From Geosiphon pyriformis uo1 (Eukaryota; Fungi; Glomeromycota): a stretch of DNA of 64,000 nt. Location of the stretch: NCBI GenBank assembly GCA_016748015.1, contig JAAOMT010000664.1, positions 442,715-506,714 of the forward strand, given 5' to 3'. The notes below the pieces were generated by a model that had not been told where the DNA came from, ran no database searches, and saw only the letters and a list, made by a program, of their open reading frames with translations. The number at the start of each line of letters is the position of its first letter. The first letter of the stretch is position 1. Below, in pieces: positions 1-64,000 of the stretch. Both the position numbers and the translations under genes were made by a program.

Positions 1-228
1 GTTGGTTGATCTGCATCTTTTCTATTTTTCTAATAAAGTATATTTTGGTGAGTGATAAAATATTTGGATTGTTGTTTGATCCTCTTTTGTTCTGGTTGAG
101 ATAATTTCTTTTTGAACTGTTGAGTATCTATATAATGTTAAAGTTGTTGATATTTTTGTGTGTTCATCTTTTGTTATATTTTCGTGAGTATTGTTTTGGT
201 TTTGTTATATTTTTGGGTTAAAATGTTC

Positions 229-3200
229 TTAGATTTGTCTCATTTGTGACAAACTGGCAGCATTTCCATTGTCTTTTCCTTTTTTATAATGTATGATATA
301 AGTATATGTTAAAAGAGCCATTTTCCATCTTGACTGTCTTCTGTCTCCAAATTCTTGTTTTTGAAGTGATGTCAATCCTTTATGATCTGTATATATCTCA
401 AACTTTTGGCTCAAGTATTTTTTCCATTTCATAACTGCCCAATAGATTGCTAGATGTTCTAATTCTGGTATTTCATAGTTCTTTTCAGCTGGAGTCAAAT
501 CTCAGCTGGCATATGTGACTGGATGTTTTCTTCCATCCAATCCTTTCTGAGATAGTACTGCTCCCAATGCTTGACCTGATGTATCAGTGGTGATAATGAA
601 TAGTTTACTATGATCTGGATAGATCAATATTAGAGCTTGAATAAGCTTTCTTCTTAAGATGTTAAATGCTTCTTACTGGGTTTCAGTCCATTCATATTTT
701 GCATTTTTGGTTTGAAGATCATTGAGTGGTTGTGCTATTTTTGAAAAGTTCTTTATAAAGCATCTATAATAGCTCGTGAATTCCAAGAATAATTTCAGCT
801 CAGTTATGTTGGTTGGTATTGAAAAGTTCTTTACTATCTCTATTTTCTCTGGATCTGTTTTTATGCCATCTTTGCTAACTATGTGTTCCAAGAATTTTAG
901 TTCTGTTTTGCCAAAAAAAACATTTTGTTATATTCAATTTTAATCCTATTCATCATAGTCTTTCAAACACTTGTTGGAGATGACATAGATGGTTATCAAA
1001 TGTTTTTGAGAACACATTGGTATTATCCAAATATACAACTACTGATTTCTACAATAAGCCAGTATACACGATTTCCATTAGCCATTGGAATGTAGCTGGA
1101 GCATTGGTTAAGCCGAATGGCATAACTTCAAACTCAAAGTTTCTCTCTTTTGTGGTGAATGCCATTTTTTCTTTGTTGGCTGGATCCATGGCTACTTGTC
1201 AATAATCACTATTTAAGTCTAATGTTGAGAACCATTTGTTTCTACCAAAAGTGTTGAATAGTTTTTGTATCTATGGAGTTGGATAGTTGTTTCCATGAGT
1301 TACACTATTGAGTTTCCTGTAGTTTACACAAAATTGGATTTTTCCATTTTTCTTATGGATAAGTACTACTGGTAACAACCATGGGCTTATTGATGGCTGA
1401 ATTAATCCATTGTCAAGCATTCGGTTGATCTTTTAACAGATGATTTCATGGCTGGTTGGTGGTATTCTATATGCTTGCTGTTTGATTGGCATTGCATCTC
1501 CAGTCTTAATCTGATGCTGGATAATATCAGTTCTGCCAAATTCGTTTTTACTGGTGAAGATGTCATTGAAATTATTGAGTAACATCTTTAGTTGCATCTG
1601 TTAAAGTGGGTCTAGATTTCTCATGTTCATCTGTTCCAATTGTTCTGGCTGTAACAGATAACATTTGTTTCATCCATAGATGATTTGTGATGTAATATCC
1701 ACATATTTACAAAGCTGTGGAAAATCTGGAATGCTGCTTGGTGCTTGATCTTCAATTTCTATGGTTAAATATCCAAGAGTGGTTCCTTCTGGTATCTCTA
1801 CAACATTTTCAGTGTTGTTGTAGATGAGAATTTTGATATAGTTATGGCTCTTGGCTGGTATGTGTAGATTGATAAGTCCAATTTCTCTTGATTCACAAAG
1901 GGTTGCTTCTGCTTTAAAAATCTGTTCTTGCTCCTTTTCTCTCTTTTTTATTGCTAACATGTATTGGCTATATGATGGAATGGAAATTGTTTGACCAGTT
2001 GAGATAATTTTTCCTTGGCCAATAATTTCTTCCTCCACTATATTGACTGGTACATCTATTCTATCTATTAATCCAAATTCCTGTATCTCTCTTGCTGTTA
2101 TCCCTAATTCTTTCCTATTTCCCACTGAAACTAATTGAGCAATTTTCACCAGAGGTAGGAATATTGCCTGTGCTATCTTTTTATTTGGCTCTATAACATA
2201 GGCCTTTTCTGAATCATTTTGTAGCATAGCAATGATATTTCCTACATATTCTGCATCAATTATTCCTTTTCTAATGTTTATTCCCTTTTTTGCTAAACTA
2301 TTCCTAGATGCTAATTGAACCATTGTTGTTGTTGGAATTTCCAGTGCTATTTTCAGATCAATGCAAGTGCACAAATGAGGTTCTAATTTGATGGCATTCT
2401 TTCCTGGATATCTCAGATCAAATCCTGCATTAGTATCATGTGCACATTTTGGCATGATACCTTTATTATTATTACTGAACTATTTTAGTTCTTGCTCTTT
2501 GGTAAGGTCAGAGAGTGCGATATATTGTTCATAGTTTGAATCAGAGTTTGAATCTGAGTTGGAATCATTGTCATAGCCATTTTGAACAGAGCTGGAACTG
2601 TTATTTTCATTATTGTCATTGTTGGAGTTTGAATCAGGATTGGAACTCGATTCTGATTCTGATGCACAGCTGTTGATTGGTTCTTCTTCTTCGGGGATCG
2701 TGTAGATCATGTGTGGTGGTAGATTGTAGATAAGGTCACAATTATCACAGAATTGGAAGTCATATAGAATCAAACAGTAGTCACATAATCTGGTATTGAT
2801 TTCTTCCAAGCGTTGCTCTTGCTCTTCTCTCGTGAGTGCTAGATTTTAATAGTGTTTATGAAATTCTTCTGGGCTGTTTTCTAAGTTGATAAAGACATCT
2901 AGATTGAGAACCAAAACAATGTCTGTTGGTTCTGAAGAGTTATTCTTGATCTTCAGAATTTCACTGGGTGAAGTGCCTTCTATTTTGGCATTGGCCATTT
3001 GCCAGATCTCGTCTTCGTTGTGTGGATAGCCATCTAGGCAGGATATAGCTTGGTGCCATGCTGCTGTAATGGGTGTACCACGACCCATCCAGTTGCTGAT
3101 GAGGATCGTGTATTGGCACAAAGTGTCACATGTTCCTCCTCGACCAGGAATGTCGTTCCATATTCCTTTGTTAAGTAATTGTTCGCCACAAGTGAAACAT

Positions 3201-6200
3201 GGTTTGTTGTCCCACTTGTCTTATCTTTTTGGGTAGCCATATCATTCCCTATGGCAGGGCTTGCAATAGTAATGGGTTCGTGTCCAGTAGTCTTTGTCTG
3301 GTGCTACCCAAGCTCCCATTGAGGACAGTTTCTTTCTACAGTCCTTGCATTTGAGAGATATATATGATGGCTCTTTTATTGGTTTATGTGAGTATTTTCT
3401 TTCCCAGCCACTAGTTATTTTTTCTGCAGTGGTGGTTTCTTCAGATATGTTTTCTTCCCTTCCTTTCCCTTTTTTTTTGTTTTTTTCTTTCCAATCTAGA
3501 ATTGGTGGCATCTTGCTCTGGTTGTTGTCAGTTCAAGCATCGATGGTGGCTTCTCAGATAGGTTCTTCTCTTTGTTTTTTTTTTCTGTTGTCGTTGTTTT
3601 TCCAGATAAGTATTGATAGCAGTTTGTTGTGATTGACATTGGCCCATGAGACTTGGTATGCTTCCCAGGTGAGTTTCGTTTTTTCTTCCTCAAATTCAAT
3701 AAGTGGTGTTAATGGCATGGTAATGGGCTTAAAGTGGTCACATATGACTGGTACCCATGTGTGTTGGCTGTTCTGGCTAAGCTGGAGCTCTTGGGTGTTC
3801 TAATCTAAGGTCACATTGGTTTTGGACAACCAGTCATTCCCAATGAGTGCTTGGTATTGAGTGGCTTCCATAACGAGTACTTTAATTGGTACTATGATGT
3901 CATTGACTTCTATGGGGAAATCATCAATCTTTCCAATAGATGTTTTGGTCACTTTATCAGCTATAATAATCCTGGTGCTGGCAGTATGATCAACTTGGCA
4001 ATCTAATTGATCCATGAGTTGTTTTGTGATGATACTGCCAGCTAATCCACTATCTAGGATCAGTTTGATGGAGTAATCATCAACTTTTGCATCAATGTAC
4101 ATTGTGGTGATGGGTTTCTTCTCAAGTATTGCTCTATTGAACAAAGGTGGGTTGATGGTTTCCTCCAATTTGAAAGAAAAGATGGCTGCAAGAGATTTGT
4201 TTTTGGTGATCATTGCTGGTGGAATATTGTTGATGAGTGTTGTTTGGGGTGGGTTGGATTCCAAGTTGTTGGTGGTGGCATCTTTTGAGATAACCAGAAG
4301 ACTTAAATAGTTCTGGAAATTCGGGTTTTGGGTGGAACCAGTACTCGGATTCTGCTGTCAAGAGCCTGATGATTGGTAAGAGAAGCTGGGGATCAGTTGA
4401 TGAACAACCATCGCTGATCTCCAGTTTTGAGTGATTCTAAGTCTTAGGTTTCCTGATGTCATTTGAGTGGAGTTTTGGAGTGGTGTTTGAATTGGTTGTT
4501 GGGGCTGATAAATTATTTGGGGCTGCAGCTGATAAATTACTAGTGATTGTGGTTGATAAATTGGAGGTTGATATACTGGCAATTAATAGATTGGTTGCTG
4601 CATTATTGGCAGATAATTGGTTTGATATTGGCCTTGATTTGGGTAGTGATTCTGAATCTGAAATCTGTGATTGGGGTTTTGATATTGATTTTCCGATTGT
4701 GGATTGTTGCTATAAAATTGACAGTCGGCTTTAATGTGACCTTGTTTACTACAGTTGTGACAAACACGTGTTTTTGGCTGCCACGGCTGATTGGGTAATA
4801 ATAATAATGATGATGTTGATGAATGCGGCTAATTTTGGAAACAATTTGTGTTTCCTGAATTATTGCTTTGTTGTGGTGGTTGATAGATTGCACAATTGTC
4901 AGCTAAGTATTCCTCTAGTTTCTGATTGATTGTATTACTGAATTGTTTCAGTTTGGAATCCAAGTCAGATGATCTGTTCATCACTAAATTTACATCTTGG
5001 GCGTGGTTGGCTTCTAGCTTAGCTGCTTCAAAATCTCTGGCATGGGTGATGGCAGTTGAGAGGTTAACTGGATGTATTGGATGTACTCACTGAAGAATAC
5101 TACTGCACAATCTTCTGATGAACTGGTTCAAGATCTGTGGTGCTGTAAAGTAATCAGCTTGAATTGTCTGAATTTGGCACAGATTTCTATAGAAGCATCC
5201 AAGTAAGTGGTAACTGCTTTTGTATCTCCTTGTTTGATGATAGTGAATATGTTAGTCAAGCAATTAATACTATTGTTATTACTAAAGTATCTCAAGAATT
5301 CTGTTTTGAACTCATTGAAGGTTTGTGGTTTGGCGGCTAGGCTTTGATATCACAAGTTGGTGGTATCTTTGAGAAAATAAAGAATTGTTTAAAGGGCTCT
5401 ACCGTTGTTCTATCCATTGGCTACTATGGCTTTTTTAATATTGTTGAGCCATATTTGGGCGTTGTTTTCTTTGCCAGTAAAATTGTCAAGTTTTGCAATT
5501 GGTGCATAGGCTATTGGATCTAAGTTGGGTTGTTGTGGTAGTAGTTGAAGTGGTTGTTGTTGCATGGGTTGTTGGGATGGTAGTTGAAATGGTGGTTGTA
5601 TGGGTTTGGCTATTGGATTAATTAGTGGTTAATTGATAACAATTACTGGAGGTAAGTTTTATTGATTTATTAAATCGGGGTTTCGATTATTCTAAATTGG
5701 TGATATTGAAATGTTCAAAGTTTTGATTTCCAGATTTTCTGGGTTTAAATTTTGCTGGGTTTGAAGATTTGGAGTTTCAAATTCTGGGTTTTCAGCAATC
5801 AGGTTCTGGTAAGTGAATTCTTGATCTTCAGCTTCTTCTTCTTCCTTTTTTTCTGATTCTGTTACTTTTTATGGATCAGAAATTCCGAAATCTGGGGGAG
5901 GTGGTGGCAATCAGAGTCTTAATGGCGTTAATAATCACGAGTTAAATCCTTCAAAATATGCGCCATATGGTTCTAATAACTCTGCTTTTCTTTGTTTACT
6001 TTAGAATGGGAATCATCCAAATGCTGATGTCATGTTTAATGTGGCTGTATCAGTAGATGTAATATTAATGGTGCTTCTGGGTGTATAGTGGTATGATGGA
6101 TTAGTTGGGGACTCAATTCTTGTTTTCTTTCAAGTAGATGGTTGTATTTTTTTGAGTATTACTGCTGGTGTTTGCAGTTTTCTTTTGCCTTTGCTTGCGT

Positions 6201-6507
6201 AAGTAATGGGGTATCTTTGCTGTGTGTGGTGTTCAATTTCTTTGTTGATTTTCATGATGATAGAGGCAAAATTGTGATTTGTTGGCAGGCTGGTATTTTG
6301 AAGTAATTTACTGTAAAAGGCTTCTTTTGCCAATTCAATATTTACTGGTGTTTCTAACAAATAGACAATTTTTTTATTGATGTAGAAATTGAAAGCTGAT
6401 TCCATTGATATGTGGTTGTAATTTAATCCCAAATGTTGACAGTAGTGTTGAAATAAAAATTTCGCGAATTCTAGATGGTTTGCTCCTATGTTTTCTGATT
6501 CTGCCAC
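229..6507 (-). pseudogene. Copy A Gag-PR-Cys-rich-dUTPase-RT-RNaseH polyprotein, broken by stops and frameshifts
   Basis: ORF pieces 6130-6507, 4358-4582, 3800-4264, 3242-3511, 2846-3121, 2480-2809, 1670-2455, 673-891, 229-498 are collinear with copy E. Terminal stop after ...SLSQMRQI at 229-231. Confidence 0.92.
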
Positions 6508-6548
6508 TTTTAGATTTGTGTTGGTGCTGGTTCTCTGTAGAATTATAT

Positions 6549-6564
6549 CTCACAGGGAGCACCA
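6549..6564 (-). promoter_or_regulatory. Primer-binding site of copy A (TGGTGCTCCCTGTGAG), probably elongator tRNA-Met
   Basis: Starts with TGG 2 nt after the LTR end (...TGTAACA). Complementary to a ...CUCACAGGGAGCACCA tRNA 3' end, which resembles eukaryotic tRNA-Met(e). tRNA identity is from recall. Confidence 0.75.
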
Positions 6565-6566
6565 AA

Positions 6567-7440
6567 TGTTACAGATGACTATTTCTGGTGTTGGATTAGA
6601 TAACAAACCCATAACTTGGTGCTCAAATCTAGTTGCAGTTGATAGTGATCTGAAGGTTTATGTTTGACAGGTTTGTATCCAAAAGGTTTGGTTGAGTTCT
6701 TTGTATAATGAACAGAGATTCAATGGTAATAGTTTTATCTGTAGCTTCCCGAAACCACAGTTTTGTCAATTTTTTTCTCAGCTTGATGGCCAGTATTTCT
6801 CCTGGTAAGCTATCCTCAATCGAGTGTTCTACCCTTATTTTTGGGTCTTTTACCAGTTATGTTTATCCTAAAATCAGTACTCCATGTGTTAATCCTCAAT
6901 AGAGTTAGTAAACAACAATAAAATCAAAGCAAGAAATAAAGAAAAAAAAAAAAATAAAAAAAAAAAAAAAAAAAATAAGCCAAGGCAATTTACAAGTTAG
7001 TATTCCGTCAATAGCCATGATTAAGAGCTATTGTTCTAGTGTGGTTAAGTATCAATTATTATCAACATGAAGTGTTGATAGTGGCAGTAGGTTTGAGATA
7101 ACAAACAGTTATTTATTTGTGGTTTGGAAAGTTGTCTAGATGAAATATAAACTGAAAGGTCTGTCTTTTTAGCTTTTAATCCTACTGCTATATATACATA
7201 ATTGAGATTCCTCAATTCCTTAATTCTTCACAACAGGAATCTTGGAATTCCTGGAATCCTGCAATTCTTTTGAGAGGAATCCTGGAATTCTGGAATTCTG
7301 CAATTCTTTGTAAGAATCCTGTAATTCCTGGAATTCTACAATTCCTAAGAGAAATTCTGGAATTCCACATTTTACTACGTCTACTTCTGATTGGTTAATA
7401 ACTATGCTAATATATATTCCCTATATTTCTATGAGTAACA
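6567..7440 (-). repeat. LTR shared by copies A (5' LTR) and B (3' LTR)
   Basis: TGTTAC...GTAACA inverted termini. PBS on the left, PPT and ORF3 end on the right. Contains a GGAATTCC-type repeat array, TATA-like TATATATAG and an ACTATCAACA-N5-TGTTGATA hairpin. Confidence 0.93.
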
Positions 7441-7453
7441 TTATTTCCTTTTT

Positions 7454-8113
7454 TTAATATTAAGCTCTGTCGAAATCTAACTTTGTTAATTCCTTTTCTT
7501 GAAGTATTTTCTGAATTTCATTTTTGAGAATTACTTGTGTTATTTAAGTCTATAATTCTTTAAATTAAGCATTGGTGATCTTTCCTAATTAATTACTGGT
7601 AACCATATTCATTGCTTTGTTGAGTAAGATTTCTGGTCGATCCTGAAATGCTGTGTATATTTGGTATATGGCTTGGATCTATGTGGATAAGTTGTTTTTT
7701 CTCACAAAATGTTCTAATTGTTGTAGTATTCTTGTGTCGAATAATTGCTTTGTTTTATCTGTATATAGATTCTAGATATTTATGTGTTGTCCCAAGTAAA
7801 AATAACAATAGTTTCTTAGAAATTGTTGTATTCACCAATTCCAAGTTTCTTTAGTCAACTCTTGATATAGTGACTCTTTTGTCGACTCTTTTATTGCTAA
7901 TTTTACTTTTGCAATGATTTTGTCAATGGTATTTTTTGTTTTCTTCTGTGTTCTATGTAGTGATGTCTTTCTAGTGTCTTGATATTGGATGGTTTGTTGA
8001 TTAATTGTAATTTCTATCTCTTGGTGTTAAATTAATTGAAAGAGTTGTTGTGCTAATAAGTGGATGTTGTCTGTAATTTCCATTTTTCTGATATTTCTTG
8101 TCACGTCTACCAT
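7454..8113 (-). pseudogene. Copy B ORF3 (~220 aa accessory ORF, unknown function)
   Basis: ATG GTA GAC GTG (MVDV) at 8113. Homologous to ORF3 of D (42217-42885) and E (51794-52453). Ends just before the PPT. Confidence 0.8.
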
Positions 8114-8137
8114 GTCTTTATATATTCTTTTGATGAA

Positions 8138-9519
8138 TTAATTTAACGTGTTGTTGTTAATGATGATAATTGGTTCCAGATCTCGTAGAATCTTCTCTGG
8201 TTGGACTAGTATCTTTTGTACTCCTAATTGTGGAATATTACTAGTGGATGGTAGTATGATGTTGTGGTATAATTTCAGTCGATTTCCATGTGCTGTTTTG
8301 GTTAAGATTTTGTTATCCAGTCTTAATTTGTAAGCTCTATTTCTTAGAATTTCTTCTATGTGAAATGGTCCATCCCATTTGGGGTCAAATTTTCCACTCC
8401 ATTGTTTTTCCACTTTGGTACAATATAAGAGTATTTTGTCTCCAATCTTGAATTCAACTGGTTTGTCTGATAGTTGATTATCATGTCTTTCTCTCTGTTT
8501 TTCTTGTAACTTTTGTATGTTATCAGCTGCTCTTCTTTGTTTGTTTTCCAATGTTTCCATTAAGTCATATGTTCTTTTTAACAATGTTTCTTGGAAATTC
8601 TCTTCTGTTATTAGTTCAGTTGAATATGTGTTAATCTCTATCTCAACTGGTAATGTTGCTGTTCTACCATATATCAATTCAAATAGTATTGCTTGTGTGG
8701 TGTCTTGCTTTATTGTCCAATAAGCAAATAATACTGATGATATGAACAAATCTCATTCATCCTGGTTTTCTTGGCTGAGTTTTGCTATTGCTTTACACAA
8801 TATTCTATTAAATCTTTCAACTAATCCATTGGTTTGTGGATGGTATGGTGATGATAGTGGTCTCTTAATTCCGAATCTTTGGCTTAGTTCTGCTAATGTT
8901 CTATTCACAAAATGGGTTCTTTGGTTTGATAATAATTTTTTTAGACATCCATGTCGACAAATCAGATCTTGATAGATGAATTCAGCAACAGATTCTGCAT
9001 CTGCTCTTTGAATTGCTTTGGCTTCTGGCCATTTAATAAGATAGTCTATGGCTACTGCAATATATCTGTTGCCTCTGCTGGTAATTGTCAATGGTCCAAC
9101 TAAATTGATTCCAATGTGGTCAAATGGTTGTCTTACTTTGATTGGTCTCAATGGTTTGCTGGGTCTTGTTCCTCCTTTTCTTTGACAAGCATCACAATTT
9201 TGCACATATTGGATGATGTCTGGATATATTGATGGCCAATAGTATTTCTTTCTGGTTCTTTCCATGGTTGCTTCTTTATGAAAATGTCTTGCAGTTGGAT
9301 CTGAGTGCATATTGAACAGTATTGTCTTCTTTTCTGGTTCTGTAATTACTCTGGTTGGTTGATCTGTATCTTTTCTATTTTTCTGATAAGTATATTTTAG
9401 TGAGTGATAAAATATTTGGGTTGTTGTTTGATCTTCTTTTGTTCCAGTTGAGATAATTTCTCCTTGAACTGTTGAGTATCTATATAATGTTAAAGTTGTT
9501 GATATTTTTGTGTGTTCAT
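8138..9519 (-). pseudogene. Copy B integrase ORF (own ATG, MNTQKYQQ...)
   Basis: HHCC (MHSDPTARHF...CDAC), core GI(D/N)LVGP / LLS(D/N)Q / NGLVERFN, GPF motif WDGPFHIEE. No chromodomain seen. Confidence 0.92.
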
Positions 9520-10361
9520 CTTTTGTTATATTTTCGTGAGTATTGTTTTGGTTTTGTTATATTTTTGGGTTGAAATGTTCTTAGATTTGTCTCATTCGCA
9601 ACAAACTGTTAGCATTTCCATTGTCTTTTCTCTTTTTATAATGTATGGTATAAGTATATGTCAAAAGAGCCATTTTCTATCTTGACTGTCTTCTGTCTCC
9701 AAATTCTTGTTTTTGGAGTGATGTCAATCTTTTATGATCTGTGTACACCTTAAACTTTTGGCTCAAGTATTTTTTCCATTTCATAACTGCCCAATAGATT
9801 GCTAGATGTTCTAATTCTGGTGTTTTATAATTTTTTTTGGCTGAAGTCAAACCTTGGCTGACATATGCAACTGGATGTTCTCTTCCATCCAATCCTCTCT
9901 GAGATAGTACTGCTCCCAATGCTTGACTTGATGCATCAGTAGTGATAATAAATGGTTTATTATGATCTGAATAGATCAATACTGGAGCTTGAATAAGCTT
10001 TTTTCTTAAGATGTCAAATGCTTCTTGCTGGGTTTCAGTCTATTCATACTTTGCATTTTTGGTTTGAAGATCATTGAGTGGTTGTGTTATCTTTGAAAAG
10101 TTTTTTATGAAGCGTCTATAATATCTCACAAATCCCAAGAATAATTTCAGCTCGGTTATGTTGGTTGGTATTGGAAAGTTTTTTACTATCTCTATTTTCT
10201 CCAGATCTGTTTTTATGCCATCTTTGCTAACTATGTGTCCCAAGAATTTTAGTTCTGTTTTGCCAAAAAAACACTTTGTTGTATTCAATTTTAATTCTGC
10301 TTGTTGTAGTTTTTTGAATACTTGTTGGAGATGACTTAGATGATCATCAAATGTTTTTGAG

Positions 10362-10381
10362 NNNNNNNNNNNNNNNNNNNN
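10362..10381. other. Assembly gap (20 N) followed by a long poly-A run
   Basis: N run in the sequence. Joins RT of copy B directly to the T-rich segment of an LTR. Confidence 0.99.
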
Positions 10382-10448
<67 letters not shown>

Positions 10449-10895
10449 AGCCAAGACAATTTACAAGTTAGTATTCCGTCAATAGCCATGATCAAGAGCT
10501 ATTGTTTCAGTGTGGTTAAGTATTAATTACTATCAACATGAAGTGTTGATAGTGGCAGCAAGTTTGAGATAACAAACAGTTATTTATTTGTGGTTTGGAA
10601 AGTTGTCTAGATGAAATCTAAACTGAGAGATCTGTCTTTTTTAGCTTCTAATCCTACTGCTATATATACATAATTAAGATTCCTCAATTCCTCAATTCTT
10701 TACAACAGGAATCCTGCAATTTCTTTGAGAGGAATTCTAGAATTCTGGAATCCTGTGATTCCTTGTGAGAATTCTGTAATTCCTAGAATCTTGCAATTCC
10801 TGAGAAAAATCTTGGAATTCCACATTTTACTATGTCTACTTCTGATTGGTTAATAACTATGCTAATATATATTCCCTATATTTCTATGAGTAACA
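10382..10895 (-). repeat. Partial 5' LTR of copy B
   Basis: Closely matches 6945-7440. Ends ATGAGTAACA. Confidence 0.9.
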
Positions 10896-12076
10896 ATGTT
10901 GTGGTCCATTTTGAGAATTTGGTTGCTGCCACATTTGCTCTCAATCACTGGTTAGTTTTGGTGGGAAAAAATAGTGTTCAAATTCTTCCTCTTGTGAATT
11001 AACAAAAAACAATTGTGTTTCATGATAAGTTTAAAGCCAAGTTGGTCAATCTTTCTTCTGGCTGTACTGTCTTTGAAATCAGTAATATGGTTTTTCAAGT
11101 TGGTGGTCAGACTTGTTTTATTTCTCAGTTTCCTGATTCTGGTTGTTGTTTTTACTTTGTTCTGGTTACATTTGGCTCTTAAGCTGATTTGGACCTTGTT
11201 ATTGTCAAAACTAGTACACTAAAAAAATGCTGCATTTGGTGGAAAACTCCTGGTTGTTGGTATTGTTTTTGGTGTTAAAAGATAGACCACTTGGTCATGA
11301 ACTGTAAGATTGCTTCACTTTTCTTTTCTAAGACTTTTAAAATATTTAAACCGCATTTCATTGGTTCTTTGTCTTATGCAAAGACATTTATTCCCTCTGT
11401 TCTTTTTGAGTTTCCTCTTTTGGTGGCTTCTGCTTTTTCTGTAACTGTTGATGATTCTTTGGTGTTTTCTCGGTTGATGTCTCTGGAATTTAATTTGGCC
11501 AAGCTTTCTGTTTTGGTTGAATCTATTGTTAAGTCTGTTGGCTCTATGATCAAAATTTTTGAACAATTTATTAATAGTGATCTTGTGTCTAGCAGTAAAC
11601 TTGGAAATAAGATTAATGAGCTTATAGTGTATTTGGGTGTTTTTAGCAAATCTGTTGGTAAGTTGAAAAAAGAGGTAGTAGTATTGAAAACTAAATGTAA
11701 CATAGGAAATGTTGATTTGTTTGATGATTCTGGTGCTTTAGTTGGAGTAAATGATGAGATGTTTGGTGAATTAATGGTGCTCTGGGAATTTGAATCTCTT
11801 AAAATTAGGTTCTGTTCTATGAAAACAATTAAGTGATTTGTTGGATTGGTTCCTAGTAGTCTTATTTTGTTTGATATAATTCAAAAAATGTCTATTTTGG
11901 ACAAGTTTTCTTGTAAGTTAGCAGTATAGTATAGCTTGAACTGGCTCAAGTAACTGGTTACATATAGAAAGTACATGAACCATATTTAGCCCTAGACCAC
12001 TTAGTTTGGTCTTAATTTCTAGATTATGGTTGGGCCATACTTGTTAAATACATAAATAAAGAAAAAAAAAAAAAAA
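10896..12076 (+). mobile_element. 3' portion of an ORF1-only non-LTR (LINE ORF1/HAL1-like) element with 3' UTR and poly(A) tail, copy 1
   Basis: Decayed ORF1 with a CX2CX4HX4C knuckle (~11264-11305, CFWC*KIDHLVMNC) and a coiled-coil C-terminus (11291-11836). Then a ~130-bp 3' UTR and A15 tail at 12062-12076. Homologous to 30963-32504 (minus). Confidence 0.75.
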
Positions 12077-12093
12077 GTGCAAATTGCTTTTTC

Positions 12094-12106
12094 TTATTAT
12101 TATTAC

Positions 12107-12201
<95 letters not shown>
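12094..12201. repeat. (TTA)n microsatellite
   Basis: About 35 near-perfect TTA units. Confidence 0.97.
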
Positions 12202-12204
<3 letters not shown>

Positions 12205-12438
12205 TATAATCATTTTTAAATTTAAATTAAATATTTTTTAAATAAAAAAACAAAAAAAATTATTAATTGTATAATTTAAATTTATTTATTTAATAATAAA
12301 ATTTAGTATTTAAATTGAAATTGAAAATCTTTAATTTTTGAGAATAATTAAAAATAGTTTTGCACATGATTGATTGTGATGTCAATATTATAAAACTCGG
12401 GATTAAAAGCACTTAGGTTTAGCTTCGCCTTTAATGAG

Positions 12439-16480
<4,042 letters not shown>

Positions 16481-17682
16481 ATACAATATTTCACGTTAAT
16501 CATGTAAATAGATGGGTTTTTTTATAGATATAAAGAATATAATCGAAATCATGATTAGGTTTTTACAGATAATAGCTAGAGTACATAATTCGTAATTATT
16601 CAATAAATACCTTTCAAAGAATGAATTCGTATAAATGAAAAACAGAAATTGTATCCTTCCAAGTACTCTTTGGAAGTTCATTATGGCATCAAAGTTTCCT
16701 ACTCTTTATAAATGGCTATGTCCAATATCTGAGATTAATGAAGCACAGTATATTTTATCCAGATGTATGTATGTGTGTCTGATTTTATTATTGATTATTA
16801 AAGAATATTGTTACATTATATATATACTTTATGCTCGAAATAGTTATTATGTTGAACATTTATCTATATTTCGTGCGCGTATCGAAATCAATTCGAATTT
16901 TTGGGATTGCCAAAGTCTCTTTTTGCAAAGGGGTATGCGTGTATAAGTTTTTAGGGTATTTAGGTTCATGTAATTGTATTATAATATATGTTTTGTAGGT
17001 GCTATCTCTAAATGCAAATTTTTTGTAAAAATGTATGATTTTGAAATTCACTCCAAAGAAAAAAATGTAGAATAAAAATGATTATGATGTATGTTTTGAT
17101 AAAAATGATATTAAGGTTAATAAATAAATTATTTTCCTCTGATCAAAGGGAAAGTGCCGAAATATTCAATTAAACAGTGCATTGTGAAGCGATTCAAAAA
17201 AAAAAACAATAGTCTACAATCTGGGGTTATTGATGACGGCGTTATTGAAATACCAGCTCACAAAAACATTACTAACCACATCGTTCTTCTCAAAATAAAT
17301 ATACATTAAGTTTGCTTCTACCAGCATCAATCTTGCTTCTCAATGTTCACCAGCATTTTATCGGCCAGGATTTTAACCAAAACCGTTATCGAAGCTCAAT
17401 CTTTCCCGAAGTTCTCAAAACCCAGTCTCCACGCTAACTCGATGATAAGGCCGAATATATTTCGAGATTCTTTGGAAAGATTGGGTCATCACCATTAAGT
17501 TTGGGTCATCCAGAATGTACGATTCAAATAGTGCAATAGGAAACAAGTAAGAAAAGAGTTTTGAGCATGATCAAGTAGTTATCCGAAATTCTTGAGTGAT
17601 AAATGATCATGTAGGAGTTTTTCGTTTTTCCTCAAATCAATATCGGGTAGAATATTCTTTAAATTCTCACACTTGTTAGTTA

Positions 17683-20600
17683 TTAATCATCAGAAGAAAT
17701 TTTTTCTTTGTCATCCACTCCCAAAGCTCTCATAACTTGTTCCAATTTCTCTTCGACGCTCATTCCAGCAACGTTGGCGTTTCCAGCCGCTCCTAAATCA
17801 CGCCCATATATATAACCACCCACGTTCCGTCCTAGGTCAACATTACCCAATCCTTTGGTCATTTCCTCCAATAGCCGAGGTAATGCCACATCCTTTGCAA
17901 TATAAACACTTGTTCTTGGTATAATGTTTGTTCCATCTTCGTATGAGGAAGTGGAGCCTGCCGAGCTTGTCCAATCTTGATGCAAAGTTCGATTAGGACT
18001 TCTGAAAAAAGTTTGAGTTGGTTGCACCCCAGGTACATGTAAAGGAGCTGAATAATTCTGAGAATAATCAGAAGGACTTATTCTTGAGTTTAACCTCTTC
18101 AAGTCTTCCTCCGTTTCGTCATCATCATCACTTGCGCCAAGTTCTTTCGCCCACATTTGAGAGTCGCTATATTCTTCCTCATCACCAGCATTATAAAAAT
18201 AGCTATATCGATCGGTCATATCCTCACCACGAAGACCATTTACGACTTGCCAAATTAGAGATCCATCATCAAGTTCAAGAAGTTCAACATGTTGCTCTTG
18301 CTCCAGTTTTTCCAAAGCTTCACCCTCAACTCGTAGTGGTCCCTTGGTTTCATTTATTAACGATTTTGGTCGTTCCAAATTATTATTCGATTTCGTAACC
18401 TGATCCACATCAACGCTTTCTATTGATTGTCTTTGTGTTTTAACTTCACTTTGCTCTGGTGCCTCTTCTTCGTCATCAGCGCCTTCTTGATCCGAATAAT
18501 CATAATAATCATATAAACTATCTCCATACGTACTGTGAACACTTTTGCCTCCCATTGATTTTCGTTTACGACTTCCTGTAGATATCGTGGAAGCCATACT
18601 AGCCTTGCTGCTACGTTTTGTGGTCATAGGTGTTTTCAAAAAAAGAAAACTATCATGCTTCGTGGGAATAGGTGGTATTGGAATACCATAAGGAAGTTCC
18701 ATGACACTTTTACGAGTTCCAGGGGAGGGCACAGGAGTTGGAGGACGATTAATAATTGAAGATTTTTTGGGTGGGACCGCCAAAAATTTTGTGCTAGAAC
18801 CAGAACTCACGCCATTGCCGTGATCCTCATTTTCATCTTCATTATCACTATCCGATTTGGACGATTCTGATTTCCTATCGCTGCTTTCACTCATCAAGTC
18901 TTGATTACTAATCTTTTCTAGGATATCAGTGATATCTCTTTCAGATTTTGAACCTTTCTCTTCTGATACATCATCATCATCGTCTTTGGCCAAATACCAT
19001 TTTCTTCCATCCGAGCCAACATGTATTCCACCATCAATATTAATTTTTTTCTTTCTCAAAGAAGGTTGTCGACTTGCCCTATGGGCCAAGTTAATTGTCG
19101 ATGGTAATTGTTTTGTTGTTGAAGCAACGCGATTTTCAGGAGGATTAGCCTGATTGACTGTTTCTATCTCAGTAGGCTCATCTGGTAAAGGTGGTAAGAA
19201 GGGTTTTGTGATTATAATTGTCCGACGAACCACCTTGTTTCTCAGTTTTTTGGGAGTTTTCTCGGGTTCTCCAATTTTCGTGGGAACTTTTAACAAATTA
19301 AGATCACTGCCACCACTGCTACGCTGATTGCTCGAATTAGTACTGTTACTAGTCCTTTTTTGTTTATTTTTGCTAAGCCTTTTGCTGCCACCACCACTCA
19401 TACGAATGCTCCCATTATTGAACAAAGATAAAAGGCGAATAGAGGTTCGAGATCCTCTCGATTCTTTTGATTGATGTTTATCCTCAACATCCGAATTATT
19501 GACATTCTTACAACCTTTCACAGAATGATGTCGTCGGAAAAATGATTCCTGCTGCTGTTTTGGTTGATTTTCAGGTTTTTGTTGGACGATGGAAGAATTT
19601 TTTTGTTGGGATGAACCACGAAGTGGATTACGTGGCAGAATCGGTGGTGGGGAATTTCGTCCTTCAGGTGTATCACTATAAAGTGATACTGGACTACTGG
19701 GACTGCATGGTGATGAAGGACTAGCAAGAGAATCGGTTCCAAACGTATCACGCTTATTATGTGGCCAAGATTGCTCGTTGATTATAATAGGCGTTGATTG
19801 GAGAGCTGCTGCTCTTGATGGAATTTCCAGACTGAGCCTTGGTGGTGTTGGGGGGGATGATGAAGTAAGTTTTCCTGATTTATTTGTTTCACTTCCCGAC
19901 ATTCTTTCTTCCTTTGCTGAAAATTCTTCTTCGCCAAAAGAATTGTAATTAAGATTTTTGTTTTCAACACCAGAACAAGTTGAAGAATCTCTCGAGTTTT
20001 CAGATTGAGAAGATGTGCGTGATTTCTGTTCTTTTTTTACACTCGAGTACTTTGTAACCATTTCTGCATGCCGCTTGATACCATCAATATCATATAAGGG
20101 AGCCAGACGGTCAGAAGAGTCGCTTTTTTTCAGAACCTTTTTAAGAGAAAGATCGGAATCGCTGACGACCCATCTGTTATTGTAAAGCGTTGGAGGATTA
20201 TTTTCTGATTCATTGATCTCGGTAAGTGTAGGATCAAATTGTTTTTCACTTTGATCATTGGAATCTTTGTTCTTTTCAGAGATAAGAATCACAGGTTTAT
20301 TAGTATTTACAATGTAAGTGAGATTATTGAAGGTTTCTTGTCGTGTATTATGATAGTCATTCAGTCCCTTTTCTCGTATACTCTGGGCTCTTCTCGAGTT
20401 AGGATCCTTATTTTTGCTTGGAGTTATATATCGATGTCGTAAATTATCATCCGATATAAACTTCTTGGGTAAATTTTCGTGAGAAGAATGAGGTGACAAC
20501 GTATCCAGTACAGTGGGTTTTGGTTTTTTGGGTGATTTGGTTGCCTCACCATCAGTGGTAAAAACATCCTTGAGCTTTTTTGAAAATTTACCAATACTTG

Positions 20601-22081
20601 ATTCACTATCTCTGAGTGAGAATTTCCGACGAAAAGAATAATTCGACCCATGAGAGTAATGGTCATCCTCACGATCAAGACGAACAATTGGAATAGTTTT
20701 GACATTTGATGAACTAGATATGAGATGAGGAGTGGATATGTCTTTAATGGCAATATGCTTTTTTGATTTGCGTAAGGGTGGTTTTTCAAATCGAGGAACT
20801 GACAAAGGATTCGTTATTTCTTCGTTTCCAGAATTGAGCGTTCTTCTCATTACCATCACTTGATGAGCAATATCCGCTTGACCTGAGGCTATAAGTATCT
20901 CGGTAAGAGACTTTTCAGGGGGTAACGGTTTTTTTGGTGGTGATTTATTAGGTCGATTAGAACGTTGAGTAGCAGATTTTGTTATTAGAGGTGGAGAAGA
21001 AGAGATAGGACCCTTTAAAATTAAATTATCTTGTCCTATTTCAACTTTTTCTTCCCCTTTATAATTCTCTTGATTGTTTTCCCTCTCTTGTTGGTCCTTA
21101 TAATAATGGTCATGATCACCATTATCATTCTCATTATCTTCTTCTTGTTCACCATCATAATCCACTTCCACTTCCTCTTCTTCATATGGAACAGAAATAA
21201 TTTTTTTTGATGGGACATTATAAGAAGAAACTAAATTTTGAGATGGTTTTTTTGAAAGAGCAGGAGGAAGTTCTCGTATACGTTGTAAAGATTTTGCAAT
21301 TGATGATCCTGTCGAAGAACGATCACCAGAGAAATTAGGATTTATCCCTCCCATCAATAAAGAGCTGGATTGATCGCTAAAGGAAAGTTGTCTTGAAGGA
21401 TATTGATCATGTGAAATATCTATTGGTGATGGATAAGGTATTTGATCAAGTGAATTGAGATCCCATTCATGATCTTTTAGATTAGAAGGTAAATTATTAT
21501 CAAAATTTGAGATATATGAAGCAAGATCATCTTCATAAGAATAAGCCTGAGGGTTGGAAGGAGATTTTGTGGAGTTCAGGGAAGAATATTTAAGATCATT
21601 TTTAGATGGAATAGCATAAGATTGAGATTTTCCTGAAGCTATGGATTGTCGTAAAGATAATGAGAAAAGACCTTGAGAAAGTTTATCAAGTGGTGAAAGA
21701 GGTAATGGTGAGGTGACTATTACTTCTGATACAGGAGACATTTTCGGAGATGAAGAAAAAGGTGATTTCGTTTGACCAAATGTTTGTTGTGTTGAATACA
21801 ATATATCATTTTCTGTCAAAGAAGATCTTTTAAAGGAAGAAGAACGATTTGGTATGGGAATACTTCGAGATTTAGGAGCAGTGATAGTACTTGGTAATTT
21901 GATCGGAAGAGGAGTATTTTTTATATCCAAAGAATCACCAGGAAGTTTAGAAATAGATGATTTTCTTGTTTTAGGTGGAGATGGGCGATCTTTTGCTAGA
22001 TTTCCCAATAAGCCCGATTGTCTTTTTCTTACTCCCAGATCTATTGTAATATTATTACCATTGATACTATTATTATTATTT

Positions 22082-22119
<38 letters not shown>

Positions 22120-22126
22120 ATCATTA

Positions 22127-22190
<64 letters not shown>

Positions 22191-23214
22191 CTCTTTTGAT
22201 TATAGAGTTATTTAAAAGTTCAGTTTGAGTCATTAAATTTTTTCTAGGTATTGTTTTTATTGTGTCTAAAGAAGTTGAATCATTTTCAGAAATATTAGCC
22301 AGAGTCTCAAGTTGATCTTCAATAATCTCATTCGAATTGTTGAAATTTTCAAATATTTTTGCTTGTTGTTGATTTTGTCGACTATTTATCGAAGATATTT
22401 GTCCAATAAATCCTGAACTAGAATTCGAATAATTTTGTCGAGAATGTGAAATATCATTATTCAAAATTGAAGAAGATATTGATGTTGTAACAGAAGATGG
22501 TGGGGTTGATGATCCTATAGAAGAGATTGAGGTCCTATCATCTTCATACTTGTAGTCAACTGTGTTACTTAAAAGTGATCTTGACTTTGATGAAGACGAG
22601 TTAAAAGAGTTAGTATTACTTTCATGATTCAATGATTTTACATTAATTTCCTTTTCCCATGCTTTTCTTGTTGAAGATTTGTTCAGGGGGGATGTAAGGG
22701 GGTGTGGTAGTGTTGTTGTTGTTGTTGTTGGTGGTGGTGGTGAATTTGATAAAATGTTTTCAGAATTTGATGACACCTGAAACTCTGTTTCCATTTTTGT
22801 TTTTTCAAGATTAAGTTGTTTCCCGAGAGCCGAAGGAATAGTAGAGGAGGTTTTAAAATCTTTGTTTGACGGTTTTGTCGTTATGTTGAAAGACTCATGA
22901 ACGGGCGAACTTCCGGAATGACTTTTTGAAATTTTTGTAACATTAAGTGTGGTGTCAGCAGGGGAAATAGAGGTAGAAGTAGAACTTGAAAGAGGTAAGT
23001 CTCCTCGTCTCAATACACTAAAGCGTTTTGTTAAAGTAGGTAGTATAAGAGAAGTTCGGAAATCAGAAGAGGGAGGGAGATTTGAAAACTCATTTGAATC
23101 CGAATTTGGGATCCCGGTCGTATTATCAAAAATGTTAATATTAGAATCGACTTTTTCGTTGGGTTGTAGTTGAGTAGATTTTTTTAAATCTTGCTTCTTT
23201 CGAAACCTATGCAT
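17683..23214 (-). CDS. Intronless 1843-aa Ser/Pro/Asn-rich, largely disordered uncharacterised fungal protein
   Basis: 5.5-kb uninterrupted ORF in AT-rich DNA with CpGs retained. Short ordered motifs DFRTSLILPTLTKRFSVLR, KVVRRTIII, HVELLELDDGSLIWQVVNGLR resemble a family of fungal hypothetical proteins (from recall). Confidence 0.88.
22066..22190 (-). repeat. (AAT)n/(AAC)n coding repeat (poly-Asn) in the 1843-aa ORF
   Basis: tta/ttg runs on the + strand translate to an N-rich tract. Confidence 0.93.
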
Positions 23215-24077
23215 GGTTTATAAAAAGATTTTTATACTTCTCCCTATCTGTTTGTCTTCTTTTAGTTTAATGTAGAGAAAGAGGAAAATAGTTTGGTTAA
23301 AAATTTATTGGGAGTCTTGAATTCTTAAATAGGATTATTTCTAAGAGTAAAATAATTTGAATTTTGATAAGTTTTATTAGGCGAATAAATGGATAAGTAG
23401 TTATTAAGACACCACAAATAATAATAAGAGAACGACAAAAAAGGTCAGCAACCCATTAGGGTTATGAAGGAAAAAATAAATTTCGTTCTTTTTAGTGAGA
23501 AAATTCGTGCCCGATTGATTGATAAGGAAAAGAAAAATTAAAAGAAAGACGGAAGGGGTAGGGGAAAGAGAGTTAAAGTTGTTAAAAAAAAAGAATGGTA
23601 TAGTTTGAGAGTGTTTTAATACGTACAAGTAAACACGACGATGCACAAACTTGTTTCTCAGCAAAAAGAAGTTTTTTTATTTAGTATATAATACCGAGGA
23701 TAAATTTTCCGATTTCTATATTTGGAATTTTTGATAAGGTTTTTTTTAAATAAACTGCAAAAACTAAATTCAATCCCTTTTTAGTTAACGGACTTGAAAT
23801 TATTGATGATGATAATGATTATTATTATTATTATTAGTCATACGCGGGCAAAAGTTCCAAGTACATGTAATATTATCCCGAATAATATTAAAAGATCATA
23901 TTTTTGAAATTGGACCAATGTTAAAAGAACTGGCAAAGAGCAAAAATTTCAAGGGTAGCATGTTTTGTATTTCTTCCTAATACACCGCATATTTAGGCTT
24001 TATAGCTCGGAAATATGTATCACTATTATATGGGGCGTGCTGCAACAAAACCAGTGAACATATGACGTCACCCACTC

Positions 24078-25111
24078 ATCTTTTTTTTTCAGCACTAAAA
24101 ATACGATCAATACCGTTATTGTCATAGTTATTAATGAAGTCGGAATCAATCACATTAGTAATATTTGACTTGAATTTCTTTCTCTAATTGTTGCTTAGTT
24201 TGCGCTAATTCTTCTTTCAACTGGTTTAATTTTTTGGTTTTTGTTCTTTTTCCCTCACATCTTCGTGTAGCCCTCTGGATCACGAAGCTTTTCGGCAATC
24301 CGTTCGTTTTCCATAGTACCTACTGGTTGATTGTTTAAGATAGGTTTACCTTCATTTGGTAATCATCATCTTTCCACATTATATTTAGGAAAGAAGTAAA
24401 ACATAGATCACGTTCTTTGCTTGATGGAGTTTCTCCCTTTTCTTGACCTACAAGTTTGCCTGCCTGCCCATAAAAAAGTTATGACAATTTATTTTAGTTT
24501 CATATTTTTCCATTAACTCTGATGATTTCGCCTATTTGTGATCATGTTTCTTGGTCTATATTGCTGATTTCAGGGGACAAGTGTGATTTTGTTAGAATAG
24601 TTGCAAAACCAGGTAATTTATCGTTACGTAATTTAGCAAATACCTTGCTTCGTTCAGCAATAATATTGTCATTATTCGGTGAAAGAGCCTCGTTAATTTC
24701 TTTTTCTTGTTTAGGAGTTGCTGCTTGGTAATGTTCTTTAATTCCTGTGCTTCCTTTGTTTATCACATCATACTTAGGGACAACTCGCATGTAAAAATGT
24801 TGCGGCATATTTTGTCCAAGTTCAGTAGGAATATTGAGTCGATACCCGACTGGATTGTATACTCGTTCTATTTTGGCAATACTATCCTTCAAGACTGGTA
24901 AGATATCGTTTCATTCTTGAGGAGTCATTTCTCTCAAATCCTTCGCATGGCGCTTAGTCATGATGACCGTGTGAGCTTTGGAATTAGGTCTTGGGTTAAC
25001 CCAAGAATAAACAGTTCCAAAATCAGATAGCCAACTTTTAAGTTGCCCTTTTTGCAAAGGTCCGCAGGCTTTTTTGCATGTCATGCATTCTTTCTTTTTT
25101 TCTTCGGACAT
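24078..25111 (-). pseudogene. Bacterial-type tandem HIT-domain protein with coiled coil and C-terminal TM anchor; reads through if TGA=Trp; frameshifted in its 3' half
   Basis: CMTC...AHTVIMTKRHAKDLREMTPQE[TGA=W]NDILPVLKDSI...GQNMPQHFYMRVVPKY is the HIT fold pattern with a degenerate HxHxH. Second repeat GFATILTKSH...DQET[W]SQIGEII...GKLVGQ...FFPKY, then KLNQLKEELAQTKQQLEKE and LLM[W]LIPTSLITMTITVLIVFLVLKKK. Confidence 0.7.
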
Positions 25112-25186
25112 AATAAATAAATTTTTATGTTTTCCTAAACAATTATTAAATCAAAATTGTCCTATCGTTTGTCGTAATCATTTTAC

Positions 25187-26932
25187 TTATTCATTAGTAC
25201 TGCGTACCGATGGCTTTGGGCAAGTGACATCTTTAAATTTATCTCGGACAAAGGGACGAATATGCTGATAAAGGTATTCTTGCCGCTCGTATTTCATAGG
25301 AGGGGCGCTAGAACTGGAAATGATAAGGCCTTGATTTTTTCTATGATTTTTGAAGCTTCAGACTTGCTAATTTTTAAAAGTTTGAATTCCTCGAAAGGAC
25401 CATTAGCGAATTCTTGAGCTTTGACAGGGTTGGCCTTGGTAAAGAGAAAATGTTGAAACTTTTGCAAGCCTCGTAGTTTTTTAAAATAAGTTTCCAGACC
25501 ACTTATGATGTCAAAATATTGAAAACCAGCTCTATCATTATAGCGCCGGGCTTTATTTAGTCTAGCGTTGCTAGACTTTTTTTACCACCTCAACTACATG
25601 ATCGACACAATCTACTGTGGTTTTGCGATAAAGCCTTTTTATCAGTCCGAAACTATCATCACACTTGAATTTAGTATGGCCCGGAACCATGAAACTGAGC
25701 CGAATGCTTTCATAATAACCAGCTATTACCAAGTACAGATAAAACCAAATAGTGGTATTGTTTTTGTTTTGTCCGCCCGCATTGTCACAGGTAACCTTGA
25801 AGTGCTTCTCACCTCTATTCAATTGCTTAATTCCGTCGAAGATTAGGCTAAGCGTACCATTCGGACCTTTTCCAGGAAGTTCGTTCTCGTCAAGAACATA
25901 ATTAATTTGCTCGCGCACCGCTTCATCCTTGCTACCAAACAAATGCACCTTACGAGCACTCAGATAATACACTTTACCGATCTGTTGATCAGAATGAGGC
26001 ACATGGACATTTTGGGCTCAGTCATAACTGTAATGGGCGGTAGCATCAACAGTGCAATGCTGAGCCTTACCGATTGAAATTGAATGATGTTGGTTGACGA
26101 GCTGCCTTTCTGCTATTTTGGTATTTCTGTTATAACAGTTTCGTTCTAACTTGGTTTTGGTGAGATGCTCTTTATATCTCTTTAATAAATCCTGAGTCTC
26201 TTCCTCTTTGCGGGCTTTGAATTGCAAGTCATTCCCAAGTGTTGACAGGTATCGCATAAGTCTGTTCGGGGGCTCATGATTTGGATATTTGGACTTAGCT
26301 GATGCCACAATTTACGGAAGGGATCGTATTTGAGCACACACAAAGCATCGCCTTCTTCTAGGCCGGCTAAAAAATCACGGTGAACGGACTTGTAGCTCAT
26401 TTCTGCAGGTAAAAAGATTATTGATTGGGTAACTCGATTAACATTTCTGACTGGGCTAGGCAACCGTAGACTTCAGCAAAATTCAAGAGAAAATTCTTAA
26501 CCACAGTAGCCACGTTTATATCGATGACCATTTTGGGTTTTCACTGCGGCATTCTCTTTACATTACTGTGGACTCTCGATAGAAGACCATTCTTGAGCAA
26601 GTGATTTCGGATATTTTCAAAATAATTGCGACCAATGCCAAGCATATTGAAATAAGTTTTTTGGCAAATAGCAGTATTACGATTCCAGCAGTAGATAGTT
26701 CTCTTATTGATGCGAGTCTTGTTCTTGAGACGTCGACTAGTATTGATTGCTCCCCCATCCATGGATGGGCCATTAAAAAGATGTCTTGTTCGGACTTGGA
26801 AAGTACTTGAAAGATTTCGCGCAATTCGGCAAACGTTTTTGTAGGAACTTTAGCTGAGCAGCCGCAATCACACCCCACTTCCAAAAGTTGGAGAGGTTTC
26901 TCGTATTCGGTTATATTTTTGTCATTTGTCAT
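25187..26932 (-). pseudogene. DDE-type transposase-like protein (CxC N-terminus, DLCDTC, DNAGGQNKN, GHTKFKCD, ...DVTCPKP), frameshifted, two in-frame TGA
   Basis: ORF pieces 26558-26932, 26541-26762, 26182-26463, 26018-26308, 25571-26002 plus the tail to TAA at 25187 join into ~580 aa. HYSYD[TGA]AQNVHVP and RMPQ[TGA]KPK continue in frame. Confidence 0.75.
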
Positions 26933-26994
26933 ATATATATATATATATTTATACACGGTTGTCTGGTTTTGTAAAAATTTTTATACATAGCATA

Positions 26995-27322
26995 TTAAAA
27001 ACATACAGGATTATCCCTATATACTTCTACTCTTCTGATATCTTTCGGTTCTTGAAAGGCTTCCAATGATGCTCGCTTCTTAAGTTTTTCTTCTGGTTCT
27101 TGACCTTGTTCAGCGTCTTCATGGTAAGAGGCAATTTGGTTTTTGATAAATCTCATAAGTAATCTTTTCTTTATCCAAGTATTCTTTAATAGATTTGGTG
27201 TCAGATACTTTAAAAATATAAGGAGCAATTTTTTCGCCCTGTTCTCTTTTTAAGATGCTTCTGATGATACTGTAATCTTTAGGTTCCATGGTGGATTTGA
27301 TGTAAATTAGTTTCATATTCAT
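26995..27322 (-). pseudogene. Small (~105 aa) charged hypothetical protein, one frameshift
   Basis: 27119-27322 (MNMKLIYIKS...EKITYEIY) joins 26995-27228 (NQIASYHEDAEQ...) by a frameshift. Co-oriented with the two downstream genes. Confidence 0.45.
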
Positions 27323-27783
27323 ATTTTTAATACAGGGATAGTTCTATATCCGTTTACTGATTGTGCCACAATGCATTTCTTTTTCTGCATACTGTACCCC
27401 GTGGCTTAGGAATTTTTTTCCCTTCACAGACTCATTGTTAAATAGCCCTCACCATCTCGAGGACAATCTATGAACCACAACTTACAGCTATATTACTTTG
27501 CTAATGTGGCACTTCAAAATCGGCATTTCAAAACATAGACCTCAGCAACAGTCAACCACTTCTGTCGCCACAATCGGGGCACCTTCAGTCTTGCCTCAGC
27601 TATTACTGCACTGAGTAAGGAAGAATGAAAGAGGGTACCAAACAGTGAGGAGCTTTTATCTATGGTTAGACAGGTATATCGATATGCTAACGACCTTGAA
27701 TATAAGATTTTGATTTTGTCATTGTTGTCAAGCAATTAATTTTTGCTCCATATCTTTAATAGCATACAAAACGTCCAAAAACG

Positions 27784-28460
27784 CTTCATTCTGAAGATGC
27801 ATTAAATTTGCTAAAACTCAAACATCAGTCCTGATATAAGAAACTTTAGGCTTTCGCGAAGATAGTGGCCCAAGCCTTACCTTTTCACAAGCTTCTGACG
27901 ATGAATTCGTATTAAGGGTGAATGAAGTGTTCGATTCAGCCTCTGGCAAACTTTTTGCCAAAGAAAACCTTTGACAAGCAACAAATGGCTGCATTTTCAG
28001 GGCCTGTCGTGTCTAAACTCACTGTAGAAAATGAGCCTACCTTGGCACAGCAAATTGTACAATATCTCAAAAACAAAGCCCTTCATGGATTTCGTCTTTG
28101 CATGTTTGATGGAAACACTGTCGTTCTGAAGGGGATACTTCTACTGGTTGCCATTATTCATCTTTATGCAATCAGGGTTGTCATTTTCTCCATACGTAGA
28201 AAACCAGTTGAAATTTTTCCAGACAGACAGAGGGTGTCATACAGTTGTATTCTTGATTCATCAGGATTTAATATTATCAGTAGGGGAATGATATCCACTT
28301 GAACTGACAGAAAATTGGGTCAAGCAAATAGCTGCAGCATATGTGATTTTTATTTCACCAATAGCCTTTTTGGCTGTAATTATAAGCAAAAGAGACCTGC
28401 AAATTATGCATTAATTGGTGATGACACATTAAAAGATTTGCTGTAATCAGTAATGTGAGT
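27784..28460 (+). pseudogene. Decayed member of a Glomeromycotina-expanded family often annotated as TPR-containing proteins
   Basis: Frameshifted pieces HSEDALNLLKLKHQS*Y, DEFVLRVNE, EPTLAQQIVQYLKNKALHGFRL, DRQRVSYSCIL, VGE*YPLELTENWVKQIAAA. Intron-like gtgagt...ttttcag at ~28455-28491. Family assignment is from recall only. Confidence 0.45.
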
Positions 28461-28499
28461 GTAAATTATTATTATTATTATTTATTTTCAGATGGCTTG

Positions 28500-30960
28500 T
28501 TTACTTTTTACTTTACAAAAAAGAGCATTTTTGAAATGATTATAAGAAAAAAGTAAGACAGAATTTTACACAAAAAAAACTGGACAATTTAAAAAATATA
28601 TATATTAATTAAGTTTCGTTATTTTGAAGTTATGTTGAAGTTTTACTTAAGAGATTTAGTGAAATAATAGATACAAACAACATAAGTGCATTTGGTTTGT
28701 TTATTTGTTTTAGAAAAATAAAAAATCTTAGCAAATATGAAAAAAAATTGTCAAAAAAATATATAATAGTCATTTTAATAAATTTAATCATTATTTTCAA
28801 CATTGGTATTTTAGTTGTTATTCTTTTACAGAATTTTAATTTTACAATTTTAATTAAACAAGATAATAAATGAGATATAATGTTTTTGTTATTATTTTAT
28901 AGTAGATTATTCAAGAAAAACATAACATAACCAAAAAATCTTAAAAAAATCGAATTTTAAAACCAGTTGTAATTTAAATTTAAAAAAATATTTAAAATCT
29001 ATTAGTTCTAAACTTTGTAGTATCAGTATTTCAAAGTTTTAAACTTAACTGTATCAATAAATCTGTTATTAATACTACTAATTATTAAAGCTTATTTATT
29101 ACTTATATTTTATTTTTAATATATTATTATTTATAGAAAAAAAAACACAAAAATAATAAAATAAATAGCCAATAGCAAAATAGAAGATTATCAAAATACA
29201 TAATATCAGAAATTCCAAAAATTGCAAAAATACTGGCAAAAATGCCAAAAATTTCAAAAATGTTAAAAATTTCAGCAATAACTTAAAGAAATTGTAAGAA
29301 TTTTAGAAATTTTATATTATAAAAATTTATATATATATAACAAAAATAATAAAAGTCAAAAAATATTAATTAATTATTTAAGTAAGACAATAAACAAGCT
29401 TACTTTAAAATTAGTTTAATTACTTTTACTGTTATCAACAACTATAAATTAATTAAATTATTTAATAAAATTTTTTATCTTATTTATTAATTAATAAATC
29501 TAAGATCTTCATATTAAAACTTATATTATTATAATATTAATATTATTAATATTATTACTAAAGGTTTTTGGTTTCTTATTTTAAATGTTATAATTGTCAT
29601 TTTGCTGTAAATTCTTATTTATTAAAAGTTGTTAAATCTTTAATAATTGAATTTATCTTTAAATTATTTTTTATAATTTGAATAACTGAACTTATAAATA
29701 CTTTAAAATTAGTTTAGTCTTTTATTATTATTTTAATTAAGCTATAACTAATTTAATAAACATATTTATTAAAATTTTATTTAAAACTATTAAAATTTCA
29801 ACATTGTTTATATTGATATTATTAGTATTAATTATATTAATTTAATAATATTAAAACAATAATTTTTAATTATGGTTATTAACAAAATATTAATTTTTAT
29901 TTTTTTTTGTTTTACTAATTAATTAAAAAAAAAGCACTAAGATTATAATATCAAAAATTGCTTAATAAAAAATATTAAAAAAAAACATTATTATAGATAA
30001 ACTTAGTAAAATATAATCATAATGTTTAATATTTATGATTTAATATCAAAAACAGTATAAGAAATAAATAAATTGGCTTTAGTTGTATTGTAAATTATCA
30101 GTTTTTAAAAAAATTTTTGTTTGAAGTTTTACTTATTGAGTTTTTTTATTATAAAACACAAAGATATTGTTTCTTTAATTGTATTGTTATAATTGTATTT
30201 TTTTGAGCTAATAAATACAATTATTATGATTTAATATTGTCTTTTTACTCTTTTGATAAACTAATAAGATAAAATTAATATTTAAACTTAAAAAAAGCTT
30301 CTTTTTTTTATTAGACTATTACAAAATTTATTCTCAGATAGTTAATTTTTAATGTTGTTACTTTACAAAAAAAAAGAAAAAAATAAAATAAATAAAATAA
30401 AATAAAATAAAAAACAAAAAAAAAAAATTTAATATTTTATTAATTACTGTGATCAAAAGCAATTAATTTAAGTTATTAAGATTTTAAAAATATTTATGTT
30501 AAAAGTATTTGACTTAAAACAAAAATAAGAAAAAATGGTTAATCAAATTTTAACAATTTAGAGAATTTGGTTTATTAATTTGTAAATTAGACAATAAGAT
30601 TTTATTTAGTAAATTTGAAATATAAAAAATAAAGAAATAAAGAAATTTTTAAAACTAAAGGCAAAATAAAAATAGTTATTAGATTTTTGTATTGTATTTT
30701 TTGTATTTTTTATTTGTTAAGACTATTTATTTTTATATATATTTTTTAGTTTTATAAAATTGTTTTTAATTGCTTATTATTATTAATTATTACTTGTTAT
30801 TTTAACTATTGTTTTATTTTTTTATATTATAATTAGTTATTTATGTTCTTATTAGTTATTTTGTGCTATTTTATATTATTGTATATTATTGTATATTATT
30901 TTGTATTCTTTTATATTATTCTGTAATATCTTGTGTTATCTTATATTATCATGTTTTTTT
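28500..30960. other. Extremely AT-rich decayed DNA, probably ancient hypermutated repeats
   Basis: Very few G/C and essentially no CpG. Faint LTR-like relic at ~29160-29340 (AGCCAAT, aaattcc/aaattgc repeats, TATATATA). Confidence 0.55.
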
Positions 30961-30962
30961 CA

Positions 30963-32504
30963 TTTTTTTTTTATTAAATTTAACAAGTATAATCCAACTA
31001 CTATCTAGTATTTTAGAACAAATTAAATATTCTAAACTAAGTATAATTCATGTGCTTTTTACATGTAATCAGTTACTCAAACCAGTTCAAATTATACTAA
31101 GTTGATACAACAGAAGAAAACTTACTTAAAGATAATATCTTTTGAATAATATTAAATAAAGTAATATTACAAGAGACCAATTTAACCAGTTATTTAGCTG
31201 TTTTTAAAAAATTAGTTTTAACACTAACAGGCTCATATGTTCAAAAGAGCATCAAATTAGAAAACACATTATTATCTACTTTAATTAAATGTTTTAAATC
31301 ACCAGACATATTAATATAATTTATATAACACTTTTTTTTTAAAAAAACCACTTTTTTTTTAACTTATTAACAACTTTGCTAAAAAAAATCTAGATGAATC
31401 ATAAGCTCAATAACCTTTAAATTAAAAACACTGCTTGAGATAAAATTACTCTTAATAAAGTATTTAAATACAATAACCAATACATCAACAGATTTAATAA
31501 TTAATCCAATTAAAATTAATAATTTAACCAAATCAGATTTCAGAAACACTAACCAAAAAGAAAACAAAGAATTACAAATAGCTACAAAAAGAGAAGCAAA
31601 ACCTGTCAAAGGAAAAAACTCAGAAGAATCAGAATGAGCAGAAACTTTAACATAAGAAGTATTATTCACAAAACATGAATTAAACATCTTGGGAGCCATA
31701 AAAAGAGAAAGCAAAAAAACTGTACAGTTTGCAGCCAAATAGTTCATTTCTTGACATCTAAAACAGTGCTAATAACCAGAAATTTTCTATCAAATACAGC
31801 ATTTTCTTAGTGTACTAGTCTTAATAACTACAGAATTAAATCAACTTAAGAGCCAAATGTAATTAGAACAAACTGAAAATAATAATTAGAATTAGGTAAA
31901 CAAGAAATAAAACAAGTCTGATTACCAACTTGAAAAACTATATCACTAATTTCAAAAGCAGTACAACCAAAAAAAAGATTAACCAACTTGGCCCTAAATT
32001 TATTACAAGACAAAATAGTCTTTTTTTAATTCACAAAAAAAAAAATCTGAATGCTATCTTTGTTTACCAACACTAATCAGTGGTTGAGAGCCAATACAGC
32101 AGTATTTAATCCATTAAAATAAACAACTACATATTGCCAAACACTAACAGACTTTAATACAACACAAAAAACTTTACTAAAAACACTAAAAACTAATTTA
32201 ATATTGGCAGCAGATACACCTAAAAATACATTATGTAGTACAATAGCAGCAAGAGAAGAACTAGACTCAAAAACTATCAAAAACTTAGTAATTTTAAGAA
32301 TGACAAAACAAACAGAGCTTGTAAGCTTAACCAAAAATATAGTATTCAAAGAATTTTAGGAAGCAAATTCCATATATAAAAAAACTTCATATTGTCTTTT
32401 AACACTGACTTTGCATCTAAAAAACCATGTACAGACCAAAAAACAGCTCTAACATAAGCCAATTTGATTTTGAAAATATTATTAGATATTAAAGTAGAGA
32501 CCAC
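30963..32504 (-). mobile_element. ORF1-only non-LTR element copy 2, 3' part (ORF1 C-half, 3' UTR, poly-A)
   Basis: ORFs 32077-32349 (...VWQYVVVYFNGLNTAVLALNH) and 31379-31747 match copy 1. 3' UTR TTGAACTGGTTTGAGTAACTG...ATACTTGTTAAAT plus A-run matches 11935-12076. Confidence 0.75.
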
Positions 32505-33345
32505 TATTACAGATAATTATTTGGGGTTTTAAATCAAATAACAAATCTGTAACTTAGTGCTAATTTGCTTTGATGATGTTGGTAATATCCATAAGTTGTT
32601 TTTATCTGAAGGTTTTGGTTGAATTCTTTGTATAATAGATAGAGATTCAATAGTTGTTTTGTCAGTAATCTCTCAGAATTGCAATTTCATCAAATTTTTT
32701 TTAATGTAATAACCAGTAATCCTCCTGGTAAGCTATCCTCAATTGAGTGTTCTACCCTTATTTTCAGGTCTTTTACCAGTCACTTTGACATCAATAACTT
32801 TGCACATTGATTCTTTAATCAGTTAGTAATGACAACAAAATAAAAGAAAATAAAAAAAATAAAAAAATAAAGCAATTTAAGCCAAGGTGAGTAACTTAAT
32901 ATCTTGTCAATAACCATGATTAAGAGCTATTGTTCCAGTATGGTCAAGTATGGATTACTATTAACATAAAGTATTGATAGTAGTGAATAGATTGAGATAG
33001 TAAATAGTTATTTATTGATATTTGTAATTTGGAAGATTGCTTAGATGAAATCTAAATTGCAAGATCTGTTTTTTCTATTTCTAATGCTACTGCTATATAT
33101 ACATAATCGAGATTCTTCAATTCCTCAATTCTTTACTTCAGAAATTCTGAAATTTTTGGAATCTTGCAATTTTTTTAAGAAGAATTCTGGAATTCTGCAA
33201 TTCTGCAATTCTTTGTACAAGAATTTTGAAATTCTTAGAATCCTACAATTTCTTTAAGAGGAATCTTGAAATTCCACATTTATTATGGTTATTTCTAATT
33301 GGCTAATTTATATGCTAATATATTTTTTATATTCTAAGAGTAATA
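32505..33345 (-). repeat. 3' LTR of copy C
   Basis: Mutated termini TATTAC...GAGTAATA. Similar to 62107-62823. Followed on the right by PPT and ORF3 tail. Confidence 0.88.
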
Positions 33346-33582
33346 TTATTTTCTTCTTTTTAATATTAAGCTTTGTTAAGATCTCCTAATTCTAATTCTC
33401 TGTTTTTAAGTATTTTTTGAACTTCTTTTTCAAGAATTACTTGTGTTATCTTGTTCTGTACTTCTTCAAATTAGGCATTAGTTATTTTTCTCATTTGGTT
33501 AATAGTAATAGAGTCTATTGTTGGACTGAATAAGATTTTTGGTCAGTCTTAAAATCTAACTTGTAATCAATAGATGACTTGT

Positions 33583-34435
33583 TATTACTCATAAAATATA
33601 GGAAGTATATTAGCATATAAATTAGCCAATCAAAAGTAGCTGAAGTAAATATAGAATTCCAGGATTTTTCTCAAGAGAAATTGCAGGATTCCAGGAATTT
33701 CAGAATTTTTATACAAAGAATTGCAAGATTCCAGAATTCCAGGATTTTTTTTAAAAGGAATTGCAGAATTCCAGAAATTTCAGGATTCCTGGTATGAAAA
33801 ATTGAGGAATTAAGGAATCTCAATTATGTATATATAGCAATAGCATTAGAAGTAAAAAAAAAAACAGATCTCTCAGTTTAGATTTGATCTAAGCAACATT
33901 CTACATCACAAATATCAATAAATAATTATTTATTATCTCAATCCACCTTCTACTATTAACATGAAGTGTTGATAGTAATTCATACTTAACCACATGGGAA
34001 CAATAGCTCTTGATCATGGCTATTAACAGAATACTAACTTGAAAAATCACTTTGGCTTATTTCTTAATTTTCTTTGTTTCTTTTATTTTCTTTGTTATTT
34101 CTTTTTTTGATTACTAAATTGATTAGGGATTAAGTGCTAAATTATTGACGTCAAGGATTGTCTGGTAAAAGACTCCTGCAAGTAGATAGAGCATGTAAAA
34201 AAATTATGAATTACTTACTAGAGGATTGCCAGCCACCAAGCCAAGAAAAAAATTGACAGAATTGTGATTCCAAAAGGCTACTAAAACAATTATTGAATTT
34301 CTGTCCATTATACAAAGAACTCAACCAAAACCTTCAGATACAAACAACTTTTAACAATTAACATCATTATATTAATTGAGCACCAAATTACAGATTTGTT
34401 ATTTGCTTTGAGATCCCAAATAATTATCTATAACA
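33583..34435 (+). repeat. 5' LTR of copy D
   Basis: TATTACTCAT...CTATAACA then TTTGGTGCTCCCTGTGAG. Matches 42901-43030 plus 53386-54105. Confidence 0.9.
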
Positions 34436-34497
34436 TTTGGTGCTCCCTGTGAGATATAATCCTACAGAGAACCAGTACCAACTACACCTATCCAAAA

Positions 34498-37400
34498 GTG
34501 GCAGAATCAGAAAGAATAGGAGCAAACCATTTAGGATTCACAAAATCCTTATTTCAATACTACTGTCAACATTTGGGGTTAAACCACAATCACATATTAG
34601 TGGAATCAGCCTTCAATTTCTATGTTAATGAGAGAATTGCCTATCTGTTAGGAACACTAGTAAATACCAAGTCAGCAAGAGAAACTTTTTACAATGAATT
34701 AATTCAAAACACTAGCCTATCAACAAACCACAATTTTGCATCCATTATTACAAAAATCAATAAAGAAATTAAATATCACACCCAACAAAGATATCCAATT
34801 ACATATGCCAATAAAAGAAAAAAAAAATTGCAAACACCAGCAGTAACACCCAAAAAGATACAACCACCCACTTGAAAGAAAACCAGAGTTGAATTACCAA
34901 TCAATCTATTATATTATTATATATCAAGAAATGCCATCAATATCTCCTTAGTAAACACATCTATATTAAATATAACATTAATCTTTGGACAATTTTCATT
35001 CCAAAGTAAACAAAGAAGAGCAGAATTGTTAAAACCATATGGCAAATATTTTGAAGGATTTAAATTGTGATTACCAATGTCATTAGGATATTGATCACCA
35101 CCACCACAACCCAATTTCAGAATTTCTGATCTGTAAAAAGTAATAGCATCAGACAAAAAAGAAGAAAATCAGAAATTTACTTACCAAAACCTGATCCCAA
35201 AAAACCCAGAAGTTGAAACCCCAAATGTTCAAATTCTACAAAATCCAAATTTAAAACATCCAGAAATCGGAACTCCAAATATTCAAACACTGCCAAATCA
35301 GAACAATCAAAACTCTGATTTAATTAATTAACAACATATATCTTCAGAAATTGTAATTAATCAACCAGTTGAACTAATTGGCCAGCCATTACAACAACTG
35401 GATCAACAAATCCAACTATTACCAGTATCATTCCAACAACCCCAACCACTGTTTTAACAGCCACAACAATCTCAACTATCACCACAACAACCATTAAACT
35501 TGAATCTAATAGTCTATGTTTCAATCACCAAATTCAAGAAATTTACTGGCAAAGGGAACAATGCCCAAGCATAGATCAATAATGTGACAAAAGCCATTAC
35601 CACTAATAATTGGGATGACATCAAAGCACTTCAAGTGATCTCATACTTCTTACAAAACACTACCAATTTCTGGTATTAAAGCTTAATCAACAAACTGATC
35701 ACCTTTGACGCATTCAAAACAGAGTTTTTGAGATACTTTAACAACAATAATAGTATTAATCACCTGGTCAACACTTTTACCACCATAAAACAAGAGGAAA
35801 CTGAAACAGTCACTACATATCTAGGATGCTTCCATAGAAACCTGTGTTAAATTCAGGCAATTCAAGCTGACTATTTTACAGCATTACAGATTCTAAATCA
35901 ATTTATTAGAGGTTTGCACAATAGCATTCTCCAATGTGTACATCTATTATACTCAGCAAACCTTCAAGCTGCAGTTACCAATGTCAGAGATTTTGAAGCA
36001 GCAGAATTAGAAGCCAACTATGCTCAAGCTGTTAATCTAGTAATGAATAGATTATCTAAATTGGATTCCAAATTGAAACAATTCAGTAATTCAATCAATC
36101 AGAAATTAAAGGGATACTTAGCTGACAATCATGTAATTTATCAGTCACCATAATAATACAATAATGTAAGAAACACAAATTGTTTCCAAAATCAGTCGCA
36201 TCCACTATCATCATCCAATCAGCCATGGCAGTTTAAGACATGTGTCTGTCACAACTGTGGTAAACAAGGCCATATTTAAGTTAACTGCCATTTGTATAGT
36301 AACTTACAATCAGAAAATCAATACAAAAACCCTGATTGCAGATTTCAGATCCCAAATTATCATTCAAATTAAGACCAATATCAACCCACTTATCTGCCAA
36401 TGACACAGCAGCTAATTTATCAACTACCAGTATACGCACCTCCAATCTATCAACCACAAACATCAGCAATTTACCAACCACAGCCTTAAGCAATCTATCA
36501 ACTGCAGCCCCCAGTAATTTATCAACTTCAACCAATTCAAACACTATTTCAAAACCCAGCTCAAATAATATCAGGCAACCCAAGATCCAAAATCACTCAA
36601 AACTGGAAATCAGCAATGGTTGTTCACCAACCAATTTCCAGCTTTTCACAACATCCAACAGAATTATGGTTGCAGAATTTGAGAACTGGGCCCACCCAAA
36701 ATTCGAATTTCCAATACTATTTAAGTTTTCTGGTTATCCCAAAAGATGCCCAATTACACAACCCAGAATTCAATCAACAATTCATACTTACCAACAACAT
36801 TTCACCAGCAATCATCATAGAAGATAAGTTACTCACCACTATATTTCCCTTTGAAATCAATAAATCTTCAGAAGTTTCATTGTTTAGTGGAGCTACTCTC
36901 GAAGAAAGACCTATAACCGCAATGTATACTAATGCCAAAGTTGATGGTCAGTTCATCAAACTAATCCTAGATAGTGAATCAGCTGGCAGTATTATTATCA
37001 AGCAACTTATAGATTAATTAGGTCACCAAGTTGACCATGTTATCAGTATCAAAATTATTTTAGCTGATAAAGTGACAAAAACTCCTATTAGTGAAATAGA
37101 CAATTTCCCTATTGAAGTCAATAGCATCACAGTACCAATCAAAGTTCTGGTTATGAAAGCTACTCAATACCAAGCCCTTGTTGGTAATAACTAGCTGTCT
37201 AAAACAAATGCGATGCTTGACTGGACAACACAAGAGTTGCAAATCAGTCAGAATGATCAATACATGTAAGTACCAATGATATGCAGCCATTTCAGACCCA
37301 GCACTATGATGTGACCACTCATTAACTTCAAGAAAGAAAAAAAAAACTCATTTGGGAAGCCTATCAAGTGTTATGGGCCAAAGACAACTACAACAAACTA

Positions 37401-40400
37401 CTGTCCATACTATTCTGAGATGACAATGGCAAAGGAAAACAAAAGGAGACAGAACTTACTTGGAATGCAGACCAATTCTGAAAAATTGACCATGATTTAG
37501 AAGAACCACCAACTTGAAAATGAGATAAGAAGAAGAAAGAAAAAAAAAAAGCAAAGGAAGAAGAGCCACTACCAACTGCCATTTATACTTCTTATATATA
37601 TATATCACCACAACTATCTACCTATCATCAACCAAAGCTCATATGTGTCAATTGTGGCAAAAAATTGTTATCAATAGATGTATGCTGTGGTAACAATGAG
37701 GAATACCAAATGGCAACCAAGTTTTACTGTCATCTATGTATTATAGAATGCTTTGGAAGACCAAAACAAATAGAAAAATGGGATAATGAATCCTGCTTGG
37801 CTTGTGGAGAAACTCTTTTAGATGAAGAAATATGGAATGACATTCCTAGACAAGAAGAAACATGCAACAAATCATGTCAGTATACGATTCTTATAAGTAA
37901 CTAGATAAAAAAAGGAACACTCATAAATACTGCCTGGAGATGAGCAGTCAAACATCTGGATAGATGTCCACACAACAATGACAAAATCTGGTAAATAGCA
38001 CTTGCCAAAATCGAAGGAATGTCACCAGAAGAAATAAGAATAATTAAAAATAATCCACCTGAACCTATAGAACTTGACTGGGACCCAGAACCAGTTATAA
38101 ATCTCTTGAACCCAGAACAATTTCATGAACACTACCAAGAGCTAGCACTTACAAGAGAAGAACAGAAGCAATGCTTAAAAGAAATCAACACTCAATTATA
38201 TAACCACTGTTTGATTTCATGTAACTTTCAATATTGTAATGAGTGTGACTTTATTTACAATCTACCACCATGCATGATCTACATGATCTCAGAAGAAAAA
38301 AAACCAATCAACAGCTGCATATTGAAATCAGAATCAACTTTCAATTCTGATTTAAACTCCAACAATGATGACAACAAAAATAGCAGTTCCAGCTCTGTTT
38401 AGTATGACAATGGAAATAACAATAATTCAGACTCTAATTCAAATTCAGAAACATATATTGCACTCCTTAACCTCACCAAGAAGCAGGAATTAAAATGGTT
38501 CAGTGATAATAATGAAGATATTATGCCAGAATGTGTACATGATACTGATACAGAATTTGATCTGAGGTATTCAGGAAAAGATGCCATTAAATTGGAACCA
38601 CATTCATGCATATGCATTGATCTTAAAATAGCACTGGAAATTCCAATAACCACTATGATTTAACTAGCATCTTGGAGTAATTTAGCAAAAAGGGGAATCA
38701 ACATCAGAGGAAAAATAATTGATGCAAAATATATAAGAAATATTATTGCAATGCTACAAAATGATTCAGAAAAGACCTATATCATAGAGCCAAATGAAAA
38801 AATAACACAAGCAATATTCCTATCTTTGGTAAAAGTAGTTCAGCTAGTGTTAGTGGGAAATAGAAAAAAACTAGGGATAACAGCAAAAGAGATATAGGGA
38901 TTTGGATCAACATGTAGAATAGATATATCAGTTAATATGGCAGAGAAAAAAATTGTTAACAAAGGAGAAATTATCTCAATTCATCAATCAATTTTCATTC
39001 TACTATATGACTAGTACATGTACACTATAGATAGAAAAGTGAAAAATCAAGTACAAATTTTTGAAGCCAAACCAACCATTTGTGAATCAAGAAAAATTGG
39101 ACTTGTTAATCTTCACATACCAGCCAAAAACCATAATTACATCAAAATTCCCATTTACAACAACACAGGAAATATTGTAGAAATACCAGAAGGAATCATC
39201 ATTGGATATCTAAGCACAAAAGTAAAAGACCAACCACCAAACTCTATTCCAGACTTTTTACAGCTTTGTGAATATATTGACATTACATCACAAACAATCT
39301 ATAAACAAAATGAATGTTATTTGCTTTAACCAGAACAATTAGAACAAATAAACATGAGAAATTTAGATCCACTTCAACAGATGCAACTCAAGATGTTACT
39401 CAGCAACTTCAGTGACATTTTTACTAGCAAAAATGAATTTGGCAGAACTGATATCATCCAGCATTAGATTAAGATTAGAGATATAATGTTAATTAAACAA
39501 AAAGCATATAGAGTACTACCAGCCAGCCATGAAATCATTTGCCAAGAAATCAATCAGATATTAGACAATAGGCTAATTCAGCCATCAATGAGCCCATAGT
39601 CATCACCAGTAGTACTTGTCTGTAAAAAGAATAGAAAGATCTGCTTTTGTGTAGATTATAGAAAACTTAACAAAGTTACTCATGGAAACAGCTATCTAAC
39701 TCCAAGGATACAAGAGCTATTCAATGCTTTTGAAGAGAATAAATGGTTTTTAACATTAGATCTAGACAGTAAATACTGGCAAGTAGCCATGAGTCCAGCA
39801 GATAAAAAGAAAATGGCATTTACTACAAGAGAAGAAAATTTCGAATTTGAAATTATATCATTTGGTTTAATGAATACACCAGCCACCTTTTAATGGCTGA
39901 TGGAAATTGTTTATACTGATTTACTATGGAAATCTGTAGTTGTATATTTGGATGACACCAATGTATTTTCAAAAACATTTGATGATTATCTCCATCATCT
40001 ACAGCAAATGTTTGAAAGATTAAAAAAAGCAGGACTGAAGCTAAATGCTACCAAATGCTTCTTTGGCAAGACAGAACTGAAATTCTTAAAACATGTCATG
40101 AGCAAAGACATCATCAAAACAGATCCAAAAAAAATAGAAATACTCAAAAGCTTTCCAGTATCAACCAACTTGACTGAATTGAAATCATTCTTGGAATTTG
40201 CAGGCTATTATCACCACTTCATCAAAGATTTTTCTAAAATAGCTCAGCTGCTTAACCATCTCCAAACCAAGAATGTGAAATATGAATGGACAGAAACTCA
40301 ACAAGAAGCTTTCAACATTTTAAAAAGAAAGCTTATTCAAGCTTTAGTATTGATTTATTCAGATCATAGTAAATCATTCATCATTACTACCAATACATTA

Positions 40401-40748
40401 GGTTAAGCATTGGGAGCAGTACTATTACAGAAAAGACTAAATAAAAGAGAACATCCAATGGCATATACCAGCTAAGATTTAACTTCAGCCAAGAAGAATT
40501 ATGGAACACCAGTATTAGAACACTTAGCAATCTATTGGGCAGTTATAAAATGGAAGGAATACTTGAGTCAGAAATTTGAGATATATACTGATCACAAGAG
40601 ATTGACTTCAATTCAGAAACAAAAATTTGAAGATGATTAACATGCAAAATAGAAAATAGCACTATCACTATTCAATTACACAGTACATTATAAAAAGAGA
40701 AAAAACAATAGAAATGCCAATGGGTTGTCACGAATAAAACAAATTTGA
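34498..40748 (+). pseudogene. Copy D Gag-PR-Cys-rich-dUTPase-RT-RNaseH polyprotein
   Basis: GTG start MAESERIGANH. LILDSESAGSII, CLAC/CNEC motifs, EFDLRY, VVVYLDDTNVF (39900-40406). TGA after ...SRIKQI at 40746-40748. Confidence 0.92.
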
Positions 40749-40809
40749 ACATTTTGAAACAAAAATACAACAAAATCCAAACATTTGAACACAAAAATAT
40801 AACAAAAAG

Positions 40810-42186
40810 ATGAACACACAAAAATATCAACAATTTCAACACTATATAAATACCTAACAGTTCAAGAAGAAATTATCTCAAAATGAACAAAACAGCATTA
40901 AACAACAATTAAAATATTTTATCACTCACCAAAATATACTTTATTGGAAAAACAGAAAAGATCTAAATCAACCAACCAGAGTAATTACAGAGTTAAAAAA
41001 AGAAACAATATTGTTTAATATGTATTCAGATCCAATAGCAGAACATTTTCATAAAGAAGCAATCATAAAAAGAACCAGAAAAAGATACTATTGGCCATTA
41101 ATGTATCCAGACATCATCTAATATATTCAAAATTGTGATGCTTGTCAGAAAAGAGGAGGAACAAAACCCAGTAAACCAATGAGACCAATCAAAGTAGGAC
41201 AACTATTTGATTACATTAGAATTGACTTAGTTGGATCATTAACAATCACCAGTAGAGGCAACAGATATATTGCAGTAGCCATGGATTATCTTACAAAATA
41301 GCCAGAAGCAAAAGCCATTCAAAAAGCAGATGCAGAATCCATTGCCAAATTCGTTCATTAAGACTTAATCTGTTAACACAAATATCCAAAAAAATTATTA
41401 TTTGATCAAGGAACTCACTTTGTAAATAAAACATTAACAAAATTAAGCCAAAGATTTGGAATCAAAAGACCACTATTATTACTATACTATTTACAAACAA
41501 ATGGATTAGTCGAAAAATTCAATAGAATATTGTGTGAAGCAATTGCCAAAATCAGCCAAGAAAATCAAGATGAATGAAATTTGTTCATATCATCAATATT
41601 ATTTGTTTATTGAACAATAAAACAAGACACTACACAAGTAATGTCATTTAAGCTAGTATATGGTAAAACAGCAATATTACTAGTTGAGATAGAAGTCAAA
41701 ACATATCCAACAGAACCAATAACAAAAGAAAATTTCCAAAGAACATTGTTAAAAAAAACATTTGACTTAATAAAAACACTAGAAAACAAATGGCAAAAAA
41801 CAGCTGATAACTTCCAAAAGTCACAAGAAAAACAAAAAAAAAGACATAATAACCAATTACCAGATAAACCAGTTGAATTTAAGATTGGAGACAAAGTACT
41901 TTTACATCGTACCAAAGTGAAAAAACAATAGAATGAAAAATTTGACCTCAAATAGAACAGACCATTTCACATAGAAAAAATTCTTGGAAATAAAGCTTAT
42001 AAATTAAGATGAGACAACAAAATCTTAGTCAAAGCAGCATATGGTGATTGACTAAAACTATATTACCATATAGTGTTACCATCCACCAGTAATATTTCAC
42101 AATTAGAAGTACAGAGAATACTAGTCCAACCAAATGAGATTCCATAAGATTTGGAACCAATCATAATCATTGGACCAAAAACGTAA
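40810..42186 (+). pseudogene. Copy D integrase ORF
   Basis: ATG AAC ACA CAA (MNTQK), CDAC, IDLVG, DQGTHF, NGLVEKFN, 41641-41931 C-terminal piece. Confidence 0.88.
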
Positions 42187-42216
42187 AATTAAACAATAAA
42201 AAGAGTATATATAGAC

Positions 42217-42885
42217 ATGGTAGACGTGACAGAAAACTTCAGAAAAATGGAAATCACTGACAACATCCACTCACTAACACAACAACTCTTCCAACTGATT
42301 CAACAACAAAATATGGAAATTACTATCAATCAACAAACCATTCAATACCGAGATACCAGAAAGATACCCAAATACAAAAGTCAAAAGAAAACAGAAAACA
42401 CTATTGACAAAATAGTTCTGAAAATAAAATTAGCAATAGAAGAACCAAAAAGTGTCAGCACATATCAAGAGTTAACCAAAGAAACTTGGAAATGATGGAT
42501 ACACAAATTTCCAAGAAACTTTTGTTACTTTTACTTGGGATGACACTTGAACATTCAAAACTTATACACAGATAAAACAAAACAATTATTTAACACAACA
42601 ATACTGCAATAACTAGAACAATTTGTGGGAAAGAACAATTTGACTATAGAGGCAAGAGCCATTTATTGGCTATATATAGAATTTCAAGACAGACCAGAAA
42701 TATTACTTAATCCAGAAATAGGCTCTATTACAGTTAACCAAATGAGAAAAATAACCAATACTCAATTTGAAGAATTACAGAACAAGATAACACAAGTAAT
42801 TCTCGAAAAAGAAGTTCAAGAAATACTCAAAGATAGAGAATTAGAATTAAGAGATTTGGAAGATCTTGATGGAGCTCAATATTGA
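42217..42885 (+). pseudogene. Copy D ORF3 (~222 aa)
   Basis: 42217-42495 and 42625-42885 are in the same frame with point-mutation stops between. Ends ...DGAQY immediately before the purine tract. Confidence 0.85.
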
Positions 42886-43030
42886 AAAAGAGGGGATTAA
42901 TGTTACTTATAAAATATAGAAAGTATATTAGCATATAAATTAGCCAATCAAAAATAGCTGAAATAAATATAGAATTTCAGGATTCTTTTCAAGAGAAATT
43001 GCAGGATTCCAGGAATTTCAGGATTCTCAT

Positions 43031-43981
43031 TGTTACTCATAGAATATAGGAAGTATATTATTATTAGCAAGTAGATATTAGCCAATTAGAAGTAGACATA
43101 GTAAATGTGAAATTCCAGGATTTCTCTTAGAGAAATTAGGAATTTCAGGATTCTTTGGCAAGGAATTGCAGAATTCCAGAATTTCAGGATTCCTCTCATC
43201 AGGAATCACAAGATTCCAGAAATTCCAGAATTCTTGCCACAAGGAATTGAAGAATTAAGGAATTTCAAATATGTATATATAGCAGTTGTATTAGAAACAG
43301 AAAAAGTAAGAAACACCAAGAATCCTTAGCTTAGTTACTACAATTTTCAAATAAATAATTATTCATTATATCAAATTCATTTTTCACTATCAACATTTTA
43401 TGTTGATAGTAACTAATACTTAACTATACTGAAACAATAGCTCTTGATCATGGTTATTGACGGGATACTAACTTGCAAATCGCCTTGGCTTATTTCTTAT
43501 TTTCTCTTTTATCTTTTCTTTATTTTCTTTGTTGTCTACTAACTTGATTAAAGGATTTACTCTTGAAGGACTTATGGAGGAACAAAACTTATTTAACTAA
43601 TACTTACTCTTAGAGGACTTATGGAGAAATAAACTTGCTTAAACAATACTTACTCTTGGAGGACTTATGGAGGAATAAACTTGCTTAAACAATACTTACT
43701 CTTGGAGGAACTGACATCAAGAAACAGCACTAATATACACTTATGGAAGATATTGTACCAGGAGAATCATCAACCATCAAGCTAAGCAAGCAATTGATAA
43801 AACTACGGTTTCAGGAAACTACTGATAAACTGTTACCATTGGATCTCTGTCCATTATACAAAGAACTCAATTGGAAAACCTTCAGATAAAATACCTTCAG
43901 ATTATCATCATCACCAATCACTTTAAGCACCAAGTTATGGGTTTGTTATTCATGCGACACCCCAAAGAATCACCTGTAACA
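43031..43981 (+). repeat. 5' LTR of copy E (contains ~46-bp tandem repeats at ~43557-43710)
   Basis: TGTTACTCAT...CCTGTAACA. Unit TTACTCTTGGAGGACTTATGGAGGAATAAACTTGCTTAAACAATAC is repeated. Confidence 0.94.
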
Positions 43982-44042
43982 TTTGGTGCTCTCTGTAAGG
44001 TATAATCCTACAGAGAACCAGTGCCAACAACATTATCCAAAC

Positions 44043-47000
44043 GTAGCAGAATCAAAAATTACAGAAGCTAACCACTTAGGATTTGCAAAATCCTTACTTC
44101 AACAATACAGCCAACAATTAGGATTAAACAGTAATCACTACCCAGCTGAATCAGCCTTCAATTATTACGTCAACAATAAAATCACAGACTGTTTAGGAGA
44201 AACTGTTAATATCAAGTCAACAAGAAAAAATTTCTATACAGAATTATTTCAACACACCAGCTTACCAAGAAATCACAGTTTTACCCCAATCATCAGGGAA
44301 ATCAATCAAACCATTGAAAGATACATGCAACAACAATTTTCTATTACCTACACAGACAAAAGTAAAGGAAGAATACAAACACCAGCAGTGATACTAAAAA
44401 AAATACAGTTATCTAGTTGGAAGAAACACAGAGTAGAATTACCAACTACTTCATCATATTACTACACACCTGGAAGCGCCATCAACATTTCATTAGTAGA
44501 CGTGTCCACATCAAATGTAACATCAACATTTAGAAGATTTCAGTTCCAAAGCAAACAACAGAAAGAAGACTTACTAGGACTATATGGTGTGTATTTTGAA
44601 GGATTTAAATCACGATCTCCAATGCCATCAAGAATTCAATTACCAATACCCCAACCAGATTTTGGAGCCACTACTCTATAGGAATTATCAGAGGAAGAAG
44701 AAAAAAGAAGTGAAGATCAAGGATTCACTTACCAAAACCTAATCTCAAAAAACTCAGAATTTGGAACTCCAAACATTCAAACTCCACAAAACCCAAACAT
44801 AAAAAATTCAGAAATTGAAACTTCAAATATTAGAACTCAGCAAAATTAAAACAATCAGAACTCTGATTTAATTAATCAGCCAAATGTACCTCCAAATATC
44901 GTTATTAATCACCTACCAATTGATCTGATAGTTGAACCCATTCAGCAGCCATCTCAACAACCAAATCTGTAAATTCAACAGCCACAAGAACCACCTCAGC
45001 AACCACCACTGCAACAACAATTGCTACAGCAGCCACAACAATAACTAAACGTAAACCAAATGGCCTATGCACCTATCACCAAGTTAGAAAACTTTACCGG
45101 TGAAGAAAACAATGCTTAAGCATAGATTAATGACGTCTCCAAGGCCATTATAGTGAACAATTGGGACAATGCCAGAGCCCTATAGGCAATTTCATACTTT
45201 CTCAAAAAAACTACCAATTCTTAATACCAGAGTTTAGCCATCAGACCACAAACATTTCAACAATTCAAAACTGCCTTTCTGAGATATTTTAGCAACAATA
45301 ACAGTATTAATCGTCTAGCCAATACTTTCACCACAATCAAACAGAATAATACTGAAGCAGTCACAACATACCTAGGACACTTTCATAGAGTCCTATGCCA
45401 AATTCAAGCCATTGATGCCATGTATTTCACAGAACCCCAGATCCTCAACCAGTTTATTTGTGGCCTGTGCAGTAGCATTTTGCAACATGTACACCCATTA
45501 CATCCAGCCAATCTTCAAGTTGCAGTCACACATGCCAGAGATTTCGAATCAGCTGAGCTAGAAGCCAATCACACTCAAGCTGTAAATTTAGTAATGAATA
45601 GATCATCTGATTTGGATTCCAAATTGAAGCAAATCAGTAATACCATTAATCAGAAAATAGAGGGATACTTAGCTGACAATAGCATGATTTATCAACCTCC
45701 TCAATGGTGTAACAATCAGGGAAATGTGAATCATTTCCAAAATCAGTCACCTTTATCGTCATCATCCAATCAGCAGTAACAGCCAGAGATGTGTGTCTGC
45801 CACAACTGTAGTAAACAAGGCCACATAAGAGCCAACTGCAACACTTATAACTGACAATCAGGAAATTAACATCGAAACCCTGATCACCAATTCCAAATCT
45901 CGAATCAATATCAAAATCAAGAGCAAAATTAAAACACTTACCTGCCAATGACACAGCAGCCAATTTATCAAGCACCAGTATATCAGACCCCAGTTTATCA
46001 ACCACAGCCACCAGCAATATATCAACCACAGCCATCCATAATATATCAACCACAGTCACAAGTAATCTATCAACCTCAAACCATTCAAATATTGCCCCAA
46101 AACTTACCTTAACATGGAACCCAAAGACCAAGAATGACACAACAAAACTGGAGATTGGTGATGGTTGTCCACCAACTGATCCCCAGTTTCTCCAACTCAC
46201 TATTAGGATCGCATTCTTGGAATTCGGGTACTGGTGCCACCCAAAACCCGAATTCTCAGAACTATTTAAGTCTCCTGGTTACTTCAGAAGACACCACACC
46301 CAGCAATCCAGAAACCAACCCAATCCAAAAACTTATCAGCAACATACTACCAGCAACAGTCACTGAAAACAAAACATTAGCAGCCATCTTCCCATTTGAA
46401 TTTGAGGAAACCATCCCAGTTTTATTATTCAGTGGAGCCGTTCTTGAAGAAAAACCCATTACAGCAATGTATACTGATGCCAAAGTAGATAGCCATTTCA
46501 TCAAATTAATCCTAGACAATGGTTCAGCAGGCAGTATTATCATGCAACAACTCATGAACCAATTAGGTTGCCAAGTTGATCATGCTGTTAGTGCTTGTAT
46601 AATCACTATTAATAGAGTGACCAAAACTCCAATCAGTGAAATTGACGATTTCTCATTCAAAATCAATGACATTATAATACCCATAAAAGTCTTGGTAATG
46701 GAAGCCACACAATACCAGGCTCTTGTGGGCAATAATTGGTTGTCAAAAACCCATGCTACCCTCAATTGGACCACCCAAGAACTATAATTAACTTTTGGTG
46801 GTCAGCATACTCAAACACTGGCCACTTTAAGCCAAGCAATGCCCAACCACTCATCGAGTTTAAGGAAGAAACAAAGAAACCTACCTGGGAAGCCTACCAA
46901 GTCTCGTGGGCTGACCAAGACCATAATAAGTTGCCATCAGTACCTTCTTGGAATGGCAACATCAAAAGAAAGCAAAAAGAAACAGAACTTACTTGGACCT

Positions 47001-50000
47001 CTAACCAAGCTTAGGAAACAAAAAACAACTACAACAAACCGGTTGATTGGAAATGGGAAGAGGAAGATAACAGAAAGAGAAAAGGGAAAGAAACCACACT
47101 GAAAGAGACCACCAGTACCAGTAAAATAACCAGTGGCTGGACCAATTCATACTCAGTTCATGAGCCACTATCACAACTGCCATATATTCTATTCAAATAC
47201 AAAGACTGTGGAAAGAAACTTTCTTCCATGAGAGCATAGATTGCGCCAGATGAAAACCACTGGACACAAACCCATTATTATTGTAAGCCATGTCATAGAA
47301 AACGCTATGGCTACCCAAAAAAACAGGACAAGTGGGACAATAAACCATGTCTTACTTGTGGCAAACAACTGCTTGACAAAGGAATGTGGAATGACATTTC
47401 TGGTCAAGAAGGAATGTGTGACACTTCATGCCAATACATGATTCTCATTAGTAACTGGGTGAATCATGATACCCTGATTACAGCAGCATGGCACTGAGCA
47501 CTCAATCACTTAGACAGTTACCCCCCACAATGAAGAAGAAATCTGGTGAATGGTTAATGCCAAAATAGAAGATACTACACCCAATGAAATACTGGAAATT
47601 AAGAACAATTCTCCAGAACTGGTTGATATCATTTGTATTCCTAACCCAGATGCTTTTATGGACAAAGAAACAGGTCCAGAAGACTTCCACAAATACTACC
47701 AAAATTTGGCACCTACAAAAGAAGAGCAGAAGCAGCATTTAGAACAATTATACACCTGATTATATGACTACTGTTTGATTCCTTGTGACTTTCAATATTG
47801 TAATAAGTGTGATCTCATTTACAATCCACTACCATGCATGATCTACATGATCCTGGAAGAAATTGAACCAATCAGCAGCTGCACATTTAAATTGAAATCA
47901 TTATTTGATTCTAATTCAAACTCCGACAATGATGATAACAAAAACACCAGTTCCAGCTCCATTCAAATTGGTGATAACAATGACAATGATTCCAACTCAG
48001 ATTCAAACTCCGACCCAAAATATAAACAATACATTGCACTGTCAGACCTCTTCAAAGAACAGGAGTTAAAATAGTATAGTGACAATAATGAAGGTATTAT
48101 GCCAGAACATGTGCATAATACTGATGCTGGGTTTGATCTGAGGTATCCAGGAAAAGATGCCATTAAATTGGAACCACATTCACACACTTGCATTGATTTG
48201 AAAGTAGTATTAGAAATCTCAGCAACAACAATAGTTCAACTAGCATTTAGGAGTAGTTTAGCAAAAAGAGAAATTAATATAAGAGGAGGAATAATTGACA
48301 CAGGATATGTAGGAAATATCATTGCTATACTACAAAATGACTCTGAAAAGGCCTATATCATAGAGCCAAATGAAAAGATAACACAGGCAATATTCTTATC
48401 TCTGGTGGAAATAGTGCAGTTAGTATCAATGGAAAATAGGGAGGAATTAGGGATAACAGCAAGAAAAATACAGAGATTTGGATCAATGAGTAGAATAGAT
48501 GTACCAGTCAATATGACAGAAGAAAAAATTGTTGACCAAGAAGAAATTATCTCAATGGGTCAAGCAATTTCTATTTCACCATATGGCCAGTACATGGTAG
48601 GAATAAAGTGGGAAGTAAAAGAACAGAATCAGATTTTTGAAGCAGAACCAATCCTTTGTGAATCAGGAGAGATTGAACTTATTAATCTCCATATACCAGC
48701 CAAAAATTACAGCCATATCAAAATTTCCATCTATAATAACACAGGAAATGTCATAGTAATACTAGCCAGAACCACCATTGGATACTTAAGCACTGAAATA
48801 GAGAATCAACTACCAAGCACCATTCCAGACTTTTCACAGCTTTGTGAATATGTTAATATCACATCACAAACAATATATGGACAAAGCAAATATTATTTGC
48901 TCCAACCAGAGCAATTGGAACAAATGAACATAAGAAACTTAGATCCACTCCAATGTATACAGCTCAAGATATTGCTCAACAATTTCAATGACATCTTTGC
49001 TAGCAAAAACGAGTTTGGCTGAACTGACATCATCCAACATCAGATCAAGACTGGAAATGCAATGCCAATTAAACAAAGAGCATACAGAGTACCACTAGCT
49101 AGCCATGAGATCATTTGTCAAGAGATAAACTGAATGCTTAACAACAGGCTAATTCAACCATCAATGAGCCCATGGTCATTACCAGTAGTACTCATCCAGA
49201 AGAAGAATAGAAAAATCTGATTTTGTGTGGACTACAGGAAACTTAATGGTGTAACTCGTGAAGACAGCTATTTAACCCCAAGAATACAAAAATTGTTCGA
49301 CACTTTCGGTGGAAACAAATGGTTCTTAACATTAGACTTAGACAGTGGTTACTGGCAAGTAGCCATAAATCCAGCCAACAAGGAGAAGACGGCATTCACC
49401 ACTAGAGAAGGAAATTTTGAATTTGAAGTGATGCCCTTTGGCTTAACCAATGCCCCAGCCACTTTCCAATGGCTAATGGAAATCATTTATACTGGCTTAT
49501 TGTGGAAATCAGTAGTTGTATACTTGGATGACACCAATGTATTCTCAAAAACATTCAATAATCATCTTCATCATCTTTAATAAGTGTTCGAAAGGCTAAG
49601 AAGAGCAGAACTAAAGTTAAATGTAACAAAGTGCTTTTTCAGCAAGACAGAACTAAAATTCTTGGGACACATAATCAGCAAAGATGGCATCAAAATGGAT
49701 CCAAAGAAAATAGAGATAGTAAAGAACTTTCCAGTACCAACTAATGTGACTGAATTGAAATCATTCTTGGAATTTGCAAGCTATTATCAATGCTTTATAA
49801 AGAACTTTTCAAAGATAGCTCAACTGCTCAATAATCTGCAAACCAAGAATACAAAATATGAATAGACAGAAAGTCAACAAGAAGCTTTTAATATTCTGAA
49901 AAGAAAGCTCATTCAAGCTCCAGTACTGATCTACCCAAATCACAACAAACTATTCATCATTACCACTAATGCATTAGGCCAAGCATTGGGAACAGTACTA

Positions 50001-50324
50001 TCTCAGAAGGGATCAAATGGCAGAGAACATCCAGTAGCATATGCCAGCCAAGGTCTAACACCAGCTGAAAAAAACTATAGAACACCAGAACTAGAACATT
50101 TAGCAATTTATTGGGCAGTCATGAAGTGGAATGAATACTTGAGCCAAAAGTTTGATATATACATGGATCATAAAGAGTTAACATCACTTCAAAAGCAAGA
50201 ATTTGATGATGGCCACCAATCCAGATGAAAAATGGCACTTTCATAATATATTTATACTATACACTATAAGAAAGGAAAAGACAATGGAAATGCCGATAGT
50301 TTGTCGCAAATAAGACAAATCTAA
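44043..50324 (+). pseudogene. Copy E Gag-PR-Cys-rich-dUTPase-RT-RNaseH polyprotein (~2090 codons, essentially one frame)
   Basis: ORF pieces at 43983, 45420, 46134, 47550, 47775, 48099, 49227, 49584 and 49986 all share one frame. dUTPase motifs AGFDL/RSSLAK/GIIDTGYVG/ITQAI/RFGS, RT YLDD. TAA at 50322-50324. Confidence 0.94.
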
Positions 50325-50386
50325 GAACATTTCAACCCAAAAATATAACAAAACCAGAACAATACCAATGAAAAATATAACAAAAG

Positions 50387-51769
50387 ATGAACATACAAAA
50401 ATATCAACAACCTCAACATTATATAAACATTCAACAGTTCAAGGAGAATTTATCTCAAATGAAACAAAAGAGTATCAAACAACAATCAAAATATTTTATC
50501 ACTTACCAAAATATACTTTATCAAAAAAATAGAAGAAATCTAGATCAACCAACCAGAGTAATTACAGAGCCAGAAAAAGAGACAATATTATTCAACATAC
50601 ATTCAAATCCAACAGCAGGATACTTTTACAAAGAAACAACCATAGAAAGAACCAGAAAAAAATATTATTGGCCATCAATGTATCCAGACATCATCCAATA
50701 TGTTTAAAATTGTAATGCTTGTCAGTGAAGAGAAGGAACAAGACCCAGTAAACCATTAAGACCAATTAAAATGAGACAACTATTCGACCATATTGGAATT
50801 GATTTAGTTGGACCATTAACAATCACTAGCAGAGAAAACAGATACATAGCAGTAGCCATGGACTATCTTATTAAATGGCCAGAGGCAAAAGCAATTCAAA
50901 GAGTAGATGCAGAATCCGTTGCCAAATTTGTTCATCAAGATTTGATTTGTCGACATGGATGTCTAAAAGAATTATTATCAGACCAAGAAACACATTTTGT
51001 GAACAGAACATTAACAAAATTGAGCCAAAGATTCGGAATTAAGAGACCATTATCATTACCATACCATCTACAAACCAACAGATTAGTTAAAAGATTCAAC
51101 AGAACATTGTGTGAAGCAATCACCAAGATCAGTCAAAAAAATCAAGACAAATGAGATTTGTTTATACCATCAGTATTATTTGCTTATCAGACAATGAAGC
51201 AAGACACTACACAAGCAACACCATTTGAATTAGTATATGGTAGAACAGCAATATAACCAGTTGAGATAGAAGTTACCACTTATCCAACAGAACCAATAAC
51301 TGAAAACAATTTTCAAGAAACATTGCTAAGAAGAACATATAACTTGATAGAAACTTTAGAAAACAAACAATGAAGAATAGCTAATAACATTCAAAAAGCA
51401 CAAGAAAAACAAAAAAAAAGACATGATAACCAACTACCAAATAAACCAGTTAAATTCAAGATTGGAGACAAAGTACTACTACATTGTACCAAAGCGGAAA
51501 AACAATGGAGTGGAAAATTTGACCCCAAATGGAACAGACCATTTTACATAGAAGAAATTCTAAGAAATAGAGCTTACAAATTAAGATTGAATAACAAAAT
51601 CTTGACCAAAGCAGCACATAGAGATCAACTGAAACCATACTACCATATAGTATTATCATCCATCAGTAATATTCCACAACTGAGAGTACAGAGAATACTA
51701 GTTCAACCAGATGAAATTCCACGAGATCTGGAACCAATTATCATCATTGATAACAACACATCCAATTGA
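50387..51769 (+). pseudogene. Copy E integrase ORF (different frame from the polyprotein)
   Basis: ORFs 50387-50707, 50771-51154, 51587-51769 are in one frame. HIGIDLVGP, LLSDQ motifs. Confidence 0.92.
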
Positions 51770-51793
51770 TTGACAAAAAGAATATATAAAGAC

Positions 51794-52453
51794 ATGATTG
51801 ACATAATGGAAAAACACAAAAAAATGAAAATTACCAACAACATCCATTTATTAGCACAACAAATCTTTCAATTAATCTAACACCAGAAGATGGAAATTAC
51901 AATCAATCAACAAACCATTCAATACAAAAGTACTATAAGGATACCACAACACAAAGTACAGAGAAAACTCGAAAATGTTGTTGACAAGATTATGATCAAG
52001 GTAAAATTGGCCATAAAAGAACAATGAATAGTCAGATTACATCAAGAACTTACCGAAGAAACTTGAACTTGGTGGACACAACAATTTCCAAAAAACTATT
52101 GTCATTTTCACTTGAGACAACATGTAAATATCCAGAATTTGTACACCGACAAAACAAAATGGTTATTTGACACAACAATACTGAAACAACTAGAACAATT
52201 TGTGAGAAAGAACAATCTAACCACACAAGCTCAAGCTATTTACTGGCTATATATAGGATTTCAGGACTGACCAGAAATCTTACTCAACACAGCAATGTAT
52301 ACAGTTATGAGTAATCAATTGGGAAAAATGACCAACACCCAATTTGAAGAACTACAAACTCAAATAACACAAGTAATACTCGAAAAAAAAATTCAAGAAA
52401 TAATTCAAGAGGAGAAATTAAAAAAGTTAGATTTTGACAGAGCTCAATATTAA
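51794..52453 (+). pseudogene. Copy E ORF3
   Basis: ATG at 51794 to TAA at 52451-52453 (660 nt, same length as in B). Homologous to D ORF3 (...QAIYWLYIGFQD.PEILLN...RAQY). Confidence 0.82.
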
Positions 52454-52466
52454 AAGGAGAGAATAA

Positions 52467-53381
52467 TGTTACTCATAGAATATAGGAAGTATATTATTAT
52501 TAGCAAGTAGATATTAGCCAATCAGAAGTAGACATAGTAAATGTGGAATTCCAGGATTCTTCTCAAAGGAATTGCAGGATTCTAAGAATTTCAGGATTCT
52601 CCGACAAAGAATTACAGGATTCCAGAATTCCAGAATTCCACTCATCAGGAATCACAGGATTCCAGGAATTCCAGGATTCCTGTCACAAGAAATTAAAGAA
52701 TTGAGGAATTTCAAATATGTATATATAGCAGTAGTATTAGAAGCAAAAAAAGTAGGAGACACCAAAAATTCTTAGCTTAGTTACTACAATCCTCAAATAA
52801 ATAATTATTCACTATATCAAATTCATTCTTCACTATCAACACTTCATGTTGATAGTAACTAATACTTAACTATACTGGAACAATAGCTCTTGATCATGGC
52901 TATTGACAGAATACTAACTTGCAAATCACCTTGGCTTATTTCTTATTTTCTTTTTTATCTTTTCTTTATTTTCTTTGTTGTCTACTAACTTGATTAAAGG
53001 ATTTACTCTTGGAGGACTTATGGAGGAACAAAACTTACTTAACCAATACTTACTCTTGAAGGAATAAACTTGCTTAAACAATACTTACTCTTGGAGGACT
53101 TATGAAAGAACTGATGTCAGGAAACAGTACTGGTATACACTTACAGAGGATATCATACCAGAAGAATCATCAACCATCAAGCTGAGCAAGCAATCAACAA
53201 AACTATGGTTTCAAGAAACTACTGATAAACTGTTACCATTGAATCTCTGTTCATTATACAAAGAACTCAATTGAAAAACCTTCAAATAAAATACCTTCAG
53301 ATTATCATTGTCACTAATTACTTCAAGCACCAAGTTACAGGTTTGTTATTCATGCGACATCCCAAAGAATCACTTGTAACA
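52467..53381 (+). repeat. 3' LTR of copy E
   Basis: Direct repeat of 43031-43981. Differs mostly by transitions and in tandem-repeat copy number. Confidence 0.94.
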
Positions 53382-53385
53382 TCAT

Positions 53386-54105
53386 ACAAGAAATCACAGG
53401 ATTTCAAAATTCTAGGATTCCTCTCAAAAGAAATTGCAGGATTCCAGGAATTCCAGGATTCCTGGTGTGAAGAATCGAGGAATTGAGGAATCTCAATTAT
53501 GTATATATAACAGTAGCATTAGAAGTAAAAAAGGCAGACCTCTTAGTTTAGATTTGATTTAAGCAACATTCTACATCACAAATATTAATAAATAACTATT
53601 CACTATCTCAATCCACCTTCCATTATCAACACTTCATGTTGATAGTAATTCATACTTAACCACATGGGAACAATAGCTCTTGATCATAGCTATTAATAAA
53701 ATACTAACTTGAAAAATTGCCTTGGCTTATTTCTTGATTTTTTTTGTTTCTTTTATTTTCTTTGTTATTTTTTTTTTTGATTACTGAATTGATTAAAGAT
53801 TAAGTACTAAATTACTGATGTCAAAAATTGCCTGGTAAAAGACCCCTACGAGTGGGTAGAGCACATAAAAAAATTATGAATTATTTACCAGAGGATTGCC
53901 AGCCACCAAGCCAAGAAAAAAATTGATAGAATTGCGATTCTGGGAGGCTACTAAAACAACTATTGAATCTCTGTCTATTATATAAAGAACTTAACCAAAA
54001 CCTTCAAATACAAACAACTTTTAGCAATCAACATCATTATATTAATTGAGCACCAAGTTACAGGTTTTTTATTTGCTTTGAGACCCCAAATAATTATTTG
54101 TAATA
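53386..54105 (+). repeat. Distal part of the 3' LTR of copy D
   Basis: Continues 42901-43030 across the E insertion. Matches 33712-34435. Ends TGTAATA. Confidence 0.9.
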
Positions 54106-54571
54106 TCATGTTTGTGTAATTAAATTGTTCTTTTCCACAAATTGTTCAAGTTGTTGTAATATTTTTGAATTGAATAATTGTTTTGTCTTATTCATATATA
54201 AGTTCTGAATATTTAGATGTTGTTCCAAGTGGTAATAACTAAAGTTTCTTGAAAATTGTTGTATTCACCAATTTCATGTTTTTATCATCAATTCTTAATA
54301 GGGTATATCTTCTGTTTGTATTTTTATTGCCACTTTTACTTTTGTTATTATCTTGTCAACAATATTTTCTGGTTTTCTCTGTTCTTTGTGTTAAGATCTT
54401 TTCTTTGTATTTTTGTATTGAATAGTTTGTTGGTTAATTGTAATTTCTATATTCTGTTGTTAAATCAGTTGGAATAATTGTTGTGCCAGTGCATATATAT
54501 TGTTAGTAATTTCCATTTTTCTGATATTTTTTGTCACATGCTGATTCTTTATATAACATTTTTGAAGTCTC

Positions 54572-55951
54572 AATTTAATGTGTTTGGTTTAATGATTATG
54601 ATTGGTTCCAGATCTTGTGGAATTTTATTTGGTTGAACTAGTATTTATTGTATTTTTAATCATGAAATATTATTGGTAAATGATGATGCTATATGATGAT
54701 ATAGTTTCAATTGATTACTATGTGCTGCTTTGGCTAAGATTTTGTTGTTCTATCTTAATTTATAAGCTTCATTTCTTAGAATTTTTTTTATGTAAATGGT
54801 CCATCCTATTTGGGGTCAAATTTTCTACTCCATTGTTTTTCTGCTTTGATACGATATAAAAATACTTTGTTTCTAATTTTGAATTTAACTGGTTTATTTG
54901 GTAGTTGATTATCATGTCTTTTTTTTTGTTTTTCTTGTGCTTTTTGAATGTTATTAGCTATTCTTCATTGTTTGTTTTCTAAAGTTTCTATCAAGTTATA
55001 TGTTCTTCTTAGCAATGTTTCTTGAAAATTGTTTTCAGTTATTGATTCTGTTGGATATGTATTGACTTTTATTTCAACTGGTAATATTGCTGTTCTACTA
55101 TATACTAATTCAAATGGTGTTGTTTATATGGTGTCTTGCTTTATTGTTTGATAAGCAAATAATATTGATGGTATAAACAAATCTTATTCCTTCTGGTTTT
55201 TTTGGCTGATTTTGGCAATTGTTTTACACAATGTTTTGTTAAATTTTTTAACTAACTTATTTGTTTATAGATAGTATAATAATAATAATAGTTTTTTGAT
55301 TTCAAATCTTTGACTTAATTCTGCTAGTGTTCTGTTTACAAAGTAAGTTTTTTGATTTGATAGTAGTTTTTTTGAATATTCATGTTAACAAATTAAATCT
55401 TAATAAATAAATTCAGCAATAGATTTTGTATCTGCTTTTTGAATGGCTTTTGCTTCTGGCCATTTAGTAAGATAATTTATGGCTACTGCAATGTATTTGT
55501 TGCTTCTACTGGTTATGGTTAATGATTTGACTAAGTTAATTCTGATGCAATCAAATGGTTTTTCTATTTTGATTGGTCTTAATAGTTTACTGGGTCTTGC
55601 TTCTCCTCTTTTCTAACAAACATCATAATTTTGAACATATTAGATGATGTCTGGATACATCAATGGCCAATAATATCTTTTTCTGGTTCTTTCTATGGTT
55701 GCTTTTTTATAAAAATGTCCTGCTGTTGGATCTGAATGCATATTAAACAAAATTGTCTCTTTTTTCAACTTTGTAATTATTCTGGTTGGTTAATCTGGAT
55801 TTTTTTTGTTTTTCTGGTAAAGTATACTTTGATGGTTGATAAAATATTTTGATTGTTGTTTTATGTTGTTTTGCTCTTTTTGAAATAATTTCTTTTTGAA
55901 CTGTTGAGTATTTATATAATACTGGAGTTTTTAATATTTTTGTGTGTTCAT
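54572..55951 (-). pseudogene. Copy C integrase ORF (heavily mutated)
   Basis: ATG at 55951 (MNTQK) after the same A-rich spacer. Collinear with B 8138-9519. Confidence 0.8.
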
Positions 55952-56011
55952 ATTTTGTTATATTTTTGTTTTCAACTGTTTAGATTTTGTTATATTTTTG
56001 GATTGAAATGT

Positions 56012-59000
56012 TCAGATTTGTTTCATTTGTAATAAATCATTGGCATTTCTTTTTTTTTTTTTTTTTTTAATGTACTGTAAAAGTATATAATGAAAGTACT
56101 ATTTTCTATCTTGCATGTTTATCATCTTCAAATTTTTGCTTCTGAATTGAAATCAATCTTTTGTGATTAGTGTATACCTCAAATTTCTGGTTTAGGTATT
56201 TTTTTCATTTTATAATGGCCCAATAAATTGCTAAGTGTTCTAATGCTAGTGTTTCATAGTTCTTTTTGGTTGGCATTAAGCTTTAGCTGGTATATGCTAC
56301 TGGATGTTCTTTTCCATCCAGTTTTTTTGTGATAATATTGCTCCTAATGCTTGACCTGATGCATTAGTGGTGATAATAAATGGTTTGCTATGATCTGAAT
56401 AAATCAATACTAGAACTTGAATAGGCTTTCTTCTTAGTATATCAAAAGCTTCTTGTTGTATTTCAGTCCATTTATATTTAACATTTTTGGTTTGTAAATG
56501 ATGGAGTAGTTGAGCCAGTTTGGAAAAGTTCTTAATAAAGTGACAATAGTACCCTGCAAATTCTAAGAATGCTCTTAGCTCAGTCAAGTTAGTGGATACT
56601 GAAAAAGACTTTATTACTTCAATTTTATCTGAATCTGTTTTATGTCTTCCTTGCTTATAACATGTTCCAAAAACTTGAGTTCTGTCTTGTTAAAGAAATA
56701 CTTGGTTGTGTTTAGTTTTAACCCTGTTCTTTTCAGTCTTTCAAACACTTGCTAGAAATGATAAAAATGGTCATTAAATGTTTTTGAGAACACATTGGTG
56801 TTATCTAAATACATAACTACTGATTTCCATAGTAGTCTGGTATAAACAATTTCTATTAGCTGTTAAAATGTGGCTGGTGCATTGGTTAAGCCAAATGGCA
56901 TTATTTTAAATTCAAAATTTTCTTCTTTTATAGTGATTGCTGTCTTCTCTTTATTTTCTGAATTTATGGCTACTTGCCAGTAACTATTATCTAGATCTAA
57001 TGTCAAAAACCATTTTTTTTCTCTGAAAGCATCAAATAATTCTTAAATTCATAAAGTTGAATAACTGTCTTTACAAGTTACATTATTGAGTTTTTTGTAA
57101 TTTACACAAAAGCAGATTTTTCCATTTTTCTTATGAATTAATACCATTGATAATGACCATGGGCTTATTAATGGCTAAATTAGCCTATTGTTAAGCATCT
57201 AATTAATTTCTTAATAGATGATTTCATGGCTGGCTAGTGGTATTTGATATGCTCTTTGTTTGATTGGGATTGTATCTTCAGTCTTGATCTGGTGCTGGAT
57301 TATGTTAGTTTTGCCAAACTTATTTTCACTTGCAAAAATGTCAATAAAGTTGTTGAGTAATATCTTAAATTGCATATGTTAAAGTAAGTCTAAGTTTCTC
57401 ATGTTCATTTGTTCTAATTGTTTTGGTTGGAGCAAATAATATTTGTTTCATCCATAGATGGTTTGTGATGTTATGTCAACATATTCACACAGTTATGGAA
57501 AATCTGAGATGGAGTTTAGTGGTTGGTTTTCAATTTTGGTGGTCAAATATCTAATAGTAATTCTTTCTGATATCTCAATAACATCTTCTATATTGTTGTA
57601 AATAAAAATTTTGATGTGATTGTGGTTCTTGGCTGGTATGTGTAAATTGACTACTCCAATTTTTCCTAATTCACAAATGGTTAGTTCTGTTTCAAAAATT
57701 TGTGCCTGATTTTTCACTTTTTTTTCTACTGTTAACATATGTTTGTTATATGGTGGAATAGAAATTGCTTGATAGATGAAGATAATTTTTTCCTTGTTAA
57801 CAATTTTTTCCTCTGCTATATTGACTGGTACATTTATTCTATTTGTGAATCTGAATTCTTGTATCTCTCTTGCTGTTATTCTTAATTCTTTTTTGTTTCT
57901 TACTGACACTAATTGAGCTATTTTAACTAGAAACAGGAATATTGCCTGTGTTATTTTTTCATTTGGTTCTATTATATAAACTTTTTTTAAATTATTTTGT
58001 AGCATAACAATGATATTTTCTATATATCCTGTGTCAATTATTTCTTCTCTAATGTTAATCTCTTTTTTTGCTAAACTACTCTTGGATGCTAACTGAATCA
58101 TTGTTGTTGCTAAAATTTCCAGTGCTACTTTTAGATCAATATATGTGTGTAAATATGGTTCTAATTTGATGGCATTTTTTCCTGAATATCTCAGATCAAA
58201 TTCGGCATCAGTATCATGTGCACATTTTGGCATAATACCTTCATTATTATTACTGAACCATCTCAGTTTCTGCTCTTTGGTGAGATCAGAGAGTGTGATG
58301 TATTGTTTGGGATTTAAATCAAAGTTTGAATTGTTGTTCTTTTTACTGCCATTGTAAACAGAGCTGGAACCATTGTTATTGTTATTGTTGTTGGAGTTTG
58401 AATCAGAATTGAACTGTAATTTCAATTTCAATACACAGCTGCTAATTGGTTTGTGTTTTTTTAGGATCATGTAGATCATGTGTGATGGTAAATTGTAAAC
58501 AATATCACAATCATCACAATATTTAAAGTCACTGGGAATTAGACAATGTCTGCACAGTCTCATATTTAGTTGTTTTAACTGCTGTTCTTGCTTTTTTCGA
58601 GTAGATGCTAAGTTCTGGTAATATTTATGGAACTCTTTTAAACCAGCTTCTATGTTCAAAAAAGTGTTAGGATTGGAGATAAAGATAATATCAACTAGTT
58701 TTGGAGAATTGTTTTTTATCTCCAGGATCTTATTGAATGAAGCATCTTTTATTTTAACATTGGCCATTTGCCAGATTTCATCTTCATCATGTGAATAACC
58801 ATCCAAGTGAAAGATTGTTCAGTGTCATACAGCAGTAATAGATGTGCCATGACTGACCCAGTCACTTATGAGGATCATGTACTGGCATGAAGTATCACAT
58901 ATTCCTTTTTGACCAGGAATGTTATTCCACATTCCTTTGTCAAGTAACTATTCTCCATAAGTGAAACATGGTTCATTGTCTTATTTGTTTTGTTGTTTTG

Positions 59001-62000
59001 GATAACCATACCATTTTTTGTGGCATGGCTTGCAATAATAATGAATTTGCATCCAGTAATCTTCATGGGGTGCTATTCAAGCTCCCATGGAAGAAAGTTT
59101 CTTGTCATAATCTTGGCATTTGAATGGAATATATAGTGGTTTCTTAATAAGTTCATGTAAGTATGATTATTCCCAGCCACTGGTTATTTCTTCTGTGGCT
59201 ATGGGTTTTTTGTGTTTATTTTCTTCATTTTCTTTCCTTTTGTCATCCCAAAAGAGTACTAGTGGCAGCTCATTGTAATCAGTGTTAATCCACAAGACTT
59301 GGTAGGCTTCCTAAATAAGTTTATTTACTTCTTCTTCTTCAAATTCTATTAATGGTATTGGTGTGTTAGTAGTCTTAAAATGTCCACAAATGGCTGGCAT
59401 GCATGTGTGTTGGCCATTCTGACTAAGCTGTAGCTTTTGGGTATTTCAGTCAAGCATGACATTGGTTTTGAACAGCCAGTTATTACCAACAAGAGCTTAG
59501 TACTAAGTAATTTCTATTACCAATATCTTGATTGGTGTTATGATGCCATTGATTTTAAATGAAAAGTCATCTATTTTACTAATTGGAGTCTTCATTGTTC
59601 TATCTGCAGTAATAATTTAGACATTGGTAGTGTGATCAACTCAGTGACCTAATTGGTCCATGAGTTGTTTAATAATAATGCTGTCTACTGAATCACTGTC
59701 TAGTATTAGCTTAATAAGATGGCCATTAACTTTGGCATCCATGTACATTGCTGTGATGGGCTTTGCATTAAGAGCAGCTTCACTAAATAAGAGTGTACTG
59801 ATTGATTTTACTTTAAATAGAAAAATTACCATGAGAAACTTATTTTCGATAACAGTTGCTGGTGAAATATTATTGGTAAGTGGTTTCTGGTTGGTTTCCA
59901 AGTAGTTAAATAAGGTGTTTTTGGGATTAATCAAAAGACTTAAATAGTTCTGGAAATTTGGGTTTTGAGAATACCCAGTTCCTGAATTCCACTGGTGGGA
60001 TCCTAATTGTTGGTTGAAAAAATTGGGAATCAGTATATGAACTATTATTGCTGATCTCCAGTTTTGTTAAGTTATTCTTGGCCTTTGGTTTCCAAGTGAT
60101 ATTGAAACTAGATTTTGAGATGGTGTTTGAATTGGTTGGGACTGGTAGATTACTTGTGGCTATAATGGTTGATAAATTATTAGGACAGTTGACTGATAAA
60201 TTGGAAGTATGTATATTGGCTGCTACATTATTTGAGTGTAATTAGGTTGATATTGATCTTAATTTAAATGATAGTTCAGGATTTGAAATCTGTGATCAGA
60301 GTTTCTGTATTGATTTTTCGATCATAAATTATTATAAAATTAATAGTCAGCTCTCAGGTGATCTTGTTTACTACAGTTGTAGCAGATATGCATTTTTTGC
60401 TGTTCTAATTGATTATATGAGGAGAATAGATACAACTAATTTTGAAAATGATTCGCATTTTTCTGATTATTTTATTATTGTAGAGGTTAATAAATAGCTT
60501 GATTGTTAGTTAAATATTTCTCTAATTTCTGATTGATTGAGTCACTGAATTGCTTTAGCTTGGAATTCAAGTCAGATGATCTGTTCATTACTAGATTTAT
60601 GGCTTGGATGTGGTTGGCTTTTAATTCAGCTAATTCTAAATTTCGGGTGTAGTTAATGGCATCCTGAAAAATAGCTAGATGTAGTGAGTGTATGCATTGT
60701 AGTAAGCTGTTGTGCAACCCATAAATAAACTGATTTAAAATCTGGAGTACTGTAAAGTAGTTTGCATTAATGGCCTGAATTTGATGCAGATTTCAGTGGA
60801 AGCATTCCAAGTAAGTTGTGACTGTTTCAGTATCTCCTTGCTTGATAGTAGTGAAATTAGTTACTAAGTGATTAATACTATTATAATTGCTGAAATATTG
60901 TAGGAATGTGACTTTGAATGTATTAAATTTTTGGAATTTGTTTACAAGATTTTGGTACTAAGAATTGGCAGTGTTTTGTAGAAAGTATGGAATGGTTTGG
61001 TTTGCATTGCTTTAGTGTTGTTCCAGTTGTTGATGGTTATTGTTTTGGCTATATCATTGAGCCAAACTTGGGTGTTATCTTTTTCACTGGTAAATTTTTC
61101 CAATTTGGTAATAAGAGTATATATTATTGATGCTAGTAGTAGTTGTTGTTGTGGTTGTGGTTAAAGTTGCTGTTGTAGTAGCTGCTAGGGTGGTGGTGGC
61201 TGTTGCTGTTTGTTGATTGGTAGAACTGGTGGTAAATTGATCATGATTACTGGAGGTAAGTTTTGGAGAATAATAAGAGCAGTATTTGAATTATTCTGCT
61301 TTTACTGAGTTGGAATAATTGGGGTTTGAATTTCCGTGTTTTTTGGAATCAGATTTTGACTATTAATTTCTTGATCACTATTTTCTTCTTTTTCAGAGTT
61401 GGTTATCTCCTAAGAATTAGTGGCTCCGAAATCTGGTTGCAATAGTAGTGATCAAATTTCTGCTGGCATTGGAAATTGCAATTTAAATCCCTTAAAATAA
61501 TCACTATATGTTCCTAGTAACTCTGTTTTCTTTTGTTTACTTTGGAATGGGATTCTGTTCAATAGTATTGTTGTACTTGCAGTTAATGTGTCTATTATAT
61601 TAATAGTGCTTTTGAGTGTGTGATGATATGATGGATTAGCAGATGAGTCAAATTTTTGTTTCTTTCAAGTAAGTAATTGTATTTGCTTTGGAGTTCTTAC
61701 TGATGTTTGTAATTTTTTTTTCTCTTTGTTTGCAAAAGTGATGGGGAATTTTTGTTTAATGTATTTTTCAATTTTTCTGTTTATTTCTGTAATTATTGGT
61801 GCAAATAAATGATTTTGTGATAATGTGATGTTTTGAAGTAGTTTACTAAAAAAATTGTTGAAGGTAGATTCTGAATCTTCTTGTCTTCTTAAGTAATATA
61901 TAATTTTTTTATTGACATAGCAATTGAAAGCTGATTCTGCTGGCCAATTATTATTTGTTAATTCCAGATGACTTTTGTAGTACTGGAATAAAAATTTTGC

Positions 62001-62042
62001 AAATCCCAAGTGGTTTGTCTCTGTTTTTTCTGATTCTGCCAC
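56012..62042 (-). pseudogene. Copy C Gag-PR-Cys-rich-dUTPase-RT-RNaseH polyprotein
   Basis: ORFs 61665-62042, 60487-60717, 59641-59934, 57493-58806, 56297-56587. TGA at 56012-56014 after ...MKQI. Confidence 0.9.
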
Positions 62043-62106
62043 TGTTTCAGATGGTTGTTGCTGGTGCTAGTTTTTTGTTAAATTAAACCTTACAGGGAAC
62101 ACCAAA

Positions 62107-62823
62107 TGTTACAGATGATTATTTAGGGTCTCAATTCAACAAATTTATAACTTGATGCTAATTCACTTTGATAATATTGGTGATATCCATAAGTTGTTTG
62201 TATCTGAAGGTTTTGGTTAAGTTTTTTGTATAATGAACAAAAATTCAATGGTTGTTTTGTTAATAGCTTCCTGGAATTACAATTCCATCAAATTTTTTTC
62301 TTAGTGTAATGGCTAGTAATCCTCTTGATAAGCTATTCTTAATTGAGTGTTCTACTCTTATTTCCAGGTCTTTTACCAGTCATTTTGATGTTAATAACTC
62401 CATGTATTAATTCTTTAATTAGTTAGTAATGACAAAAAATACAAAACAAAAGAAAATAAAGAAAATAAAGAAATAAAGTAATTTAAACTAAAGTAAGTAA
62501 GTTAGTATCTCATCAATAGCCATGATCAAGAGCTATTGTTTCAGTGTGATTAAGTATAGGTTACTATCAACATGAAATGTTGATAGTAGAGAATAAATTA
62601 AGATAGTAAATAGTTATTTATTGATATTTGTAATTTGGAAGATTGTTTAGATAAAATCTAAACTGCAAAGTCTGTTTTTTCTACTTCTAACACTATTGCT
62701 ATATATACATAATTGAGATTTTTCAATTTCTTTAAGAGGAATTTTGGAATTCCATATTTACTATGGTTACTTTTAATTGGCTAATTTATATGCTAATATA
62801 CTTCCTATATTCTAAGAGTAACA
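62107..62823 (-). repeat. 5' LTR of copy C (most of the GGAATTCC array deleted)
   Basis: TGTTACAG...GAGTAACA, 717 bp versus 841 bp for its 3' LTR. PBS adjacent at 62089-62104. Confidence 0.9.
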
Positions 62824-63600
62824 CTACCCATCTAGCAAATCTTTAATAACTAATAATAGTTTTTCAAATACTACCAATAACAGCACCAGAAGCCAAAGAA
62901 AATAATTCAGTTTTTATTTAATTAGTCTAGTTTTTAAAAACAAGTAATCCAATAAAAAATGATTGTTTTGCTTTAAAAACTAACAAAAATCTGCCAAAAG
63001 GCACCATATTTGACAACACAATCAGTGGTTGATCTTGGCTTATCTTAAATAACATGCTGAATAATACAGTAGAGATCTTATCTAAGATTTCAGTAGGAAC
63101 CACAAAGAGATTTAATGTAATAATAACAGAGACAAGTAACTGTCTTCATTTTTTTGAATCTTTGGTTTTTTTGACCATTTTGTTTAAAAAAATAATACTA
63201 ACAGCACTAAGTGTAAAAGCTATGGTAAAAAAAACCAGCTTATTAACTGGTTTGTTATTAAAAACTTTTGGGCTCTTGAAAAGAATAGAAACAATACTGG
63301 AATTAACCCAAGTGTGTCTTTTTAAGAGAACTTTGACAGACAAAAAACCAGCCAAAAATGAAAAAAATGCTTTAGTGGCCATTAAAGACAGCTTTTCACT
63401 ATTAATATTCAAAAAAAATGTAGCCAAAATATTATGTTTAGTCACTTTAATAACAGAGAAACTTTCTTGTATTGAAACTTTATTAGTTACTATAAAAAAA
63501 TAATGAATACAGCTTTTTTATTCTTTACTTTAGTCATGATTATAAAGTTAAGAAGACAAAAAGCTTTTTTTTTTATATTATTACATAATACTTATGTTTT
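62824..63600 (-). mobile_element. ORF1-only non-LTR element copy 2, 5' part (5' end uncertain)
   Basis: ORF 63146-63445 (KRHTWVNSS...NKPVNKLVF...MVKKTK). Removing copy C and one TSD restores the frame ...RFARW-VVSTLISNNIFKIKLAYV at 62824/32504. Confidence 0.75.
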
Positions 63601-64000
63601 TTTAATAGTTTTAGATTGGTTTTTTTATTTGAATAACAATAAAATGTTTTTTATATAACTTTAAAAAAAATTTTTTTTAAATTCTAATTAAGTAGTTTAG
63701 AATTACTGTTATAAACAGTTAAAATATAACCAAATTTTTTATACTTGGCATATTTAAAAGAAAATAAACTAGTTCAAACTAAATTAATGTTTCTAAAAAC
63801 AAGAATTAAATAAATAATAATATCTTTAACAATAGTAGACTTAAAATACATAACAATATAGCATACTTATATATAGAAAACAGAATTGTAAAAAATAAAG
63901 CACATTTTTTTATTATAAAACTAGATTAAGCTTAAAAAATTATAAACAGTTGTGCTTATTAATAGAGAATATAATAACAGTTTTTCAGATCTTATATATA

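Follow-up and report, generated by a model that had tools for sequence, protein, structure and literature searches.

How a fungal chromosome comes to carry genes in a code that the fungus itself should be unable to read is the question raised by a ~3.3-kb island on a nuclear contig of Geosiphon pyriformis. The island lies within the 64,000-nucleotide stretch of DNA analyzed here (the window) and contains three intronless genes, all on the minus strand: a small open reading frame (ORF), a transposase gene, and a HIT-like gene (Table 1). The intergenic spacers, remeasured, are 62 and 75 bp, in agreement with a preliminary description that had noted a tight trio interrupted by in-frame TGA codons at positions where Trp would fit. 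Fungal cytosolic ribosomes would be expected to halt at each of these codons.

Table 1. Features of the island and its surroundings (window coordinates)
Feature	Position	Strand	Basis
Outer terminal motif at the left end (3′ with respect to the genes), carrying a small deletion inside it	24032–24075		Alignable to the 3′ end of L003 and, in L042, L043, and L045, to the outermost motif of the inverted repeat
HIT-like cargo gene, frameshifted	~24080–25111	-	Sub-cut-off Pfam HIT match; homologues L057 and L068
DUF7869 putative transposase, pseudogene in six frame segments	25187–26932	-	PF25273 match; codon census
Incomplete internal copy of the terminal motif (ACAAAACCAGACAA core), directly upstream of the transposase start	26950–26990	-	Same in L002, L003, and L004 (alignment)
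Small ORF, ~105 aa when intact	26995–27322	-	Comparison with intact copies
Inner block of the long inverted repeat	27135–27349		Comparison of copies
Standard-code neighbor module	27413–28732	+	Colinearity with two soil contigs (L061, L091)
Spliced RNA running antisense to the trio of TGA-code genes	24203–27139	+	RNA joints

All seven minus-strand TGA codons listed in that description are real. Those at 24911, 24542, 24366, 24363, and 24150 lie in the HIT-like gene, and those at 26018 and 26541 occupy two of five conserved Trp sites of the transposase, the remaining three of which are TGG in the window copy. Relatives confirm the status of 26018, 26541, 24366/24363, and 24150 as Trp sites; the double TGA and the TGA at 24150 match TGA codons in the intact homologues L057 and L068. 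The reported absence of premature TAG and TAA codons also stands within the aligned segments of the window transposase, which contain none of either. Damage there takes the form of at least five frameshifts, consistent with the decay by small indels that had been proposed.

The island is a decayed copy of a many-copy cut-and-paste (terminal inverted repeat, TIR) DNA transposon with long composite inverted ends. The Geosiphon genome holds at least 40 to 60 copies of the family, which are 68–81% identical to the window and lie on many large contigs. The family splits deeply into at least two subfamilies, whose cargo is varied and several kilobases long; within one of them, subfamily B, copies are 92–98% alike, a level that resembles the outcome of bursts within one genome. 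In the complete copies L042, L043, L045, and L046 the inverted ends are ~0.2–0.4 kb long and finish in a common motif, which the window retains at its left end. No clear inverted repeats were found inside the window itself, and the ends emerged only from comparison of copies: the many-copy homology ends sharply at 27349, and the inner block that stops there recurs in inverted orientation at the opposite end of complete copies. Element termini adjoin AT-rich palindromic ATAT/TATA, from which a 2- or 4-bp target-site duplication is indistinguishable.

The transposase is of a eukaryotic type. At 25571–26002 it matches the PF25273 (DUF7869) profile with 52.6 bits against a cut-off of 26, and it keeps the conserved YDWAQ and CDN..GQNKN motifs; its assignment to the DDE type is putative, and a profile search of the PDB gave no link to a solved transposase. 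The genome has 35 PF25273 matches, the majority of which contain TGA. Open frames of 1036–1163 codons among these matches proved to be artefacts of runs of N.

That TGA is a sense codon in this family is evident from comparison of its copies. At the five conserved transposase Trp sites, the family-wide census gives 71 TGA, 49 TGG, 2 TAA, and 1 TAG, a pattern far beyond chance, and TGA and TGG interchange at the same sites across copies whose frames are otherwise open. With TGA read as Trp, several copies have frames of 530–612 codons; under the standard code none exceeds 280. Pairwise dN/dS between copies is 0.08–0.15 with dS >1, and TGA has therefore served as a sense codon under long selection. 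The need to read these genes with TGA as Trp, as first suggested, is thus upheld. Trp occupies sites 212 and 310 in the Glomeromycotina relatives that were compared and in many of those from metagenomes; at site 401 only part of the relatives have it, and at sites 85 and 133 it is confined to the family. No fixed base follows the TGA codons.

Residence of the island in the fungal chromosome, another element of the preliminary description, is upheld as well. The region is covered by tiled DNA contigs that show no mismatch, and they bridge the left junction at the depth of the flank. Antisense RNA with thirteen GT..AG joints crosses the genes, and spliced RNA at the locus implies that it is nuclear. 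The RNA-supported plus-strand exons, assessed individually without a joined transcript model, are all closed in all three plus frames; antisense RNA is the only RNA detected at this dead copy. The right border, in contrast, had been placed too early. The element does not end near 27350 but continues into a standard-code, intron-bearing gene. This neighbor module, made up of the decayed counterpart of a 231-aa gene (spliced 89-nt intron at 27672–27760) and the start of the next gene, is colinear with two soil contigs and hence part of the same composite element. The CpG retention that had been contrasted with the flanking transposable elements is real (observed/expected 0.87 in the island; the adjacent gypsy element has 0.16 and the whole window 0.33). 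As a marker of origin, CpG was dropped: the ratio is 0.81 in the transposases, 0.28–0.38 in other TGA-bearing ORFs, and 0.71 in standard-code ORFs.

The remaining genes of the element differ in their Trp codons. The cargo of the window copy probably encodes a HIT-like, putatively membrane-anchored protein, with Cys residues clustered at the N terminus and a hydrophobic tail at the C terminus, in addition to a weak HIT-like core and a coiled coil. Its score against PF01230 (HIT), 16.2 bits, falls below the cut-off of 21.5, and of the HxHxHxx motif only the first His is left (HFYMRVV in the window, HFYMW in an intact copy). In L057 the intact homologue runs to 370 codons, among them 12 TGA and no TGG, and that in L068 has the same double TGA and the same tail; TGA prevails over TGG by 12 to 0, 8 to 2, and 6 to 0 in cargo genes. 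The small ORF, which has 628 relatives in metagenomes and Geosiphon and belongs to no Pfam family, contains no Trp codon. Only its first ~60 codons are intact in the window; intact copies finish with a basic RKKRK-type tail that, judged by eye, may resemble a nuclear localization signal (NLS). The standard-code, intron-bearing passengers, by contrast, have no TGA and 124 TGG in 24 ORFs. The all-TGG and mostly-TGA classes are found side by side within a single contig.

The same usage extends beyond Geosiphon. A contig of Ambispora (L036) has 7 TGA and no TGG across its two transposase frames, and in the soil contig L033 every gene reads with TGA as Trp. Among 80 soil-metagenome contigs, mostly intact, there are 182 TGA and 109 TGG; a first alignment of the metagenome relatives was too diverse to yield search patterns. 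The nearest full-length relatives of the transposase that bear a name are nuclear Rhizophagus genes. The DUF7869 genes of Rhizophagus and Gigaspora (for example, GLOIN_2v1484099) belong to the same family, with 39% identity over the full length, no introns, and Trp at sites 212 and 310. The Rhizophagus gene differs in using the standard code, with TGG, where the clade of Geosiphon, Ambispora, and soil sequences has TGA for most Trp.

Mollicutes-related endobacteria (MRE) read UGA as Trp and live free in the fungal cytoplasm. A decoder was sought in the host and a source in bacteria. The host has two tRNA-Trp genes; each carries the anticodon CCA on a normal stem of 5 bp. No host tRNA-Trp(UCA) was found with a pattern that presumes a canonical T-loop, and the pattern for tRNAs with a UCA anticodon gave matches at chance level, none of them a tRNA. 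There is no tRNA in the window, and among 76 family loci there is no tRNA-Trp or suppressor tRNA, the sole tRNA being a tRNA-Gly beside L012. The search for MRE homologues that the preliminary description had called for gave none named as Mollicutes or MRE for the transposase, the small protein, or a HAD-like cargo, in word and pattern searches of a database in which about one-quarter of the proteins are named. When 185,579 species genomes of bacteria and archaea were scanned by pattern, only two distant matches emerged, both in non-Mollicutes metagenome-assembled genomes. On no contig was the element found beside a housekeeping gene, tRNA, or rRNA of bacterial kind, and the four small-subunit (SSU) rRNA matches in the assembly (393–536 bits over ~1.8 kb) are read as probably non-bacterial. 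Among features expected of endobacterial DNA, the use of UGA as Trp is thus present, and Mollicutes homologues and housekeeping, tRNA, or rRNA linkage were not found.

Several explanations must be weighed. The preliminary description proposed that one operon of an endobacterial chromosome had moved to the nucleus, much as nuclear mitochondrial insertions (NUMTs) do, and was dead on arrival. The part of this proposal that holds is the integration of DNA that reads with TGA as Trp, and tight spacing, lack of introns, and retained CpG agree with it; yet the multiplicity of copies with common inverted ends already contradicts a chromosomal operon, and a TIR transposon with a eukaryote-type transposase and no MRE homologue or housekeeping neighbor found is a different kind of entity. 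The operon version is accordingly very improbable. We rate still lower a mitochondrial home, in which the family would have lived in mitochondrial DNA or plasmids and reached the nucleus in NUMT fashion. Fungal mitochondria do read UGA as Trp, but two or more deep subfamilies with such varied cargo are too diverse for one small mitochondrial genome, and copies are seen only on nuclear-size contigs or on short metagenome contigs. Least probable of all is a mutational artefact, that is, an ordinary dead nuclear family in which biased G-to-A change turned TGG into TGA. A single transition suffices, and an earlier reader had noticed the change in a neighboring pseudogene. However, TAG is also one G-to-A step from TGG and occurs once for 71 TGA; frames of ~600 codons remain open at 20–30% nucleotide divergence with dN/dS ~0.1; and the same TGA sites appear again in Ambispora and the 80 soil contigs. 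The stop-type ratio and dN/dS already contradict this account, and the mutational caveat attached to the preliminary description is excluded by the alternation of TGA and TGG in otherwise open frames.

A purely nuclear transposon is a far more serious competitor, although we consider it unlikely. It would require that the fungal cytosol read UGA as Trp, through a hidden suppressor tRNA, UGA-to-UGG RNA editing, or efficient programmed readthrough, and TGA would then serve as a lock on transposase expression. The eukaryote-type transposase, inverted ends, spliced standard-code passengers, bursts of copies 92–98% alike, and failure to find a bacterial copy all accord with it, and Fusarium and Neurospora are known to correct stop codons by A-to-I editing. 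Against it stand the exclusively CCA host tRNA-Trp with its normal anticodon stem, the lack of suppressor tRNAs on the copies, the variable base after TGA, and the purely antisense RNA at the window copy. Cargo genes with almost only TGA are beyond the reach of leaky readthrough, and a cytosolic mechanism is hard to reconcile with two gene classes in one contig. The reading that we favor, with a probability of about one-half, is that the island is a dead nuclear copy of a transposon whose genes evolved for a long time under UGA=Trp, most likely translated in MRE. The element's own genes are those for the small basic protein, the putatively DDE-type DUF7869 transposase, and cargo, here HIT-like. 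Their products would be made in the endobacteria, and nuclear copies would represent landings of the element; the window copy then became frameshifted and lost part of one end. Several observations run counter to endobacterial translation: the lack of MRE-named homologues and housekeeping linkage, with only two distant matches outside Mollicutes; the eukaryotic type of the transposase and the NLS-like tail of the small protein; intron-bearing passengers, which fit life in a nucleus; and the close similarity within subfamily B. Endobacterial translation is the likeliest explanation but is unproven; a second translation system is pointed to, although no bacterial copy was found. The family, its inverted ends, its nuclear integration, and the role of TGA as a sense codon under selection are demonstrated; where translation takes place, and which way the element has travelled, we infer. 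Rather doubtful is the idea of a shuttle, in which transposase and cargo would be translated only in code-4 (UGA=Trp) endobacteria and the passengers and Trp-free small protein by the fungus, and which would move, with the genes it carries, between bacterial and nuclear genomes.

Known systems offer partial parallels. Like NUMTs and Wolbachia-to-host transfers, the island is untranslatable foreign-code DNA decaying in a nuclear chromosome; unlike them, it belongs to a many-copy family with inverted ends and a eukaryote-type transposase rather than being a random fragment, and it has no known donor genome. Stop-codon-recoded phages of standard-code bacteria likewise use a stop codon of the host genome as a sense codon. 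Many of them bring their own suppressor tRNA, whereas none lies in or beside any Geosiphon copy. In Agrobacterium T-DNA transfer, bacterial proteins handle DNA destined for a eukaryotic nucleus, as would be the case here if the favored explanation holds; the parallel is one of analogy only, and no secretion system, border nicking, or relaxase is involved in the present case. DNA does pass between these fungi and code-4 endobacteria, which, by published accounts, tolerate many mobile elements and harbor host-derived genes (PMC4916391, PMC5982333). The direction given in those accounts is from fungus to bacterium (Naito 2015 and Torres-Cortes 2015, as cited in PMC5982333 and PMC4916391), and the Geosiphon element was not found among proteins named as MRE. 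The literature searched contained no counterpart of a family of transposons that selection maintains in a code unreadable to its resident genome.

The family is common in soil metagenomes, where standard-code gene callers fragment its genes, and it therefore matters for annotation. Either endobacteria are home to a eukaryote-type transposon that lands repeatedly in the host nucleus, or these fungi hide a reading of UGA as Trp for one class of genes. If the endobacterial reading is true, gene traffic between symbiont and host in mycorrhizal fungi would become directly testable. If the shuttle exists, it would constitute a natural vehicle for DNA from bacterium to nucleus, in an ancient lineage of plant-symbiotic fungi and widespread in soils.

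The island between 24075 and 27350 is a dead copy of a cut-and-paste transposon with inverted ends, and not, as the preliminary description had proposed, a piece of endobacterial chromosome. Protein matches of 77–100% identity bearing the name Geosiphon pyriformis establish the species. In the genome assembly (128 Mb in 792 contigs, with the window at G000:C702:442715-506714), this 3.4-kb stretch has at least 60 matches of 68–81% identity across many large contigs, and the DUF7869 (PF25273) domain of the transposase occurs at 35 genomic places, the majority with TGA within the match. Much of the earlier account has proved accurate in detail. The spacers between the three intronless genes, estimated at ~62 and ~75 bp, measure 62 and 75 bp, and all seven TGA codons listed (7/7) are TGA on the minus strand. 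Decay by small indels is borne out by the transposase, which lies in six frame segments with at least five frameshifts; the HIT-like gene is frameshifted as well.

Features of the composite element in the window
Feature	Coordinates	Strand	Remarks
Small ORF	27322-26995	minus	intronless
Transposase-like gene	26932-25187	minus	intronless; Pfam DUF7869 52.6 bits (cut-off 26)
HIT-like gene	25111 to ~24080	minus	intronless; Pfam HIT 16.2 bits, under the 21.5 cut-off
Antisense spliced transcripts	24203-27139	+	13 GT..AG joints, some alternative; span the whole TGA-code module
Standard-code neighbour module	27413-28732	+	TGG only; 89-nt spliced intron 27672-27760; syntenic with the transposase in L061 and L091 (both from soil)

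Homology between copies ends sharply at 27349. The 210-bp block preceding this border (27135-27349) contains the start of the small ORF; other copies repeat it in inverted orientation at their far end. In the complete copies (L042, 3.8 kb; L043, 1.6 kb; L045, 5.8 kb; L046, 5.2 kb), the inverted ends extend further out and close with a common motif of ~45 bp. This terminal motif lies at 24032-24075 in the window, immediately past the HIT-like gene; at another locus, L003, it follows a different cargo gene, and a partial copy adjoins the transposase start on its upstream side. The flanks are AT-rich and palindromic, and a target duplication is indistinguishable there. Cargo varies by copy, comprising HIT-like, HAD-like, and coiled-coil proteins, all TGA-rich. 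The small ORF has no Trp codons, and its intact versions end in a basic RKKRK-type stretch that, by eye, looks like a nuclear localisation signal. L043 (G000:C787:141000-144400) contains little besides two near-perfect inverted ends; this short non-autonomous derivative suggests recent mobilisation in trans.

The code-4 reading put forward earlier is upheld by codon usage across the family. Read with TGA as Trp, several copies have transposase frames of 532–612 codons, whereas under the standard code none exceeds 280. Six-frame searches also returned long open frames that were false, produced by runs of N in transposase regions (L006, L015, L021, L026, L040, and L044-L046). At five family-conserved Trp sites in ~25 copies there are 71 TGA, 49 TGG, 2 TAA, and 1 TAG, and TGA and TGG interchange between copies at every site; the window transposase has TGA at two of these sites and TGG at three, with neither TAA nor TAG in its aligned parts. 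Among the Glomeromycotina relatives compared, Trp occupies sites 212 and 310 without exception and site 401 in part of them only; at sites 85 and 133 it was not found outside this family. Intact cargo follows the same usage: the HIT-like gene of L057 (contig C669, G000:C669:922825-925854) is 370 codons long or more and uses TGA 12 times but never TGG. L057 and L068, a soil contig, share with the window the double TGA of 24366/24363 and the TGA of 24150, the latter preceding a hydrophobic tail.

A mutational artefact deserves little weight. Biased decay of TGG is ruled out because TAG, also one G-to-A step from TGG, is 70 times rarer than TGA, and because dN/dS is low between intact copies that differ by 17–31% at the DNA level (pairwise 0.08–0.15 in subfamily A, with dS >1; in subfamily B, a pair at 92% gives 0.25). 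TGA has thus been a sense codon for Trp through long purifying selection.

The family is not confined to Geosiphon. An Ambispora leptoticha contig (L036) carries two transposase frames with 7 TGA and no TGG, and a 7.3-kb soil contig (L033) reads with TGA as Trp over its whole length; one of its genes, of 796 codons and with a Lon_C domain, has 8 TGA. The JGI metagenomes scanned yielded 80 contigs with 63–94% protein identity, mostly intact across ~575 codons, whose Trp sites comprise 182 TGA, 109 TGG, 4 TAG, and 1 TAA. The nearest named full-length relatives are nuclear Rhizophagus DUF7869 genes at 39% identity; one of them, GLOIN_2v1484099, is intronless like the window transposase but is written in the standard code. 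No report of TGA-written transposons in these fungi was found in the literature searched.

The element also has a standard-code component. Colinearity with two soil contigs, L061 and L091, extends over 25208-28732 of the window, and the pseudogene at 27784-28460 therefore belongs to the same composite element. It is indeed a decayed gene, as first described, the intact form encoding 231 residues and using TGG only, but its separation from the island by a border near 27350 does not hold. Among long ORFs other than the transposase in 81 metagenome contigs (80 from soil, plus L033), 24 have no TGA and 124 TGG; 63 have 305 TGA and 98 TGG; and 15 with a single TGA each, and 51 TGG altogether, fit neither class cleanly. 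Some of the ORFs with TGA may be spurious antisense frames. The contigs L061 and L091, which bear a TGA-written transposase, also contain a standard-code ORF (L061:3-911, L091:2-799) that closes with a Cys-rich zinc-finger region and, after it, the motif RGRD.NA..NI, which to the eye is similar to the RuvC end of nucleases of the TnpB/Fanzor type. Directly past the composite element, window 28733-33000 has a GC content of 13–24% and a CpG observed/expected ratio of 0.03, versus 0.87 in the island.

Integration in the fungal chromosome, as originally claimed, is supported by contig tiling and by spliced RNA. Contigs from a DNA run, which may be the assembly's own source and hence not independent, cover 23300-28000 with zero mismatches; one of them (23847-24442) bridges the left end, and read depth is ~70 in flank and island alike. 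Two further runs, one from another study, display the 13 GT..AG joints on the + strand (24301-26504) and the 89-nt intron, so the locus is transcribed and spliced by the fungus. The RNA is sense for the standard-code neighbour and antisense to the three TGA-code genes, though contigs cannot show that sense RNA is absent. Checked singly, the antisense exons are each closed in all three frames; the product seems to be an antisense, non-coding RNA limited to the element.

Where TGA is decoded is a separate matter. Two tRNA-Trp genes are present in the nuclear assembly; each carries the anticodon CCA on an ordinary 5-bp stem, and a relative with UCA was not found. The tRNA searches detected none in the window and, at 76 family loci, a sole match, a tRNA-Gly beside L012. 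Cytosolic reading of UGA by some undetected fungal means thus has no visible agent, neither a suitable tRNA-Trp nor a suppressor at family loci, and leaky readthrough would be inadequate for genes with 12 TGA; we regard such decoding as rather unlikely. A mitochondrial code-4 origin carries little weight, as does, given the number of copies, a one-off endobacterial transfer.

Direct traces of a bacterial partner were also sought. Judged by match scores, no sign of a bacterial 16S was seen in the assembly, whose four SSU rRNA matches score far below the level expected of one. None of the matches to the transposase profile, to the HAD-like cargo, or to the small protein bears a Mollicutes name, and a pattern search through 185,579 species genomes of bacteria and archaea turned up two distant MAG contigs only. 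Mollicutes-related endobacteria belong to the UGA=Trp code family, are rich in mobile elements (transposases make up 1–8% of non-orphan genes), and harbour host-derived genes (PMC4916391, PMC5982333). We give roughly even odds (about 0.5) to the reading that the family is translated in the endobacteria of these fungi, in which case the nuclear copies, including the dead one described here, would be landings.
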